A DNA stretch of 64,000 bases from an uncultured Clostridia bacterium (lineage in GTDB: Bacteria > Bacillota > Clostridia > Christensenellales > DTU072), in contig CALVJA010000001.1 of assembly GCA_944331875.1 (NCBI GenBank), positions 161,836-225,835 of the forward strand, written 5' to 3'. This document shows, piece by piece, positions 1-64,000 of the stretch. Each line of letters begins with the position of its first letter. Positions within the stretch are counted from its first letter, which is position 1. Below the pieces are notes generated by a model. It did no database searches. It was not told where the DNA came from and worked only from the letters and a program-made list of their open reading frames with translations. Made by a program: the position numbers and the translations under genes.

Positions 1-1
1 A

Positions 2-1657
2 ATGAGGAAAAAATTGAAAGGTTTGGCGGCAGCTTTGCTGCTGGCGGCGCTTATTGCGTCGCTCGCGGCGGGCTGCAAGCCCGATACGCCGGTAGTGACT
101 CCGCCCGGGGGCAACGTAACGGATGCGGACGGTTTTACCGAAGCGCAGTCAAGCGTCGAGCTGATGACCAAGGATCTTATCGGCGGGCTGAATAGTACCC
201 TGCGCCTTTTGACAACGGGGCAGATAACTCCGTCGCGCCCTGCGGCTTCTGCGAGCGCGTCGATGGATATGCGCATCAATGACAGGGAAGCGCGGCTGAC
301 GTTTGCGGCGGAGTACAACCGCAATCTGTTCGCCGCAGGCGAACGCGACGCAGCGCGCTCGGGGATGACCGTTACATACGAAGGGGAAAACGAGGCGTTT
401 TTGGAATTGTATTATTATACGGACGACGGCGCTTCGGGCGAGGCGTACATCGCTTTGAACGGAAACAAGATAATAATACCTTTGGAGAATTCTTCTTTCG
501 ATACTCTGCTCCCGATAACCGCGATAGACGCCTCGGTGGTGACGATGCTTCTGAACTCCTGTCTGGTGGTCACGGACGACGTGGACTATAGATATCGCGA
601 CGAGGTGAACGACAGGCGCACCAGGCGTTTCGGCGCGAAAATAGACCTGAAAGCCACCTTGCAAACGCTGCTTAGGTTCATCTCCGGCGAGTCGTCATAC
701 AGCGCGTATCTTGCGGGTGTCAAAGATCTGATAGGCGCCGTATTCGGTATCAACGCCGACAGGCTGGAAAGCGAAATGCCGGCGGCGACGCTCGAGATAT
801 CGTTCGAAACTTCGGGCGGCAACAGAACGGACGGAGAGGGAACGGGGCGCATAAGCGCGTTTTCTATGGAATTGGCGGTTGCCGAGGGCAGCGCGAGCGC
901 GCTGTTCGGCGGCGACGCGTATACAATAGAAGCGGAGCTGGATACGCTGGACGTCAAGGCGGCGATGCTCTCCGATGGCGTTCTGCCGGACAGGGATACC
1001 GACCTTGACGATTATTATATGTACGACAGCCGCGCCGTGCATTTCGACGGTTCTTTGCGCTACGACTCGCCTCCCGCCGGCATAGAAAACAAAGTATACG
1101 ACATAGCCGCGGGCTTCGTTTACGCGGGACTTGAGTCCGACGGCAGCGCGGACAAGATTTATATAGTTGTTTCCGATCCCGACGACGAGGCGTACAGACC
1201 TTTCGAACTGTATTACGAAAGCGAGACTCTGACGATAAACACGATATCCGTCGGTACCGACGGCATTCCGAAGCGGAATACATATACGGCAAAAGCGTCT
1301 TTCCAGGCGTTCTTGAACAAACTGATCAATGTGCATTTCGACACAAGACCTACGATGGATATTTACGAAACGCTGGCTTTCGTGTTCGGAGCGATAAATT
1401 TCGGCGACGAGAGTATTTCCGTATATTACGACGGTGAATTCTTCGAAAAAGCGCTGGGGCTGGACCTTAAGGCGCTGTTCGATTGCCTGCAGTACGCCTA
1501 CGCCGACGAGGGCGGCACGGGTCTGATCTCGGACGCCATGAATGCCTCCGGGATAGATCTCGGCGCGTATGTGATAGGCAACGCGTTCACGATGACGATG
1601 GATATCGCAGGGGACTTTTTCGATATCACGGACGATATAAATATGCCGAACGCATAA
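2..1657 (+). CDS. hypothetical lipoprotein, function unknown
   Basis: 551-aa ORF. The N-terminus MRKKLKGLAAALLLAALIASLAAGC is a signal peptide with a lipobox (LAAGC). No protein family recognised from the sequence. Confidence 0.7.
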   Translation: MRKKLKGLAAALLLAALIASLAAGCKPDTPVVTPPGGNVTDADGFTEAQSSVELMTKDLIGGLNSTLRLLTTGQITPSRPAASASASMDMRINDREARLTFAAEYNRNLFAAGERDAARSGMTVTYEGENEAFLELYYYTDDGASGEAYIALNGNKIIIPLENSSFDTLLPITAIDASVVTMLLNSCLVVTDDVDYRYRDEVNDRRTRRFGAKIDLKATLQTLLRFISGESSYSAYLAGVKDLIGAVFGINADRLESEMPAATLEISFETSGGNRTDGEGTGRISAFSMELAVAEGSASALFGGDAYTIEAELDTLDVKAAMLSDGVLPDRDTDLDDYYMYDSRAVHFDGSLRYDSPPAGIENKVYDIAAGFVYAGLESDGSADKIYIVVSDPDDEAYRPFELYYESETLTINTISVGTDGIPKRNTYTAKASFQAFLNKLINVHFDTRPTMDIYETLAFVFGAINFGDESISVYYDGEFFEKALGLDLKALFDCLQYAYADEGGTGLISDAMNASGIDLGAYVIGNAFTMTMDIAGDFFDITDDINMPNA

Positions 1658-1675
1658 CGACCGGAAATCGGGTAT

Positions 1676-1707
1676 AAAAAAGCTCATCGGTCGCCGATGA
1701 GCTTTTT
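1676..1707. terminator. bidirectional rho-independent terminator between convergent genes
   Basis: AAAAA-AGCTCATCGG-tcg-CCGATGAGCT-TTTT: a perfect 10-bp stem flanked by an A-run and a T-run. It lies between the stops of the + strand lipoprotein gene and the - strand PAP2 gene. Confidence 0.75.
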
Positions 1708-1728
1708 CGTTTATCGATATTGCCGCGT

Positions 1729-2748
1729 TCAGCCTATGTCCTCGCCCTCCGCCAAGGTTATCGAGAGGGGGATGTCTTCCTCGAAAGATATCGCTTTTTT
1801 GGAGAATATCTTCAGCATCACTATCCTTATGAGCGCCGCCGAGCCGAACCCGATAAAGAATCCGAACAGCACGTCAGACAGATAGTGCGCCGCCATCACG
1901 ATGCGGCTCACGGCGACGAGTCCCGTGTATATCATCGGGAAGACCCAGAACATCCATTTGCGGTTTTTGGCGCGCATGGCGGGGAAGAGGTCGGGTATGA
2001 TGATAAGCGCAAAACTCGCGGACGCCGCCGAGGTGTGACCCGACGGGAACGACACGAACGCGCCCGAATCATAGGATTCGAAAAGCTTGACGTACGCGTC
2101 CGTGCGTATTTCGGGCTTGGATATCGTATTTATCATATACCACGGCGTGAAGCCGTCGTAGTCGTATCCGGGGTACAGCGCGAGAAGCTCCGCGGGAGTC
2201 CTCGGATTTCCCGGGGTCATCGTGCGGAAACGCTGGCGCGCCCATATCAGTTTCATTATCTGGACAATAACGTTTGCGAGTATGGCGCAGGCGGCGAGCA
2301 CTACCGCGAACCAGAACAGCTTTCTCATCGTCTTTTCCGGAACTCGGGAAAACGCGGTTATGGTAAGAGCGGTCATTATCGCCGCGAAGAAAACGGCGTA
2401 CACCCATTGGTAACGCACTTCTTCGGCGAAGAAGTTGCCGAAAAACCAAACGCCTATCGCGACAAGGTATCCTACATACACCACGCCCGCGCCGAGTATC
2501 TTCGTGACGGCGTGCTGCTTTTTCGTCGTGCCGAAACGCTGCCAGAACAGTATGCTCCCCGCGACCGGCGCCGCGAAATAGGTGGGCATTTCGCCCAGAT
2601 TATCGAAAAACTGCGCGTACGGGCAGTTCGGTCCGTAAAGCGCCTTGTTGATCTGAAGATCGAAAAACGCGGCGATGACGGCGATGACCGCGAATATGCC
2701 GAAGCTTATTCCCGCTTCTATCCAGCCTTTTTTGGATACCTTATACAT
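1729..2748 (-). CDS. PAP2-family membrane phosphatase (phosphatidic acid / undecaprenyl-PP phosphatase superfamily)
   Basis: 339-aa polytopic membrane ORF with PAP2 signature blocks KLIWARQRF, PSGHTS and SRIVMAAHYLSD. GGGAGGG RBS upstream. Only 36 nt downstream of glyQS, so probably co-transcribed. Confidence 0.75.
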   Translation of the reverse strand: MYKVSKKGWIEAGISFGIFAVIAVIAAFFDLQINKALYGPNCPYAQFFDNLGEMPTYFAAPVAGSILFWQRFGTTKKQHAVTKILGAGVVYVGYLVAIGVWFFGNFFAEEVRYQWVYAVFFAAIMTALTITAFSRVPEKTMRKLFWFAVVLAACAILANVIVQIMKLIWARQRFRTMTPGNPRTPAELLALYPGYDYDGFTPWYMINTISKPEIRTDAYVKLFESYDSGAFVSFPSGHTSAASASFALIIIPDLFPAMRAKNRKWMFWVFPMIYTGLVAVSRIVMAAHYLSDVLFGFFIGFGSAALIRIVMLKIFSKKAISFEEDIPLSITLAEGEDIG

Positions 2749-2784
2749 ACAATACCCTCCCTTTTTTATGCCTTAGGGCACCCG

Positions 2785-4170
2785 TCAATAAGCGAGTTTT
2801 TCCCTTAGGTACTCGTTTAATCCGTCCGCTTTTACTCTTACCTGCGACATCGTGTCGCGCTCCCTGACCGTCACCGTGCCGTCCTCCAATGTGTCGAAGT
2901 CCACGGTAATGCAGTAGGGGGTGCCGATCTCGTCCTGGCGGCGGTAGCGCTTTCCTATGCTGCCCGCGGCGTCGAATTCGCACATAAAGTCCTTCGAAAG
3001 CGTCGAATACAGCTTCTCCGCATATTCGTTCAACTGCTTCTGCAGCGGCAGGACGGCGGCTTTTATCGGAGCGACGGCGGGGTGGAAATGCATCACCACG
3101 CGCGTGTCTCCGCCTTCGAGCTCTTCCTCCTCGTACGCGTTCGACAATATCGCAAGGGTCATCCTCTCGACTCCGAGCGAGGGCTCTATAACATACGGGA
3201 TATACCTTTCGTTGGTGACGGGATCGATATAGCTAAGATCCTTTCCGGAATGCTCGGCGTGTTTGCCGAGGTCGTAGTCAGTCCTGTCCGCTATCCCCCA
3301 CAGCTCGCCCCAGCCGAACGGGAACAGGAACTCGAAGTCCGTCGTCGCCTTGGAATAGAAACTCAATTCGTCCTTGTCGTGGTCTCTTAGGCGCAGATTT
3401 TCCTCTTTTATCCCGAGCCCCGTCAGCCAGTCGCGGCAAAACGAGCGCCAGTATGCAAACCATTCGAGGTCCGTCCCGGGCTTGCAGAAAAACTCCAGCT
3501 CCATCTGCTCGAATTCCCTGACCCTGAAGATGAAGTTTCCGGGGGTTATTTCGTTACGGAAGGATTTACCGATCTGCGCGATGCCGAACGGTACTTTTTT
3601 CCGCGATGTGCGCTGTACGTTTTTGAAATTTACGAATATGCCCTGCGCCGTTTCGGGCCTGAGATATACCGTGGAGGCGGTGTCTTCGGTGACTCCCTGG
3701 AAAGTCTTGAACATCAGGTTGAACTTTCTGATCCCCGTAAAATCCGATTTTCCGCACACGGGGCAGGGGACGGAATGATCCTTCAGATAACTTTCGAGCT
3801 GTTCGTTCGACCAGCCGGCGATGTTTTCCTTCTCGCCGCGCTTTGCTATGTAGTCCTCGACCAGGTTGTCGGCGCGATGGCGCGATTTGCAGTTTTTGCA
3901 ATCGACCAGCGGATCGGAAAATCCGCCGATATGCCCCGACGCCACCCATACTTCGGGATTCATCAATATCGCCGAATCGAGACCTACGTTGTAGGGGCTT
4001 TCCTGAACGAATTTTTTCCACCAGGCGGCTTTTATGTTGTTTTTGAGCTGTACGCCCAAAGGCCCGAAGTCCCAGGTGTTCGCGAGTCCGCCGTAAATTT
4101 CGCTGCCCGCATACACGAAGCCTCTGTTTTTGGCTAGAGCGACCAGCTTCTCCATAGTGAGTTTTGCCAT
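2785..4170 (-). CDS. glyQS: glycine--tRNA ligase (single-chain GlyQS type)
   Basis: 461 aa. The N-terminus [39 protein letters not shown] is the hallmark start of class II GlyRS of Firmicutes, and length is typical. Confidence 0.95.
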
Positions 4171-4240
4171 AATATCTCCTTTTTCCCGTCGGGAATACGA
4201 ATTGTCGTTAACTCCCCGGTGCGCGCCGGGCTTTTACATA

Positions 4241-4269
4241 TTATTAAACATATTGCGCCCGATTGTCAA
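4241..4269 (-). promoter_or_regulatory. sigma-A-type promoter for glyQS
   Basis: Read on the minus strand: TTGACA (4269-4264), 17 nt, TAATAA (4246-4241). This leaves a leader of about 70 nt before the glyQS ATG. Confidence 0.5.
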
Positions 4270-4296
4270 TATAATTAAATAAACGGACTCGATTTT

Positions 4297-5001
4297 ATGC
4301 AGAGAAAAAAACTGTTTATAGCCAACGTCGCCGCGGTCACCGTCATCGCCGTCGTCATTACCGTGCTTGCGCTGAACGGCGCGGGCGCGATGGAGACCGC
4401 AGCCGAAAATTCGGCGATATACCGCGGCTCGTCCGAAAAGCCGAACGTGACCCTCATGTTCAACGTCTACTGGGGCACCGAGTACATAGACGGCATTTTG
4501 GAAACGCTCGAAGCGTACGGGGTGAAGACAACGTTTTTCATCGGCGGTTCGTGGGCGGCGAAAAACAATCCTTCGCTGAAAGCGATCGCCGCGGCGGGGC
4601 ACGAGATAGGCTCGCACGGCTATAACCATAAGGACGCCGAAAACCTTACATACGACCGAAACATAGACGAAATGCTCCCCGCCGAAAAACTCATCGAGGA
4701 GATAACCGGCACAGAGATAACGTTGTTTGCGCCGCCGTCGGGCTCGATAGGAGAGGAGATGTTCAAGGCGGCGAAAGACCTCGGCTACACCGTGGTCATG
4801 TGGTCGAGGGACACAGTGGACTGGCGCGATAAAAACCCGGATCTGGTATACACACGCGCCACTTCGGATATCCGAAACGGCGAATTGATATTAATGCATC
4901 CTACGGAGCACACGCTGAAAGCGCTCCCGAAGATCCTCGACTTTTACTCCGAAAACGGATTCAAGGTCGTACCCGTATCGGTGAATATTGCAGGCGGTTG
5001 A
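4297..5001 (+). CDS. polysaccharide deacetylase family protein (NodB domain, YlxY/PdaB-like)
   Basis: 234 aa with an N-terminal TM/signal segment. NodB-type blocks TFFIGGSWAAKN and HEIGSHGYNHKD. Deacetylase next to an M16 peptidase resembles the Bacillus ylxY-mlpA arrangement. Confidence 0.8.
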   Translation: MQRKKLFIANVAAVTVIAVVITVLALNGAGAMETAAENSAIYRGSSEKPNVTLMFNVYWGTEYIDGILETLEAYGVKTTFFIGGSWAAKNNPSLKAIAAAGHEIGSHGYNHKDAENLTYDRNIDEMLPAEKLIEEITGTEITLFAPPSGSIGEEMFKAAKDLGYTVVMWSRDTVDWRDKNPDLVYTRATSDIRNGELILMHPTEHTLKALPKILDFYSENGFKVVPVSVNIAGG

Positions 5002-5026
5002 GTAACGCGCGCCGATAGCGGCGGAA

Positions 5027-5092
5027 TGAAATTATTTTGCGCAAAATTATTTCACTTGCAACGCAAGCCGCATAACGCGGCTTGCGTTGCAA
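5027..5092 (+). repeat. short copy of the TTATTTCAC-hairpin intergenic repeat family
   Basis: TGAAATTATTTTGC/GCAAAATTATTTCA near-perfect inverted repeat (5027-5054, one T-T mismatch) containing TTATTTCAC (5047-5055). It is followed by a perfect 16-bp hairpin, TTGCAACGCAAGCCGC-ataac-GCGGCTTGCGTTGCAA (5056-5092). Same motif grammar as the copies at 18078, 35385 and 44057. Confidence 0.7.
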
Positions 5093-5100
5093 CAAAACGC

Positions 5101-5129
5101 TTGTATTTTTTGAAACGATAATATATACT
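5101..5129 (+). promoter_or_regulatory. sigma-A-type promoter for the M16 peptidase/ftsK gene run
   Basis: TTGTAT (5101-5106), 17 nt, TATACT (5124-5129). The flanks (AAAACGC-TTGTA ... ATATACTAT) resemble the promoter following the repeat copy at 44124-44152. Confidence 0.5.
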
Positions 5130-5195
5130 ATTAACATATGCGCGCGACAGATGACAGGGCGATCGGCGCGCCGGGGGATATTCGAAGGAGATACG

Positions 5196-6467
5196 ATGAA
5201 CAAGATCATAAAACTTTCCGGGGGGCTGACGCTCGTGTTGAACGAAATGGCGTCGACCAGGAGTGTAGCCATAGGAGTATACGTGGGCTGCGGGGCGGAC
5301 TACGAATCCGCTCGGACGTCGGGGATATCGCATTTTATAGAGCACATGCTTTTCAAGGGCACCGAAAAAAGGACGGCTTTCGACATAGCGAGGGAAGCGG
5401 AATCGAAGGGGGTGCAGATGAACGCGTTCACGTCGCGGCAGATGACCTCTTTCTATACGGTTTCCACCGACGAACATGCGGGCGAATGCATGGAACTACT
5501 GTCCGATATTTTTTTCAATTCAGTATTCGATCCGGCGGAGGCGGAGCGCGAAAAGGGCGTTGTCATCGAGGAGATACACAGAAGTCTCGATGACCCCGAC
5601 GACGTGTGTTTCGACGCGCTGTCGGCGGCGGTCTACGGAGATACGCCGAAAGGGCGCCCGATACTGGGATCGGTGCAAAACGTGCGTTCGTTCACCCCGG
5701 ATATGATGAGGGAATACATGAAGACCCATTACAGCGCGCGAAACACCGTCATATCGATCGCGGGTAGAATCAGCGAAGCGGAGGCGGAGGATCTTGCCGA
5801 AAAGTATTTTGCGGAAAAGTTTTCCTCTCTCGGCGAATGCGCGCGGCTCGAGAAAATTATGCCGAGATACGGTTCGGTTTCCACGCAAAAAGATATGGAA
5901 CAGGCGGTGATGGCGTTCGCGTTTCCGGGCTACGGCTATTCTTCTCCGAACGCTATACCGCTCAAGATCGCGGCGAATATTTTGGGCGGCGGAATGTCGT
6001 CGAGGCTTTTCCAAAGCGTCAGGGAACAAAAAGGGCTTGCGTACGACGTGTATTCGATATCGGGTACCGCCAAAGAAGACGGTATATTCGAAATATACGT
6101 CGGGACCAATCCCTCGAGCGTTGAGGAAGCGGTCAAAACGATAGCGGCGGAGATAGAGTCTTTGCGCTCGAAAGGTATCACCGAAGATGAGCTCGGCAAA
6201 GCGAAAGAGCAGATGAAAACTTCGCAGGTGCTCGCCTCGGAGACGGCGCAGTATATGATGCGCGCGGCGGGCAGAGCATATATTTTGTCCGGAAACGGCT
6301 ACGACCTCGACGAATCGCTTGCGGAGATCTCCGCGGTCACCGAGGAGGACGTCGAGCGCGTCGTTTCGGAGTGTTTGGATCCGGACAAAGCGTCCTCGTC
6401 TTTTGTCGCCAAGGACGCGTCCGTTGACATCGGGGAGCTCATTCGCGGTTCCCGGGAGGGAGTATGA
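5196..6467 (+). CDS. M16 family zinc peptidase (pitrilysin/insulinase-like)
   Basis: Inverted zinc motif HFIEH in HFIEHMLFKG. Start moved from the track ORF (5082) to the ATG at 5196, which follows a GAAGGAG RBS. About 423 aa. Confidence 0.85.
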   Translation: MNKIIKLSGGLTLVLNEMASTRSVAIGVYVGCGADYESARTSGISHFIEHMLFKGTEKRTAFDIAREAESKGVQMNAFTSRQMTSFYTVSTDEHAGECMELLSDIFFNSVFDPAEAEREKGVVIEEIHRSLDDPDDVCFDALSAAVYGDTPKGRPILGSVQNVRSFTPDMMREYMKTHYSARNTVISIAGRISEAEAEDLAEKYFAEKFSSLGECARLEKIMPRYGSVSTQKDMEQAVMAFAFPGYGYSSPNAIPLKIAANILGGGMSSRLFQSVREQKGLAYDVYSISGTAKEDGIFEIYVGTNPSSVEEAVKTIAAEIESLRSKGITEDELGKAKEQMKTSQVLASETAQYMMRAAGRAYILSGNGYDLDESLAEISAVTEEDVERVVSECLDPDKASSSFVAKDASVDIGELIRGSREGV

Positions 6468-9400
6468 AATCAAAAAAAATCAACGCCAGAACGGCGTCTT
6501 ACATAGTCTTCGCCGCCGCGGCGCTCGTGACGGTATTGACGTTTTTCAACGCTACACGCAGCTTCTTGTACGGAGTGTTCGGATATGCGGTGTATGCGTA
6601 TATCCCCGCGGCGTTTTTGATCGCTATAATGCTGTTTACCGGGCGCAAAGTCGCGGTGCCGAAGGGCAGAGCGGCGGTATATGTGTCGCTGTTTTTCGCG
6701 GCGATACTCATTCTGCACGTCGCGCTGTCGGAAAACCTCGTGGGAGAGGCGGATTACCTCGCCGCAACGTACTCCTCGCGTACGGTCGGGGGAGTTTTGT
6801 TGGGGCTGCCCGCCGCGCTTTTACACCTGATATTCCCCAATTACGCGTTCATGCTCGTCGCAGCGCTTATCATAGCGGCGGCGCTTTTGTTCGCCGCGAT
6901 ATATCCGCTCGTTTCAAAGCTGGGCGGCAATAAAAAGCAGAACGCGCCTTTCCGTCCCAAGCGCGCCGAAAAGAGCTCGGACGCGTATATCGCGCCGACT
7001 TATACGAGGCGCGAGATCATAGACACCGACTCCAACGCCATAGACGTTACCGGTATGGACACGGAGATATTCAGGCGCGAAGTGGACACAGAGGGCGCTC
7101 CCAAGGCGCGTAAGATATCAAAAGGGGACGCGAGGAGCATACTTTTCGACGGCGAAGAACCGATGACCGAGGAGGAAAAATCAAATAACTTCCTGAAATC
7201 GTTCAACATAAGCGCGGACAGCCATCCGTATACGAACCAGGGCATCCTCGATTTTTCCGACCCCGACGATTACAAAAAAAGGTACGGCGGCGAAACGGAA
7301 ACGGAGATCAAAACTCCGGCATACGACGAGCGCCGCGAGGCGGCATACGAGCGGACGGCGCCCCGGGTCGAACCGAGCCCCGCGTCCGACGAACAGCCGA
7401 AAGGCGCATGGGACAGGCTGTACGGCAAAGCCGCGGCAGAGGATGACGACGTTTCCGTATACCGCAAAGAGGAGACCCGCCGTCCCGCCGCCCCCGTTAG
7501 ACCTGAGAAAAAACGCTACGATCAATACGGTTTCGAGATAAAAGAGGAGCCCTCCGCGGCGCCCGCCGTCACAGAACCCGCGCAGGATATGCGGGATACG
7601 GGCTCGTTCGGCACTGCCGATACGCTCTATGCGGCGCCCGAAGCGCCGCCTGCGCCCGATAATATCTCTGCGCCCGTCAGACGTCCCCCCGAAAGGAAAC
7701 CCTTCGAGGGCAGCGCGCGCGACTGGCTCCTGAAGCCGATGACGGACGATGAAATGAGAAGCGGAAACATTTTCTCGAGAGTGCTGGAAGAGGAGGACAA
7801 AGTCACCGCGGCTGAGGTCCCGGTCGAGGAATATACCGCTCCCGTCGAAGAGGATACGATGCCGCCGGTGATAGAGGTCAAAGCGGAGCCCGCGGCTGTG
7901 ACGGCGCCGCCGCCCGTAAAGCGCGAGAAAAAACCGGAATTCAAATCGGACGCGCTGAAAAAAGAGACGGCTCCCGTATTCCCCGAGCAGCAGGCTATGT
8001 TCCCCGAGGCGCCCAAAAAGCCTTATGTTCCGAAGCCCTACAAGGCGCCGCCGTACGAGCTGTTGAACGACTACGGCGCGGCGGGGAGCGAATTTCCGTC
8101 CGATTACAACGAGATGAAGGAAAAGATCGAGATGACGATGCAGGAATTCAACGTTCCAGCCGTCGTCGAGACCGCAAAACGCGGACCGACGTTCACTATG
8201 TATTATCTGAAGCTCGGCGACGGATACAAGATAAACAAGGTCACCGCGTTAAAGGACAATCTGAAGATGCGCCTTAGGGTCAAAAACCTAAGGATACTCG
8301 CGCCGATAGAGGGCGAGGACGCGTTCGGCATAGAGCTTCCCAACACCAAGCGCGACACGGTGGGACTGAAAACGCTTTTGTGCAGCGAGGAATTCAACCG
8401 CGATTCCTCCGGCATCAAGATAGCGATGGGCAAATCCTTCGACGGAAAGCCGCTTATCGCGAACCTTGCGAAGATGCCGCACCTACTGGTCGCGGGCGCG
8501 ACCGGTACCGGAAAATCGGTATTTTTGAATTCCGTCATCATCTCCATTCTGTACAAGTACTCGCCCGAGGACGTCAGAATGATAATGATCGACCCCAAGC
8601 GCGTGGAGATGAGCATTTACAAGGGGCTTCCGAACCTTCTCGTAAAAGAACCCGTGAAGGAATCCAAACACGCCGCGAACGCGCTTAAATGGCTGACCGA
8701 GGAAATGGACAGGCGTTACAGCTTCTTCGAACAGGTGGGCTGCCGCGACATCGATCAGTACAACGACGTCTTCCGCGACAAGGCGACGGAGCCGAAGATG
8801 CCGAAGATCGTTCTGATAATCGACGAGATGGCGGATCTTATGGTCAAATCCAAGAACAACAACGTCGAGGAGAACATCGTCAGGCTCGCGCAGCTCGCGA
8901 GAGCCTGCGGTATCCACATGATAATAGCGACCCAGCGTCCGACCGCGCAGGTCATAACGGGACTCATAAAGGCGAACATTCTGCACCGCGTGGCGTTCAC
9001 GGTGAAATCGAACCTCGATTCCAGGGTCATAATGGACGACGGCGGCGCGGAAGACCTCCTGGGAATGGGCGACATGCTGTATTCGTTCCCGGCTAACCTT
9101 CTACGGCTGCAGGGCGCCTTCGTCGATATCCAGGAGATAAAAGCGATAGTCGATTACATAAAGGCGAACAACGAAAGCGACTTCGACGACGCGATAATGC
9201 AGAGCATCACCTACGAGCCGCCCGCGCCGCAGGAAGAGCCCGCCGTCAGCGCGCAGGACGCGCGGGACGCGAGTTTCGAGCAGCAGCTCAGGATCATCCT
9301 GAAAACGTTCATACTCGAGGGACGCGCTTCGGTGTCCAATGCGCAGGCAAAGCACGGCGTCGGATACATAAAGGCGAAAAAGATAGTCGACGAAATGGAA

Positions 9401-9547
9401 GCGCGCGGCTTTATCGGGCCGCAGGACGGCGCCAAGCCCAGGGAAATATTGATAACGATGGACGAGTTCTACGACCTGTTCGGCACCGATATGGACGCGG
9501 AGGGAACTCCTTCGATGAACGGAGACCCGGGTGGCGGCGATGAGTGA
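6464..9547 (+). CDS. ftsK: DNA translocase FtsK/SpoIIIE
   Basis: 1027 aa: N-terminal TM helices, a long Pro/Glu-rich linker, a motor domain with Walker A GATGTGKS and Walker B IVLIIDE, and a C-terminal gamma (winged-helix) domain. 4-nt overlap with the upstream gene. Confidence 0.93.
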   Translation: MKSKKINARTASYIVFAAAALVTVLTFFNATRSFLYGVFGYAVYAYIPAAFLIAIMLFTGRKVAVPKGRAAVYVSLFFAAILILHVALSENLVGEADYLAATYSSRTVGGVLLGLPAALLHLIFPNYAFMLVAALIIAAALLFAAIYPLVSKLGGNKKQNAPFRPKRAEKSSDAYIAPTYTRREIIDTDSNAIDVTGMDTEIFRREVDTEGAPKARKISKGDARSILFDGEEPMTEEEKSNNFLKSFNISADSHPYTNQGILDFSDPDDYKKRYGGETETEIKTPAYDERREAAYERTAPRVEPSPASDEQPKGAWDRLYGKAAAEDDDVSVYRKEETRRPAAPVRPEKKRYDQYGFEIKEEPSAAPAVTEPAQDMRDTGSFGTADTLYAAPEAPPAPDNISAPVRRPPERKPFEGSARDWLLKPMTDDEMRSGNIFSRVLEEEDKVTAAEVPVEEYTAPVEEDTMPPVIEVKAEPAAVTAPPPVKREKKPEFKSDALKKETAPVFPEQQAMFPEAPKKPYVPKPYKAPPYELLNDYGAAGSEFPSDYNEMKEKIEMTMQEFNVPAVVETAKRGPTFTMYYLKLGDGYKINKVTALKDNLKMRLRVKNLRILAPIEGEDAFGIELPNTKRDTVGLKTLLCSEEFNRDSSGIKIAMGKSFDGKPLIANLAKMPHLLVAGATGTGKSVFLNSVIISILYKYSPEDVRMIMIDPKRVEMSIYKGLPNLLVKEPVKESKHAANALKWLTEEMDRRYSFFEQVGCRDIDQYNDVFRDKATEPKMPKIVLIIDEMADLMVKSKNNNVEENIVRLAQLARACGIHMIIATQRPTAQVITGLIKANILHRVAFTVKSNLDSRVIMDDGGAEDLLGMGDMLYSFPANLLRLQGAFVDIQEIKAIVDYIKANNESDFDDAIMQSITYEPPAPQEEPAVSAQDARDASFEQQLRIILKTFILEGRASVSNAQAKHGVGYIKAKKIVDEMEARGFIGPQDGAKPREILITMDEFYDLFGTDMDAEGTPSMNGDPGGGDE

Positions 9548-10865
9548 CAGACCGAAGACGGTCGGCGCGATATCGCTCGGCTGCGACAAAAACAGGGTGG
9601 ACACCGAAAAGGTGCTCGCGTACCTTAGCGCCGCAGGATACGAGATAGTCGGGAGCATATCCGAAGCCGACTATATAATAATAAACACCTGCGCGTTCAT
9701 AAAATCGGCGACGAAGGAATCGATAGATACCGTGATGGAATGCGCCGCCGCGAAAAAGGAGGGCGCGAAGATATTGGTGCTCGGCTGCTTTACGGAGCGC
9801 TACGCGCGGGAGACCGCGGAGGAGTTTTCCGAAGTCGATGCATTCGTCGGGATGAACCGCTATGCGGAGATCCCGTCGATAATCGAAACCCTCGGAAGCG
9901 GCGAAAGGCTGTATCTCGGCGGCACCCCCGCTTTCTATCCCCCCGAAAGGGTGCAGACCACGCCCGCGCACTACGCGTACCTGAAGATCGCGGAAGGGTG
10001 CAGCAATTTCTGCACATACTGCGCCATCCCTCGGATACGCGGAGTATACCGCTCGGAACCCGAGGACAAGATATTGCAAGAGGCGGGAATGCTCGCGGAC
10101 AACGGCGTAAAAGAGCTCATCGTCGTCGCGCAGGATACGACGCGCTACGGAACGGACAGGGGAGATACGAACATATCTTCGCTTTTGAAAAAACTCGCAA
10201 AGCTGGATTTTAGAAAAATACGTCTGATGTACGCCTACCCCGAGGCGGTGAGCGACAAACTCATCGAAACGATAGCAGAGGAAGAGAAGATAGTCAAGTA
10301 TCTCGACATACCGCTGCAACATATTTCCGCCGGGGTGCTGAAAAGAATGAACAGGAGAACGTCGCCCGAGGCGATATACGCGCTTTTGGAGAAACTCAGG
10401 AAAAACATACCGGACGTCGCCGTGCGCTCTACGTTCATCGTGGGATTCCCGGGCGAAACGGACTCCGATTTCGAGGAATTGAAACGCTTCATCGCGGACG
10501 GAAACATTGATTACGCGGGATTTTTCGCATATTCCAAGGAGGAAGGCACCCCTGCCGCCTCGATGCCCGGGCAGATACCGTACAAGCTGAAAAAGGCGCG
10601 CGAACGCGAGCTTTCCCGCCTGCAGTGCGCCGTGATACAGGCTAATCACGCGAAGTATCTCGGAAAGACCGTGGAAGTCGTTTACGAGGGCGTGAACCGC
10701 GCCGGCACCAGGTTCGTCGGGCGGACCGATTTTCAATCGCCCGGCATAGATACGAAAATTTACTTCATATCCGATTTCCCCGTAGAGGCGGGGGAATACT
10801 ACGACGTAGAGATCACCCGTACGGGTTTCGACCTCGGCGGCAAAGCGCTGAGGCGTAAGGAGTAA
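9540..10865 (+). CDS. rimO: ribosomal protein S12 methylthiotransferase RimO (MiaB-family radical SAM)
   Basis: N-terminal LGCDKNRVD block, radical-SAM CSNFCTYCAIP (CxxxCxxC) and a C-terminal TRAM-like region. The ATG at 9540 overlaps the ftsK stop. The ftsK-rimO-cinA-recA synteny is typical of Firmicutes. Confidence 0.8.
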   Translation: MSDRPKTVGAISLGCDKNRVDTEKVLAYLSAAGYEIVGSISEADYIIINTCAFIKSATKESIDTVMECAAAKKEGAKILVLGCFTERYARETAEEFSEVDAFVGMNRYAEIPSIIETLGSGERLYLGGTPAFYPPERVQTTPAHYAYLKIAEGCSNFCTYCAIPRIRGVYRSEPEDKILQEAGMLADNGVKELIVVAQDTTRYGTDRGDTNISSLLKKLAKLDFRKIRLMYAYPEAVSDKLIETIAEEEKIVKYLDIPLQHISAGVLKRMNRRTSPEAIYALLEKLRKNIPDVAVRSTFIVGFPGETDSDFEELKRFIADGNIDYAGFFAYSKEEGTPAASMPGQIPYKLKKARERELSRLQCAVIQANHAKYLGKTVEVVYEGVNRAGTRFVGRTDFQSPGIDTKIYFISDFPVEAGEYYDVEITRTGFDLGGKALRRKE

Positions 10866-10870
10866 GTAAT

Positions 10871-11548
10871 ATGGACAAATACCTCAGAGTGTGTCTGACG
10901 GAATCGGAAGTCAACGAGCGCATGGCGAAATGGCACCCGCATATCGACGATTATTTCATAGAATCGGACGGCGGCTCCGACCTCGGCATCACGTTCAACG
11001 ACATCACCGGCAAAGACTACGACGAGCTGGACGACACCTTCAGCGACGTGGTCTACGGCGACGGCGAAAGCACTTTGGCGGAAACGCTGTATGAAGCGCT
11101 CAGGCGGCGCAACATGAAACTTGCGGCGGCGGAGAGCCTGACGGGCGGGATGATATCCGCCGCGATAGTCGACGTTCCCGGCGCAAGCGAAGTGTTCTAC
11201 GGCGGGGTAGTCGCTTATACCGAGGCTGCGAAAATGGAAAAACTCGGAGTTCTGGATTCCACTTTAAGCGAATGCGGAGCCGTATCCGGGGAAACCGCGG
11301 TGGAAATGGCAACGGGGCTGATGTCCGATATGGTCTCCGTGGCGGTCAGCGCGACGGGAATTGCGGGCCCCGGCGGCGGCACTCCGTTGAAACCCGTGGG
11401 ACTTACATATATAGCGGTGACCGACGACGAACATACCGAAGTGTACGAGCACCGTTTTTGGGGAGAAAGGGACGAGATACGGCGTCAGGCGAGGGATCAC
11501 GCTTTGTTTTACGTCATCAGGCATTTGGAGGAATACTTCAGACTGTAG
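10871..11548 (+). CDS. CinA C-terminal domain protein (nicotinamide-nucleotide amidohydrolase PncC family) with an extra ~75-aa N-terminal region
   Basis: AAAESLTGGMISAAIVDVPGASEVFYGGVVAY is the CinA/PncC core. AAGGAG RBS. Located directly upstream of recA. Confidence 0.8.
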   Translation: MDKYLRVCLTESEVNERMAKWHPHIDDYFIESDGGSDLGITFNDITGKDYDELDDTFSDVVYGDGESTLAETLYEALRRRNMKLAAAESLTGGMISAAIVDVPGASEVFYGGVVAYTEAAKMEKLGVLDSTLSECGAVSGETAVEMATGLMSDMVSVAVSATGIAGPGGGTPLKPVGLTYIAVTDDEHTEVYEHRFWGERDEIRRQARDHALFYVIRHLEEYFRL

Positions 11549-11597
11549 CCAAAACGCGGTGAAAACCGCTTGAAATAAATAGCTTAAAGGAGTAGTT

Positions 11598-12578
11598 ATG
11601 GACGACACCAGAAAAAAATCATTGGAAGAGGCTTTGGCGCGTATCGAAAAAAGCTACGGCAAGGGCGCCATCATGAACATGGACGGCACCAACAAAGTCA
11701 AAGTCGACGTCATACCGACAGGATGCCTCGCCATCGACCAGGCGCTCGGGATAGGCGGCGTGCCGCGCGGCAGGATAGTCGAGATATACGGACCCGAATC
11801 CAGCGGTAAAACGACGCTCGCGCTGCATATAGCGGCGGAGGCGCAGAAGCTCGGCGGCATCGTCGCGTTCATCGATGCGGAGCACGCTCTGGATCCTGTT
11901 TATGCGGGAAACCTCGGGGTAGACCTCGCGCACCTGTACGTTTCGCAGCCCGACGACGGCGAACAGGCGCTGGCTATAGCGGAAGAGCTCGCGAGAAGCG
12001 GCAGCCTCGACCTTATCGTCGTGGACTCCGTGGCGGCGCTGACTCCGAAAGCGGAGATAGACGGCGAGATGGGAGATTCCGTCGTCGGTATGCAGGCGCG
12101 CCTTATGTCGCAGGCGATGCGCAAACTGAACCCCGCCATCGCGAAAACGAACACCTGCATCATCTTCATCAATCAGCTGCGCGAAAAGATAGGCATAATG
12201 TTCGGCAATCCCGAAACCACCACGGGCGGCAAAGCGCTCAAGTTCTACGCCAGCATCCGCATGGACGTAAGGCGCATAGACGCCGTTAAGGACGCCTCCG
12301 GCGTAGTCGGCAACCGCACCCGCGTGAAGGTCGTCAAAAACAAGCTCGCGCCCCCCTTCAAGCAGGCGGAGTTCGACATACTTTTCGGCACGGGCATTTC
12401 GCGCTACGGCGTCATACTCGACATGGCGGTAGCGGCGGGACTTATTCTGAAATCGGGCGCGTGGTTCAGTTACGAAGGCGAAAAAATAGGTCAGGGCAGA
12501 GAAAAAGCCGTCGATTTCCTGAAGCAGAACGCGGAGCTCGCGGATGCGCTGGAAGCGCGCATTCGGGAGACTTTTTAG
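11598..12578 (+). CDS. recA: recombinase RecA
   Basis: 326 aa. Walker [10 protein letters not shown], and the conserved IDAEHALDP and [10 protein letters not shown] blocks. Confidence 0.97.
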
Positions 12579-12636
12579 CGAGTAAGGGTACTCGGCGCGG
12601 CGCGTTCCGTATGCTTTTGCGCGGCTAAAAATAGCG

Positions 12637-12665
12637 TTGACAAATCATACTAAAAGATATATAAT
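12637..12665 (+). promoter_or_regulatory. consensus sigma-A promoter for rny
   Basis: TTGACA (12637-12642), exactly 17 nt, TATAAT (12660-12665). It lies 76 nt upstream of the rny ATG, which has an AGGAGG RBS. Confidence 0.7.
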
Positions 12666-12740
12666 AAAACACGGTGAATATTCGGTAGCGAACGACCGCA
12701 TATATACACGCGAAAATTCAAAACTTAATAGGAGGTTAAA

Positions 12741-14336
12741 ATGCTAGGCAGTCAATTACTGATTTCCGCCCTTAGCGACGGACTCATAGTTGTCGTCACG
12801 CTTATACCCGCGCTGATAGTCGGCGGGTTGGCAGGATTTTTCGGATACCGTTTCCTGCTGAAGAAAAAACAAAGCGATGCCGAAACTGAGTACGCCAGAG
12901 TGCTGGAAGAGGCGCGCCTCGAGGCCAAGACCCTCAGAAAGGACGCGCTTTTGGAAGCAAAGGAGGAACAGCTCAGACTGCGAAACGAGTTGGAGAAAGA
13001 ATCCAAAGACAGACGTGCCGAACTACAAAGACAGGAATCGCGTATCAATCAAAAAGAGGACGCGATAAACAAAAAGGAGGACGCTCTCGACAGAAAGCTC
13101 GAGAACGTCGACAGGACCCGCAAGGATCTCGAAAACCGCGAACAGAAGATAAAAGCGGTCGAGGAGGAACTCAAACAGCACAGCGAAAAGATGATGCAGG
13201 AGCTGGAGCGGGTCGGCGAGATGTCCAGAGAGGAGGCGAAGGATCAGATCATCGCCGCCATGCAGGAGGAAGCCAAACGCGACGCGCTGGTCACCATAAA
13301 GGAGATCGAGCGCGAAGCGCGCGAAGAGGGCGAAAGAAAGGCGCAGAACATCGTTGCGCTCGCAATACAGCGCTGCGCCGTCGATCAGGCGTCGGAAGCC
13401 ACCGTCTCCACCGTCGAACTTCCCGGAGAGGAGATGAAGGGAAGGATAATCGGCAGAGTGGGCAGGAACATAAAGGCGCTGGAATCGGCGACCGGGGTAG
13501 ACATCATCATCGACGACACCCCCGACGTCGTGACTCTTTCCAGCTTCGACCCCGTCCGCAGGGAGATAGCGCGGCTCACGCTCCAGAAGCTCATAGCCGA
13601 CGGCAGGATACACCCCGGCAGGATCGAGGAAGTCGCCGACCGCGTCAGGCGCGATATGGACGCTACCATAAAGGAAGCGGGCGAATCCGCCGTGTTCGAC
13701 GCGGGCATATACGGGATACACCCCGAACTTGTCAAACTCCTCGGCAGACTCAAATACCGCACCAGCTACGGTCAGAACGTTCTGAAGCACTCCCTGGAGG
13801 TCAGCTATATAGCGGGGCTTTTGGCGGGAGAGCTCGGAGCGGACGAGAAGCTTTGCAAACGCGCGGGTCTTCTGCATGACATCGGCAAGTCCATCGACCA
13901 CGAGTACGAAGGCACCCACGTGCAGATAGGCGTCGAACTTGCGCGCAAATACAAGGAATCCGAAAAGGTCATCCATTGCATAGCGGCGCACCACGGCGAC
14001 GTCGAAGCGAATTCGGTCGAAGCGGTATTGGTCCAGGCGGCGGACGCCATATCCGGCGCGCGCCCGGGAGCCAGGAGAGAATCTCTCGAATTTTATGTAA
14101 AACGTCTTGAAAAGTTGGAAAGTCTGGCAAACTCGTTCGCAGGAGTAGAGCAGTCGTTCGCCATACAGGCGGGCAGGGAGATCCGAGTGATCGTGAAACC
14201 CGACGAGGTGGACGACGAACATACCGAGTACCTCGCTAGGGATATAGCCAAAAAGCTCGAAAACGAGCTGGAATATCCCGGACAGATAAAAGTAAACGTC
14301 ATACGCGAAGTACGAAAGGTAGAATACGCAAAATAA
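12741..14336 (+). CDS. rny: ribonuclease Y
   Basis: 531 aa: N-terminal TM helix, Lys/Glu-rich coiled coil, KH domain ([15 protein letters not shown]) and HD domain (LLHDIGK). Position after recA is typical. Confidence 0.95.
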
Positions 14337-14340
14337 AAAA

Positions 14341-14365
14341 ACGCCCGAAAAGGGCGTTTTTTTTT
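14341..14365 (+). terminator. rho-independent terminator of rny
   Basis: ACGCCC-gaaaa-GGGCG followed by a run of 9 T, immediately after the rny stop. Confidence 0.85.
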
Positions 14366-14482
14366 GCGCCTGTCGACGCCGGGAACGAGAACGTCGCCGC
14401 TAGGGTCGCGTTTCCGATCCCTTATTTGAAATACAAACTTTGATTTTACCAAATATTTACACTTTGAACCGATATTCCGCGC

Positions 14483-14511
14483 TTGATTAAAGAATGTGCC
14501 GGGAGTATAAC
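14483..14511 (+). promoter_or_regulatory. possible promoter for the MATE transporter gene
   Basis: TTGATT (14483-14488), 17 nt, TATAAC (14506-14511). Confidence 0.35.
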
Positions 14512-14573
14512 ATTTCCGGAATAAAAGGAATCAGGACAAAGGAGTCCCGGGGCGGGGGCTTCGGGTAAGGAAA

Positions 14574-16010
14574 ATGAAAAAATATTCGGTGAACGGGAAG
14601 CGCATATTCATGATGTCGCTTCCGATATTTGCGGAACTGTTTTTGCAGCTTTTGGTCGGCAACGTAGACCAGATAATGCTTTCGGGATATTCCGAAACGA
14701 GCGTCGCGGCGATAGGAAACGCCAATACCGTCATAAACCTCGTCATCGTCATTTTGACAATGGCTGCCTCCGGCGGCATGATAGCGCTTACGCACTACAT
14801 CGGCGCGGGCGACGAAAAACGCCAAAAAGCCGCCGTCATATGGACGTTTGTGCTGGGCGGCGCATTCGGCTTGGTCTTTACGGTCGTATCCGTTTCGGCG
14901 GCGGCACCGCTGATGGTCGTGCTGAACGCTCCCGAGGAGATAATAGGCGAAGCGGCGGGATATATCACGGTCGTGGGCGCGGGGCTCATACTTCAGGCTC
15001 TGCAGCTCGCGGGAACGGCGGTTTTAAGGAGCTTTTCGAGGCTCAAAGAAATACTAATCATCGCGGTGGTGATGAATCTTACGAACATACTCGGGAACTG
15101 GCTTTTGATAAACGGTATATGGATTTTCCCCGAGTGGGGCATACTCGGCGCCGCGGTATCCACCGATTTTTCCAAGCTCGTGGGGCTCGTCATAACGCTT
15201 GTCGTTTTGAAAAAGCGTGTGCCGTTCAGGATAGGGTTCGCCGATATCAAGGCGCTCGACCGTTCTACTTTCAAGGACATCATAAAAGTGGCGCTCCCTA
15301 CGGGCGCGGAAACCGCTTCGTACAACCTGTCGCAGATAGTCATATTGAGCTTTATAAATCTGTTCGGGACTTCGGTCATCAATACGAAAGTGTATTGCAG
15401 TATGCTCGCAAACGTCGCCTACCTGTATTCGACGGCGATAGCGCAGTCCACCCAGATAAATATCGGATATCTCGTGGGCGCGGGCGAATACGACACCGTC
15501 TCGCGGCGCGTGAGGCAAACGACACTTATATGTATCGCGGTCTCCGTGTCGGCGACGTTCGTGCTGTGGCTGACGTCGGACTATATCCTCGGTCTTCTGA
15601 CGACGGATCCAGCCGTTTTGGAGCTCTCGAAAACGATACTTCTTATCGAAATAGCGCTTGAGATAGGGCGCTCGGTGAATCTGGTGATGACGCGCTGCCT
15701 CGCGACTGTAGGGGACATCAATTTCCCGGTATCGGTCACGATAGTAATGGAATGGGCGGTCGAGGTCGGGATAGGATACCTGGTCGGCGTATATTTCGGT
15801 TACGGGCTCGTCGGCATATGGGCGGCGATGGCTTTGGACGAGATACTGCGCGGGATATTCTTCGCGGCGCGTTTCGCTAGGAAAAAATGGATGCACCGCG
15901 CGCCCGACAGGGCGATACGCGTAAAACCGCGCGCCGACATAGCCGAGGCGATCAAACACCCGAGGAAACTTTTCGAGGGTCTTTCCAAAGCGTTCATGAC
16001 AGGTCATTGA
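14574..16010 (+). CDS. MATE family efflux transporter
   Basis: 478-aa polytopic membrane protein with about 12 hydrophobic segments. The N-terminal block LPIFAELFLQLLVGNVDQIMLSGYSETSVAAIG is typical of MATE/NorM-like proteins. Confidence 0.85.
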   Translation: MKKYSVNGKRIFMMSLPIFAELFLQLLVGNVDQIMLSGYSETSVAAIGNANTVINLVIVILTMAASGGMIALTHYIGAGDEKRQKAAVIWTFVLGGAFGLVFTVVSVSAAAPLMVVLNAPEEIIGEAAGYITVVGAGLILQALQLAGTAVLRSFSRLKEILIIAVVMNLTNILGNWLLINGIWIFPEWGILGAAVSTDFSKLVGLVITLVVLKKRVPFRIGFADIKALDRSTFKDIIKVALPTGAETASYNLSQIVILSFINLFGTSVINTKVYCSMLANVAYLYSTAIAQSTQINIGYLVGAGEYDTVSRRVRQTTLICIAVSVSATFVLWLTSDYILGLLTTDPAVLELSKTILLIEIALEIGRSVNLVMTRCLATVGDINFPVSVTIVMEWAVEVGIGYLVGVYFGYGLVGIWAAMALDEILRGIFFAARFARKKWMHRAPDRAIRVKPRADIAEAIKHPRKLFEGLSKAFMTGH

Positions 16011-16072
16011 TATCTTCCGGATCCGGATAAATGCGATCGGCGGATATTCGGATATATATAACGCGGCGCCCC

Positions 16073-16102
16073 TTTACAAACGGCGGCGACGCATTATATA
16101 AT
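16073..16102 (+). promoter_or_regulatory. possible promoter for the ABC exporter operon
   Basis: TTTACA (16073-16078), 18 nt, TATAAT (16097-16102). Confidence 0.45.
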
Positions 16103-16133
16103 AACAGTATTAAAGTATATTCACGGAGGATGC

Positions 16134-17063
16134 ATGAAGATACTTGAGATCGAGCATCTCAGCAAAAGCTACGGCAGCGTAAAGGCGGTGGACGATATAT
16201 CTTTTTATATAGATAAGGGAGAGTTTTTCTCTTTTTTGGGCGTGAACGGCGCAGGAAAATCGACTACCATAAACATGATAACCACGGTTCTCCCAAAGGA
16301 CGCCGGTAAAATTTTAATGCTCGGTCGCGACATGGACTTTGACCCCATGTTCGTGCGCTCGAAAATAGGGATAGTCTTTCAAAATTCCGTTTTGGACCCG
16401 AGGCTCAGCGTATACGACAATCTCGCGTCGCGCGCCGCGCTGTACGGGTTGAAGGGCGCGGACAGGAAAAAGAAAATATCGGATATAGCGGATACGCTGG
16501 ATCTCGGAGAATTTCTGAAGCGCCCGTACGGCAAACTTTCGGGCGGACAAAAAAGGCGCACCGACATCGCCCGGGCGCTTGTGAATACTCCGGAGCTTCT
16601 GATACTTGACGAGCCGACGACGGGTCTCGATCCCAAAACACGAAAGACGGTGTGGGATTCGATCGGCGCGATACGCCGCGACACGGGGATGAGCGTTCTG
16701 CTGACTACGCACTACATGGAGGAATCGAACGACGCGGACAGGATAGTCATCATCGACGAGGGACACCTTGCGGCGGAAGGAAGCCCCGTAGAGCTGAAAG
16801 ACAGATACTCCTCCGACTGCGTCAAAATTTACAGGGCGAAAAGCGCCGAAGACGACGTTAAACTCGGCGGAAGCGGATACGCTTTTACATACGAATACAA
16901 CTGCTACCGCGTGACGGTCCCGAGCTCCGCAGATGCAAGGGAGTTTTTGATAAAATTTCCCGAATACTCCCTCGATTTCGAGGTCGTAAAGGGCAATATG
17001 GACGACGTGTTCCTGCGCGTCACAGGGAAAAAACTGCAGGGAGGCGATTATGAAAACGCTTAA
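16134..17063 (+). CDS. ABC transporter ATP-binding protein (ABC-2/DrrA-like exporter subfamily)
   Basis: Walker A GVNGAGKST, signature LSGGQKRR, Walker B LLILDEPT. GGAGGA RBS. Confidence 0.9.
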   Translation: MKILEIEHLSKSYGSVKAVDDISFYIDKGEFFSFLGVNGAGKSTTINMITTVLPKDAGKILMLGRDMDFDPMFVRSKIGIVFQNSVLDPRLSVYDNLASRAALYGLKGADRKKKISDIADTLDLGEFLKRPYGKLSGGQKRRTDIARALVNTPELLILDEPTTGLDPKTRKTVWDSIGAIRRDTGMSVLLTTHYMEESNDADRIVIIDEGHLAAEGSPVELKDRYSSDCVKIYRAKSAEDDVKLGGSGYAFTYEYNCYRVTVPSSADAREFLIKFPEYSLDFEVVKGNMDDVFLRVTGKKLQGGDYENA

Positions 17064-17991
17064 AAACGACTTTTCCGTCGCCGCGGAGCTTGCGGTGAGG
17101 GGCATCAAGATATTCCTTTCCGACAGGATGAGCGTGTTTTTTTCACTGCTCGCCCCGATAATCATCCTGATACTCTATGTGCTTTTCCTGGGGGATGTCC
17201 AGATGGATTCGCTGAAACAGGCGATGCATGGACTTCCCGCAGACGAAAACGTCCTGCAAGCGGTCGTCGATTCGTGGATGATAGCCGGAGTCATGGCGGT
17301 TTCCTGCATAACCGTCACGTTCACTTCTCAAAACCTTTTGGTCAAGGACCGCGAATCGGGAATAATCTCCGATTTTCTGGCTTCCCCCGCAAAACGTTCG
17401 GTCATAGCCGCGTCGTATATATTGTATAACGTTGTCGTGTCGTCGATAATATGCCTTATCGTCCTGGCGATAGCTTTCGTGTATCTCGCGATAACGGGCT
17501 GGTACCTGACGGCGGCGGACGTCTTCGCCGCGATAGGGATGACGATATTGTCCGTTATATCGGTATCCGTCATAGCCACCGCGGCGTGCGTTACGTTCGT
17601 AAAAACGGAGGGCGCGCATTCGGGATTAGTGGGGATATTGAGCGCCGCGATAGGTTTTCTGATAGGCGCGTACATGCCCGTGTCGACGTTCCCTACGGCG
17701 ATACAGTATATCACGCTGTTTATCCCCGGAACGTACTCGGCCGGCGTTTTCAGAAGTATATTCATGGAGGGGGCGATATCCGAAATAGAAGCGCTGTCGC
17801 CGTTCGCCGCGGATTCCGTCCGTGACGCGTACTCCGTCAATATCGACTTTTTCGGCGAAAAAATAGGGACGGACATCATCGCCGTTATTTTTGTTTCGGT
17901 AACCGTACTAATGTTTATAGGATACTTTATAATGCAGTACGTCAAGGTCAAACATAATACTTTTTTTGTGTCGGCTCAGCGAAAATTTTAA
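17050..17991 (+). CDS. ABC-2 type transporter permease
   Basis: 313-aa six-helix-type membrane protein. Overlaps the ATPase gene by 14 nt, the typical DrrA/DrrB-like pairing. Confidence 0.8.
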   Translation: MKTLKNDFSVAAELAVRGIKIFLSDRMSVFFSLLAPIIILILYVLFLGDVQMDSLKQAMHGLPADENVLQAVVDSWMIAGVMAVSCITVTFTSQNLLVKDRESGIISDFLASPAKRSVIAASYILYNVVVSSIICLIVLAIAFVYLAITGWYLTAADVFAAIGMTILSVISVSVIATAACVTFVKTEGAHSGLVGILSAAIGFLIGAYMPVSTFPTAIQYITLFIPGTYSAGVFRSIFMEGAISEIEALSPFAADSVRDAYSVNIDFFGEKIGTDIIAVIFVSVTVLMFIGYFIMQYVKVKHNTFFVSAQRKF

Positions 17992-18077
17992 CGTTTTGCG
18001 GCGTGTCTTTTCCGCCTGAGCTTTGAAAACCCCGCTTGCTAAGACCACAAGATAACATCTAAATCTAATGACCACAA

Positions 18078-18290
18078 CAAAATCCGCGAATAAAAGCATG
18101 GGTGTGTAAGATGTATATTTTGATTGAGCATTCAGCAAAACTTCTAGCGGATTTTATTTCACAAATTGAAACTTTGAGGCAAAGTTTCAATTTATTTCAC
18201 AATACGACCCCGCGGGGTCGTATTATTTCACAATTTTGCTACGCAAAATTATTTCATTCATTTGCGTCCGAATTGTCGGACGCAAATGAT
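18078..18290 (+). repeat. long copy 1 of a modular structured repeat: 5-prime stem domain plus four hairpins separated by TTATTTCACAA linkers
   Basis: AAAATCCGC (18079-18087) pairs with GCGGATTTT (18147-18155) around a 59-nt interior. Linkers TTATTTCACAA at 18154, 18192 and 18223, with variant TTATTTCATTC at 18249. Hairpins at 18165-18191 (12 bp), 18203-18222 (8 bp), 18234-18248 (6 bp) and 18260-18287 (12 bp). Homologous to 35385-35618. Confidence 0.8.
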
Positions 18291-18877
18291 TTTCTTCTTT
18301 TTATAGCGGAAACGATATTTTTAATATTATCGTCGAACTCGGGCATCACCAGCTGTATAGCTATTTCCTCCGCCGCGGCGAGGATACATACAGAGGTGAT
18401 GCAATATATAAGTATATCTTCGGTGCCTTGGGCCGCGCACATCGAATAGAAGAAGGGGATGAGATAGAATAATATCATCCCGATCTTGTTGCCCGCGGTA
18501 TGCAGCATCGCGAATTTTTTGAAGCGTATGCCCGTAACGACCGCGCCCAAAACCCTCATCAGGAAGAACGCTATCACTATGCCGAGCGTGCCGTAGTTAA
18601 GGGGATCCATATTGTAGAACACGACGAACGTGCCCGTCAGGGTCAATAGAACGTCGCCCACGGTGTCCATGGTTGAGCCGAAGCGGCTTTCGACCTTCAG
18701 CGCGCGGGCGATGACGCCGTCGAAAAGGTCGCTGACGCCTGCCAGCGCATATATTACATAGAATGCGGTTTCGTATGCGGGTATAAAAACTATCGCTATC
18801 GCGGCGGCTATGCGGTATACGGTCAGGATATTGGGGACCTGCTTCAGGAGCGCGCCGAAAAGATCTTTTATTTTCAT
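18254..18877 (-). CDS. CDP-alcohol phosphatidyltransferase family protein (PgsA-like)
   Basis: 207-aa membrane protein with the full motif D-x2-DG-x2-AR-x8-G-x3-D-x3-D in DLFDGVIARALKVESRFGSTMDTVGD. The last ~12 codons and the stop lie inside repeat copy 1. Confidence 0.8.
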   Translation of the reverse strand: MKIKDLFGALLKQVPNILTVYRIAAAIAIVFIPAYETAFYVIYALAGVSDLFDGVIARALKVESRFGSTMDTVGDVLLTLTGTFVVFYNMDPLNYGTLGIVIAFFLMRVLGAVVTGIRFKKFAMLHTAGNKIGMILFYLIPFFYSMCAAQGTEDILIYCITSVCILAAAEEIAIQLVMPEFDDNIKNIVSAIKRRKSFASDNSDANE

Positions 18878-19006
18878 GAAGCCATATTATCACATAAACG
18901 CCGCCGTGTCAAACCGAAGAGCGGGTATCGGCCATGTAACAAAGCGCCTCCGATATTCATAAAGTGTAATGAAAAGGGTACTACCCTAAAAAAAGGAGGT
19001 AACAAC

Positions 19007-19201
19007 GTGAACGGTTTCAACTTCGGTGGAGGCAGCTGCGATTGCATTTGTTGGATTATCATAATCCTCCTGCTGTGCGGCTGCTGCGGTAACGGCGGCG
19101 GTTGCGGCTGCTGTGAAATCATTATCATAATCCTCTTGCTGTGCTGCTGCGGTTGCGGTTGCAACTCCGGCTGCGCGAGGAACGATTACGACTGCAAATA
19201 A
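19007..19201 (+). CDS. Cys/Gly-rich tiny membrane peptide, probably YjcZ-like sporulation protein family (tentative)
   Basis: 64 aa: MNGFNFGGGSCDCICWIIIILLLCGCCGNGGGCGCCEIIIIILLLCCCGCGCNSGCARNDYDCK. GTG start 7 nt after a perfect AGGAGG (18994-18999). Two Ile/Leu hydrophobic cores flanked by Cys/Gly runs form an internal duplication. Followed by a terminator. Confidence 0.6.
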   Translation: MNGFNFGGGSCDCICWIIIILLLCGCCGNGGGCGCCEIIIIILLLCCCGCGCNSGCARNDYDCK

Positions 19202-19279
19202 TCGGATCGTACAGCGACTTTTTACATAAGCGGGCCCCCGAGCGGGGGTCCGCCCGGGCGTCAGGAGCCCGCAGTCAAA

Positions 19280-19305
19280 GCCGCCTTAGGCGGCATTATT
19301 TTTTC
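19280..19305 (+). terminator. rho-independent terminator after the Cys-rich peptide gene
   Basis: GCCGCC-tta-GGCGGC followed by ATTATTTTTT. An additional GC-rich hairpin lies at 19231-19252. Confidence 0.7.
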
Positions 19306-19410
19306 GGATAGTTTTTTTGCCGCTCGGAGGCGGGCGGTAAGCTAAATTATACTTGCGTTATTTTTTATAAAGTAGTATTATATATTTACTTTTTGTACAT
19401 TGGAGAGAGT

Positions 19411-21630
19411 ATGATAAAGCTCTGTGAAGGTAAATTCCGTTACGTCGGCGGAGAATTCGTCCCCGCCGCGGGAGAGGAAGGGTTTGAAAAGACTATTGCG
19501 TATTCTATTTTGAAAGCGCATTCCGAAACCGCGCCCGCTCCCGGCAAAACTTTGCGCGTCAAGTTCGACGCATTGGCGTCGCACGACATCACATACGTCG
19601 GTATAATCCAGACGGCGCGCGCGATAGGGCTAAAGCGTTTCCCCGTCCCGTACGTGCTGACGAACTGCCACAACTCGCTTTGCGCGGTGGGCGGCACTAT
19701 AAACGAGGACGACCACGTCTACGGTCTGACCGCCGCTAAAAAATACGGCGGCATATACGTTCCCCCGCATTTTGCGGTGATACATACCTATATGCGCGAA
19801 AACTTCGCGGGATGCGGAAAGATGATATTGGGCTCCGATTCCCACACGCGCTACGGCGCGCTCGGCACTATGGCGATAGGCGAGGGCGGTCCCGAGCTCG
19901 TCAAGCAGATAATCGGCAAGACCTACGACGTCAAATATCCCGATATAATAGCGGTACGCCTGAAGGGCGCTCCCAAAAAGGGAGTAGGTCCCCAGGACGT
20001 CGCGATAGCGTTGATAGGAAAGGTTTTCCCGAACGGTTTCGTTAAAAACAAGGTGATGGAGTTCGTGGGCGAAGGGATACGCTCCCTTCCCGTCGAATAC
20101 CGCAACGGCATAGACGTCATGACCACGGAAACGACGTGCCTTAGCTCCGTTTGGGAGACCGACGACAAGGTAAAGGAATACCTTACCATGCACGGCAGAG
20201 GCGGCGATTACAAAAAACTTGCGCCCGGGGAAGGCGCGCTGTACGACGGATATATAGACGTCGATCTGAGCGGGATAGAGCCCATGATAGCTCTTCCCTT
20301 CCACCCCTCGAACGCTGTCAGACTGAAAGACCTCATCGCCGAGCCGTACGATATTTTACACGAAGCGGAATTGAAATGCAGGGAGCTCATCAAAAACGAT
20401 AAATTCTCCCTTACATCGAAAATAGACGAAAAGGGCAGGGTGTTAGTCGATCAGGCGGTGATCGCGGGCTGTGCCGGCGGCACTTACGACAATATATTCC
20501 TTGCCTCGAGGATCCTGAAAAACGGACATATCGGTACCAGGCTGAATATGAGCGTTTACTGCGGTTCGCAGCCGATATACGCAGACCTTGCCGGAAAAGG
20601 GGTGCTTGCCGATCTCACCGAAGCGGGCGCGGTCGTAAAAACTTCGTTCTGCGGACCCTGTTTCGGCGCGGGCGACGTGCCGCAGAACAACGGATTTTCG
20701 ATACGCCATACCACCAGAAACTTCGAAAACCGCGAGGGCTCCAAGCCAGGCGAGGGGCAGATAGCCTCCGTGGCGCTGATGGACGCGAGGAGCATTGCCG
20801 CGACCGCGGCGATGGGCGGCGTATTGACCGCGGCGACCGACGTCGATTTCGACGACGACATCCCGCCCGCCGATTATTCCGCGAAGGCTTACGAAAACCG
20901 CGTATACAACGGTTTCGGCAAGCCCGACGAAAACGCGGAACTGGTTTTGGGGCCCAATATCTCCGATATACCCGCTATGCCCGAGCTCGGTAAAAACCTG
21001 ATAATGCGCATGGCGGCGGTCATAGACGATCCCGTGACTACGACGGACGAACTGATACCCTCCGGGGAGACCAGCTCTTACCGCTCCAATCCGTTAAGGC
21101 TTGCGGAATTCGCGCTCTCCAGGAAGGTGCCCGAATACGTTTCGCGCGCGAAGGAGATAAAAAAAGCGGAGGACGCCGTGGCTTCGGGAAGCGTTCCCGC
21201 AGGCTACGAAAAGGCGATGGAGATCCTGGGCGCGACGGTATCCGATACCGAGATAGGCTCCGTGATATTTGCGGTAAAGCCCGGCGACGGCAGCGCGAGG
21301 GAGCAGGCGGCAAGCTCGCAGAGGGTACTCGGAGGCATAGCCAATATCGCGAACGAATACGCGACGAAACGCTACCGCTCCAACCTCATCAATTGGGGCA
21401 TGATTCCGTTCAGGTACGCGGGAGATCCGTCCGATTTCGAAACGGGCGACCTTATACTGATACATGACCCCGCCGCGGCGCTTGAAAAGGGATATACCGA
21501 AGCGACCGTTTTGAGAGGAGACAAGACATTTACTATCACGCTCACCGTCGATCCGTTGAGCGAAGAGGAACAAAAGATAATTAAGGCGGGCTGCCTCATA
21601 AACTACAACCGCCTCGGCTTAAGGAGGTAA
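19411..21630 (+). CDS. aconitase-family hydratase (aconitate hydratase-like)
   Basis: About 739 aa. Fe-S ligand blocks GSDSHT and CGPCFG, and a C-terminal swivel-domain block [11 protein letters not shown]. Start moved to the ATG at 19411 after GGAGAG; the track ORF begins at a TTG at 19393. Confidence 0.7.
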
Positions 21631-21636
21631 GACGAA

Positions 21637-22935
21637 ATGATATTCGATCCCAATTACGAATGTATGCCCGCGGACGAAATGCGCGCGCTGCAGCTGGAAC
21701 GCCTGCAAAAGATCGTCGCGTACGCATATGAGCGCGTGCCTTTTTACAGAAAAAAATACGACGAGGCAGGAGTCAAACCGAGCGATATAAAGACTTTGGA
21801 CGACATCAGGAAACTTCCCTTCACCGTAAAGACGGACCTGAGGGACAACTACCCTTACGGACTTTTGGCGGTAGATAAAAAGGAATTGAAACGTATCCAC
21901 GCCTCCTCCGGTACCTCGGGAAAGCCGACGGTAGTGTGCTACACCGAAAAGGACATGGATATTTGGTCGGACTGCTGCGCGCGCCTTGCCGCGGCAGCGG
22001 GCGTGAACGGCGACGACATCGTCCAGGTATCCTTCGGTTACGGGCTGTTCACCGGCGCTCTCGGGATGCACCAGGGCTGTGAAAAACTGGGCGCCGCGAT
22101 AATCCCCGCCTCCAGCGGCAACACCGAGCGGCAGGTGATGTTATTGAAAGACCTCGAGGCCACCGTCTTGGTATGCACGCCGTCGTACGCGCTGTATATA
22201 GGCGAGATAATGGAGAAGATGGGTTATTCTCCGAAAGACTTAAAACTCAGGATCGGGCTGTTCGGTTCCGAAGCTTCCACCGACGAAATGCACCGCGAGA
22301 TCGCAAAAAAACTGGGTATATTCACCAACGACAACTACGGGCTGTCGGAACTCATAGGTCCCGGCGTGAGCGGAGAATGCACCGAAAAGTGCGGTATGCA
22401 CATAAACGAAGACCATTTTTACCCCGAAGTTTTGGATCCCGAGACTTTCGAACCCGTCCCGGACGGCGAATACGGCGAACTCGTTTTGACGTCGCTGACC
22501 AAAGAGGGTATGCCCGTCATCCGCTACAGAACGAAGGACATCACCGCGCTCGACCACACCCCCTGCAAATGCGGCAGGACCACCGCGCGTATGGCAAAGC
22601 TAAGGGGAAGAACGGACGATATGCTGATAATCCGCGGCGTAAACGTCTTCCCGTCACAAATTGAGGGCGTTCTGATGAACATGCCCGAGGTGGGCGGACA
22701 GTACGAGATAATCGTCACGCGCGAAGGGTATATGGACAAGTTGGAAGTGAGAGTGGAAGTCGCGGACGGGGGGTATCTGACCGATTTCAACAAACTCGAG
22801 GAGCTTCGCGCGAAGATAAAACACAATCTGAGGACGGTATTGCAGCTGGACGCGGCGGTAAAGCTCGTCGAACCGCTGTCGCTGAAGCGCTACGAGGGAA
22901 AATCCAAGCGCGTCACGGATCTCAGAAAGCTTTGA
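21637..22935 (+). CDS. paaK: phenylacetate--CoA ligase family protein (PaaK-like aryl-acetate CoA ligase), paralog 1
   Basis: 432 aa. The N-terminal LQLERLQKIVAYAYERVPFYRKKYDEAG, the LPFTVKTDLRDNYP block and the AMP-binding SSGTSGKPT are all typical of PaaK. Confidence 0.85.
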   Translation: MIFDPNYECMPADEMRALQLERLQKIVAYAYERVPFYRKKYDEAGVKPSDIKTLDDIRKLPFTVKTDLRDNYPYGLLAVDKKELKRIHASSGTSGKPTVVCYTEKDMDIWSDCCARLAAAAGVNGDDIVQVSFGYGLFTGALGMHQGCEKLGAAIIPASSGNTERQVMLLKDLEATVLVCTPSYALYIGEIMEKMGYSPKDLKLRIGLFGSEASTDEMHREIAKKLGIFTNDNYGLSELIGPGVSGECTEKCGMHINEDHFYPEVLDPETFEPVPDGEYGELVLTSLTKEGMPVIRYRTKDITALDHTPCKCGRTTARMAKLRGRTDDMLIIRGVNVFPSQIEGVLMNMPEVGGQYEIIVTREGYMDKLEVRVEVADGGYLTDFNKLEELRAKIKHNLRTVLQLDAAVKLVEPLSLKRYEGKSKRVTDLRKL

Positions 22936-22968
22936 TACGATAAAAAATACGACATAAAGGAATAAAAA

Positions 22969-24681
22969 ATGAAAAAACTGATGCTGACAAACGAAGCGGT
23001 AGCGCGCGGCGCATGGGAAGCGGGAGTCAAAGTAGTTTCCTCGTATCCCGGCACGCCCTCTACCGAGATCACGGAGTTCTGCGCGGGCTACCCCGAGATG
23101 TACGTCGAGTGGGCGCCTAACGAAAAAGTATCCGCCGAAGTGGCAATAGGCGCCGCCGCGGCGGGCGTAAGATCTATGTGCTGCATGAAGCACGTCGGCG
23201 TAAACGTCGCCGCCGATCCGCTGTTCACCGCGGCGTATACCGGAGTCAACGGCGGAATGGTGCTCGTCGTCGCGGACGATCCCGCCATGCATTCGTCGCA
23301 GAACGAACAGGATTCGAGGTTCTACGCGCGTTCCGCGCACGTGCCGATGCTGGAGCCGGCGGACAGCGCGGAGGCGAAGGAGTATCTGAAGCGCGCCTTC
23401 GATCTGTCCGAGGAGTACGACACGCCCGTAATGCTCAGGCTGACGACGCGCTCCGCGCATTCGCAAAGTTATGTGGAATTGGCGGACAGAGTAGAACGGG
23501 AACCCAAACCCTTTGTAAAGGATATCAAAAAGTGGGTAATGATGCCCGCCGCCGCTAGAGGCAGACATCTTGTCGTAGAAAAGAGGGAGAGGGAACTGAA
23601 AGACAAAGAGCTTCCCGAATTCTATAAAATAGAGCGCCGCTCCGATAAAACGGGGATAGTCACTCTTGGCGCCGTATATCAATATGTAAAGGAAGCGACG
23701 GACGCGTCCGTGTTCAAAGTCGGAATGGTGTATCCGCTTCCCGTGGAGGCGATAAGGCGCTTTGCGGAAACGGTCGATGAACTCATCGTCTGCGAAGAGC
23801 TGGAGCCTTTCATCGAAAACCAGCTGAAAGCTGCCGGTATCGAATGCCGCGGCAAGGATATATTCGGACTGCAGGGCGAATTTTCGCCCGCGTTCATCCG
23901 CGAAAAACTGTACGGAATAAAAGCGCCCGCTCCCGTTTCAGACGTCCCGGGACGTCCCCCGGTGATGTGCGCGGGCTGCCCGCACAGGGGTGTGTTCTAT
24001 GTTCTGAACAAATTGAAACTCAACGTCTGCGGCGACATAGGCTGCTATACTCTCGGCGCAAATCCGCCGCTAAGCGCGGTCGATATATGCGTTTGCATGG
24101 GCGCGAGCGTCGGGATGGCGCACGGCTTTGACAAGGCGGATTCGCCCCTGAAGCGTAAAACCGTCGCGGTGATAGGCGATTCGACGTTCATCCACAGCGG
24201 TATTACCAACATAATAAACGCCGTGTACAACAAGGGCACCTCGACTACGATAATACTCGATAACTCCATAACCGGTATGACCGGGCATCAGGACAATCCC
24301 TCGACGGGAAAACGCATCACCGGCGAGGCGACGGCGAAGCTCGATCTCGAAAAGCTGTGCGAGGCTATCGGCGTTCAGTCCGTGCGCGTCGTGGACGCAT
24401 ACGATCTGGAGGCGGTCGAAAAGGTCGTAAGAGAGGAAACGGCGCGCGAAGCGGTCAGCGTCATCATCGCCCGCCGTCCCTGCGCGCTTTTGACCAAATC
24501 TTATCCGCCCGCTTACTCCATAGACCCCGACAAGTGCGTAAAATGCCGTGCATGCCTCAGGATAGGCTGCCCCGCCATAGAGTTCATCGGCGGCAAGGTG
24601 AGGATAAACAAGGAGCTCTGCGTGGGCTGCGGCGTCTGCAAAGGACTGTGCCGTTTCGGCGCGATAAAGGAGGGCAGATAA
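22969..24681 (+). CDS. iorA: indolepyruvate:ferredoxin oxidoreductase subunit alpha
   Basis: 570 aa. TPP-binding GDSTFIHSG and two C-terminal ferredoxin motifs (CVKCRACLRIGCP, CVGCGVCKGLC). Followed directly by iorB. Confidence 0.88.
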   Translation: MKKLMLTNEAVARGAWEAGVKVVSSYPGTPSTEITEFCAGYPEMYVEWAPNEKVSAEVAIGAAAAGVRSMCCMKHVGVNVAADPLFTAAYTGVNGGMVLVVADDPAMHSSQNEQDSRFYARSAHVPMLEPADSAEAKEYLKRAFDLSEEYDTPVMLRLTTRSAHSQSYVELADRVEREPKPFVKDIKKWVMMPAAARGRHLVVEKRERELKDKELPEFYKIERRSDKTGIVTLGAVYQYVKEATDASVFKVGMVYPLPVEAIRRFAETVDELIVCEELEPFIENQLKAAGIECRGKDIFGLQGEFSPAFIREKLYGIKAPAPVSDVPGRPPVMCAGCPHRGVFYVLNKLKLNVCGDIGCYTLGANPPLSAVDICVCMGASVGMAHGFDKADSPLKRKTVAVIGDSTFIHSGITNIINAVYNKGTSTTIILDNSITGMTGHQDNPSTGKRITGEATAKLDLEKLCEAIGVQSVRVVDAYDLEAVEKVVREETAREAVSVIIARRPCALLTKSYPPAYSIDPDKCVKCRACLRIGCPAIEFIGGKVRINKELCVGCGVCKGLCRFGAIKEGR

Positions 24682-25260
24682 ATGGTCGACATGAACGTAT
24701 TGATAGTAGGCGTGGGCGGTCAGGGAACGCTGCTTGCGAGCCGCGTGCTCGGCGCGTGGGCGGATATCGCGGGTAAAGACTGCAAACTGAGCGAAGTGCA
24801 CGGTATGTCGCAGCGCGGCGGTTCCGTGGTGACGCACGTCAGGATAGGCTCCGATATCGCCGCTCCCATCGTAAGCCCCGGCGAAGCGGATTTCGTGATG
24901 GCTTTCGAAAAGCTGGAGGCACTGCGTTTCGCATATTACTTAAAACCCGAGGGAACTATCCTCATAAACGATCAGGAGATAATGCCGATGCCCGTCATAA
25001 CGGGCGCCGCGGAATACCCCGAAGATATATACGGGCGGCTCGCGGCGGACGGCAAAAAATACATATCGGTACCCGCGTTGGAGCTTGCAGAAACGGCGGG
25101 CACATCGAAAGCGGTGAACACGGTATTGATAGGCGCGCTCGCGAAAATCACCGGGGAAGAGCTCGAAACCGTCGAAGAGGCGCTGAAACGCACGGTAAAA
25201 CCCAAGCTTCTGGATGTAAATCTCGCCGCACTGAAAGCGGGATACGATTTCATAAAATAG
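24682..25260 (+). CDS. iorB: indolepyruvate:ferredoxin oxidoreductase subunit beta
   Basis: 192 aa. N-terminal GVGGQGTLLASRVLG (pyruvate/ketoisovalerate oxidoreductase gamma-type domain). Starts 1 nt after the iorA stop. Confidence 0.85.
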   Translation: MVDMNVLIVGVGGQGTLLASRVLGAWADIAGKDCKLSEVHGMSQRGGSVVTHVRIGSDIAAPIVSPGEADFVMAFEKLEALRFAYYLKPEGTILINDQEIMPMPVITGAAEYPEDIYGRLAADGKKYISVPALELAETAGTSKAVNTVLIGALAKITGEELETVEEALKRTVKPKLLDVNLAALKAGYDFIK

Positions 25261-25282
25261 TCAAAATACGGAGGACATCGTT

Positions 25283-26584
25283 ATGCAGTATTTCAACGAA
25301 CGCGCGGAGAGGATGTCGAAAGACGAAAAACACGCTCTCCAGTCGGAGCGGCTCAAAAAAGTCGTAAAGCTGGCATTCGATTCGTGCAAACCTTACAGGG
25401 CGAAAATGGACGCCGCTGGCGTTACCCCGGACGACATCAAATCCATCGACGACATCGTAAAACTGCCTTTTACCACGAAGCAGGATATGCGCGACAACTA
25501 TCCTTTCGGGATGTTCTCCGCGCCGATGGACGACATCGTCAGGATACACGCGTCGTCGGGCACCACGGGAAAACTTACCGTCGCGGGAAGCACCCAACAC
25601 GACCTTGACGACTGGACGGAGGCTGTGGCGCGCGGCATGGTATCCGCGGGCGTTACCAAAAAATCCGTCGTCCACGTCGCATACGGCTACGGACTGTTCA
25701 CGGGAGGACTCGGCGCGCACGACGGCGCAACGCTCATCGGCGCCGCCGTTGTTCCCGCATCCGCAGGGAATACCGCAAGGCAGCTTATGCTTATAAAGGA
25801 TTTCAAAGCGGACACGCTATGCTGCACTCCGTCGTATGCGGTATACCTTGCCGACGAGTTCAAAAAGGCGGGTATCCCCGTAAGCGATCTGAGCCTAAAG
25901 CAGGGATTTTTCGGGGCGGAGCCGTGGAGCGAGGAGATGCGCGTGAAGATCGAGGAAGGCTTGGGTCTGAAAGCGCACGACATCTACGGACTAAGCGAGA
26001 TATCCGGTCCCGGCGTCGCCTGCGAATGCTCTTATCAGGCGGGTCCCCATGTGCAGGACGACCTGTTCTACCCGGAGATAATCGATCCGAACACTCTCGA
26101 ACGGGTCCCCGACGGTGAGCGCGGCGAACTGGTGTTCACTACGATCAACAAAACGGGAATGCCTTTGATACGTTACAGGACGCGCGACATCTGCTCGATA
26201 ATATCCGAGCCGTGCAAGTGCGGCAGGACCACCGTCAGGCTCGGCAGGATCACCGGGAGAACCGACGACATGCTGATAATCCGCGGAGTGAACGTCTTCC
26301 CGTCGCAGATAGAAAGCGTGCTTATAAAGGATAAGCGCATAAGCCCCCATTACCACATCACCATCGACAGGATAAACAACCTAGACGTGATGATGATAGA
26401 AGTGGAGCTGCAGCGCGACATCGCTTTCGACGAGATACAGGCGATAGAAGCGATGCAGAAAAAACTCACCGCCGACATCGCGTCCGCGATAGGCGTCAGC
26501 GCAAAGGTAAAACTCGTACAGTGCGGCACCGTTCCGAGGTCGGAAGGCAAAGCCGTATTCGTCACCGACAACAGAAAGATCTGA
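25283..26584 (+). CDS. paaK: phenylacetate--CoA ligase family protein, paralog 2
   Basis: 433 aa, same block structure as paralog 1 (LPFTTKQDMRDNYP, SSGTTGKLT). Roughly half the residues are identical by eye. Confidence 0.85.
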   Translation: MQYFNERAERMSKDEKHALQSERLKKVVKLAFDSCKPYRAKMDAAGVTPDDIKSIDDIVKLPFTTKQDMRDNYPFGMFSAPMDDIVRIHASSGTTGKLTVAGSTQHDLDDWTEAVARGMVSAGVTKKSVVHVAYGYGLFTGGLGAHDGATLIGAAVVPASAGNTARQLMLIKDFKADTLCCTPSYAVYLADEFKKAGIPVSDLSLKQGFFGAEPWSEEMRVKIEEGLGLKAHDIYGLSEISGPGVACECSYQAGPHVQDDLFYPEIIDPNTLERVPDGERGELVFTTINKTGMPLIRYRTRDICSIISEPCKCGRTTVRLGRITGRTDDMLIIRGVNVFPSQIESVLIKDKRISPHYHITIDRINNLDVMMIEVELQRDIAFDEIQAIEAMQKKLTADIASAIGVSAKVKLVQCGTVPRSEGKAVFVTDNRKI

Positions 26585-26597
26585 AAGGAGGACCGAT

Positions 26598-27020
26598 ATG
26601 TTGGTAAATCAGATTGCTGTGTTTTTGGAAAACAGAAAGGGCAGGATATGCGAATTTTCCGGCGTTTTGAAGGACGCGGGGATCAATATCCAGGCAATGA
26701 GCATCGCCGATACGATGGAGTACGGCATTCTCCGCGCCATCACCGACGACAACGCGAAAGCGATAGAGGTGCTGCGTAGAAACGGATTCAACGTCGCCTC
26801 CACCGACCTTGTCGGATTCAAAGTGGACGACAAGCCGGGCGAGATGTACAAAGTGCTTCAGATACTGGATGAACACAAAATTAATATAGCGTATCTTTAT
26901 TCGTTCGCGAGGGCGGGCGCCGCGAAGTCGGTAATACTCCTAAAAGTGGACGACAACGACGAAACGATGCGCATACTCGAGGAAAACGGAATAAATCTTA
27001 TCGACGACAATATCCTATAA
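26598..27020 (+). CDS. ACT domain-containing protein
   Basis: 140 aa. The N-terminal MLVNQIAVFLENRKGRICEF pattern (beta-alpha-beta ACT fold start) appears twice. This small ACT protein commonly follows ior/paaK clusters. Confidence 0.7.
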   Translation: MLVNQIAVFLENRKGRICEFSGVLKDAGINIQAMSIADTMEYGILRAITDDNAKAIEVLRRNGFNVASTDLVGFKVDDKPGEMYKVLQILDEHKINIAYLYSFARAGAAKSVILLKVDDNDETMRILEENGINLIDDNIL

Positions 27021-27032
27021 CAGGAAGTCGCC

Positions 27033-28085
27033 ATAGGAATAACGATCACGACGGATCTCAACAGGATCCTCAAAAATCTGAACGACGTCCGCGCCGCGAT
27101 AGGCGGCGCGGCGCTGACCTTTATGGTCAAAGCGGACGCGTATAACCACGGAGTACGCGAGGTGGCGCGCGCGACCGAGTCCGTTATAGACCGCTTCGGC
27201 GTCGCGACCATCGCGGAAGGACTGGAGCTAAGGCGCGCCGGCATCACCGCGCCCGTCACCGTGTATTCGCCCGCGCCCCGGGATATCCCGGGGATAGCGG
27301 AAAACGGTTTCGTTCCCGTCGTTCATTCGGCGGAAACGCTCCGCGCCGCATGCTCTTCCCGCGCGAAGGTCGCGGATGTAAAACTGGATACGGGCATGCA
27401 CCGAATGGGCTTTCAGACGGCGGGCGAGACTCGGGAAGCGGCAGAGGCTCTAAAGCGCGCAGGAGTCAAGGCGCGCTCCGTTATAACGCATTTCGCGTCC
27501 CCCGGCACCGAAAAGGAGCAGTACGCGAGATACCGTTTTCTGAAGGACGTCTTCGACTCCGGATACGGCGCCGTATGCGCCGCGGAGACCTCGGCTTCGG
27601 ACGGGACGGCGGACGGATATATATTGGACGGCGTGCGCATAGGGCGCGCGGCATACGACGGGGCGATGAGGGTGACCGGGAGAGTAATATCCGTTAAAAA
27701 CGTGCGGCGCGGCGAGAAAGTGGGATATAACGGAAGTTACACCGCTCCCGAGGACACGCGACTCGCGGTAGTGTCGGGGGGATACGCGGACGGCGTGCGC
27801 CGCGACTATGCGGGCGCCGTGGTGACGGCGTGCGGCTCGGCGATGACGATAGCCGCGGTTTGTATGGACGTGTTCATGGCTTCGGGCGCCCCCTTAAATC
27901 TCGTCCCGGGCGACGAAACGGAAGTCTTTTCAGCCGCGAACAGGGACTCGCTTATCGCGGTCTCACACGCAAATATATACGAAATATATACCTCGTTCAA
28001 GGGCAGAACGGAAAGGAAATACATATACGAAAATGAAATCGAATCTTCGCCGAAAGATAATTTCGCTCCTGAAAACCGATTTTGA
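27033..28085 (+). CDS. alr: alanine racemase (start codon uncertain; conserved N-terminus precedes the first ATG)
   Basis: PLP-lysine motif MVKADAYNHG. The first ATG is 27123, but the in-frame upstream codons encode ...GITITTDLNRILKNLNDVRAAIGGAALTF, which matches the conserved Alr N-terminus. There is no ATG/GTG/TTG between the TAA at 27018 and 27123. The ATA at 27033 follows AGGAAG (27022-27027) by 5 nt. Confidence 0.6.
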   Translation: MGITITTDLNRILKNLNDVRAAIGGAALTFMVKADAYNHGVREVARATESVIDRFGVATIAEGLELRRAGITAPVTVYSPAPRDIPGIAENGFVPVVHSAETLRAACSSRAKVADVKLDTGMHRMGFQTAGETREAAEALKRAGVKARSVITHFASPGTEKEQYARYRFLKDVFDSGYGAVCAAETSASDGTADGYILDGVRIGRAAYDGAMRVTGRVISVKNVRRGEKVGYNGSYTAPEDTRLAVVSGGYADGVRRDYAGAVVTACGSAMTIAAVCMDVFMASGAPLNLVPGDETEVFSAANRDSLIAVSHANIYEIYTSFKGRTERKYIYENEIESSPKDNFAPENRF

Positions 28086-28566
28086 CAAAAAGGGCGCTTC
28101 CGACCGAATAACCGCGTTTGCGGTATCCGAAGCCGCGTTTAAGGATGCCGGAAACATATTTGTTTTTCTCTCGACCGAAAACGAACCCGACACGTCCGGG
28201 ATAATAAAGGAAGCAGTGAAAGCGGGGAAAAAAGTCTTCGTGCCCGTCGTGAGAGGGGATGAAATGCTGGTGTCGGAATACGTTCCGGGCGACGTCCTCA
28301 CCGCGGGCGCGTTCGGGATACGCGAGCCGTCCGGACCCATCGTGAGCGATGTAAAGCCCGACGTGACCTTCGTCCCGCTCGTCGCGTTCGACAAGCATTT
28401 GAACCGCTTGGGTCACGGCAAAGGTTTTTACGACAGATACTTCTCCCGCGTTCAAACCGAAAAGATAGCGCTCGCGTTTTCGTTGCAGCGTGCGGACGAG
28501 GTGCCGCACGATACGCACGACATACCGATGGACGCGGTGATAACCGAGGAGGGCGTTTTCAGATGA
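28033..28566 (+). CDS. 5-formyltetrahydrofolate cyclo-ligase
   Basis: 177 aa with the family block FVPLVAFDKHLNRLGHGKGFYDRYF. Overlaps the alr 3-prime end by 53 nt. Confidence 0.8.
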   Translation: MKSNLRRKIISLLKTDFDKKGASDRITAFAVSEAAFKDAGNIFVFLSTENEPDTSGIIKEAVKAGKKVFVPVVRGDEMLVSEYVPGDVLTAGAFGIREPSGPIVSDVKPDVTFVPLVAFDKHLNRLGHGKGFYDRYFSRVQTEKIALAFSLQRADEVPHDTHDIPMDAVITEEGVFR

Positions 28567-29582
28567 GGGTGATCTCGGGAAAATTCCGCGGAATTGTTCT
28601 TACTCCGCCACCCGATCGCGCCGTCCGACCGACGACGGACAGGGTCAAAGAAAGCATGTTCGATCTGATATCCTATAGGCTCGACGGGGCGAAGGTCCTC
28701 GATCTGTTTTCGGGTTCCGGCGCTCTCGGGATAGAGGCGCTGTCCAGGGGCGCGGAGTATTGCCTGTTCGCGGACGCGAGCAGGGAGTCCCTTCGCGTGA
28801 CGGAATCAAACCTCAAAAAAATATGCGCTTCGTTTGACATTGAGCGCGGCGATTTCAAAAAAGTGCTTGGCGGTCTGTCGGCTAGCGGCGCGAAGTTCGA
28901 CGTCGTTTTTTTGGATCCGCCGTATAAAACGGGTCTTGCCGCCGAGGCTTTGGCTGCGATATCGGAATACGGCGTTTTGGAAAAGGGCGGCGTGATAGTG
29001 GTGGAGCGCGCCCGCGACGACCGACCCACCGTCACCCCCGACGGCTACAGGATAGTCGATTCGCGCGCTTACGGTTCGTCGGTTGTGGAGCTCGTCGAAA
29101 AATGCACCGCCGCCGCGGTGACGGGCACGTTCGATCCGTTTACGCTGGGGCACCTGTATCTGGTGGAAAAGGCGGCGGAAGCGTTCGACAAGGTGTATGT
29201 AGTCATGCTCCTAAATCCCGATAAAACTCCGTCAATTCCCGAAAAAAAGCGCCTAAAACTCATAAAACTCAGCCTTCGGAAGCTCCCGTACAAGGTGGAA
29301 ACGGCTTTTTACGACGGATTGGCTATTGACTACCTCGCTGAAAATAATATAAAATATATCGTAAGGGGCGTGCGTTCCGCCGCCGATTTCGAATACGAAA
29401 GCAAAATGGCGGAGTGGAACTACGCTCACGGCGGGGTCAGAACGCTTCTGGTGCCCGCGCGCGACTCGGATATCTCGAGCGGCAGGGTAAGGGAACTCAT
29501 ATCGGAACACAAGAGCCTGAAAGGGCTCATCGACGAAGACGTCAGAGGAATATTGGAAGGTGATCGACCATGGACGAAATAG
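28563..29582 (+). CDS. fusion protein: 16S rRNA (guanine966-N2)-methyltransferase RsmD + phosphopantetheine adenylyltransferase CoaD
   Basis: The N-terminal half has RsmD blocks (RPTTDRVKESMFDLI, DLFSGSGALGIEALSRGA, FLDPPY). From about residue 182 it has CoaD blocks (GTFDPFTLGH, IVRGVRSAADFEYE). One uninterrupted 339-aa frame. Confidence 0.8.
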   Translation: MRVISGKFRGIVLTPPPDRAVRPTTDRVKESMFDLISYRLDGAKVLDLFSGSGALGIEALSRGAEYCLFADASRESLRVTESNLKKICASFDIERGDFKKVLGGLSASGAKFDVVFLDPPYKTGLAAEALAAISEYGVLEKGGVIVVERARDDRPTVTPDGYRIVDSRAYGSSVVELVEKCTAAAVTGTFDPFTLGHLYLVEKAAEAFDKVYVVMLLNPDKTPSIPEKKRLKLIKLSLRKLPYKVETAFYDGLAIDYLAENNIKYIVRGVRSAADFEYESKMAEWNYAHGGVRTLLVPARDSDISSGRVRELISEHKSLKGLIDEDVRGILEGDRPWTK

Positions 29583-30013
29583 AAGAAATGCTTCAATTGA
29601 TCGAAAGAGAGCTCTCGAACGGCAAACGCCCGCTGTTCGGCGCGGGAGTCACTGTGGACGCGGAGGCTATATACGCAGCGGTCGAAAGGATACGCGCCGC
29701 GGTGCCGCAGGCGGTGAGGGAAGCGCGGATAGTGCTGCGTGACTCCGAAAAACGCATGGAAGCGGAATCTTCGAGGGCGCGCGAGATAGTCAGGAAGGCT
29801 GAGGAAAGAGCGGACGAGATACTTTCCGAGCATCAAATAGTAGCGCGTGCCGAGGAACAGGCGAACGCGATAATGAGAAACGCCGAAGCGTACGCCGCCA
29901 AAGTGCGCGCCGACGCGTATAACGAACTCGTCGAAATGCTCGCGAAAACCGACGAAGCGCTCTCCGGAAGTCTGGAGCTGGTACGCGCCGCGCTGAAAAA
30001 CATGGGAAGATGA
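29570..30013 (+). CDS. hypothetical coiled-coil protein (Ala/Glu/Arg-rich)
   Basis: 147-aa ORF overlapping the coaD end by 13 nt, with GGAAGG upstream. Heptad-like charged-helix composition. No family recognised. Confidence 0.5.
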   Translation: MDEIEEMLQLIERELSNGKRPLFGAGVTVDAEAIYAAVERIRAAVPQAVREARIVLRDSEKRMEAESSRAREIVRKAEERADEILSEHQIVARAEEQANAIMRNAEAYAAKVRADAYNELVEMLAKTDEALSGSLELVRAALKNMGR

Positions 30014-30049
30014 GCTCAAGCACGATCCGGGAATATAAAAACCGATAAA

Positions 30050-30093
30050 AGCGGCGGCGCCGAAAACGGGACGCCGCCGCTTGCTTTTATTTT
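30050..30093 (+). terminator. rho-independent terminator ending the aconitase-to-coaD gene run
   Basis: GCGGCGGCG (30051-30059) pairs with CGCCGCCGC (30072-30080), followed by TTGCTTTTATTTT. Confidence 0.7.
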
Positions 30094-30109
30094 GATAATA
30101 GTTTATAAT
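30081..30109 (+). promoter_or_regulatory. possible promoter for smc
   Basis: TTGCTT (30081-30086), 17 nt, TATAAT (30104-30109). Confidence 0.4.
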
Positions 30110-30174
30110 AAACCTGTATATGCGCGGCGCGTGAAGGCGCATGCGGAGGAAAAATAAAATTTCGGGAGACGGAA

Positions 30175-33100
30175 GTGAATCTAAACAAAATCGAACTTCA
30201 CGGATTCAAATCTTTTGCGGACAAGACCGAGATAGTTTTCAATTCGAACATCACCGGCATAGTGGGTCCTAACGGCTGCGGTAAATCCAACGTCATAGAC
30301 GCCGTGCGCTGGGTGCTGGGCGAAATGGCGCCGACGTCGCTCAGGGTCAGCAAGATGGCGGAACTCATATTCAACGGCACCGAATCGAGGCGCTCCATGT
30401 CGTACTGCGAGGTCAGTTTGTATCTCGATAACTCCGACCGCAAATACGACATCGCTTACGACGAAGTGGTCATCACCAGGCGCTTAGACCGCAGCGGCAA
30501 GAGCGAATATTTCATAAACCGCAACGAATGTACCAAATCGAGCATCGTCGCTCTGTTTCGCGACACCGGCATCGGTAAAGACGGCTACAGCATAATCGGG
30601 CAGGGCAAAATAGACGCGATACTCGCCTCGAGCCCCGAAGCGCGTAGAAAAATATTCGAGGAAGCGGCGGGGATAGCCGCGCAGAAAGAGCAGCGCAACA
30701 GGGCTGAGGTCAAACTGCAGACCGCGAGGCTCAATATGAGCCGTATTTTCGATATTCTGAAGGAGATAGGCGACAGACTGGAGCCGCTTAGAAAGGAGGC
30801 GGAGGCGGCGGCGAAAGCCAAGGCGCTCAGAGAGGAGCTGAAATTTTTCGAGATAAAGCAATACCTTTATCAGTGCGAAAATTCGGAGTCCGAACGCAAA
30901 AAAATGGAGGAAAAGCTTTCCGAAACGGCGGCGGAACTGGTGAAGTGCCAAAACGACCTCTCCGCCGTAAACGAGGAATACAATGCGGCGATGGCGGAGA
31001 TCGAAAGAAGCGACGAACGCCAGCGCGAGATACACGAAAAGCTGACCGAGAGCCTCGTCGAAGCGGAACGCGCGGCGGGCGACGGCAGGGCTATCGGGGA
31101 GCGCATCGAGCAGTCCAAACGCCGCGACGCCGAGATAAAAAAACAGAAAGTGCAGAACGCGGCGCTCCTGGACGACAGATCCCGCCGTATTTTACAAAAG
31201 ACCGAAGACGCCGAAAAGGCGAAAGCGGCGCTTTCCGCACTGAAAGCGGAGCTGGAGGCACTGGAAAGGCAGAACGACGAGCTGAACGCGAAAATACTCG
31301 GCGAGGAGCGCGAGATCGAGGAAATGCGCGATCTTTTGATGCAGAACGTGACCAGAAACGCCGAGATCGACAAGGACGCGGCGAAACTCGCGCTCAGAAA
31401 ATCCATTCTCGAAAAAGATCTGGGTTCCGCAAAGGACGAGTACGCCTCCAGGAAAAAACTTTTGGACGAATGCGAAAAGGCGCTCGATGCGCTTAAAGCG
31501 AAGCTCGACGGCGTCAAAAAGGAGCGCGACGACGCGGCGGAGGCTTCCAAAGAGGGCGAGAAGAACCTTGCGGACGCCGAGAAGGAACTTCAGGACGCCG
31601 AGAAAAAAAGATCGAACATAACGCAGGAGATAGCAAATTACGATTTTGCCGTCAAGAGCGTGGAAGCGCTTATAGCAAGCTACAGGGATTACGAGGATTC
31701 CGTTCAGAATCTGATGAAAGCGGCGGAGGAAGATCCCGAGATAAAGCAAAAGATCGTCGGCACCGTCGCCGAGATAATAAGCGTTCCCGCCGATATCTCC
31801 ACCGCGATAGGCTCCGCGCTCGGAAGGGCATGGCAGAACATAGTAACCAGAAACGAATACGACGCGTCGGATCTGGTGCAGGTGCTTCGCTCGAGGCGCC
31901 TGGGGCGCGCGACGTTCCTGCCGATGAGCAGCATGAAATTCAACGAACTGCCGCGCGAGTATGCGCGGGTCAGGGATGAGGACGGCGTCATAGGCGTGGC
32001 GTCGGAGCTTGTGAACTACGATCCGCGTTACGACAACATAGTATCCAACCTTCTAGGAAGAACGGTCATAGTCGACAACACCGATACGGGCATACGGATA
32101 TCCCAAAAATACGGCTACTCCTTCCGCGTAGTCACGCTGGAAGGGGATATGTTCCAGACCTCGGGCGCGTTGACGGGCGGCTCTGTATCCAAAAACAAAA
32201 GCAGCGTGTTCTCCCGCGAAACGGAGCTTAAGACCTACAAAGCAAAACGCGAAAAACTCAAAAAAGACGCCGCGCTTTTGGAAGAAGTCATCGAGGAACT
32301 GAAAGAGGAAGTAGGAAAGCAGAATTCCGCGCTTTCGTTTTTGAGGGCTAGAGTGAACAAGCTGGACGTAGAGATAGCCTCCGTCTCCGGCGAGATCGCG
32401 AAAGCGCAAAGCGAGATCGATTTCCACCGCGGCGAGATGGAAAAAATATTCCGCGGCAACGAAGATAAACTGAAAGAGCTCGAACAGATAGAAAAGGACA
32501 TTCGGGCTGCCGAATTGACCAAAAAGGGCGCCGACAGCGACAAAATAAACGCCGACACGTATATGGACGAGATGAAGGCGAAGCACACCGGGGACAAGGA
32601 GCAGTCCGCCGTTATCGCCTCGCGCCTTGCCGATAAGCGCGTCGAGATAACCTCTCGGCAGGGAGCCGTGGAGGCTGCGGAAAGGGAGATAGTCGCTATC
32701 CGTACCGAATGCCGCGGTATCGAGGAAACGATGAGGAGCCTCGACGTCGAAGAGAAAATGAACGCCGCTGAGCTTAAACGGCTGACCGAGGAGTTGGAGA
32801 AGACCAAGTTTTCGGACGAGGATCAGCAAAAGATAGACGCTTTGCGCGCCGCGTTGAACGCCGTAGACGAAAAGAAGAAGGAGCTCAATCAGCGCGTAAA
32901 GGAATTGAACGACGAACAGGCGCGCCTTAACGACCTTGCCGCGAGAATCCGCGAGCGCGGAGCGAAAGAGGAATCGCGGCTGACGCTGATATCTACATCT
33001 CTCGACAACGCCGCGTCGAGGATAGTCGAAAACTACGGCTACGATTTCGACGCAGCCAGGGATTACATAGGCGAAGTGGACGAAGAACGGGCGGAAGGTT

Positions 33101-33831
33101 ACGGCTTCGAACCCGGGAAGGCTTCCTCTCACATAAACGGACTGCGTTCCAGGATAGAGCGCATCGGTCCGATAAACGAACTCGCGGAGACGGCTTATTC
33201 CGAGGAGCGCGTCAGATACGACGAATTGCAGGCGCAGTACGCAGACCTCGAGAAAAGCGAGCAGGACACCGCCGCGCTCATAAAGGACCTCACCGAGGAA
33301 ATGACCGAAAAATTCACGATAAGCTTCAATCAGATAAACAAAAACTTCAACGAAGTCTTCGCGGAGCTTTTCGGGGGCGGCAGGGCGAAAATGGAGCTCG
33401 AACCCGGCGTGGACGTATTGGAAGCGGGTATCGAGATAATGGCGGAGCCGCCCGGTAAAAAACTTACGAACCTGGCGCCGCTGTCGGGCGGAGAGCGCGC
33501 GCTTACCGCGATAGCCATTCTGTTCGCCATCATAAAGCTGAATCCGATGCCGTTCAGTATCCTGGACGAGATAGAGGCGGCTTTGGACGACGCGAACGCG
33601 AGGGTATTCGCGCAATATCTGAAGAAGTTCTCGCAGTTCACGCAGTTCATCGTCGTTACGCACAGAAAGCCGACGATGTCGCTTTGCGACACGCTGTTCG
33701 GTATAACGATGCAGGAAATGGGCGTCAGTAAGACCGTACAGGTCAAACTCGAAGAGGCGGTCAAGTACGAGGAGATAGAACGCGAACGCGTCCGTCAGGA
33801 AAAAGCGGAAAAGGCGGGACAAGCGTCCTGA
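30175..33831 (+). CDS. smc: chromosome segregation protein SMC
   Basis: 1218 aa. GTG start after GGGAG. Walker A GPNGCGKSN, long coiled coils with a central hinge, signature LSGGERALTA, Walker B FSILDEIEAALD. Confidence 0.95.
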   Translation: MNLNKIELHGFKSFADKTEIVFNSNITGIVGPNGCGKSNVIDAVRWVLGEMAPTSLRVSKMAELIFNGTESRRSMSYCEVSLYLDNSDRKYDIAYDEVVITRRLDRSGKSEYFINRNECTKSSIVALFRDTGIGKDGYSIIGQGKIDAILASSPEARRKIFEEAAGIAAQKEQRNRAEVKLQTARLNMSRIFDILKEIGDRLEPLRKEAEAAAKAKALREELKFFEIKQYLYQCENSESERKKMEEKLSETAAELVKCQNDLSAVNEEYNAAMAEIERSDERQREIHEKLTESLVEAERAAGDGRAIGERIEQSKRRDAEIKKQKVQNAALLDDRSRRILQKTEDAEKAKAALSALKAELEALERQNDELNAKILGEEREIEEMRDLLMQNVTRNAEIDKDAAKLALRKSILEKDLGSAKDEYASRKKLLDECEKALDALKAKLDGVKKERDDAAEASKEGEKNLADAEKELQDAEKKRSNITQEIANYDFAVKSVEALIASYRDYEDSVQNLMKAAEEDPEIKQKIVGTVAEIISVPADISTAIGSALGRAWQNIVTRNEYDASDLVQVLRSRRLGRATFLPMSSMKFNELPREYARVRDEDGVIGVASELVNYDPRYDNIVSNLLGRTVIVDNTDTGIRISQKYGYSFRVVTLEGDMFQTSGALTGGSVSKNKSSVFSRETELKTYKAKREKLKKDAALLEEVIEELKEEVGKQNSALSFLRARVNKLDVEIASVSGEIAKAQSEIDFHRGEMEKIFRGNEDKLKELEQIEKDIRAAELTKKGADSDKINADTYMDEMKAKHTGDKEQSAVIASRLADKRVEITSRQGAVEAAEREIVAIRTECRGIEETMRSLDVEEKMNAAELKRLTEELEKTKFSDEDQQKIDALRAALNAVDEKKKELNQRVKELNDEQARLNDLAARIRERGAKEESRLTLISTSLDNAASRIVENYGYDFDAARDYIGEVDEERAEGYGFEPGKASSHINGLRSRIERIGPINELAETAYSEERVRYDELQAQYADLEKSEQDTAALIKDLTEEMTEKFTISFNQINKNFNEVFAELFGGGRAKMELEPGVDVLEAGIEIMAEPPGKKLTNLAPLSGGERALTAIAILFAIIKLNPMPFSILDEIEAALDDANARVFAQYLKKFSQFTQFIVVTHRKPTMSLCDTLFGITMQEMGVSKTVQVKLEEAVKYEEIERERVRQEKAEKAGQAS

Positions 33832-33865
33832 AGCAGTGCGCACACAATCGCAGAAGGGAGTTGAA

Positions 33866-34762
33866 ATGGGCATATTTTCCAGAATAAAAGAGGGACTGAA
33901 GCGCACCAAGGAAAGCTTCGGCAAGAAGATATTCGAGCTTTTCAAGGGAAGGGCTCTGGACGACGAGTTTTACGAAGAACTCGAAACGGCGATGATAGCC
34001 TCCGATATGGGCGTTACGGCGACCGATCAGATAATAGAGGAATTGAAAGACTCCGTCTACCAAAAGAAGATCACCGACCCCGAAAAAGCGAAAAACGAAT
34101 TAAAGCGCATCATGCTCGAAAGTATCGATTACGAGATACCGCCTTACGAGTATCCTTTGGTGATACTGATAGCGGGCGTGAACGGTGTCGGGAAAACGAC
34201 GGCGGTCGGGAAACTTGCGAAACTTTTTACCACGCAGGGGAAAAGCGTTACCGTCGCGGCGGCGGATACATTTAGGGCTGCGGCAAGCGAACAGCTCGAG
34301 GTCTGGGCGGAGCGCGCGGGAGTGCGTATCGTAAAACACGGCGAAGGTTCCGATCCCGCGTCGGTGGTGTACGACGCGTTGGCTTCAGCGAAAGCGCGCG
34401 GCACCGACGTCGTTATAGTGGATACCGCGGGAAGGCTGCATAACAAGAAGAACCTGATGGAAGAGCTCAAAAAGATAAACCGCGTAGTCGACCGCGAAGC
34501 GCCCGATTTCGATAAAAGAAGCTATATCGTGCTGGACGCCACTACGGGGCAAAACGCCGTACAGCAGGTGGAGATATTCTCCGACGCCATAGACGCGGAC
34601 GGAATAATCCTCACCAAACTCGACGGCACGGCGAAAGGCGGCGTCGTCCTCGCCATATCCGCGGAGTACGAGATCCCCGTCGTATATGCCGGTATCGGAG
34701 AAAAGATAGACGATCTTATACCCTTCGATGCCGCCTCCTTCATCTCCGGGATATTCGAATGA
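33866..34762 (+). CDS. ftsY: signal recognition particle receptor FtsY
   Basis: SRP-GTPase blocks GVNGVGKTT, DTAGR and TKLDGTAKGG. Start moved to the ATG at 33866 after AGGGAG. smc-ftsY synteny. Confidence 0.93.
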   Translation: MGIFSRIKEGLKRTKESFGKKIFELFKGRALDDEFYEELETAMIASDMGVTATDQIIEELKDSVYQKKITDPEKAKNELKRIMLESIDYEIPPYEYPLVILIAGVNGVGKTTAVGKLAKLFTTQGKSVTVAAADTFRAAASEQLEVWAERAGVRIVKHGEGSDPASVVYDALASAKARGTDVVIVDTAGRLHNKKNLMEELKKINRVVDREAPDFDKRSYIVLDATTGQNAVQQVEIFSDAIDADGIILTKLDGTAKGGVVLAISAEYEIPVVYAGIGEKIDDLIPFDAASFISGIFE

Positions 34763-34823
34763 TTTTATTTTTGCTGGAAATTTTATAAAAATTTCTTCGA
34801 AAGTGCAGTGATTCGAGAAAAGA

Positions 34824-34848
34824 CCCGTTTGACAGAACGGGCTTTTTT
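34824..34848 (+). terminator. rho-independent terminator of ftsY
   Basis: CCCGTT-tgacag-AACGGG-C followed by TTTTTT. Confidence 0.75.
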
Positions 34849-34980
34849 CATATGGTGGGAATATATATTCGCAAAAATAAAATCATTCCGACATCTTGCC
34901 GTATTTTTGCGGCTCTTTTCCGCAAAATCTACGACCTCCTTCGGAGGCGGATCGGTCGAGTATGGTATACACTTCCCTCC

Positions 34981-35285
34981 CGTTTTGCGAAAAATAGCTT
35001 GCAAATCTACGGCAATCTGCCGCCAAACACCTCATTCGAAGAAAACACTTATACAGGCAAACCGCTGTTCACGGTTTTATGTGAAAACTGTGATCCTGCA
35101 CTTTGGAGAGCAAAACGGGGCGCGAACGGCGCATAGTCCCGCTATAGCGCCGCCCGCGTTTCGTGCGATACAACGCAAAATAGTCTGCAAATCGGCGCCA
35201 AACACGCTTTTCACTGCGCCCAAATACATAGTAAACTGTATTCTTCTTTAGAGGCAAACACTAGCATAGGCGAATCGCTGTTCAT
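34981..35285 (+). repeat. two diverged direct repeats inside the long ftsY-rnfC non-coding region
   Basis: Unit B (34981-35072) and unit C (35157-35285) share, in the same order: CGTTT..GCG, AAAATAG(CT/TC)TGCAAATC, GCCAAACAC, and AAACACT..ATA.AGGC.AA.CGCTGTTCA. Indels of about 10 and about 40 nt separate these blocks. Confidence 0.6.
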
Positions 35286-35384
35286 ACTTAAATAAAATCG
35301 ATATAAAAAAATAATATAAAGATCAATACCACGTCTTCAGCCGTAGATTTTCGGGTGATTTTTCGTGAACGAAGCGACCCTGAG

Positions 35385-35618
35385 CAAAATCCGCAGACAT
35401 AAGCAAGAGTGTATAAGATGTATTTTTTGATTGAGTATTCCGTAAAACTCTTAGCGGATTTTATTTCACAAATTGAAACTTTGCCCGCGAAGTTTCAATT
35501 TATATCACAATGCGACCCTGCGGGTTGCATTATTTCACAATTCCGCTTGCGGAATTATATCACCTTTTTGTGGCGGCATTCGCCGCCACAAAATTCGGCG
35601 CAGCCGAATTATTTTCGG
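35385..35618 (+). repeat. long copy 2 of the modular structured repeat (5-prime stem domain plus hairpin array with TTATTTCACAA linkers)
   Basis: AAAATCCGC (35386-35394) pairs with GCGGATTTT (35454-35462) around a 59-nt interior. Linkers at 35461 (TTATTTCACAA), 35500 (TTATATCACAA), 35530 (TTATTTCACAA) and 35555 (TTATATCACC). Hairpins at 35472-35499, 35511-35529, 35541-35554 and 35565-35593, plus an extra hairpin at 35594-35608. Confidence 0.8.
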
Positions 35619-35620
35619 TC

Positions 35621-35649
35621 TTTACAGTTTAAGGATGTTAAGGTATAAT
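35621..35649 (+). promoter_or_regulatory. sigma-A-type promoter for the rnf operon
   Basis: TTTACA (35621-35626), 17 nt, TATAAT (35644-35649). The rnfC ATG is only 9 nt beyond the -10 element. Confidence 0.55.
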
Positions 35650-35658
35650 AAAATAGAT

Positions 35659-36954
35659 ATGAAGATAAAGACTTTCAGGTACGGCGTGCATCCGGAGGAG
35701 AGGAAGGAACTGTCGAAAAACGCGCCTATCGCTGCGGTATTGCCGGGCGAGAGGGTAGCGGTTCCGATGTCCCAGCACATCGGCGCTCCGGCGGAGCCCG
35801 TTGTCAATGTCGGGGACAGGGTGAAAGCCGGCAGCTTGATAGGCAGGGCGACCGCCATAGTTTCCGCGAACGTTTTCAGTTCCGTCTCCGGCACGGTGGC
35901 GGCTTTGGAGATGAAAGAGGGCGTTTCCGGAGCGAAATGCCTTCACGTCGTCATCGAAAACGATTTCAAATACGAAGAGGAACGCTTGGCTATGCTGACC
36001 GATCCCGAGCGCGAGGAGATAATCGCGAGGGCTCGGGAGGCGGGTATCGTCGGAATGGGCGGCGCGGCGTTCCCGTTCGACGTAAAACTTTCCGTAAAAA
36101 ATCCCGTAGATATTTTGCTCATAAACGGTTCGGAATGCGAGCCGTACATAACCTGCGACTACAGGCTGATGCTGGAGCGCGCCGAAGGCGTGGTGAGCGG
36201 CGTAAAACTCGTCCGCAAAGCGCTCGGAGCCAAGCGCGCGGTGATAGCGGTGGAAGCGAACAAACGCGACGCGTTCGACGCACTTCAAAGATACGCCGCG
36301 GCGGAGGGGATAGAAACGGCTCTCGTCAAAACGAAATATCCGCAGGGCGGCGAAAAACAGCTTATATACGCTTTGACGAAAAGAAAAGTTCCCGCGGGGA
36401 AACTTCCCGGGGACGTCGGGTGTATCGTCACGAACGCCGCGACGGCATACGCGCTGTACGAAGCGGTCGTTTTCGGAAAACCGCTCTATGAAAGGGTCGT
36501 GACCGTCTCGGGACTCGCGGCGGCGCGGCCGGGGAATTTTTCGGTGCGCACGGGAACGTCGTTCGGTTATCTGGCAAAGCACGCGGGAATTGCTTCCGAT
36601 TTCGTGAAAGCGGTGCAGGGCGGTCCGATGATGGGCGTGTCTATGCACTCGTTGGAGCCTTCGGTCACGAAGTCCTCGGGGGCGCTTTTACTGTTGACGG
36701 AGGGAGAGATACGGGCGGTGGAACCTACGCCCTGCATAAACTGCGCGAGGTGCGCGAACGTCTGTCCGATGTCGCTGATGCCGATGAAAACGGACGCGCT
36801 GATACTTAAGGACAAGACGGAAGAGACGAAAAAATACCACCCCGAACTTTGTATAGAATGCGGGTCCTGCGCATATGTGTGCCCCGCAAAGCGCCCGCTG
36901 GTGCAGTCGCAGCGGCTGGCGAAGAAACTTATCCTGAACCGGGAGCGGAGGTAA
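35659..36954 (+). CDS. rnfC: Rnf electron transport complex subunit C
   Basis: MKIKTFRYGVHPEERKEL... is a typical RnfC N-terminus. Two ferredoxin motifs (CINCARCANVCP, CIECGSCAYVCP). The track ORF start at 35473 runs through the repeat and was rejected. Confidence 0.9.
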   Translation: MKIKTFRYGVHPEERKELSKNAPIAAVLPGERVAVPMSQHIGAPAEPVVNVGDRVKAGSLIGRATAIVSANVFSSVSGTVAALEMKEGVSGAKCLHVVIENDFKYEEERLAMLTDPEREEIIARAREAGIVGMGGAAFPFDVKLSVKNPVDILLINGSECEPYITCDYRLMLERAEGVVSGVKLVRKALGAKRAVIAVEANKRDAFDALQRYAAAEGIETALVKTKYPQGGEKQLIYALTKRKVPAGKLPGDVGCIVTNAATAYALYEAVVFGKPLYERVVTVSGLAAARPGNFSVRTGTSFGYLAKHAGIASDFVKAVQGGPMMGVSMHSLEPSVTKSSGALLLLTEGEIRAVEPTPCINCARCANVCPMSLMPMKTDALILKDKTEETKKYHPELCIECGSCAYVCPAKRPLVQSQRLAKKLILNRERR

Positions 36955-36955
36955 G

Positions 36956-37996
36956 ATGTCCGAAAACAAAAAACTTCTGGTGACGCCTTCGCCGCATACC
37001 GGCAGCGCGCTCACTACGAAAAAGATAATGCTCCACGTCATCGTCGCGCTGTGCTTTCCGCTCGTCGCAGGCGTTGTATTATACGGTTTTTATGCGCTGT
37101 TCGTCGTGCTTCTGGCGGTCGCCGCCGCAGTAGGCGGGGAGTGGTTTTATAATCTGATAAGGAAAAAACCGAACACGACGGGCGATCTTTCCGCCATTGT
37201 CACGGGCATGATACTTGGGCTCAACCTGCCGCCTACGGTACCGTTTTACGTGCCGCTCGTCGGCGGAGTATTCGCGACGATGTTCGTCAAAATGCTGTTC
37301 GGCGGACTCGGCAAAAACTTCGCCAACCCCGCCGCGACCGCGAGGATATTCCTGCTCCTCGCGTGGGGCACGCAGATGATGACGTTCATAGCGCCCATCG
37401 ACTACTCGACTGCGCCGGACGCCGCCAGGCTTTTTGCGGGTTTCGTATCCGACAACGCGTACGTCACCTCGGCGACGCCGCTAGCCGACATTAAAAACGC
37501 GGCGGCAGCTGGCGCGCCGGGCGTAGACCTTATGGACCTGTTCCTCGGAAATATCGGCGGAACGATAGGCGAAACGTGCAAGATAGCCATTATACTTTCG
37601 ATGATATACCTTTTGGTATTCCGTGTCATCGATTGGAAGATCCCGACAGGGTACTTTGTATCCGTCGCGGTATTCAGCTTGATCATTTATAACGAGGGCT
37701 GGAATTTCATATTGCCGAACCTGTTGTCCGGCGGAGTGATGTTCGCGGGCGTTTTTATGCTGACCGATTATTCGACGTCGCCCGACACGCGTCTCGGCAC
37801 ATGGATATACGCCGCGGGAGCGGGGCTTATGACGATACTTATCCGCCGTTACGGCGGAATGAACGAGGGTGCGAGCTTTGCGGTGCTTCTGATGAACCTT
37901 TTGACGCCGCTCATCGACAAGATCTGCCTTACGCGCCCGTTCGGGTATAAAAAACCGCCCAAGAAAAAGGCGGACGCCGGAGGTGGCGCGGCGTGA
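36956..37996 (+). CDS. rnfD: Rnf complex subunit D
   Basis: 346-aa polytopic membrane protein (NqrB/RnfD type) in the canonical position after rnfC. Confidence 0.88.
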   Translation: MSENKKLLVTPSPHTGSALTTKKIMLHVIVALCFPLVAGVVLYGFYALFVVLLAVAAAVGGEWFYNLIRKKPNTTGDLSAIVTGMILGLNLPPTVPFYVPLVGGVFATMFVKMLFGGLGKNFANPAATARIFLLLAWGTQMMTFIAPIDYSTAPDAARLFAGFVSDNAYVTSATPLADIKNAAAAGAPGVDLMDLFLGNIGGTIGETCKIAIILSMIYLLVFRVIDWKIPTGYFVSVAVFSLIIYNEGWNFILPNLLSGGVMFAGVFMLTDYSTSPDTRLGTWIYAAGAGLMTILIRRYGGMNEGASFAVLLMNLLTPLIDKICLTRPFGYKKPPKKKADAGGGAA

Positions 37997-38607
37997 AAAA
38001 GATAAGATCTGACAGAAAAAAACTCGATCCCGAATCCGTAAAAATAGTCGTCAGCCTGACGCTCATCGCCCTTGTCGCGGCGCTTCTTCTCGCGGGCGTA
38101 AACATATTCACGCGCGTGGATGAGGCGGAAGAGATGCAAAACGCCGTCGCGGAAAATTATTCTTCGCCCGTTGCAAGCGAAATAGACATATCCGGCTATG
38201 ACGATCTCGGCGGCACCGAACTTCAGGCGGCGTACATCGCAGAAGACGGCGCGTATATCTTCCTGGTACACGTCGCGAAAGGCAACCGCATAGGCTATTC
38301 CGCGGACGGCGTGGGGCTCATCACGGTCATAAAGGACGGCGTCATCGTGAAGGTCGCGGGTTACAGCCATTCCGAAACGCCGGGGCTCGGCGCGAACGCG
38401 TTCCAGGAGGATTACCTTATGCAATACAGCGGTGTAAACGTCGCGGATATTTATATCCCCGAGGACGATACGCTTGTTTTTCCCGATAACTCGGGAATGT
38501 TCACGCCCGAAAAAGTTACCAGCGCGACATACACCACGAACGCGGTGTTCGCGGGCGTAAAAGGAGCCGTAAAGGCGTACGGCGTTTTTGCGGAGGGGTC
38601 GTTATGA
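37993..38607 (+). CDS. rnfG: Rnf complex subunit G (FMN-binding)
   Basis: 204 aa, one N-terminal TM helix, FMN-attachment-type block GYSHSETPGLG. 4-nt overlap with rnfD. Confidence 0.85.
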   Translation: MKKIRSDRKKLDPESVKIVVSLTLIALVAALLLAGVNIFTRVDEAEEMQNAVAENYSSPVASEIDISGYDDLGGTELQAAYIAEDGAYIFLVHVAKGNRIGYSADGVGLITVIKDGVIVKVAGYSHSETPGLGANAFQEDYLMQYSGVNVADIYIPEDDTLVFPDNSGMFTPEKVTSATYTTNAVFAGVKGAVKAYGVFAEGSL

Positions 38608-39263
38608 AAAAAGCCGATCTCAAAAAGACGTTCGAACCGCTGACGACGGGCGTTTTCAAAAACAACGCGACCTTCAGGCTCGTGCTCGGCACCTGCCCGA
38701 CGCTCGCGGTCACCACTTCCGCCGTGAACGGGCTGTCGATGGGGCTCGCCACACTGTTCGTTCTGGTGTGTTCCAACGCGCTCGTTTCGATGCTCAGGAA
38801 CTTCATACCCCGCAAAGTGCGTATCCCCGCATATATATTGGTGATAGCCACTTTTTCGACGCTGGTCGAGATGATAATGCGCAAATTCCTGCCGGACCTG
38901 TACGAATCGCTGGGGCTGTTCCTTTCGCTGGTGGTCGTCAACTGCATTCTTTTGGCGCGCGCGGAGAGTTTCGCCTCGCTGAATCCCGTCATCCCCTCCG
39001 TTCTGGACGGCATAGGAATAGGGCTCGGGTTCACGTTCAGCCTGACGCTTCTCGGATTCATCCGCGAGCTCATGGGAGCGGGGTCGATATTCGGATACGA
39101 ACTCGGGTTTTTGGTGGAGGCGGGACTTCCGATGACCGTTTTCATACTGCCTGCGGGCGGATTCATGGTCTACGGGTTCATGATGGTGATATTCAACGCG
39201 GTCGTGAAGACCGTCGAAAACAAGCTCGCCGCAAGGAAAGCGGCGGCGGGAGGTGACGAATAA
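38604..39263 (+). CDS. rnfE: Rnf complex subunit E
   Basis: 219-aa six-helix membrane protein of the NqrD/RnfE type (LVLGTCPTLAVTT). Overlaps rnfG by 4 nt. Confidence 0.88.
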   Translation: MKKADLKKTFEPLTTGVFKNNATFRLVLGTCPTLAVTTSAVNGLSMGLATLFVLVCSNALVSMLRNFIPRKVRIPAYILVIATFSTLVEMIMRKFLPDLYESLGLFLSLVVVNCILLARAESFASLNPVIPSVLDGIGIGLGFTFSLTLLGFIRELMGAGSIFGYELGFLVEAGLPMTVFILPAGGFMVYGFMMVIFNAVVKTVENKLAARKAAAGGDE

Positions 39264-39844
39264 TGCCGTACGTTCTTTTGTTGGTCATAAACGCGGTGTT
39301 CGTCAATAACTTCGTGCTCTCGCGCTTTTTGGGGATATGTCCCTTTTTGGGAGTCAGCAAGAAGACGGAGACCGCTCTCGGCATGGGTATCGCCGTCATC
39401 TTCGTCATGGGGGTCGCTTCGGTCATAACATATGCCATCGATCTCGCGCTCGTCGCGGGCGGAATGGAGTACCTTAGGACGATAGTTTTCATTTTGGTCA
39501 TCGCGGCTCTCATACAGCTGGTGGAGATATTCGTCAAACGCTTTTCGCCCTCGCTGTACAGCGCGCTCGGGGTCTATCTTCCGCTCATCACCACCAACTG
39601 CGCCGTTTTGGGCGTGGCGATAATGAACGTGACGGAACTTGCCGAAGTCAACGTGCTGTACGCGTTCGTAAACGGCGTGGCGTCGGGGGTGGGTTTCACG
39701 ATAGCTATACTTATCCTTGCGGGCATACGCGAAAAGCTGGAACTCGCGGATATACCCGATTCGTTCAAGGGCTTCCCGATAACGCTTCTGTCCGCGTCGA
39801 TAATAGCTTTGAGTTTTGCAGCCTTTTCCGGGCTCAGTTTTTAG
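39263..39844 (+). CDS. rnfA: Rnf complex subunit A
   Basis: 193-aa membrane protein of the NqrE/RnfA type (NNFVLSRFLGICPFLGVS). Its start overlaps the rnfE stop. Confidence 0.88.
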   Translation: MPYVLLLVINAVFVNNFVLSRFLGICPFLGVSKKTETALGMGIAVIFVMGVASVITYAIDLALVAGGMEYLRTIVFILVIAALIQLVEIFVKRFSPSLYSALGVYLPLITTNCAVLGVAIMNVTELAEVNVLYAFVNGVASGVGFTIAILILAGIREKLELADIPDSFKGFPITLLSASIIALSFAAFSGLSF

Positions 39845-39856
39845 GAGGACGAGGTA

Positions 39857-40645
39857 ATGCCTGTAGCGCTCGAGATAATTTTACCGGTCGTGCTTCTGAC
39901 GGGGCTTGCCGCGCTGTTTGCCGTTCTGATAGCGGTGTGCAGCAAAAAGTTCGCCGTACAAAGGGACGAAAGGATCGACGAGGTGACGTCGCTTCTGGCA
40001 GGAGCTAATTGCGGCGGCTGCGGATATGCGGGCTGCGACGCTTTTGCGGAGGCGGTCGTGAAAGGGGAAGCGGACGTGAACTCCTGCGGTCCCACGTCAA
40101 AGGAAAACAAGGCGCTCATAAACGGCATTGTGGGAGCCCAAAGCGAAAGTATCATAATTGTGAACGCATGCGCGGGCGGCAACCGCTGTCGAGATAAATA
40201 CGACTATCAGGGATACGGCGACTGCATGTCCGCCGAGCTTTTGGCGGGAGGGGGCAAGGCGTGTCCCACGGGTTGCGTAGGGCTCGGGAAGTGCGTTTCG
40301 GAATGCCCCGTAAACGCCATCGAGATGAAGGACGGCGCCGCAAAAGTGACGCAGTCCAAATGCGTGCAGTGCTCCAGGTGCGTAAGGTTCTGCCCCAAAA
40401 AGACTTTGAAGCGCCTTCCGGGAAACGCGAAGTATTATGTCGCCTGCTCCAATCCCGCTAAGGGAAAGGAAGTGCGCGAAGTGTGCTCCGCGGGGTGCAT
40501 CGCCTGCGGGATGTGCGCTAAAAACTGCCCGGTCGGCGCGATAACGATGGAAAACGGACTGCCCGTATTCAATTACGAAGTATGTACCGGCTGCGGCGTG
40601 TGCGCCGGAAAATGTCCCGTAAAATGCATTTTGCCCGTTGACTGA
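39857..40645 (+). CDS. rnfB: Rnf complex subunit B (polyferredoxin)
   Basis: 262 aa. N-terminal TM anchor, a CGGCGYAGC block and several CxxCxxCxxxCP clusters. Last gene of the rnfCDGEAB order typical of Clostridia. Confidence 0.88.
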   Translation: MPVALEIILPVVLLTGLAALFAVLIAVCSKKFAVQRDERIDEVTSLLAGANCGGCGYAGCDAFAEAVVKGEADVNSCGPTSKENKALINGIVGAQSESIIIVNACAGGNRCRDKYDYQGYGDCMSAELLAGGGKACPTGCVGLGKCVSECPVNAIEMKDGAAKVTQSKCVQCSRCVRFCPKKTLKRLPGNAKYYVACSNPAKGKEVREVCSAGCIACGMCAKNCPVGAITMENGLPVFNYEVCTGCGVCAGKCPVKCILPVD

Positions 40646-40648
40646 GCG

Positions 40649-41116
40649 TCACGTAAGTAACAAAAAAGCGTATATCGCCAAATTTGCGCGCCATACGGTA
40701 ACGGCGGCTTCCGGCAGCGCCGCTAAGGGTGAGTGTTCCGCATAGAACAGGGTAAGGCGGCAGTTAACGAAAAAGGATACGAGGATGAGCGCGAACGCGA
40801 ATGCGAAAAGTTTGCCTTCGAACAGCGCGTATGCGGCAAGAATATCTATTCCCCCCGAAACGACCCACAGCGTGACGGCGCGCCGCAATTTTTTCTCCGA
40901 TATCGTTGCGGTGAGCAAAACGGTCTCCAGAAGATAAACAGTCGACCATATCGCTTCGAACGCGGCGGGAGAGGGGTAAAATTTCAATTTTTCGGTGAGG
41001 ATAGCCTGCGCCGCGCCCGATACGTCGACGAAAATGCCCGAAACGTACCCTGTCAGGAACACATACATCAGCGCCAGCGTCAGCGACAGCAGCTTTATGT
41101 ATAACTTCACATTCAA
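40649..41116 (-). CDS. small integral membrane protein (possibly TspO/MBR-like; tentative)
   Basis: 155 aa with about five hydrophobic segments. The AFEAIWSTVYLLE block weakly resembles TspO. Convergent with rnfB, with only 3 nt between the stops. Confidence 0.45.
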   Translation of the reverse strand: MNVKLYIKLLSLTLALMYVFLTGYVSGIFVDVSGAAQAILTEKLKFYPSPAAFEAIWSTVYLLETVLLTATISEKKLRRAVTLWVVSGGIDILAAYALFEGKLFAFAFALILVSFFVNCRLTLFYAEHSPLAALPEAAVTVWRANLAIYAFLLLT

Positions 41117-41187
41117 TTCTATTTCGAAAACAGACGATTTAGACGGCTGATTAGGCGCTCTATAACGAAAAATTCACACGTTGTACA

Positions 41188-41217
41188 TTGACTGATATGC
41201 GCGCGCGGTGATAAAAT
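41188..41217 (+). promoter_or_regulatory. strong extended -10 promoter for the 610-aa lipoprotein gene
   Basis: TTGACT (41188-41193), then TG-a-TAAAAT (41209-41217). The ATG at 41225 is 7 nt after the -10 element and no Shine-Dalgarno is present. Confidence 0.55.
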
Positions 41218-41224
41218 ATTATCG

Positions 41225-43057
41225 ATGAACAAAAAAATCGTTGCTTTATCGCTGATACTCGTCATGGCGGCGGCACTCGCCGTCGGCTGTACCGACAAAA
41301 CGGAGACGGGTTCGATATCGGATACATTCCTGAATTTCTCGTCGACGGGCGAGTACACTTCGGCGACCAAAAAACTCACTCTTTCCTCGGGACAGACTTT
41401 CACGAGCTACGACGCCGACAGCGGCGTTTTCGTAATACGCGAGGATGTGGCGCTCGGAGAAGCGCTCTACACGCGCTACGGGCTCGCTTCCGAGGACGAA
41501 GTGTATTGGGAACCGGGCGGCGGCAGCGGTTTTACGCAGGTTTTGGATATTAACGGCGACCACGCGATAGTCGTAGTGAACGCACTTGTCGACGGTGTGG
41601 ACACGGCATATGTCGGAGTTGTCAGATTCAGGGGACCTTTAGGACCTCTGCAATACGGTTTCGTACATCAGTTCGCGCCGCTCACGCAGCAGATCTCGTT
41701 TTTGAATGACAGATACCTGATAATGTTCGGCGACATGGCGAACGCGGGTACGAGTTCGGGGTACGGATATACTTACGCCACGATCTACGATTACACCGCG
41801 GCGAATCAGCTTTTGGAGGTCGCCAGGGTCTCGGGTATCGATAACGGCACCACTTTCCAGCTGCACGACGGCTACCTTGCCGCCGTACACAGCGATTCCG
41901 TCGATTTTTATTATATCGGCGAAACGGACGGCAGCGGATATCTGACGGAGAAGATGTCCGTCAGGCTTATTACCGGCTCCCAGTACGTCGAAACGGGGCT
42001 GACTACTTCGGCGTATTATATCGGCGGCGGCTGGTTCATAGTTTCGACTACTTACGCTTCCGAAACGCAGTACGACGGCTACGAGTTCAACAGGACGGAC
42101 GAGGACGGCACCACTTATTTTATGGAGATCCGCAGCGTAAAAGCTTCGATGAATTCTCTGAAAACGTTCCCGACCGAGCGCGTCACGCTCGTAGCGAACC
42201 AATATACATCTTCTTATGTGCGCGGGCTTGCCGACGCTATAACGATAGAGGATGTCTCCGCCGCGGCGACGTGGCAGAATACCTACGCCACGCCGATGAC
42301 CGCGACATCGGAGCTCGTAAAAGACGGGTATTCGATAGTTTACTATTATTACTATTTCTACAACGACGCCGACATGAGCCAAAGGACGTGGTCGACGTCC
42401 TTCCAAATATACGATACCTCCGGGAACGCGACGGTCGCTTCGAATCTGGCGATGCCCGTCGTGTATGCGGACGGATACGGTCTGCAGACGGCGGACCCCA
42501 ACTTCAACATAGCGCTCCGCGACGTCGGCTACAATAACTATACGGACGGAAGCCGCGTGACTCTGACGGCGCTCGATGACCTGAACGGTTATCATAATGC
42601 GTTCATCCATAACGGCGTCATAATATCGTACCGCCAGCATATAGACGCTTCGGGACAGTTTACCTCGAACATGGGCGCCACAGGTGTGGACGGAAAAGTC
42701 ATACTTCCCTATGAATACGATTCGATTTCTCCGTTTTTCGGAAATTACGCCACAGCCTCGATAGTCACCGAGTACGCCGAGGACGGCTCCGTATCGCAGC
42801 AGGCGTTCTACCGCGTGGCAAAAGACGGTGCGACTACGCCGATCCCCGAATGCTATCAGATGAGGAACGGCACATATATCACCAGAAATTCCGCCGGGAA
42901 ATACGGTCTTAATTCCAACTCGGGTGTAGTTTTGATAAGCGCGAACTGCGACGAGGTGTCAACCGTGGACAGGATGTACGCGGACGGAAAAGTGTTCGCA
43001 AGCTCCTATGCGGTCACGGTGGAAAACGGCAGGGGAGTGTTGTATGAGCTCTCCTGA
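41225..43057 (+). CDS. hypothetical lipoprotein, function unknown
   Basis: 610 aa. Signal peptide plus lipobox MNKKIVALSLILVMAAALAVGC. Tyr/Gly/Thr/Asp-rich composition suggests a beta-rich extracellular protein. No family recognised. Confidence 0.7.
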   Translation: MNKKIVALSLILVMAAALAVGCTDKTETGSISDTFLNFSSTGEYTSATKKLTLSSGQTFTSYDADSGVFVIREDVALGEALYTRYGLASEDEVYWEPGGGSGFTQVLDINGDHAIVVVNALVDGVDTAYVGVVRFRGPLGPLQYGFVHQFAPLTQQISFLNDRYLIMFGDMANAGTSSGYGYTYATIYDYTAANQLLEVARVSGIDNGTTFQLHDGYLAAVHSDSVDFYYIGETDGSGYLTEKMSVRLITGSQYVETGLTTSAYYIGGGWFIVSTTYASETQYDGYEFNRTDEDGTTYFMEIRSVKASMNSLKTFPTERVTLVANQYTSSYVRGLADAITIEDVSAAATWQNTYATPMTATSELVKDGYSIVYYYYYFYNDADMSQRTWSTSFQIYDTSGNATVASNLAMPVVYADGYGLQTADPNFNIALRDVGYNNYTDGSRVTLTALDDLNGYHNAFIHNGVIISYRQHIDASGQFTSNMGATGVDGKVILPYEYDSISPFFGNYATASIVTEYAEDGSVSQQAFYRVAKDGATTPIPECYQMRNGTYITRNSAGKYGLNSNSGVVLISANCDEVSTVDRMYADGKVFASSYAVTVENGRGVLYELS

Positions 43058-44060
43058 TATCGTTACGAAATTAGCGGGCGCCGAGGCTTTGGACGAGGGC
43101 GCCGCGATAATAAAAAGCGGCGGCGTCGTCGCTTTTCCCACGGAGACAGTGTACGGGCTCGGCGCCGACGCGTTCAACGAGGAGGCGGTAGCGAAGATAT
43201 TCGAGGCTAAAGGCAGACCCCAGGACAATCCGCTTATCGTACATATCCCGTCCGAAAGTTGGCTCGGGCGCGTCGCGGCATACGTCCCGGACGCCGCCTA
43301 TGAACTCTTCGACGCGTTCAGTCCGGGACCTCTGACGGTGATTTTACCTAAACGCAGCGATCTGCCGCTTGTAACTACTGCGGGGCTCGAAACTGTAGGT
43401 ATCAGGATCCCGAACAACGATATCGCTTTGGAACTCATCCGCCGCGCGGACACGCCCGTGGCGGCGCCGAGCGCCAATACGAGCGGGAGAGTTAGTCCCA
43501 CAAGGGCTCGGGACGTATACGAAGATATGGCGGGGCGGATACCGCTTATTCTGGACGGCGGCAGGACGGATGTCGGCATAGAATCCACGGTCGTGACGCT
43601 TGCGGCGGACACCCCGACAATACTGCGCCCCGGCGCGGTCACGGCGGAGATGATCTCCGAGGTCCTGGGGGAAGCTGTATATTTCAAGGGCAAAGTCAAA
43701 GTTGCCGAAGCGCCCGGCATGAAGTACACTCATTATGCGCCGCGAGTTCCGTGCATAGGCGCGCTGACCCCGCTTGACGCCTTAGCGGCGGCGAAGGAAC
43801 GCGATAATTCCGTCGTCGTCGGCGAAAGCGGGTTCGTCCGCGAAGCGGAAGCGCTCGGCTCGCGGGTCGTGGACCTCGGCGACACCCCCGAAAAATGTAT
43901 GCAAAACGCATTCGCGGCGTTGCGCGAGGCGGAAAAGATCTATAAATTTATCGTAATCGAGCACTTCGAAGGGAAAAAGGGGTATTACGCGCTGAACAAC
44001 AGATTGTCGAAGTCCTACGGAGGAAAAGTTTTTTGCGGCGAAATCGCCGCAAAAAAGTGA
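43044..44060 (+). CDS. tsaC: L-threonylcarbamoyladenylate synthase (Sua5/YwlC type, YrdC + Sua5 domains)
   Basis: YrdC block VAFPTETVYGLGADA and SANTSGR, plus a C-terminal Sua5 domain. Start moved to the ATG at 43044 after GGGGAG. Overlaps the upstream gene by 14 nt. Confidence 0.88.
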   Translation: MSSPDIVTKLAGAEALDEGAAIIKSGGVVAFPTETVYGLGADAFNEEAVAKIFEAKGRPQDNPLIVHIPSESWLGRVAAYVPDAAYELFDAFSPGPLTVILPKRSDLPLVTTAGLETVGIRIPNNDIALELIRRADTPVAAPSANTSGRVSPTRARDVYEDMAGRIPLILDGGRTDVGIESTVVTLAADTPTILRPGAVTAEMISEVLGEAVYFKGKVKVAEAPGMKYTHYAPRVPCIGALTPLDALAAAKERDNSVVVGESGFVREAEALGSRVVDLGDTPEKCMQNAFAALREAEKIYKFIVIEHFEGKKGYYALNNRLSKSYGGKVFCGEIAAKK

Positions 44061-44120
44061 AATAATTTTTCCGCGCAAAATTATTTCACTTTTTACGGCG
44101 GTGTTCGCCGTCGTAAAAAA
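44057..44120 (+). repeat. short copy of the TTATTTCAC-hairpin intergenic repeat family
   Basis: A 13-bp inverted repeat, GTGAAATAATTTT (44057-44069) / AAAATTATTTCAC (44077-44089). It is followed by a 12-bp hairpin with one G-U pair, TTTTTACGGCGG-tgttcg-CCGTCGTAAAAA (44090-44119). Overlaps the tsaC stop codon. Confidence 0.7.
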
Positions 44121-44123
44121 CAC

Positions 44124-44152
44124 TTGTAAATTTACACCTTTTATTATATACT
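44124..44152 (+). promoter_or_regulatory. sigma-A-type promoter for rpiB and the V-ATPase operon
   Basis: TTGTAA (44124-44129), 17 nt, TATACT (44147-44152). Alternative overlapping hexamers (TTTACA-17-TATGAT) also exist. Confidence 0.5.
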
Positions 44153-44180
44153 ATATGATAATATAATTTAGGGAGGTCGT

Positions 44181-44627
44181 ATGAAGATAGCGATCGGCTC
44201 CGATCACGGAGGGATAGTATTGAAGGACGTGGTGATACGCGCCGTAAGTGATCTCGGAATGGAATACGAGGACTACGGTACATTCGGAACGGAGTCGGTG
44301 GATTATCCCGATTATGCCGAAAAAGTGGGGCGCGCAGTGGCAGGCGGCAAGGCGGACAAGGGCGTTTTGCTTTGCGGCACCGGGATAGGGATATCCATAG
44401 CGGCGAACAAGATCCGCGGCATACGCGCGGCGCACGTGACGGACGCGTTTTCGGCGCAAATGGCGGCTGAGCACAACGACGCCAACATTTTGTGCATGGG
44501 CGGCAGGATCACGAAGCCCGAGGACGCGTACGAGTTCACGAAAATATTTTTGACGACGCCGTTTGCGGGCGGCAGACATGCGACGAGAGTCGATAAAATC
44601 ATGCGGTTGGAGAACGCCGATGAGTGA
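44181..44627 (+). CDS. rpiB: ribose-5-phosphate isomerase B
   Basis: 148 aa. MKIAIGSDHGG start and GTGIGISIAANK block. GGGAGG RBS. Confidence 0.92.
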   Translation: MKIAIGSDHGGIVLKDVVIRAVSDLGMEYEDYGTFGTESVDYPDYAEKVGRAVAGGKADKGVLLCGTGIGISIAANKIRGIRAAHVTDAFSAQMAAEHNDANILCMGGRITKPEDAYEFTKIFLTTPFAGGRHATRVDKIMRLENADE

Positions 44628-44952
44628 TATTCAGGAAATGCTTCGCTCGGTTTTGGATGCGGAGCGGCGCGCCGAGGAGATAGCGTCGGAGGCGGATCGC
44701 GAGGCGAAGGACGTCGTTGCGGCGGCGGAACGCGATTCGAGGCAGCGCATCGCCAAGGTAAAGGAAGAGATAAAAAACGCTTTGGCGGCGTACGGCGAAG
44801 AGACCGAAAAAGCTGCCGTGGCGCATTACGAGTCCATCGTATCCGAGGGTGCGGGGCGCGCCGAAGCGCGCGTTTCCGCGGCGAAACTCAAAGAGGCGGA
44901 AGACCTCGTTTTCAAGGAATATATCGCAAGGTATGTCGGTCATAAGGGTTAA
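44620..44952 (+). CDS. ntpF: V-type ATPase small peripheral-stalk subunit (E. hirae NtpF position; G/H-like)
   Basis: About 110-aa charged coiled-coil protein. The ATG at 44620 overlaps the rpiB stop. First gene of an operon in the order F-I-K-E-C-G-A-B-D. Confidence 0.65.
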   Translation: MSDIQEMLRSVLDAERRAEEIASEADREAKDVVAAAERDSRQRIAKVKEEIKNALAAYGEETEKAAVAHYESIVSEGAGRAEARVSAAKLKEAEDLVFKEYIARYVGHKG

Positions 44953-46936
44953 AAAGATGCGCCTTTTGGCGCATTCGAGCGAAAGGGGAGAGGTGATGCG
45001 CTTTCTGACCGAGTCGGGCGCAGTAGAGCTCACACCCGCGCCGCTCCCGGAGGGGATGCGGATAGCGCACGATGACCCGTCGGACCTCGCCTCGAAGTCG
45101 GCGAAGGCGGAATACGCCATCTATTTCATAAAGGAAATTTCAAAATATCTCGCGCTCGACAAAAAAGCGAAGAGCGTACGCCTAAATTTCAAAAAAGAGA
45201 ACAAATTATACGATCTTGAGGAATACTTCCGCGTGAAGGAGGAGGAAGACGAGCTATTCGCGGCGACGGACAGGATGAAGGCGCTGATGAACGAGCTTGT
45301 CGAAACGAAGTCGCGCATGGGTAGGATCGCGGGCGAAAAGGAGCAGATAAAGGACTACGCGGCAATAGACGTTCCCTTCGACGCCTTCGCCGGCACGGCG
45401 AGGACTTCGTCCGTTCTCGGGCTCATCGAGGAAAAAGAAGTAGAAAAACTGAACGCCGCCCTTCCGGATATACCCGGCGAAATATTCGTATATGCCGGCG
45501 ATAAGTGCGCCGCGGTCGCCGCGGTGTATCTGAAGGAGGAAGCGGAAAAGGTATCGGGAGCGCTCGCCGAAGTCGGGTTCCAGCGCTGTCCCTTTACCTA
45601 CGGCTCTACCGCCGCGGAGAGGATACGGGAGCTTGACGGCGAGCGCGACGCCATAGAAAAAAGGCGCCGAGAGATAATAAAAGAGGGGACGGAGTTTTTC
45701 CCGCTCCTGGAAAAGTTCAAATTGCTGTACGACGCCTACGCTCTGGACGAGGAGATAGCCGCGGTTACGGAGATGACTCCCGTTAGCGGCGAAACGTTTT
45801 TGTTGGAAGCGTGGGTGCCCGCGGCAAAGACGGAAAGCCTCAAAAAAACGCTCACCGAAAAATGCGAATACGTTTTCGTCGATTTTGCGGACCCCGAGGA
45901 GGGGGATACCCCGCCGTCTATACTCAAAAACAACAGATTCGCCTCCGCATTCGAGGAGATCGTCTCGATGTTCGGTATGCCCGGTTACAACGAGCGCGAC
46001 CCCAGCATATTCGTGGCGATATTCTATTTTTTGTTTTTCGGCATAATGATATCGGACGCGGGGTACGGACTGCTACTCGCGATAGGCTGCTTTTTGGTAT
46101 TGAAGATCAAAAAACCCGTTAAAAACTCGGGTAGGATGATGACTATGTTCGCGTTCTGCGGTATCGCGACGGTGATCTGGGGCGCGCTGTTCGGCGGATG
46201 GTTTTCCGTTACTTTGCCCGAAAACAGTTTTCTTGACAAACTCACATGGTTCAACCCGATGGACGAGCCGCTGAAGATGTTCCTTCTCGCTATCGGCGCG
46301 GGCGCGGTGCAGATGGCGGTGGGCTTTGCGATAAAGGGCGTCGACGAGATAAAGGCGGGAAACGTACTCTCGGGCATATGCTCGCAATTCGGCTGGGTGA
46401 TACTGTTCATCGCGCTGGGGCTGTTGTTTCCGACTCTTACGCTGTTTTTGGGCGCGGTCAGAGTGGACGTCACCCCCGAATGGGTGTCGGTCATGGCGGA
46501 TATCGCGCTCTATTTTGCGATAGCGGGCTTTGCGCTCGTCGTTATCGGCGGCATGATAGGGAAAAAGAACGTCGTCAAAGCCATTGGCGGCGCTTTCGGG
46601 TCGATATACGGCTCGATAAACGTGGTGAGCGATCTGTTGAGCTATTCGAGGCTTTTCGGATTGGGACTGACGACCGGGGTCATCGGATACGTAGTCAATA
46701 TGTTGGCGGACCTTATCGTCAACACCTTCTTCGGCGGCGGCTGGTACGGCTGGATCGTGGCGGTGCCGGTACTTATAATAGGTCACGCGTTCAATATGAG
46801 CATCAATCTTTTGGGCGCGTATGTGCACGACTCCAGACTGCAATACGTCGAATTTTTCGGCAGGTTCTACGAGGGACAGGGACACGCGTTCAAGCCGCTC
46901 GGCTCGTCGCCGAAATATACTTATCTTAATAACTGA
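44933..46936 (+). CDS. ntpI: V-type ATPase subunit I (membrane a-subunit)
   Basis: About 667 aa: cytoplasmic N-terminal half plus a C-terminal polytopic domain. Start at 44933 gives MSVIRVKKMRLL, matching the usual MxxxxMxKVxL N-terminus. The ATG at 44957, after AAGGG, is an alternative. Confidence 0.85.
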   Translation: MSVIRVKKMRLLAHSSERGEVMRFLTESGAVELTPAPLPEGMRIAHDDPSDLASKSAKAEYAIYFIKEISKYLALDKKAKSVRLNFKKENKLYDLEEYFRVKEEEDELFAATDRMKALMNELVETKSRMGRIAGEKEQIKDYAAIDVPFDAFAGTARTSSVLGLIEEKEVEKLNAALPDIPGEIFVYAGDKCAAVAAVYLKEEAEKVSGALAEVGFQRCPFTYGSTAAERIRELDGERDAIEKRRREIIKEGTEFFPLLEKFKLLYDAYALDEEIAAVTEMTPVSGETFLLEAWVPAAKTESLKKTLTEKCEYVFVDFADPEEGDTPPSILKNNRFASAFEEIVSMFGMPGYNERDPSIFVAIFYFLFFGIMISDAGYGLLLAIGCFLVLKIKKPVKNSGRMMTMFAFCGIATVIWGALFGGWFSVTLPENSFLDKLTWFNPMDEPLKMFLLAIGAGAVQMAVGFAIKGVDEIKAGNVLSGICSQFGWVILFIALGLLFPTLTLFLGAVRVDVTPEWVSVMADIALYFAIAGFALVVIGGMIGKKNVVKAIGGAFGSIYGSINVVSDLLSYSRLFGLGLTTGVIGYVVNMLADLIVNTFFGGGWYGWIVAVPVLIIGHAFNMSINLLGAYVHDSRLQYVEFFGRFYEGQGHAFKPLGSSPKYTYLNN

Positions 46937-46962
46937 ACCGCTTGCGGTTTAAGTACGAATAA

Positions 46963-47487
<525 letters not shown>

Positions 47488-47494
47488 AAAGGTC

Positions 47495-48076
47495 ATGGAA
47501 AACAATATAGTCTCCAAGATAATCGCGGACGCCGAGGAAAAGGCGGCGGCGGTCATTGCCGAAGCCGAAAACAAGGCGCGCTTCATCCGTCAGAAGACGG
47601 ATTCGGAGATCGACGCGCTCAGATCCGGCGCGGAATCCGAAAAGAAAAAAAGGATGTCCGCGGCGCTTCAGGCAGCAGAGGTGAAGGCGGCGCTGGAGCT
47701 GAAAAAAGCGGAACTCGGCGCCGAAAAGAGCGTCATGGACGTCGTTTTCGACGGCGCGAAGCGGCGCGTGAGGGAGCTGAACAAAAATGAGTATCTGAAA
47801 CTCGTCGAATCAATGCTTTCGTATGCGGAAAGCGGCGACACCGTAAAGATCTCCGCTCTCGACAAGGACGTCATCACCGAGTCGTTTGTCAAAAAGGTCG
47901 CGGATAAGCTGAAGATAAAGCTAAAGCTCTCCAAAACCTACGTCGACATCACCGGCGGAGTCATACTTTCCGGGAGGAACGCGGACAAAAACCTCTCCCT
48001 CGAGGCGGACCTGAAGGAGATACGTGAGCTTACCGAGCCGGAAGCGGCGCGGATATTGTTCGGAGAAGTCAAATGA
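47495..48076 (+). CDS. ntpE: V-type ATPase subunit E
   Basis: 193 aa, with a charged N-terminal helix and a globular C-terminus. Operon position. Confidence 0.8.
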   Translation: MENNIVSKIIADAEEKAAAVIAEAENKARFIRQKTDSEIDALRSGAESEKKKRMSAALQAAEVKAALELKKAELGAEKSVMDVVFDGAKRRVRELNKNEYLKLVESMLSYAESGDTVKISALDKDVITESFVKKVADKLKIKLKLSKTYVDITGGVILSGRNADKNLSLEADLKEIRELTEPEAARILFGEVK

Positions 48077-49044
48077 CCGAAGGACTGCTTTTTGCAAACG
48101 CTGCCGTAAAGACCAGGGAATCGGGGTTGATGAACGCCGAAAAGCTGGGGCGCATAATAGAAGCCGATACGCTCCGCGACGCCGTAAGGGTATTGGCGGA
48201 AGCGGGATACGGCGGGGGCAGCATCCCCGACGATCCGAACGCGTTCGAGGATATGCTGAAAGCGGAAGAGGAAGCGGTCGAGAGTTTTGTCGCAAAAAGC
48301 GCGCCGAAGGGCTCGGGATTCGAATGCTTTTCGGCGGAAAGGGACTACCACAACCTGAAAGCGCTGCTGAAAGCGGAATATTACGGCGTAGATCCCTCCG
48401 AAATGATTCTGAAAGGCGGCTCGGTGTCCCCGGAAACGCTAAAGGAGAGGCTGAAAGCGGGCTCGGGGCTCGGAGAGTTCATGGGTAGCGCCGTTGACGA
48501 GATACGTTTGGCGTATACAGAAAAGGCGCTTACGCCCCGCAAAATAGACTGCGCCGCGGACAGGGCGATGTTTCGCGAAATAGCGGCTATCACCGCGGGG
48601 AAAGGCGTGTCCCCCGCGATCAGAAAATTTTTCCGCATGAAGGCGGACATGACCAACGTCGTCACGTACGCGAGGTGCGTTGCGGTGGGCGGCGGATATT
48701 CGTTTTTCGCGGAGTCTTTCGCCGAGGGCGGCGCGATATCGAAGGATATCTTCGAGCGCGCGTTCAGGGACGGCGCGGACGCAATTACTTTGATGCGGCG
48801 CGTGGAGGATCAGTCCGCGGCCGACGTCGATTCTACTCCGTCGGAGCTCGAAAAATACAGTGACGACGCTCTGACCCGTCTTATATCCTCCGCAAAGGCG
48901 GATATGTTCACCGTGCAGCCTATAATGGGATATTATCTCGGCAAAAAAACGGAGATAAAAATGCTGAGGATCGCGTTGGTGTGCATTAAAAACGGCGTGC
49001 CGCGCGAGGAAATAAAAAAGAAAATGAGGAAACTGTATGCCTAA
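48073..49044 (+). CDS. ntpC: V-type ATPase subunit C (d-type)
   Basis: 323-aa helical protein. 4-nt overlap with ntpE. Operon position. Confidence 0.8.
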   Translation: MTEGLLFANAAVKTRESGLMNAEKLGRIIEADTLRDAVRVLAEAGYGGGSIPDDPNAFEDMLKAEEEAVESFVAKSAPKGSGFECFSAERDYHNLKALLKAEYYGVDPSEMILKGGSVSPETLKERLKAGSGLGEFMGSAVDEIRLAYTEKALTPRKIDCAADRAMFREIAAITAGKGVSPAIRKFFRMKADMTNVVTYARCVAVGGGYSFFAESFAEGGAISKDIFERAFRDGADAITLMRRVEDQSAADVDSTPSELEKYSDDALTRLISSAKADMFTVQPIMGYYLGKKTEIKMLRIALVCIKNGVPREEIKKKMRKLYA

Positions 49045-49354
49045 CGACAAAGTTGCGGCAATAGGCGACAAAGATACCGTGTTCGCTTTCAGGGCTCTCG
49101 GAGTGGACGCGTTCGGCGTTACGGACGCGGACGCCGCCGACACGATAAAAAAGGTCGCGGGCGAATATTCCGTCATATTCGTGACGGAGGACGTCGCCGA
49201 AAAGCAGGCGGAGCTTATCGCAAGATACAAGTCGCGCCCTTATCCCGCGCTGATACCGATCCCTACGGCTTTCGGCTCGTCGGGATTCGGCATGGCGGGC
49301 ATAGACAGAAACGTCGAAAAGGCATTGGGAACGAACCCCGGAGAAGGCGATTAA
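49037..49354 (+). CDS. ntpG: V-type ATPase subunit F (E. hirae NtpG)
   Basis: 105 aa. KVAAIGDKDTVFAFRALGVDAF is a typical subunit F start. Overlaps ntpC by 8 nt. Confidence 0.85.
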   Translation: MPNDKVAAIGDKDTVFAFRALGVDAFGVTDADAADTIKKVAGEYSVIFVTEDVAEKQAELIARYKSRPYPALIPIPTAFGSSGFGMAGIDRNVEKALGTNPGEGD

Positions 49355-49372
49355 CGCCGTGAAGGAGCATAT

Positions 49373-51124
49373 ATGGGCAAAGTGATTAAAGTATCCGGTC
49401 CGCTTATCGTTGCGGACGGCATGGGCGACAGCAAGATGTTCGACGTCGTAAAAGTGGGAAAGGACCGACTTATCGGCGAGATAATCGAACTGCGCGGCGA
49501 ATTCGCCTCGATACAGGTCTACGAGGAGACCGCGGGGATAGGCCCCGGCGACGAAGTCGTCGATACCGGCGCGCCCCTTTCGGTGGAACTCGGACCCGGG
49601 CTCATCGGCGGCATATACGACGGCATACAGCGCCCCCTCGATAAATTGAGAGCGCTTAGCGGCGACAGGATCGCGCGCGGAGTCGAGGCTGAGGCTTTGG
49701 ACCACGCTAAAAAATGGACGTTCGTCGCGACCGCGAAAAAGGGCGACGAGCTGAAAGCGGGCGACGAGTTGGGTTACGTCGAGGAAAACGTACTGATCCG
49801 CCACAAGATAACGGTGCCCGTCGGCGCGGACGGAGAAGTCGCGAAGATCTCCTCCGGCGAATACACCGTCCTCGACGTCGTCGCCGAGATGAAGACGAAG
49901 ACCGGGAAAGCGCGCGTCACGATGCTCAGGCGCTCGATGGTCAGAAAGGGAAGACCTTACCGTCAAAAGCTGTCGCCGACGGAGCCGATGACGACGGGGC
50001 AGAGGGTGATAGACACCTTTTTCCCGATAGCGCGCGGCGGCGTGGCGGCGGTGCCGGGACCGTTCGGAAGCGGCAAGACCGTCGTTCAGCACCAGCTCGC
50101 CAAGTGGGCGGACGCGGACATCATAGTTTATGTGGGCTGCGGCGAACGCGGAAACGAGATGACCGACGTTCTGAACGAGTTTCCGTCGCTCACCGACCCA
50201 AAAACGGGCGAACCGCTGATGAAGCGCACCGTCCTGATAGCGAACACTTCGGATATGCCCGTCGCGGCGAGGGAAGCGAGCATCTATACGGGGATAACGA
50301 TAGCGGAATACTTCCGCGACATGGGATATAACGTCGCGATAATGGCGGACTCGACGAGCCGCTGGGCGGAGGCGCTGCGCGAAATGAGCGGACGGCTGGA
50401 GGAAATGCCCGGCGAAGAGGGGTATCCCGCGTATCTTGCGAGCAGGCTTGCGGAGTTTTACGAGAGAGCGGGCACGGTAAAGGTATTGGGCTCCGGGGAT
50501 ATAACGGGTTCCATAACCGCGATAGGCGCGGTGAGCCCTCCCGGGGGAGACTTGTCCGAACCGGTGTCGCAGGCGACTTTGCGTATCGTAAAGGTGTTCT
50601 GGGGACTTAGTTCGTCGCTTGCCTACAGGCGGCACTTCCCCGCGATAGACTGGCTGACGAGCTATTCGCTCTATTCCGACAGGCTTTCTAATTGGTACGA
50701 CAGGGAGCTCGGCGAAGAGTGGAATTCGATGCGCGCCGAGGCAATGCGGATACTCCAGGAAGAGGCGAGTCTGAACGAGATCGTGCGCCTTGTCGGCGCG
50801 GACGCGCTGGGCGGCAGGGACAAGGTAACTATGGACACCGCAAAATCGATCCGCGAAGATTATCTGCATCAGAACGCTTTCCACGAAACGGACACTTACA
50901 CCTCCCCGAAAAAGCAGTTCAGGATGCTGAAACTCATACTTGAGTTCGACAACCGCGCGCGAGCGGCGCTCAACGAAAACGTCGAGACGGAGGATATTTT
51001 CGCGCTCGGCGTAAAGGAAAAGATAGGAAGATGCAAATATATTTCGGAGGAGAACATGTCCGAATTCGATAAAATAGAGGACGAGCTCGCCGCCGAGTTC
51101 GAGGCGCTGACCGGCAAGAGGTAA
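49373..51124 (+). CDS. ntpA: V-type ATPase catalytic subunit A
   Basis: 583 aa. Walker [10 protein letters not shown], and the non-homologous insert typical of A subunits. Confidence 0.95.
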
Positions 51125-51126
51125 AT

Positions 51127-52506
51127 ATGCTGAAAGAGTACAAGACCATAAAGGAAATAGTGGGACCGCTGATGCTCGTCGAGGGTGTTAGCGGCGTAAA
51201 ATACGACGAGCTCGTCGAGATAACCGGCGAGGACGGCGACTTTAGGCGCGGCAAAGTGCTCGAGGTCAAAGGCGACAAAGCGCTCGTGCAGCTTTTCGAG
51301 GGCTCGCACGGCATAAAGATATCGTCCGCCAAGGCAAGGTTTTTGGGTAGACCCATGGAGCTCGGATGTTCCCCCGATATGCTGGGGCGCGTGTTCGACG
51401 GCATGGGACGTCCCAAAGACGGCGGCGAGGCGATAATCCCGCATAAACGCTATAACGTAAACGGTCAGCCCATAAACCCCGTCGCGCGCGATTATCCGAA
51501 CGAATTTATTCAAACGGGCATCAGCGCGATAGACGGACTGAACACGCTGGTCAGGGGACAGAAACTTCCCGTGTTCAGTATGTCGGGACTGCCGCACGCG
51601 AATCTCGCGGCGCAGATAGCGAGGCAGGCGAAGGTCTTGGACGACTCCGAAAAGTTCGCCGTCGTGTTCGCCGCGATAGGGATAACGTTCGAGGAAGCGG
51701 ACTTTTTCATATCCGATTTCGAACGTACGGGTGCGATAGACAGGACGGTAACGTTCGTAAACCTTGCAAACGATCCCGCGATAGAGCGTATAGCGACTCC
51801 TAGGATGGCGCTGACCGCGGCGGAATATCTTGCGTTCGAAAGGAATATGCACGTTCTCGTCATCATGACGGACATGACCAACTACGCGGAAGCGCTGCGC
51901 GAAGTGAGCGCCGCCAGAAAGGAAGTGCCCGGCAGGCGCGGGTATCCGGGGTATCTGTACACGGATCTCGCGTCGATATACGAGCGCGCCGGGCGTATCC
52001 GCGGCAAAAAGGGTTCCATCACCGAAATACCGATACTGACGATGCCCGAGGACGACAAAACGCATCCGATACCCGACCTTACCGGATACATCACGGAAGG
52101 GCAGATCATACTTTCGCGCGAATTGTATAAAAAAGGTATAAATCCGCCGATAGACGTGCTGCCCTCGCTGTCGAGGCTGAAGGATAAAGGTATCGGCGAC
52201 GGGAAGACCAGAAAAGACCATGCCGATACGATGAACCAGCTGTTCGCGGCATACGCGAGCGGAAAGGAAGCGAAGGAATTGGAAGCCATCCTGGGCGAAG
52301 CGGCGCTGTCGCCGATGGACCTAAAATATTCGGCGTTTGCCGAGGCGTTCGAGAAAAGATACGTCGCGCAGGGCTACGATTCCGACAGACCCGTGGACGA
52401 AACGCTTAACCTCGGCTGGGAGTTGATGAGGCTTTTGCCGCGCTCCGAACTCAAGCGCGTCAGGGACGAGTATCTTGACGAGTACTACCCTATAAACGAG
52501 CACTGA
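51127..52506 (+). CDS. ntpB: V-type ATPase subunit B
   Basis: 459 aa. [18 protein letters not shown] start and [15 protein letters not shown] block. Confidence 0.95.
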
Positions 52507-52535
52507 GTATAAATATAGCAAAACAATAAGGGACT

Positions 52536-53165
52536 ATGGCAAGACTTAACGTAAATCCTACAAGAATGGAAATGCGCACGTTGAAGGCGCGGTTGAAAAC
52601 GGCTGTCCGCGGACACAAGCTCCTGAAGGACAAATCCGACGAGACCGTGCGCCGCTTCATGGAATTCGTGCGCTTGAATCGCAAGCTGCGAAAGGAAACG
52701 GAAACGGAAGTCACCGCCGCCCTGAAATCGTTCCTCACCGCCTCCGCCGCGAACTCCCCCGAGATCATAGCGGAAGCCGTGTCCGTTCCCGTAAGGAGCG
52801 TGAAACTCACCTCGGAGATATCCAACATAATGAGCGTGAGAGTGCCGAAGATAACCGTCGAGGAAGGCGAGGAAAAGGAGATGTATCCGTATTCCTTCGC
52901 GACGGTAACGTCGGATCTCGACGTATCCGTCAAAAAGCTCGGCGAAGTGCTCGTAAAGCTCATACGCCTCGCCGAGGTCGAAAAGACGTGCGATATGCTT
53001 GCGGACGAAATAGAAAAGACAAGGCGTAGGGTGAACGCGCTCGAGTACGTGCTGATACCCGATTACGAGGAGACGATAAAATATATATCGATGAAACTCG
53101 ATGAAAACGAAAGGGCGAATACGATCCGCCTGATGAAAGTCAAGTCGATGTTGGAGAAGGGATGA
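52536..53165 (+). CDS. ntpD: V-type ATPase subunit D (central stalk)
   Basis: 209 aa. MARLNVNPTRMEMRTLKARL is the conserved subunit D N-terminus. Confidence 0.92.
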   Translation: MARLNVNPTRMEMRTLKARLKTAVRGHKLLKDKSDETVRRFMEFVRLNRKLRKETETEVTAALKSFLTASAANSPEIIAEAVSVPVRSVKLTSEISNIMSVRVPKITVEEGEEKEMYPYSFATVTSDLDVSVKKLGEVLVKLIRLAEVEKTCDMLADEIEKTRRRVNALEYVLIPDYEETIKYISMKLDENERANTIRLMKVKSMLEKG

Positions 53166-54655
53166 ACGGAGGAAAAATGCGACGTCTGAAAATTATTGCC
53201 GCATTGATGCTGATAGCTGCATTTGTCTGCTTTTCGGTATCATGTACCGATGATACGGGTACCCAAACTCCGCCCGATCAACAGACTCCGCCCGTTACGG
53301 ACTCCGAGGAGAATAATGACGGGGACGGCGGACAGATAGATACCGATCCGGGCTCGGGATCCGAGGACGAAGACGAAAAGCCTCAGACGCCGCCCGCGAG
53401 CGACGGCTCGCTGACGTATTCTCCGAACGCGGAGGGCGGTTACACGGTCACGCGTTTTGTCGCGGGGACCACCGCCGCGGTCATACCCGACGAATTCAAC
53501 GGTAAGCCCGTTACGGAAATCGGCGAGGGCGTGTTCCGCGCCTCGCGCCTGGTCAGCGTGCAGATCGGCGCGAACGTCAAAAAGATAGGCGACAGGGCGT
53601 TCTCGCTTTCGTACGATCTTGCCGAAGTTACTTTTGCGGACGTCTCCGTATTGGAGGAGATCGGCGAAAAGGCGTTCTATTGCTGCGAATCGCTCGAAAA
53701 ACTCGATCTTCCCGAGTCGGTCACCGCATTGGGTGCGGAATGCTTCGCTGGGGCGCTCTCTCTTTCCGATATCTCCTTCGGACCCGAAATCTCTAGGATA
53801 GGTAAAGACGCGCTTCAAAATACTTTATGGCTCACAAACGCGAACGTCGGAGTCATTTATATAGGCGCTACCGCATACGGCTACAAACACGTTCCCGAGG
53901 TCAATAACCCTTACGTTCAGATAGAAGACGGCACCGTATCCGTTGCCGACGGCGCTTTCGAGGGCGACGAGCGCATTATTGCATTCTATATACCCGCTTC
54001 GGTCACGCACATAGGATATAAGGCGTTTGCAGGATGTACCGCTTTGACGACGATAACGGTGGACGCATTAAACCCCGCGTATTACGCGGAGGACAACGCT
54101 TTGGTGGAGCGCGAAAGTCTCACGGTCATAAAGGGCGTGGGCTCGGTTCCCGAGGGAGCGGAGGCGATAGGCGACTTCGCATACGCTTTTAGTTCATCGC
54201 TCGATACGCTTATCCTTCCCGAAACGGTCGAGAGAATAGGTATTTCCGCCTTCGAAGGCTGCTCCGCGCTCGTATCGGTCGAGATGAGCGAGGCGATAAC
54301 CGAGATCCCCGACGGCGCTTTCCGGGGCGATACGGCGCTTTCCGAGATAAAGATCCATAAAGACGTCACGCTTATTTCCGGCACGGCGTTCAGCGGCTGC
54401 ACGGGATTGAAGACGGTGTATCTGGATTCGCCCGCCGTCATAGTCGCCGCGGATATGTCCACGTCGGCAGGGCATCTTCTCGAAAACGCCGATACCGTAT
54501 TCGTGTCGGAGAATGCGTTTTTGGACGAAAACGGCGATCCGATAACGAACCTAGACCCCGCGGACAGTCATCCTTATCTGTACGCTTTCTTCGAGCGCGC
54601 GGACGCGTCCCGGGAGGAGGGTTACGTCGAATGGAACAGGAAGGCGGACTTATGA
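53162..54655 (+). CDS. leucine-rich repeat (BspA-type LRR) surface lipoprotein
   Basis: 497 aa. Signal peptide/lipobox ...AAFVCFSVSC, then a Pro/Thr/Asp/Glu linker, then repeated units of the form IGxxAFxxCxxLxxIxxPxSVxxIG. ATGA overlap with ntpD. The ATG at 53177 is an alternative start. Confidence 0.8.
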   Translation: MNGGKMRRLKIIAALMLIAAFVCFSVSCTDDTGTQTPPDQQTPPVTDSEENNDGDGGQIDTDPGSGSEDEDEKPQTPPASDGSLTYSPNAEGGYTVTRFVAGTTAAVIPDEFNGKPVTEIGEGVFRASRLVSVQIGANVKKIGDRAFSLSYDLAEVTFADVSVLEEIGEKAFYCCESLEKLDLPESVTALGAECFAGALSLSDISFGPEISRIGKDALQNTLWLTNANVGVIYIGATAYGYKHVPEVNNPYVQIEDGTVSVADGAFEGDERIIAFYIPASVTHIGYKAFAGCTALTTITVDALNPAYYAEDNALVERESLTVIKGVGSVPEGAEAIGDFAYAFSSSLDTLILPETVERIGISAFEGCSALVSVEMSEAITEIPDGAFRGDTALSEIKIHKDVTLISGTAFSGCTGLKTVYLDSPAVIVAADMSTSAGHLLENADTVFVSENAFLDENGDPITNLDPADSHPYLYAFFERADASREEGYVEWNRKADL

Positions 54656-55599
54656 ACGTTAAACCGATAAAACTTCTGCCCGCCACCAAAGATTACATAT
54701 GGGGCGGCACGAAATTAAAGAAACTGTGGGGCAAACGCGCCGACACGCCGACCATTGCGGAATGCTGGGAATTTTCCGTCTATCCGGGCTCCGCTTCCGT
54801 CGTGGACGACGCGATGTTCAAAGGCTATACGCTCGACAAACTTCTTGAAAAACATCCCGAATTTTTCGGAGAAAAGCTGAAAAATTATAAAAAATTCCCC
54901 GTCTTAATAAAATTGTTGGACGCGTCGGGCGACCTTTCGGTGCAGGTGCATCCGTCCGACGAGTACGCTTTGGAGCATGAGGGCGAACTCGGCAAGACCG
55001 AGATGTGGTATATCCTGGACGCGGACGAGGGCGCGTATATTTATTACGGTTTCAACCGCGGATATACCCGGGAAGAGGTCGCTTCCGCGGCGGCAAACGG
55101 CAGCATTACGGAGCTTTTGAACAAGGTGTTCGTCAAAAAAGGGGACTGCTTCGCCGTTCCGGCGGGAACGGTGCACGCGCTTTGCCGCGGCGTCACGGTG
55201 TACGAGGCGCAGGAAAACAGCAACGTGACCTACCGCGTATGGGACTATCGTAGAAAGGATAAAAACGGCAGGGAGCGCGAGCTGCATTTGGATAAGGCGC
55301 TCGAGGTCATGGACACGGGACCCGCCCCCATGGAACAAAGCGCGAACGCGCGCACAGTCAACGGCAATACGGTCAGAAAACTCGTAAAAACGGAGTATTT
55401 CAACGTAAAAGAGGTACGTATAACGGGAGAATATCTGATGTATTCGCCGGATTCGTTTCAGGTGGTGACCGTTGCGGACGGGAGCGCCGTATTCGATTCG
55501 GGCGCGGTCGCAGGAAAGGGCGACACCTACTTTCTGCCCGCGGGGCAAATGTACAAACTGACGGCGGAAAGCGCCGTTATACTCGTGACATCTCTTTGA
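54652..55599 (+). CDS. manA: mannose-6-phosphate isomerase, class I
   Basis: About 315 aa. KDYIWGG and SVQVHPSDEYA zinc-site blocks. The ATG at 54652 follows AGGAAGG and overlaps the upstream stop (ATGA). Confidence 0.88.
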   Translation: MNVKPIKLLPATKDYIWGGTKLKKLWGKRADTPTIAECWEFSVYPGSASVVDDAMFKGYTLDKLLEKHPEFFGEKLKNYKKFPVLIKLLDASGDLSVQVHPSDEYALEHEGELGKTEMWYILDADEGAYIYYGFNRGYTREEVASAAANGSITELLNKVFVKKGDCFAVPAGTVHALCRGVTVYEAQENSNVTYRVWDYRRKDKNGRERELHLDKALEVMDTGPAPMEQSANARTVNGNTVRKLVKTEYFNVKEVRITGEYLMYSPDSFQVVTVADGSAVFDSGAVAGKGDTYFLPAGQMYKLTAESAVILVTSL

Positions 55600-55614
55600 T
55601 CGGAGGACGGATAA

Positions 55615-56571
55615 ATGTATTACATAGGAATTGACGTCGGCGGGATGAGCATAAAAGCGGGCATTTTCGACGAAAAGGGCAAACTTTTGCTGAAAGATTC
55701 GGTCAGAACGCTCCCCGAAAGGCATTATTCCGAGATAGTCGCCGACATGGCGGAGCTTACGAAACGGATAGCCGAAAAAGCGGGCGTAGGGACGGACGAG
55801 ATCACGGGGGTCGGTATGGGTATCCCCGGGACGATAAACTCCAAAACGGGGATGATAACGTACGCGAACAACATAAATTTCGAGAAAGTCCCCGTCGTAA
55901 AGGAGTTTCAAAAGCATCTCGACGTTCCCGTATATATCAACAACGACGCCAACGCCGCGGCGCTCGGCGAGGCGGAATTCGGCTCCGGCAACGGCTCTAA
56001 GGACGTCGTTTTCGTGACTCTCGGCACGGGAGTCGGAACGGGGATAATAACGGACGGAGTGCTCCTAGAGGGAAAATGCGGCGCGGGCGCCGAGGGCGGA
56101 CACATGACCATCAGAATGGGCGGCGAAAAATGCACCTGCGGAAAGCGCGGCTGCTGGGAAGCGTACGCTTCCGCATCGGCTCTCATGCGTCAGACCAAAA
56201 AGGCAATGAAAGCGGATCCGTCGAGCCTTATGCACGAGGAAGCGGCAAAGGAAGGAAAAATAAGCGGCAGGACGGCGTTCAACGCGATGCGCCGCGGCGA
56301 CCGCACCGCCAAGAGGGTGACGGACAATTATATAAAATACGTCGCCGAGGGGATAATAAATATGGTCAACCTCTTCCGTCCCGATTGCGTTCTGATAGGC
56401 GGCGGCATATCGAATGAAGGGGACTGGCTGATGGCGAAAATTCAAAGAAGAGTAAACCGTTTCAGCTTCGGCGGGCACCGAAACCCCAAAGTTTATGTCA
56501 GAAAAGCCGTTCTCGGAAACGACGCGGGGATGTACGGCGCGGCGGCACTCGCGATGAAAAAGATCCGATAA
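55615..56571 (+). CDS. glk: ROK family glucokinase
   Basis: 318 aa. N-terminal IGIDVGGMSIK ATP-binding block and ROK zinc motif CTCGKRGCWEAY. Confidence 0.88.
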   Translation: MYYIGIDVGGMSIKAGIFDEKGKLLLKDSVRTLPERHYSEIVADMAELTKRIAEKAGVGTDEITGVGMGIPGTINSKTGMITYANNINFEKVPVVKEFQKHLDVPVYINNDANAAALGEAEFGSGNGSKDVVFVTLGTGVGTGIITDGVLLEGKCGAGAEGGHMTIRMGGEKCTCGKRGCWEAYASASALMRQTKKAMKADPSSLMHEEAAKEGKISGRTAFNAMRRGDRTAKRVTDNYIKYVAEGIINMVNLFRPDCVLIGGGISNEGDWLMAKIQRRVNRFSFGGHRNPKVYVRKAVLGNDAGMYGAAALAMKKIR

Positions 56572-56679
56572 AAGGGCGCTTCGGGCGCCGGGAGCGTATC
56601 CCCGCGCCCGATAATACCCCGTACGGGAGCGGCTTAAAGCCGCGAAAACAAAAAAATCGGCGAAAAGCGCGAATTTTGC

Positions 56680-56708
56680 TTGCAATCCACGTCTATTTAT
56701 GATAATGT
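56680..56708 (+). promoter_or_regulatory. possible promoter of the rplU-prp-rpmA operon
   Basis: TTGCAA (56680-56685), 17 nt, TAATGT preceded by TG (extended -10, 56700-56708). Confidence 0.4.
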
Positions 56709-56792
56709 ATTATAGCCGCTCGGAAGAGGCTTTTTAAGCGCGCGCTCGGCGCCGCCTCGACGGCGAGTTCCTGAAGGGAGGTCAAAACGGAT
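56709..56792 (+). promoter_or_regulatory. putative ribosomal protein L21 operon leader
   Basis: About 85-nt GC-rich, self-complementary 5-prime UTR (for example GCCGC..CGGAAGAGGC, and GGCGCCGCCTCGACGGCGAG) directly upstream of rplU. A structured L21 leader is known in Firmicutes, but I could not verify the motif by alignment. Confidence 0.35.
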
Positions 56793-57098
56793 ATGTACGC
56801 AATCATCGCAACGGGTGGAAAGCAGTACAAAGTCAGCGTGGGCGACACCGTGAAGGTGGAGCTTCTGAATGCCGAAGTCGGTTCGACGGTCACGCTCGAC
56901 GTGCTTGCCATCATGACGGACGGCGAAGTGAAAGCGGGCGATCAGCTTAACGGGGCAAACGTCTCCGCCGAGGTCACCGCTCACGGAAAGGGCAGAAAAA
57001 TCAACATTTTCACCTACAAAGCCAAAAAGAACGTTCGTAAAAGACAGGGTCACAGACAACCGTACACCGAGCTAAAGATTCTCGGCATCAACGCTTAG
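56793..57098 (+). CDS. rplU: 50S ribosomal protein L21
   Basis: MYAIIATGGKQYKVSVGD start, 101 aa. Confidence 0.97.
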   Translation: MYAIIATGGKQYKVSVGDTVKVELLNAEVGSTVTLDVLAIMTDGEVKAGDQLNGANVSAEVTAHGKGRKINIFTYKAKKNVRKRQGHRQPYTELKILGINA

Positions 57099-57101
57099 TC
57101 C

Positions 57102-57419
57102 ATGACCACGGTAACTTTCACGTTTTTCGGGGATCATATCCTGAAAGTCAGAGCCTCGGGTCACAGCGGCTTTGCCGAGGAGGGTTCCGACATCGTATGC
57201 GCCGCTATAAGCGCGCTCGTACAGGCGGCGGAACTGGGGCTCGAAAAAGCGGCTCGGCTGAACGTGAAAAGCACTACCCGCGACGGGTTCAAAGAATTTT
57301 CGGTTTCGGAACATAACGAAAGATCGGACGCGATACTCGAAACGCTTCGTATATCGCTGAAGGAGATCGAAAAGCAATACCCTCGCCACCTGAAAACGGA
57401 GGATAGAAAAAATGTTTAA
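57102..57419 (+). CDS. prp: ribosomal-processing cysteine protease Prp
   Basis: 105 aa between rplU and rpmA. Catalytic His/Cys context [18 protein letters not shown]. Confidence 0.88.
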
Positions 57420-57690
57420 TCTTCAATTGTTTGCCCATAAAAAGGGATCGGGCAGCTCTAAAAACGGACGCGACAGCCACGCGCAGCGCCTGGGACCGAA
57501 AAGATCGGACGGGCAGTTCGTGCTCGCAGGAAACATCCTGGTCAGACAGCGCGGCACCAAGTTCCACCCCGGCACCAACGTCGGTATCGGCAAGGACGAC
57601 ACGCTGTTCGCGCTGATAGACGGAGTCGTTCGTTTCGAACGTAAAGGGCGTTACGACAAGAAGGTAAGCGTTTACCAAGCAGAGGCGTAA
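57412..57690 (+). CDS. rpmA: 50S ribosomal protein L27 (with N-terminal propeptide)
   Basis: [22 protein letters not shown]: the Prp cleavage motif followed by the conserved mature N-terminus. Confidence 0.97.
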
Positions 57691-57701
57691 ACGTCGCCCG
57701 G

Positions 57702-58532
57702 ATGGAGTACGAAATTTCATCGGGAAAAATCTTAATAAAGGATACCTCGGAATTCTACCCGAAACACATTTTGGAATGTGGGCAGGTTTTCAGGTACCTA
57801 AACTCGGATTCAGGCTACAAAATTTTTTCAAAAAAATTATTTTGTGGCTTGATTTATGCTAATGGCTATGTTACAATAGACTCGACCGATACGGACTACT
57901 TCGCAAAGTATTTCGATTTGGACCGCGATTACGGGGATATCAAACGAAGGCTTTCGGGATACCCTCTGATGACGGAAGCGATCGGGTACGGGTACGGCGT
58001 CCGCATCCTGAACCAGGATCCCGCGGAGATGATCTTAAGTTTCATCATATCCGCAAACAACAACATCCCGCGTATAAAGGGCATCATCGAAAGGTTGTGC
58101 CGCGCCGCGGGCGACGATATCGGAGGCGGGGAATATGCGTTTCCGGATATAAGCGCCCTGAGCGGCTTGAACCGCGAATTTTACCGGTCGCTGGGCGCGG
58201 GATACAGAGCGGATTACCTGGTCAAGACGGTCGGCGCGCTTAACGAGGGATTCGATACGGACCTTAAAAACGTACCCCTTGCCGAAGCGCGGAAGCGGCT
58301 GATGTCGCTTTCCGGCGTCGGGAGAAAGGTGGCGGACTGCATATTGCTTTTCGGCTACCACCGTACGGAAGTCTTCCCGGTAGATACCTGGATCGAGAAA
58401 GTCTACGAGAAGATGTTCGGTATAAGCGGTAAAAGCGCGGTGTACATAGCAGATAAACTGTCGGAGTATTACGGCGATTTGGCGGGATACGCCCAACAAT
58501 ACCTGTATTATTACGCCAGAGAAAACCTATAA
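57702..58532 (+). CDS. ogg: 8-oxoguanine DNA glycosylase / HhH-GPD family DNA glycosylase (clostridial Ogg-like)
   Basis: 276 aa. N-terminal LECGQVFRY block and HhH-GPD block LSGVGRKVADCILLFG...FPVDTW. Confidence 0.75.
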   Translation: MEYEISSGKILIKDTSEFYPKHILECGQVFRYLNSDSGYKIFSKKLFCGLIYANGYVTIDSTDTDYFAKYFDLDRDYGDIKRRLSGYPLMTEAIGYGYGVRILNQDPAEMILSFIISANNNIPRIKGIIERLCRAAGDDIGGGEYAFPDISALSGLNREFYRSLGAGYRADYLVKTVGALNEGFDTDLKNVPLAEARKRLMSLSGVGRKVADCILLFGYHRTEVFPVDTWIEKVYEKMFGISGKSAVYIADKLSEYYGDLAGYAQQYLYYYARENL

Positions 58533-58555
58533 AATATAATATGGAGGATGTTGTA

Positions 58556-59140
58556 ATGAACAAGCCCAAAATGATCATACTTGCGGACATCGCCAGTCTG
58601 AAAATTACCTGCAACGGCTTCAAGCAGATCGTAAAGAATCTGGAAGCGAAATTCGAGGTCGTCACCTGCAAATTCTACTCCTATGTAGCAAAGCGCAATC
58701 GTGACTACAACGAATACATCTCCGCAAACGGATTCGCGACCTCCCTGCCCAGTGCCAGCCGTCGCCGCAACAAGCTCGATTCCCGCCAGGTCATCGACGC
58801 TGCCGACATCGCTGCGGTAGGAAATATCGACGCCGTAGGAATGATCACCGGCGAAGGCGATATCCTTCCCGTCATTGATCTACTGAAGGGAAAGGGCATC
58901 GATGTTTACGACATCAACGTGACCGAAGGCAAATACGCATACGCCTACACCGGTTTCATCGCCGTACCCACCTCCGCTCTCCGCGAAGGCTATACCGCTC
59001 CCGCAACCAAGGCTCAGCAAAAACGCGCTCCGAAGCCCGTCCAGCAGCCGCAGGCGCCGCAGGGCAACAGCGATTATCTGAGCGAAGCGAGAAGGATACT
59101 CGACGGCAACTCGATATTCAACAAATATCGCAACAGATAA
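58556..59140 (+). CDS. NYN (LabA-like) domain protein, function unknown
   Basis: About 194 aa. ILADIASL and ITGEGDILPVIDLLKGKGIDVY resemble the NYN/LabA acidic motifs. Gln/Pro-rich C-terminal tail. Start placed at the ATG at 58556, 7 nt after GGAGGA; the track start at 58541 lies inside that RBS. Confidence 0.5.
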   Translation: MNKPKMIILADIASLKITCNGFKQIVKNLEAKFEVVTCKFYSYVAKRNRDYNEYISANGFATSLPSASRRRNKLDSRQVIDAADIAAVGNIDAVGMITGEGDILPVIDLLKGKGIDVYDINVTEGKYAYAYTGFIAVPTSALREGYTAPATKAQQKRAPKPVQQPQAPQGNSDYLSEARRILDGNSIFNKYRNR

Positions 59141-59195
59141 AGTTATTCCGTTTATCCGAATCGGCACGATCGTGCCGGACAAGACACGACTTTGG

Positions 59196-59226
59196 CGAGT
59201 CCGTATCGTTGCGGACTCGTTTTTTT
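59196..59226 (+). terminator. rho-independent terminator
   Basis: CGAGTCCG-tatcgttg-CGGACTCG followed by 7 T. Preceded by a perfect palindrome CGGCACGATCGTGCCG (59162-59177). Confidence 0.85.
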
Positions 59227-59277
59227 GTCGCGTCGGAATAAGGATCAAACGCATTTACGAATATTTTTAAGATATGC

Positions 59278-59306
59278 TTGACATATAGCGGCATATCGTA
59301 TATACT
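59278..59306 (+). promoter_or_regulatory. sigma-A-type promoter for the ylxM-ffh-rpsP operon
   Basis: TTGACA (59278-59283), 17 nt, TATACT (59301-59306). Confidence 0.6.
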
Positions 59307-59335
59307 GTACAGGTAAAATACTTGACAGGTAAAAG

Positions 59336-59656
59336 ATGCTTGAACATGTGAAAATGAGTTTGCTCGCCGATTATTACGGCGGACTTCTGACGGAACACCA
59401 ACTCCGGGTGGTCAGGGGCGTGTACGACGAGGATCTGTCGCTTAATGAACTTGCGGAGGAGCTGGGTACCTCCAGACAGGCGGTGCACGATATTTTGAAG
59501 CGCGCGTCGGCAAAACTTCTTTTGTTCGAGAAAAAACTTTCGCTTGTTAGGAAGATCACCGGAGTGGTGTCAAAGATAGAAGAGCTTATGGTATCCCTGG
59601 ATACCGAAACCGCCGAAAAGCTCGGCAGGATATTGGACGATATAAAGGAGATATAA
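59336..59656 (+). CDS. ylxM: YlxM/UPF0122 putative DNA-binding protein (sigma-70 region 4-like HTH)
   Basis: 106 aa. MLEHVKMSLLADYYGGLLTEHQ and LSLNELAEELGTSRQAVHD match YlxM. Directly upstream of ffh. Confidence 0.85.
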   Translation: MLEHVKMSLLADYYGGLLTEHQLRVVRGVYDEDLSLNELAEELGTSRQAVHDILKRASAKLLLFEKKLSLVRKITGVVSKIEELMVSLDTETAEKLGRILDDIKEI

Positions 59657-60985
59657 ATGGCGCTGTTCGGCTCGTTATCCGAAAAGATCAACCATGCGTT
59701 CTCGAAGCTTAAAAACAAGGGGGCGCTGACGGAGCTGGAGATCAAAAACGCTATGCGCGAGGTGCGTATAGCGCTTCTCGAGGCGGACGTCAACTACACC
59801 GTCGTCAAAGAGTTCATAAACCGAGTCTCCGAAAAGGCGAAGGGCGAGCTTATCCTGAAGGGACTCGAAAGCTCCCACCAGGTCGTAAAGATAGTGAACG
59901 AGGAGCTCATCGAGTTGATGGGCTCGAAGCACGCGAAACTCGAGGTCGCCGACAGGCCGCCCACCGTGTATATGATGTGCGGACTGCAGGGCGCGGGAAA
60001 GACCACGATGTGCGGAAAACTCGCAGCGCTTTTGAAAAAGGACGGAAAGCGCGTACTGCTCGCCGCCTGCGATATCTACAGACCCGCCGCTATAAAACAG
60101 CTCGAGGTCGTAGGCTCCAAGGCGGGCGTAGAGGTGTTCCAGATGGGTCAGACCGATCCCGTCAGGATATCGCTTGCCGCCATTGACTACGCGAAAAAAC
60201 AGGGGCTCGACACCGTCATCATCGACACCGCGGGAAGGCTTCACATCGACAAACCCCTGATGGACGAACTCCGTTCGATAAAGGCGAAAACGGAACCGAA
60301 GGAGATCCTTTTGGTCGTCGACGCGATGCTCGGACAGGATTCGGTGAACGTCGCGGCTTCGTTTAATTCGGAACTCGATATAAGCGGCGTGATACTTACA
60401 AAGCTCGACGGCGACACCCGCGGCGGCGCGGCGCTTTCGATAAAAGCGATATGCGGTAAGCCGATAAAATTCGTGGGAACGGGCGAAAAGCTCACCGACA
60501 TCGAACCCTTCCACCCCGACAGGATGGCGTCGAGGATCCTCGGCATGGGCGACGTGATGACGCTTATCGAGAAGGCGCAGAACGCCATTTCAGAGGAAGA
60601 AGCGCAGAAAATGGCGAAAAAGATGAAGGAAAACTCCTTCGATCTGGAGGATTATCTGACGCAGCTGAACGGCATGAAAAAGATGGGCGGGATGCGCGAT
60701 ATGCTCGAAATGCTTCCCGGGATGGGGCAGAAACTGAAGGGCGCGAACCTGGAGGTGGACGAAAAACAACTCGAAAAGACAAAAGCGATAATCCTGTCGA
60801 TGACGCCGAAGGAGCGCAGAAACCCGCAGATACTGAACGCCTCGAGGCGCAGAAGGATCGCAAAAGGCTCGGGAACCGAGGTGCAGGATGTCAACAGGCT
60901 TTTGAATCAATTCGAGCAGACGAAGCAGATGGTCAAAAAGCTGGCGACAGGGAAGATGCCTTTCCCGTTCCGCGGCATGAAATAA
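59657..60985 (+). CDS. ffh: signal recognition particle protein Ffh
   Basis: 442 aa. [14 protein letters not shown] and [10 protein letters not shown] blocks, and a Met-rich M domain. Confidence 0.97.
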
Positions 60986-61029
60986 AACAAAAAAACCGAA
61001 ATACAAGTACACAAACGGAGGACACACAA

Positions 61030-61365
61030 ATGGCAGTAAAGATCAGACTTCACAGAATGGGCGCAAAGAAAAATCCCTTCTACCGCATCGTCGCTATCGA
61101 TTCCAGAAAATCGCGTGACGGCGAGTACATCGAGCAGATCGGATACTACAACCCCAAGACCAACCCCGCCGACGTCAAAATCGACAAGGCTTTGGCTGAA
61201 AAATGGCTCGGAGTAGGCGCTCAGCCCACCGACACCGTAAAGTCGCTTTTCGTTAACGCCGGCATCATGAACGGCGGATACAAAAAAGCGGCTAAGGCGG
61301 AACCCGAAGCGGTCGACGCCGTGGAAGCGGCGGTAGAGGCAGCCGTCCAGAAGTCAGAGGAATAA
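61030..61365 (+). CDS. rpsP: 30S ribosomal protein S16 (with Ala/Glu-rich C-terminal extension)
   Basis: [22 protein letters not shown] start, 111 aa. Confidence 0.96.
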
Positions 61366-61366
61366 T

Positions 61367-61597
61367 ATGCGCGATTTCGTAGATTTTCTCGTCAGACAGA
61401 TAGTCGACGAATCCAGCTACGAGATAGTCATGCTCGACGACGGCGACAACGTGGATATAAAGGTCTATGTCGACAAGGACAAAGTAGCGCGGCTCATCGG
61501 TAAATCCGGCAGGCTCGCAAAAGCCATCCGCACCATCGTCAAGGCGGCGGCGCAGGGCTCGGACAAGCGCTACGACGTTTATATCGAGGAAAGATAA
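61367..61597 (+). CDS. KH domain RNA-binding protein (YlqC/KhpA-like)
   Basis: 76 aa. GKSGRLAKAIRTIV is a GxxG KH motif. Conserved position between rpsP and rimM. Confidence 0.85.
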   Translation: MRDFVDFLVRQIVDESSYEIVMLDDGDNVDIKVYVDKDKVARLIGKSGRLAKAIRTIVKAAAQGSDKRYDVYIEER

Positions 61598-61605
61598 AGT
61601 CCGCG

Positions 61606-62097
61606 ATGCTGGAACTCGGCATTTTCAGGCGCGCGCACGGCGTCAGGGGCGAGATCAAACTGACGACTTCGCTTCCGGAAAAATATTTTCCGGAAGTTTC
61701 GCGCGTATATATAAACGGCGAAACGTACGTCGTAGAGAAGATGCGACCCGTCACGGGCGGAGCGATATTGAAGCTTAAGGGCGTGGATGACAAAAACGCC
61801 GCCGATTCGATACGCGGTACGCCTTATATCCCCGACGAATACCGCCCGACGCTCGATGACGACGAATATTTTCTGGACGACCTTATCGGAAAAGAGGTTT
61901 TTTCGGGCTCCGAAAAGATCGGGAATATAATCCGGGCGGAACGCATTACCGGGCGCGATATATGGACTATATCGACCGTGAAAGGCGAAGTAATGGTGCC
62001 CGTAATAGACGGTTTGGTCACCGAATTCGCGCTTGACAAAGGTTTCGTCGTGTTGGACGAAACGGTTTTCGGGAGGGTCGGAGTATATGAAAATTAG
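61606..62097 (+). CDS. rimM: 16S rRNA processing protein RimM
   Basis: 163 aa. GIFRRAHGVRGEIK start, with a PRC-barrel C-terminus. Confidence 0.9.
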   Translation: MLELGIFRRAHGVRGEIKLTTSLPEKYFPEVSRVYINGETYVVEKMRPVTGGAILKLKGVDDKNAADSIRGTPYIPDEYRPTLDDDEYFLDDLIGKEVFSGSEKIGNIIRAERITGRDIWTISTVKGEVMVPVIDGLVTEFALDKGFVVLDETVFGRVGVYEN

Positions 62098-62776
62098 CGT
62101 TCTGACGCTGTTTCCCGAGATGTACAAGGCGCTGGAGCATAGCATAATCGGGAGAGCCGTCGAAAAGGGACTTATAAGTATTTCCGTAGTAAATATCCGA
62201 GACTACTCCGCGAACAAGCACAAAAAGACGGACGACTATCCGTTCGGCGGGGGTGCCGGCATGGTGATGACTCCGCAGCCGCTGCACGACGCTATATGTG
62301 CCGCCGATCCCGATAGAAAGGCGCTCAGGATATACTTGAGTCCCAAAGGCGCGAGGCTCGACCAAAAACTGGTCGAGAGACTTAGCGGCGAGAGCGAGAT
62401 CCTTCTCGTCAACGGAGCGTACGAGGGGATAGACGAAAGGATAGTCACGCTCGACATCGACGAGGAGATATCGATAGGCGATTACGTTCTGACTTCAGGG
62501 GATCTCGCGTCGATGGTCGTCATAGACGCGGTGGCGCGCTATGTCCCCGGGGTACTCGGGTCGGAGGAATCCACGGGCGAGGAGAGTTTCTCCGAGGGGC
62601 TTTTGGAGTATCCGCAATACACCAGACCGCAAAATTTTATGGGGCTCGAAGTCCCCGAGGTGCTCCTGAGCGGCAACCACGCCGAAATAGCCGCGTGGCG
62701 GAAACGGATGAGTATGGAGTTGACCGCGCAGAGGCGCCCCGATCTTCTAAGCGCCTCTGACGAAAAAAAGGAGTAG
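62087..62776 (+). CDS. trmD: tRNA (guanine37-N1)-methyltransferase TrmD
   Basis: MKISVLTLFPEMY start and DDYPFGGGAGMVM block. Start moved to the ATG at 62087. Overlaps rimM by 11 nt. Confidence 0.95.
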   Translation: MKISVLTLFPEMYKALEHSIIGRAVEKGLISISVVNIRDYSANKHKKTDDYPFGGGAGMVMTPQPLHDAICAADPDRKALRIYLSPKGARLDQKLVERLSGESEILLVNGAYEGIDERIVTLDIDEEISIGDYVLTSGDLASMVVIDAVARYVPGVLGSEESTGEESFSEGLLEYPQYTRPQNFMGLEVPEVLLSGNHAEIAAWRKRMSMELTAQRRPDLLSASDEKKE

Positions 62777-62779
62777 ACG

Positions 62780-63616
62780 ATGCGTATCCATTGGTTCCCC
62801 GGGCACATGACAAAAGCGATACGGATGATGCGCGAGGAAGCGAAAAACGTCGATTCCGTGATATATGTATTGGATTCGCGCGCGCCGCGCTCCTGCCTGA
62901 ACGATTCGTTCGAAGAGGTCATACGCGGGAAAACTCGACTTTATGTTCTCAACAAAGCCGATCTGGTAGCCCGAACCGAAGTTTTGAAGTGGGCGGAGTA
63001 TTTTGCGGGGCTCGGTATGGAATGCATTTATACAGACTCGCTTTCCAAAAAAGATTCCGCTTCCATCGTAAAAAAGCTTTTGAAAGTCAACTCGGGAGTC
63101 ATCGAAAGATACCGCGCTAAAGGGGTGCGCAAGACCGTCCGCGCGATGGTCATCGGCGTTCCCAATTCCGGTAAATCCACTCTCATCAATTCGCTTGCAC
63201 CCGTAAAACGCGCCGTGACGGGGAACCGTCCCGGGGTGACGAGAGGCAAACAATGGGTGTCGATAGGCGCGGGGGTGGAACTTCTGGACAGCCCCGGAGT
63301 GCTTTATCCCGATTTTTCCGACGAGGAAAAGGCGTTGAGGCTCGCCCTAATCGGTTCCGTCAGGGACGAGGTCGTGGATATAACGGAGCTTGCGAGAGAG
63401 GGCTACAAGCTGTTTTCGAAAATATTCCCGGAGGCGCTTGAGGAGCGCTACGGGGAACTTCATGAAAACGCCGACGGGGCGCTGGAGGCGATCGCCGTAA
63501 AGCGGGGGCTCATGCTGAAAGGCGGCGTACCCGACGTCGAACGCGCCGCCAAAACGCTCGTCACCGATTACAGAAAAGGGTATCTCGGCAAAAAACCGCT
63601 GGAGGAGCCGAAGTGA
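62780..63616 (+). CDS. rbgA: ribosome biogenesis GTPase A (RbgA/YlqF)
   Basis: MRIHWFPGHMTKA start. Circularly permuted GTPase motifs: NKADL precedes GVPNSGKST. Confidence 0.92.
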   Translation: MRIHWFPGHMTKAIRMMREEAKNVDSVIYVLDSRAPRSCLNDSFEEVIRGKTRLYVLNKADLVARTEVLKWAEYFAGLGMECIYTDSLSKKDSASIVKKLLKVNSGVIERYRAKGVRKTVRAMVIGVPNSGKSTLINSLAPVKRAVTGNRPGVTRGKQWVSIGAGVELLDSPGVLYPDFSDEEKALRLALIGSVRDEVVDITELAREGYKLFSKIFPEALEERYGELHENADGALEAIAVKRGLMLKGGVPDVERAAKTLVTDYRKGYLGKKPLEEPK

Positions 63617-64000
63617 AAAACGAAACGGATATGTTCCGATACGAGCGGGAGCTTATGTCGCGCGGCATTTACTATATAGCGGGCGTCGACGAAGCGGGCA
63701 GGGGACCTTTGGCGGGCCCCGTCGCCGCGGCGGCGTGTATACCGTGCCTCGACAAACCCGTGGCGGGCGTGAACGATTCGAAGAAACTCACTCCGAAAAA
63801 GAGGGAGGAGCTCTACGAAAAAATACGCGAAACGGCGGTTTCGTACAAAGTCGTCATGCTCGATAACCATGTCATTGACGAGATAAACATTTTGGAAGCC
63901 ACCAAACGCGCGATGCGCGAGGCGCTCGAGGGGCTTTTCCCGATACCGGAATACGTGATTTTGGACGCGGTGAAATTCAACGATCTGCCGTATCCCGCGA
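63613..64000 (+). CDS. rnhB: ribonuclease HII (3-prime partial, runs off the window)
   Basis: My own translation from the GTG at 63613 (GTGA overlap with the rbgA stop) gives ...YYIAGVDEAGRGPLAGPVAAAA...NDSKKLTPKKREELY, the RNase HII active-site blocks. The ATG at 63631 is an alternative start. Not in the ORF track because no stop occurs before the window end. Confidence 0.85.
   Translation, partial: MKNETDMFRYERELMSRGIYYIAGVDEAGRGPLAGPVAAAACIPCLDKPVAGVNDSKKLTPKKREELYEKIRETAVSYKVVMLDNHVIDEINILEATKRAMREALEGLFPIPEYVILDAVKFNDLPYPA

Follow-up and report, generated by a model that had tools for sequence, protein, structure and literature searches.

The 64-kb stretch of DNA analysed here (the window) contains two full copies of a hairpin module and two mini-modules related to it. 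Copy 1 lies behind an ABC-2 permease gene, where it meets the 3' end of a convergent phosphatidyltransferase gene. Copy 2 lies behind smc, ftsY and a 147-aa ORF, and its terminal hairpins end 10 nt before the -35 box of the rnfC promoter (35621-35649; TTTACA-17-TATAAT). Mini-module 1 (5024-5098, + strand), flanked by genes for a polysaccharide deacetylase and an M16 peptidase, consists of aTGAAAT, a hairpin, TTATTTCAC and a 16-bp hairpin, followed by a promoter-like TTGTAT..TATACT. Mini-module 2 (44030-44122, + strand) is located between sua5 and rpiB, ends 3 nt before the -35 box of rpiB, and comprises an A/T-flanked terminator hairpin, GTGAAATAA, an imperfect hairpin, TTATTTCAC and a further A/T-flanked hairpin; both mini-modules have the order (G/a)TGAAAT-hairpin-ATTTCAC with large hairpins on the flanks. 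Each of the four sites follows directly on a + strand gene, is itself on the + strand, and ends in or adjoins terminator-like hairpins. Three of the four precede the next -35 box, two of them by 3-10 nt and mini-module 1 by approximately 8 nt plus a promoter-like hexamer. Neither a tRNA gene nor a PF05635 gene was found in the window.

Anatomy of the two copies

Positions 18078-18290 and 35385-35618 are two copies of one module, with 83% column identity in a pairwise alignment. Each begins with a 5' domain (18079-18155 in copy 1 and 35386-35462 in copy 2, both on the + strand; 87% identity between the copies) that is bounded by a closing stem. In copy 1 the stem is 9 bp long and pairs AAAATCCGC at 18079-18087 with GCGGATTTT at 18147-18155; the same stem occupies 35386-35394 and 35454-35462 in copy 2, and in both copies it encloses exactly 59 nt, as the earlier note had described for the repeated module. 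The hairpin array follows (18156-18257 and 35463-35563, + strand), in which linkers of the form (TT)ATTTCAC(AA) alternate with hairpins. In copy 1, ATTTCAC is found at 18156-18162, 18194-18200 and 18225-18231 and a degenerate ATTTCAT at 18251-18257, and the hairpins lie at 18163-18193, 18201-18224 and 18232-18250. The linkers of copy 2 begin at 35463, 35502 (ATATCAC), 35532 and 35557 (ATATCAC), with hairpins at 35470-35501, 35509-35531 and 35539-35556.

The linker had originally been regarded as a conserved single-stranded 11-mer. The 11-mer does recur, exactly at 18154, 18192, 18223, 35461 and 35530 and with one mismatch at 35500; however, its AA and TT ends pair into the neighbouring stems, and the unpaired core is therefore the 7-mer ATTTCAC. 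The start-to-start spacing of the 11-mers was reproduced from the coordinates (38/31/26 nt in copy 1 and 39/30/25 nt in copy 2). Approximately two occurrences of ATTTCAC are expected per strand; on the + strand of the 64 kb there are seven, all as TTATTTCAC and all confined to the two copies and the two mini-modules.

Re-reading of both copies showed that the compensatory changes claimed for hairpins 2 and 3 are correct. From copy 1 to copy 2, an A-T pair becomes G-C and a G-C pair becomes G.T in hairpin 2, two T-A pairs become C-G in hairpin 3, and hairpin 1 of copy 2 has one extra T.G wobble. These amount to three double changes and two wobbles, with every wobble on the + strand. The minimum free energy z-scores were -7.27 for copy 1 and -6.72 for copy 2, none of 200 shuffled sequences was equally stable, and the predicted folds of both copies were exactly the hairpins described above. 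The feature is confirmed to be real and non-random.

Copy 1 ends in a terminator-like 14-bp hairpin with a T-run (18258-18302, hairpin at 18260-18287, + strand), and copy 2 in two hairpins (35565-35618, with hairpins at 35566-35593 and 35592-35610, + strand) that are followed by ATTTTCGG. A fourth hairpin common to the two copies had been proposed at this place; a hairpin is present in both, but the two are not homologous and copy 2 carries two there. These terminal structures lie outside the repeated unit, where they behave like local terminators. A terminator scan passed the terminal hairpins at 18258-18289 and 35592-35610 and did not pass the inner units, which are trailed only by TTATTTCA. 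Read on the - strand, the terminal hairpin of copy 1 supplies the final 10 codons (FASDNSDANE) of the CDP-alcohol phosphatidyltransferase ORF that converges on it (18254-18877); the TGA stop of this ORF sits inside linker 4 of that copy.

Folding of both copies revealed no hairpins in the 59-nt insert, and comparison of the two sequences revealed no convincing covariation there. A scan for promoters, supplemented by inspection by eye, found none in the insert or before either array. A small ORF of 31 codons in the insert was rejected as a candidate gene, being present in copy 1 only. A metagenome scan for an insert of the window type returned two matches, both due to chance and unrelated in sequence, and no further copies of this variant.

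Relationship to the Gut-1 family

The earlier note recognised no named motif in the element. A search of Rfam at the gathering threshold, which is 50 bits for Gut-1, likewise gave no match in the window; in E-value mode, however, Gut-1 (RF01706) was the best match of both copies, on the minus strand in each case. The scores (30.9 bits, E=3.4e-4 for copy 1; 36.5 bits, E=1.1e-5 for copy 2) are below the cut-off, and both matches cover the full length of the model (1-77). From its covariation, Gut-1 was described as probably a non-coding RNA, present in human-gut metagenomes and in no sequenced organism (Weinberg 2010, PMC2864571). Gut-1 and the window copies both consist of three short hairpins of variable sequence that are separated by an invariant GUGAAAU, the reverse complement of AUUUCAC, and in both the stems are supported by covariation and the source is gut Clostridia. 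Each window copy has four linkers and three hairpins, so arranged that (G)UGAAAU linkers stand between the hairpins and on either side of them, and the stems are kept by compensatory change in the window copies as well as in the family alignment. The window copies differ from Gut-1 in stem length (8-14 bp, as against 5-7 bp in Gut-1) and, unlike Gut-1, are not beside a tRNA gene. They also lack the 5' CAAUGAAAU and the AAAUCCC..GGGAUUU first hairpin of Gut-1, and have CAACAAAATCCGC, the 59-nt insert and GCGGATTTT instead, so that the arm represented by the Rfam model is replaced by the insert.

To survey the family, one genome per GTDB species was scanned for three GTGAAATA boxes 8-38 nt apart, which yielded at least 119 stretches. 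Most of the listed matches came from metagenome-assembled genomes of gut and rumen Clostridia (Oscillospiraceae, Acutalibacteraceae, Christensenellaceae and 'Eubacteriales'); matches from other phyla were regular tandem repeats and were set aside as unrelated. A scan of viral contigs likewise returned mostly unrelated AT-rich tandem repeats, together with only a few true composite elements (L166, L167, L182, L188 and L197). One composite architecture was common to 61 elements among the matches listed. In what we call orientation P, in which the terminator hairpin precedes the first arm and the first arm precedes the ATTTCAC arm, the canonical element starts with an A/T-flanked terminator hairpin, CAACGAAAT, an AAATCCC hairpin, two GTGAAAT-hairpin units and a further GTGAAAT, and continues with a short hairpin, GGATTTATTTC, three ATTTCAC-hairpin units and a last ATTTCAC. 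The identities of the hairpins at positions A, B and C are conserved across families of Clostridia.

In a search with Rfam at the gathering threshold, these canonical relatives scored 51-79.5 bits and are bona fide Gut-1 members. The Rfam model spans mainly the first arm, which is proximal to the terminator and to the tRNA gene, and the canonical family is larger than that model: it has two three-hairpin arms of opposite polarity and a covarying long-range helix. In this helix, GAAAT plus six nucleotides pairs with six nucleotides plus ATTTC and encloses the first arm; at least five covarying versions were found (AAATCC, TCGCC, TTGCCC, ACGCC and TCGTTCC). Nested pairing of the GUGAAAU and AUUUCAC linkers across the arms was considered and rejected: its topology cannot be reconciled with that of the covarying closing helix, and in no case do the linkers covary.

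The covariation was quantified in an alignment (A2) of 39 promoter-proximal arms, all from genomes other than that of the window. When the three-hairpin structure was imposed on it, 91% of the cells were paired, as against only 29-45% in slid controls, and 20 of the 21 stem pairs changed on both sides, in 149 cells, a result that none of 500 shuffles reached. The combination of conserved linkers and covarying stems, first noticed from the two window copies, is therefore real and general, and the covariation indicates that selection acts on a single strand that folds, as the earlier note had argued. A covariance model built from A2 (R1) was used to search the window with filters off, and only two significant matches were obtained, both full length and on the + strand: 18148-18259 in copy 1 (51.2 bits, E=1.4e-7) and 35455-35565 in copy 2 (46.8 bits, E=9.5e-7). 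For comparison, R1 scored canonical arms at 70-103 bits, one-armed variants at 51-69 bits and the opposite arm at 36-50 bits. Together, the sub-threshold Rfam matches and the R1 matches identify the window copies as divergent, one-armed members of the Gut-1 hairpin-array family. The CAAC AAAATCCGC ... GCGGATTTT ATTTCAC of the window corresponds to the family closing helix CAACGAAAT AAATCC ... GGATTTATTTC ATTTCAC. The copies keep this closing helix and one arm; the 59-nt insert stands in the place of the first arm, and a second arm of opposite polarity inside the closing helix is not present in them.

The window element itself is a degenerate member of this motif family, which is known but has no assigned function. 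Gut-1 has had orphan status in Rfam since 2010, and the only published statement about it is its occurrence in human-gut metagenomes (PMC2864571). The window shows the family reaching divergent one-armed and minimal forms in ordinary operon spacers. Handles on the function of Gut-1 are provided by the two arms with their helix, a position behind tRNA genes, a promoter and RBS extension, and a PF05635 neighbour.

Polarity, neighbours and orthologous sites

On the ATTTCAC strand, G.T wobbles outnumbered A.C mismatches by 27 to 6 when both arms of the canonical elements were counted, and they were spread over many independent sequences. The loops on this strand are C-GNA-G triloops or GNNA tetraloops, and one hairpin contains a conserved tandem mismatch that is G.A/A.G on the ATTTCAC strand and U.C/C.U on the other. 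The wobble, loop and tandem-mismatch biases indicate that the arms are mirror images whose sense strands point outward from the centre. In the closing helix, the same wobble test gave 4 versus 2 at clean positions. The window copies have two G.T and no A.C on the + strand; the sense strand in the window is +, in agreement with the earlier note. By this test, the Rfam orientation of Gut-1 is antisense for the arm that the model represents, and the opposite polarity of the arms calls into question either the Rfam strand or the single-RNA model.

Among the matches listed, 28 of the 61 canonical elements have a tRNA gene 39-72 nt upstream, which is always co-directional with orientation P and represents 20 different anticodons; the terminator hairpin begins 0-1 nt past the CCA end of the tRNA. 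One canonical element follows RNase P RNA. At the other end, a -35 box directly adjoins the last ATTTCAC in at least 12 loci (TTGAAA, 17 nt, TATAAT). Beyond that promoter lie a conserved leader and RBS, CAGAAAGGCGGTG, and first genes that differ between loci; among the matches listed, the gene downstream runs in the same direction in 38 cases and not in 17. The commonest first gene encodes a 118-aa four-helix-bundle protein (PF05635 / TIGR02436), a family described as Avd-like from diversity-generating retroelements (PMC10053308). Among the matches listed, its start lies 16-54 nt beyond the array in 14 of the 61 elements, and the gene is near an element in approximately 23 loci. In several loci, the gap of 16-29 nt between the array and the start codon leaves no room for a promoter, and the array must therefore be read through as a 5' leader. 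Duplicates within a genome share 98-99% identity over 215-247 nt with sharp boundaries; the identical part runs from the terminator hairpin to just beyond the last linker.

A second contig of the same species (L243), on which the phosphatidyltransferase is 97% identical to that of the window, carries copy 1 (57.6 bits with R1) and differs from it only in two loops, linker 4 and indels. Assembly breaks near the elements were considered as evidence of repetitiveness; one further contig of this species (L235) ends 86 nt before copy 1, beside a strain indel, and another (L236) starts in a hairpin loop, and this weak evidence was left unused. An exact look-up of the RnfC protein returned no record. 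In sister species, whose RnfC is 75-76% and phosphatidyltransferase 71-74% identical to those of the window, no R1 matches or linker arrays were found within 14-21 kb around these genes, and the orthologous spacer between sua5 and rpiB has no mini-module 2. In these species the promoters of rnfC and rpiB are kept without the cassette and without any terminator there. Relative to the window, the segment with a 64-aa ORF and the phosphatidyltransferase gene is inverted in the sister species, and copy 1 lies at one border of it. The elements are therefore additions specific to a lineage, placed just ahead of promoters that were already there or at the border of a rearrangement. The earlier note had counted a failure to retain the hairpins in orthologous intergenic regions against its own reading; the element is indeed missing from those sites in the sister species, which speaks against an old function tied to the locus and in favour of a cassette that is dispersed and possibly mobile.

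Possible roles of the arrays

We tentatively prefer, as a possible explanation, that the element is a dispersed terminator or insulator cassette of hairpins at the 3' ends of operons, with a linker that is read by a putative factor. Its unit would be a conserved (UU)AUUUCAC with a hairpin of free sequence in which pairing is kept. The analysis shows the anatomy, the covariation, the link to the family, the + strand polarity, the placement with respect to genes, terminators and promoters, and the differences in presence between lineages; transcription, insulation, factor binding and mobility of the cassette we infer, as follows. The cassette would form the 3'-terminal part of the transcript that starts at the upstream unit, and the array would serve in termination, pausing and 3'-end protection, its hairpins halting RNA polymerase and blocking 3' exonucleases. 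Since stable hairpins are each trailed by a U-rich UUAUUU, we propose that the array may insulate this unit, either from the promoter that comes next or from a gene that converges on it. A putative trans-acting factor may recognise the invariant linker, the cassette may spread or become homogenised as one unit, as REP/BIME elements do, and in canonical members the opposite arm might act on transcription from the other side. The hairpin structure with its covariation, the strand bias, the position of all four window sites behind + strand genes and their terminator-like ends support the cassette, as do the abutting -35 boxes, the terminator hairpin at the CCA end of tRNAs, the near-identical copies within genomes, the family link, the rnfC and rpiB promoters that persist in sister species lacking the cassette, and the retention of copy 1 on L243. 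The failure of the inner hairpins in the simple terminator scan stands against it. In addition, a U-tract leaves the invariant CAC of the linker unexplained, the model does not account for the 59-nt insert, the opposite senses of the arms and the enclosing long-range helix would be unneeded by a plain array of terminators, and arrays that act as 5' leaders and the link with PF05635 do not fit it well. No target-site duplication or mobilising enzyme was identified. If the cassette were a mobile insulator, operon annotation and expression models would be affected in many gut Clostridia.

Comparison with known systems shows both likenesses and differences. Tandem intrinsic terminators resemble the window element in their hairpins, which have a GC core, a stable loop and a U-rich tract (UUAUUU) behind them, and they too have stems that are free to covary, a location between transcription units, and flanking hairpins with A and T tracts; unlike them, the inner units of the family have only 3-5 U and an invariant CAC, can occupy 5' leaders, and belong to opposite-polarity arms with an enclosing helix. 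REP, BIME and REPIN elements are likewise extragenic, 3' of genes and arranged as multi-copy mosaics of hairpins in both orientations with short conserved motifs beside the stems, and the analogy drawn by the earlier note with a REP/BIME-like mosaic is a fair one. REP/BIME elements act as mRNA 3' stabilisers or terminators and are mobilised as single-stranded DNA. In REP, however, the stem sequence is conserved and flanked by GTAG, whereas in the window element the stems are free and the linker alone is fixed; the palindrome of approximately 35 nt with a 5' GTAG was not found in the window element. REP/BIME elements come with a cognate RAYT and in hundreds of copies per genome; the 64 kb of the source genome that were covered hold the two full copies and two mini-modules. 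BOX, Correia and MITE-like repeats share with it a modular, A-B(n)-C-like organisation, a variable number of internal units and an intergenic location, and some of their members have terminator or promoter activity, but their sequence-conserved modules, terminal inverted repeats and target duplications were not seen in the window element. Other candidates were rejected: a CRISPR array (repeats of 23-55 nt with non-palindromic spacers), since the repeat is only 7-11 nt long and every 'spacer' is a hairpin; integron attC and toxI-like repeats, whose architecture does not fit; a DnaA box, as TGTGAAATA matches 6 of 9 positions of the strict TGTGGATAA and the flanks vary in relatives; and sigma-70 hexamers, as the linkers lack the key A2 of the -10 box.

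It is somewhat unlikely that the arrays are instead selfish, non-autonomous elements of single-stranded DNA like REP, BIME or REPIN, in which hairpin-ATTTCAC units would be copied or moved by an enzyme acting in trans and any effects on transcription would be incidental. Mirror-image arms with their sense on opposite strands suit a DNA with two-fold symmetry and are awkward for one RNA, and the loops are dominated by C-GNA-G triloops of the d(GCGAAGC) mini-hairpin type, which is a stable loop type. The near-identical dispersed copies within genomes, the presence or absence of elements between lineages at orthologous sites, with copy 1 at the border of an inverted segment, and the precise junction to the CCA ends of 20 different tRNAs are also consistent with such an element. 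However, no target-site duplications and no terminal inverted repeats beyond the linkers were seen, and no transposase or RAYT was identified in a search that was less than genome-wide. The window copies are 13-17% diverged and yet remain paired, and the hairpin identities are kept, which argues for long-term constraint over recent copy-and-paste; moreover, the orientation to tRNA genes is 100% fixed among the matches listed.

An independent, trans-acting structured small RNA, whose single-stranded 7-mers would titrate a protein in the manner of CsrB/RsmZ or pair with targets, is an unlikely reading. The classification of Gut-1 as a probable non-coding RNA by Rfam and by Weinberg (2010) is in its favour, together with the multiple identical unpaired motifs, the strong covariation and the strong terminator beside the element. 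The discrete + strand RNA that the earlier note had in mind would call for a promoter, but none was found in or before either window copy. On either transcribed strand, one canonical arm would be antisense by the wobble, loop and tandem-GA tests; the elements abut -35 boxes or start codons of their neighbours, and the element is not conserved at orthologous loci. CsrB and RsmZ resemble the window element in that a hairpin scaffold displays a single short motif many times over; they carry GGA in the hairpin loops and have their own promoter, whereas the motif of the window element lies between the hairpins.

Quite unlikely, in our judgement, is a further possibility that starts from the PF05635 neighbour. 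Gut-1-type arrays might be the nucleic-acid partner of the Avd-like PF05635 proteins, the two together forming a self-propagating cassette that would home to sites 3' of tRNA genes or terminators by recognition of a hairpin plus ATTTCAC in single-stranded DNA (or RNA), without a canonical transposase; the window copies would then be orphan one-armed derivatives. If this partnership is true, it would be the first non-DGR context for PF05635, a large orphan protein family. Finally, a double-stranded operator or iteron array, in which a DNA-binding protein, in canonical loci perhaps the PF05635 protein encoded nearby, would bind the ATTTCAC/GTGAAAT boxes and control the next promoter, agrees with the abutting of the last linker on the -35 box, with the conserved promoter and RBS extension that follows, with the close PF05635 genes, and with downstream genes that are mostly co-directional; it is nevertheless very unlikely, because binding to double-stranded DNA needs neither hairpin covariation nor a G.T/A.C asymmetry nor a covarying helix, copy 1 has no downstream promoter or gene, and the rnfC and rpiB promoters are unchanged in the sister species that have no array.

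Strand polarity of the array arms

The family alignment (loci L003-L118) was asymmetric between strands. G.T pairs outnumbered A.C mismatches 27 to 6 in favor of the strand that reads ATTTCAC in the linkers, and the conserved tandem G.A/A.G mismatch and the loop type also marked this strand as sense. Judged by these three sequence features, the ATTTCAC strand is the sense strand in each arm; the two arms are therefore opposite in polarity, and the orientation of the Rfam Gut-1 model (RF01706) is antisense for the arm that it describes.

Genes and promoters adjoining canonical elements

Among the matches listed, a gene for a 118-aa four-helix-bundle protein (PF05635/TIGR02436, Avd-like) started 16-54 nt past the array in 14 of the 61 canonical two-armed elements, and loci with a PF05635 gene near the array included L003, L011, L036, L043, L044, L047, L057, L069, L070, L074, L093, L103, L111, and others. 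This gene was often followed by variable small ORFs. The last linker was followed by a conserved promoter and RBS extension (TTGAAA-17-TATAAT..CAGAAAGGCGGTG), even where the first gene differed. On the upstream side, tRNA genes were located 39-72 nt from the canonical element in 28 loci among the matches listed (range, L003-L113); they represented 20 different anticodons and were always co-directional with the element, with 0-1 nt between the CCA end and the start of the terminator hairpin. At L036, RNase P RNA took the place of the tRNA gene. Canonical elements were also present on a few IMG/VR contigs classed as viral (L166, L167, L182, L188, and L197), adjoined by a PF05635 gene in L197 and L167; these contigs may be prophage regions or misclassified chromosomal fragments.

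Minimal modules and the rnfC promoter

Two minimal relatives of the hairpin-array element, at 5024-5098 and 44030-44122, each lie between two plus-strand genes. In both, large A/T-flanked hairpins stand on either side of a (G/a)TGAAAT-hairpin-TTATTTCAC core, and a promoter-like TTGTAT/TTGTAA..TATACT sequence follows immediately downstream. The second occupies the sua5-rpiB spacer, and the sua5 stop codon (44058-44060) falls within its GTGAAATAA; the module was missing from the orthologous spacer in the sister species, where the promoter was still present. In the 35621-35661 region, the rnfC promoter (TTTACA-17-TATAAT) leaves only approximately 9 nt to the ATG; it is kept in sister species (L237 and L240). 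This arrangement suggests that the rnfC mRNA is leaderless or near-leaderless.

Gene overlap and inversion at copy 1

The minus-strand CDP-alcohol phosphatidyltransferase ORF extends into the one-armed copy 1, overlapping it at 18254-18290, so that the terminal hairpin 4 corresponds to its final 10 codons (FASDNSDANE) and its TGA stop falls within linker 4 (GAATGAAAT). The tails of homologues were unrelated beyond a conserved KRRKS. Relative to sister species (L245 and L246), segment 18254-19201 is inverted, with one border at the site of copy 1. Inside this segment are the phosphatidyltransferase gene and, at 19007-19201, a 64-aa ORF rich in Cys and Gly that itself carries 30-nt repeats (19055 and 19121). 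Conspecific contig L243 lacked a 31-nt insertion (GAAAACCCCGCTTGCTAAGACCACAAGATAA) found at 18023-18053, in the stretch that separates copy 1 from the terminator-like stem of the permease, and its fourth linker was an intact ATTTCAC, whereas the window reads ATTTCAT.

Follow-up and report, generated by a model that had tools for sequence, protein, structure and literature searches.

A dispersed structured repeat related to Gut-1 upstream of the rnfC promoter in an uncultured Clostridia bacterium

[quoted passage not shown] 2010, PMC2864571). Its curation as a small RNA (sRNA) lists 18 positions that covary (Weinberg et al. 2010, PMC2864571; Rfam RF01706). The consensus reads CAaUGAAAU-hairpin-GUGAAAU-hairpin-GUGAAAU-hairpin-UGUGAAAU. 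We found no later work on Gut-1 in the literature searched; the motif has been an orphan since 2010, and its relatives can now be placed in assembled Clostridia genomes.

Dispersed non-coding intergenic repeats built from varying numbers of hairpin modules also include BOX in Streptococcus pneumoniae and REP/BIME in enterobacteria, which are co-transcribed with neighbouring genes and can stabilise or terminate transcripts. The element described here is likewise dispersed, non-coding, modular and intergenic, but it has no sequence similarity to either, and whereas the palindrome is what is conserved in REP, here the palindromes vary and the linker is conserved. REP elements that go with a RAYT gene have a 5′ GTAG-type tetranucleotide at their conserved palindrome; we know of no RAYT-like partner for the element.

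We analysed a 64-kb stretch of DNA (the window) from an uncultured Clostridia lineage. It carries the element at four sites, a count for this window alone: two full copies, copy 1 (18078-18259) and copy 2 (35385-35564), and two short palindromic copies, A (~5027-5092) and D (44027-44119), all on the + strand. Copy 2 begins with X (CAAAATCCGC, 35385-35394), the 5′ arm of a long-range helix, which pairs with X′ (GCGGATTTT, 35454-35462) across a 59-nt core (35395-35453); X′ runs into the first linker, ATTTCAC, at 35463, the two together spanning 35454-35469. The closed X-core-X′ domain of ~78 nt thus lies 5′ of an array made of hairpin 1 (13 bp, 35470-35501, with the wobble T35482-G35489), the linker ATATCAC (35502-35508), hairpin 2 (10 bp, 35509-35531, with the wobble G35514-T35526), the linker ATTTCAC (35532-35538), hairpin 3 (7 bp, 35539-35556) and a last linker, ATATCAC (35557-35563), which ends the unit shared with copy 1. 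Read with their flanks, the linkers of the full copies are TTATWTCACAA. Two further GC-rich hairpins follow, the locus-specific hairpin 4 (TTTTGTGGCGGC/GCCGCCACAAAA, 35566-35593) and hairpin 5, an extra hairpin (TTCGGCGCAGCCGAA, 35594-35608) followed by ATTTTCGG, which the terminator scan placed at 35592-35610. The rnfC promoter (TTTACA-17-TATAAT, 35621-35649, score 11/12) is a neighbour outside the repeat, its -35 box lying 2-3 nt beyond the last hairpin. The anatomy described in the original prediction, including both wobble pairs, the extra hairpin and the adjoining promoter, was all recovered in the sequence. That prediction had also drawn an inner stem within the 5′ domain of both copies, which is a weak point: the stem is not conserved from one copy to the other, copy 1 needs two G-U pairs and one mismatch to form it, and the minimum-free-energy fold of copy 1 consists of other pairs.

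Copy 1 has the same X-core-X′ domain, three hairpins and four linkers, and is 87% identical to copy 2 across the first 99 nt. Among the sequences searched, the 59-nt core is found in these two copies only (~84% identity), and its internal pairing is not conserved between them. The hairpins differ by compensatory changes, one in hairpin 2 (A-T/G-C) and two pairs in hairpin 3 (TT/AA versus CC/GG). Copy 1 sits where two genes converge, one for an ABC-2 permease on the + strand and one for a CDP-alcohol phosphatidyltransferase on the minus strand. The last 15 codons of the minus-strand phosphatidyltransferase ORF (18254-18877) consist of an A-rich run and the terminator hairpin that follows copy 1, and its TGA stop lies inside the last linker of copy 1 (AATGAAAT), so the insertion of copy 1 may have remodelled the C-terminus of this protein.

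The short copies have a different layout. Short copy A consists of the palindrome TGAAATTATTTTGCGCAAAATTATTTCA, in which a left-type linker is paired with a right-type linker, then a 15-bp hairpin and then a promoter. Short copy D, which lies upstream of rpiB in the Sua5-rpiB gap, comprises a hairpin, the 18-bp palindrome GTGAAATAA-hairpin-TTATTTCAC and a further hairpin (44090-44119) containing a G-T wobble. Left-type GTGAAAT/TGAAAT pairs with right-type ATTTCAC across a small hairpin in both. The hairpins flanking the palindrome of short copy D have a T-run on the 5′ side and an A-run on the 3′ side, and so form no terminator on either strand. The Sua5 ORF (43008-44060) extends through the first of these hairpins and stops at the TAA of GTGAAATAA; the Sua5 tails of relatives are different and shorter.

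The anatomy of the repeat exceeds chance expectation by a wide margin. The window contains six instances of TTATWTCACA against 0.10 expected, all on the + strand and all within the two full copies, and the full copies fold on the + strand with z-scores of -7.55 (copy 2) and -8.07 (copy 1); the minus strand folds nearly as well (-6.45).

To relate the element to known RNA families, we searched the window with Rfam. At gathering thresholds there was no match anywhere in the window. In E-value mode both full copies matched one family, Gut-1 (RF01706), each on the minus strand: copy 2 scored 36.5 bits (35565-35458, E = 8e-6 locally) and copy 1 30.9 bits (18298-18189, E = 2e-4), below the Gut-1 gathering cut-off of 50 bits, and the matches span all 77 model positions. 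A bona fide Gut-1 locus (L173), used as a positive control, scored 60.1 bits, while its adjoining mirror arm (363-276) scored 35.1 bits on the opposite strand, a value comparable to those of the window copies. Gut-1 is defined by at least three variable hairpins split by GUGAWAU, and each full copy has three hairpins and four linkers; these read GUGAWAU on the minus strand and AUWUCAC on the + strand.

The mirror-arm score is explained by the layout of full Gut-1 loci, of which the Rfam model spans only the left half. We compared the seed rows of Weinberg et al. (2010) and their flanks with the fetched loci L173, L060 (an Eubacteriales MAG), L081 (a Clostridia MAG) and L252, L276 and L312 (from IMG/VR); the layout, the X:X′ repeat and the loop bias reported below therefore describe a few dozen partly related sequences, hand-transcribed from the supplement, plus a handful of loci. 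A full locus starts with an A-run/stem/T-run terminator, which often adjoins the end of a tRNA gene or a stop codon. Next comes X, formed by a degenerate version of the first linker and the 5′ arm of hairpin 1, then a left arm of (GUGAWAU-hairpin) x3, hairpin 4, and X′, in which the 3′ arm of hairpin 1 is repeated together with the complement of linker 1; a right arm of (AUWUCAC-hairpin) x3 or x4 follows. In L060 the arms are separated by a central region of 110 nt. Of the 27 sequences tested, 15 have a recognisable X:X′ inverted repeat, which measures 11-15 nt and varies in sequence by locus (e.g. TTATATTCGCC, AGTGAAATTTGCCC, AACGAAATAAATCCCT, ACGAAATCCACCC). The window copies have AACAAAATCCGC/GCGGATTTTATT, and 13 further sequences have analogous repeats of other sequence. 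The Rfam model thus covers only one of the two mirror-symmetric halves of a locus that a covarying X:X′ helix closes.

The window copies share this closing helix 5′ of a right arm, with a sequence that covaries between loci, and X of copy 2 is the counterpart of the degenerate linker 1 plus stem of full Gut-1 loci. Since the X:X′ homology aligns the + strand of the window with the curated strand of the family, the hairpin array corresponds to the right arm, the 5′ domain to X-core-X′, and the minus-strand Rfam matches are mirror hits; the window arrays do not have the modelled, left-arm orientation on the family strand. Other likenesses to Gut-1 are the hairpins of free sequence joined by the invariant GUGAWAU or its complement AUWUCAC, the intergenic sites after genes and the gut Clostridia hosts. 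The window copies differ from Gut-1 in that their stems are two to three times longer, they have only the right arm, which Rfam does not model, a novel 59-nt core stands where the left arm would be, the X side has no A-run/T-run terminator (we found no A-run/stem/T-run structure directly upstream of 18078 or 35385), and the loops depart from the GNA rule of the family. Judged by these sequence features, the element is a sub-threshold, single-armed, long-stem relative of Gut-1. What appears to be new is the single arm, the long stems, the core and the altered loops; the Gut-1 kind itself was already known. As far as the searched literature shows, the two-arm architecture, the X:X′ helix and the loop bias would be undescribed.

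Searches beyond these loci added little. A blastn comparison of both copies with all fetched loci gave no homologue of the 5′ domain, and no plasmid match for the element was found. Scans of a genome collection and metagenome with the linkers alone used generic patterns, and the matches listed were mostly satellites and chance matches; among those listed, only L027, L060, L081, L119 and L173 looked relevant. In viral contigs, the X′-linker 18-mer gave two matches, both inside coding regions and dismissed as chance, and the three-linker palindromic pattern gave none. In L027 (a Synergistaceae MAG, 2274-2330) and L119 (an unassigned metagenome contig, 5530-5600), TTATATCACAA/TTATTTCAC occur as direct repeats in divergent promoter regions, and the segments between the repeats of L119 are not hairpins; these repeats may be unrelated to Gut-1, or degenerate.

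The original prediction assigned the folding to the + strand from G-U wobble pairs, and the pair that it named in short copy D is present along with the two in copy 2. In the window, the + strand folds better by 2.5-5.9 kcal/mol in three hairpins (the first two of copy 2 and the final one of short copy D) and in both X-core-X′ domains; in the remaining 11 modules the strands do not differ, and no module folds better on the minus strand. This 5-to-0 sign test favours the + strand through G-U pairs and is no more than suggestive. When G-U pairs alone are counted across the family, without special-loop bonuses, the wobbles are balanced (5 versus 5 in left arms, 0 versus 2 in right arms), and therefore the wobble argument is not a family property. 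A comparison of folding energies across the family had given 13 versus 2 in favour of the curated strand; we discarded it as an artefact of special-loop and terminal-mismatch terms, since the signal was gone in the G-U-only count once the loop terms that had driven it were removed. The + strand call survives through the X:X′ helix and the Gut-1 arm order, that is, mainly through the architecture of the locus, and the G-U argument by itself is thin.

We then considered whether the element could work as a trans-acting + strand ncRNA, in which the hairpins would space single-stranded AUUUCAC heptamers (UUAUUUCACAA in the window) that titrate or scaffold an RNA-binding protein, or, as a variant of the same idea, in which the heptamers would pair with GUGAAAU/AUGAAAU in other RNAs. 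Such an RNA would resemble the display of repeated motifs by CsrB/RsmZ or CrcZ. The curation of Gut-1 as an sRNA with covarying positions agrees with this, as do the invariant linkers between variable stems and the + strand preference of the G-U pairs in the window. Left-arm and right-arm linkers are exact complements, which pair with each other in both short copies and in some of the folds predicted, and in one seed group the array is followed by ~100 nt and then a terminator, downstream of a divergent gene. However, no sigma-70-like promoter was found directly upstream of either full copy, and in most Gut-1 seeds the array begins 0-3 nt after a strong terminator. The copies are also insertion-polymorphic with a variable number of modules, both orientations lie side by side, and the wobble count is balanced family-wide. 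We consider a trans-acting RNA unlikely.

The loops provide a second view of strand. When every hairpin is set in the ATWTCAC orientation, 5′-C...G-3′ closes 61 of the 67, and the triloops include 26 of the GNA type (GAA, GCA, GTA) and none of the complementary TNC type. Since this bias is seen in both arms, the asymmetry flips with the arm and does not follow one transcript. Such a pattern would fit recognition as single-stranded DNA (ssDNA): a strand-specific enzyme might recognise each module, ATWTCAC plus a C-GNA-G capped hairpin, on one of the two DNA strands. An HUH/Y1 transposase (cf. REP/RAYT, IS200/IS605) or a primase (cf. ssi signals) would be candidates for this enzyme, which would explain both the spread of the element and the mirror-image arms. 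Mini-hairpins of the type d(GCGNAGC) exceed their RNA counterparts in stability by far, and they mark ssDNA priming sites and the ssDNA promoters of phage N4 (PMC13037366). C-GNA-G capped hairpins on a defined strand are what Gut-1 loci share with these ssi/mini-hairpin DNAs (PMC13037366). The copies are dispersed and insertion-like, one seed contig has at least four Gut-1 units as 240-nt tandem repeats, and all window copies lie on the strand that carries nearly all window genes. The ssiA and ssiB signals of IncQ plasmids are mirror images on opposite strands, as the Gut-1 arms are. Unlike ssi, though, Gut-1 loci are multi-copy, chromosomal, intergenic and without replicon genes.

The window copies themselves fit this ssDNA model poorly. 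Their loops on the ATWTCAC strand are AGG, CGCG, TAC, TGC and CTTG, and do not follow the C-G/GNA or purine-rich rule; the two informative triloops, TAC and TGC, are of the opposite type on the ATTTCAC strand, and the window copies thus lack GNA loops on the expected strand. Furthermore, we saw neither a target-site duplication nor a transposase partner, template switching can preserve the pairing of perfect palindromes without selection, and purine-rich loops, GNRA tetraloops among them, suit RNA too. Because the window arrays break the GNA rule, we keep recognition as ssDNA as a rival and not as the lead, and regard it as rather improbable. We hold as equally doubtful a broader proposal for the family, according to which Gut-1-type loci are two-armed mirror-symmetric elements whose modules act as ssDNA or as a stacked four-way-junction ladder, recognised by a strand-specific enzyme that spreads them through gut Clostridia genomes, with the single-armed window copies and their 59-nt core as a sub-family that shows the arms to be separable; the ladder may form when left and right linkers pair. 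The element does not fit a miniature inverted-repeat transposable element (MITE): its unit has no inverted repeat at the two ends, and the flanks of the full copies (left, ...CCACAA and ...CCTGAG; right, TCATTTGCG and CTTTTTGTG) show no target-site duplication at either.

Next, we compared the locus with its relatives. An exact look-up of the RnfC of the window gave no record. The nearest RnfC is 99% identical and lies on a 2.4-kb contig, and the next nearest are 75-76% identical. The latter relatives keep the downstream synteny rnfCDGEAB ... sua5-rpiB ... V-ATPase, and in these we found no linker motif across ~150 kb of loci and no Gut-1 match at E <= 0.5. In relatives without the element the rnfC promoter (TTTACAGTTT...GTATAAT) is invariant and the sequence further upstream is all different; the rpiB promoter (CTTGTC/A-17-TATACT) is likewise kept, and the Sua5-rpiB gap holds ~25-130 nt of unrelated spacer in place of short copy D. 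Relatives that have the same rnfC and rpiB promoters without the elements indicate that the latter are lineage-specific insertions into terminator-to-promoter gaps, and Gut-1 relatives thus behave as insertion-polymorphic dispersed repeats. The 2.4-kb contig with the 99% identical RnfC, the only conspecific one (L230, coverage 2.5x), begins inside hairpin 4 (L230 1-54), which is consistent with an assembly break at a repeat.

These comparisons also bear on the suggestion, made in the original prediction, that the element regulates the Rnf operon; neither its kinship with Gut-1 nor its dispersed, insertion-like nature was part of that prediction. If it served rnf specifically in cis, it could be an upstream activating or insulating DNA element or a set of Rex decoy sites. 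It would be well placed, given that the element ends so close to the -35 box, and the linker with its flanks reads TTGTGAA/TTCACAA, the consensus half-site of the redox repressor Rex. Against this, the promoter is conserved in relatives without the element, the other copies flank unrelated genes, the linker flanks vary in other Gut-1 family members, and the window holds no full Rex operator (TTGTKAA-N4-TTMACAA gave no match at up to two mismatches). The rnf-specific reading is largely refuted already by these results, and we consider it highly improbable. For annotation of the window, the rnf promoter would be an ordinary one and the element upstream of it a passenger.

From the sequence alone we also set aside several other candidates: DnaA boxes, CRISPR, type III toxin-antitoxin RNA arrays, PUF/FBF sites, boxA/boxB nut sites, ANTAR and K-turns.

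Taken together, we favour, at about even chances, the interpretation that we are dealing with a dispersed structured repeat that belongs to the Gut-1 family and is a passenger with respect to rnf, any role of which would lie in blocking or ending + strand read-through ahead of the rnf promoter and in shielding upstream 3′ ends. The repeating unit is X-core-X′ followed by three ATWTCAC linker-plus-hairpin modules, with the linker fixed, the hairpin sequences free and their pairing kept. It was inserted downstream of one transcription unit and ahead of the promoter of the next, and at this locus would lie outside the rnf control region. The sequence comparisons show the kinship with Gut-1, the multiple copies, the insertion and the orientation relative to the family. 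We infer that RNA polymerase arriving from upstream reads the element on the + strand, on which its stable stem-loops, linkers rich in U (UUAUUUCA) and terminator-like last hairpin would act as a passive block and 3′-end protector. Any effect on rnf would be insulation from upstream read-through, comparable to what REP/BIME or BOX repeats can do. The invariant heptamer is presumably the recognition site of whatever spreads or binds the repeat. An sRNA of no known function would in this way be replaced by testable alternatives, namely a read-through insulator, a protein sponge and an ssDNA substrate.

The ends of the full copies are consistent with a role in ending read-through. Copy 1 is followed by a canonical + strand terminator (18258-18289) and then TTTTCTTCTT, and hairpin 5 plus ATTTTCGG (35592-35610) looks like an intrinsic terminator on the + strand at the end of copy 2; like intrinsic terminators, both have a stem and then a U-tract. 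Hairpins 1-4 differ from intrinsic terminators in having no proper U-tract or a reversed T/A-run polarity. The terminator scan made no call for hairpins 1-3 of copy 2; their AA/TT bases are paired, and so only AUUUCAC, a poor U-tract, follows each stem. Hairpin 4, with its T-run 5′ and A-run 3′, is predicted to be no terminator on either strand. In L060 the right arm (1497-1585) ends 7 nt upstream of the ribosome-binding site and ATG of the next gene, and must therefore be read through there as a 5′ leader and not terminate. The poor U-tracts, the reversed polarity and this read-through all count against a role purely as a terminator. Against a passive element, moreover, stand the strict mirror-symmetric loop bias, a sign of selection that passivity would not explain, and the rating of Gut-1 by Weinberg et al. 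as RNA, likely an independent ncRNA.

The nearest + strand promoter candidate to copy 2, TTGACA-16-TATGGT at 34829-34856, lies 530 nt from it and overlaps the loop of the ftsY terminator; it could drive a ~750-nt transcript ending at hairpin 5. The original prediction had also offered an insulating module and the 3′ part of a transcript that starts in the ftsY-rnfC spacer, either of which may hold. The 535-nt stretch from the ftsY terminator to the element (34850-35384/35385) is non-coding, with no Pfam match for any of its ORFs. This region (34850-35384) has an internal direct repeat of ~190 nt (34988-35071 versus 35174-35284, 71-88% identity in pieces) and folds better than shuffled sequences, with z = -3.6 on the + strand and -2.8 on the minus strand.

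Two features of the wider Gut-1 family were noted alongside. First, a similar terminator (GCACTTGC-loop-GCAAGTGC, flanked by A6 and T6) follows the CCA end of a tRNA in Gut-1 seed rows, L081, L173 and L276, and since so many loci start with it, the terminator seems to move with the element. Second, at least two independent Gut-1 loci are followed by a same-strand gene for a four-helix-bundle protein of the 23S rRNA intervening-sequence/Avd-like family (L173 436-720; BAAV01000249 and BAAY01000359, Weinberg supplement). The gene in L173 carries in-frame stops, and in BAAY01000359 a deletion fuses the right-arm hairpin to the gene. The window has no such gene, and a link of the element to it was dropped.

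Finally, a 119-nt direct repeat of 76% identity (22561-22679 versus 26210-26328), unrelated to the element, sits inside two ORFs of 432-433 amino acids (21637-22935 and 25283-26584), which are probably paralogous genes.
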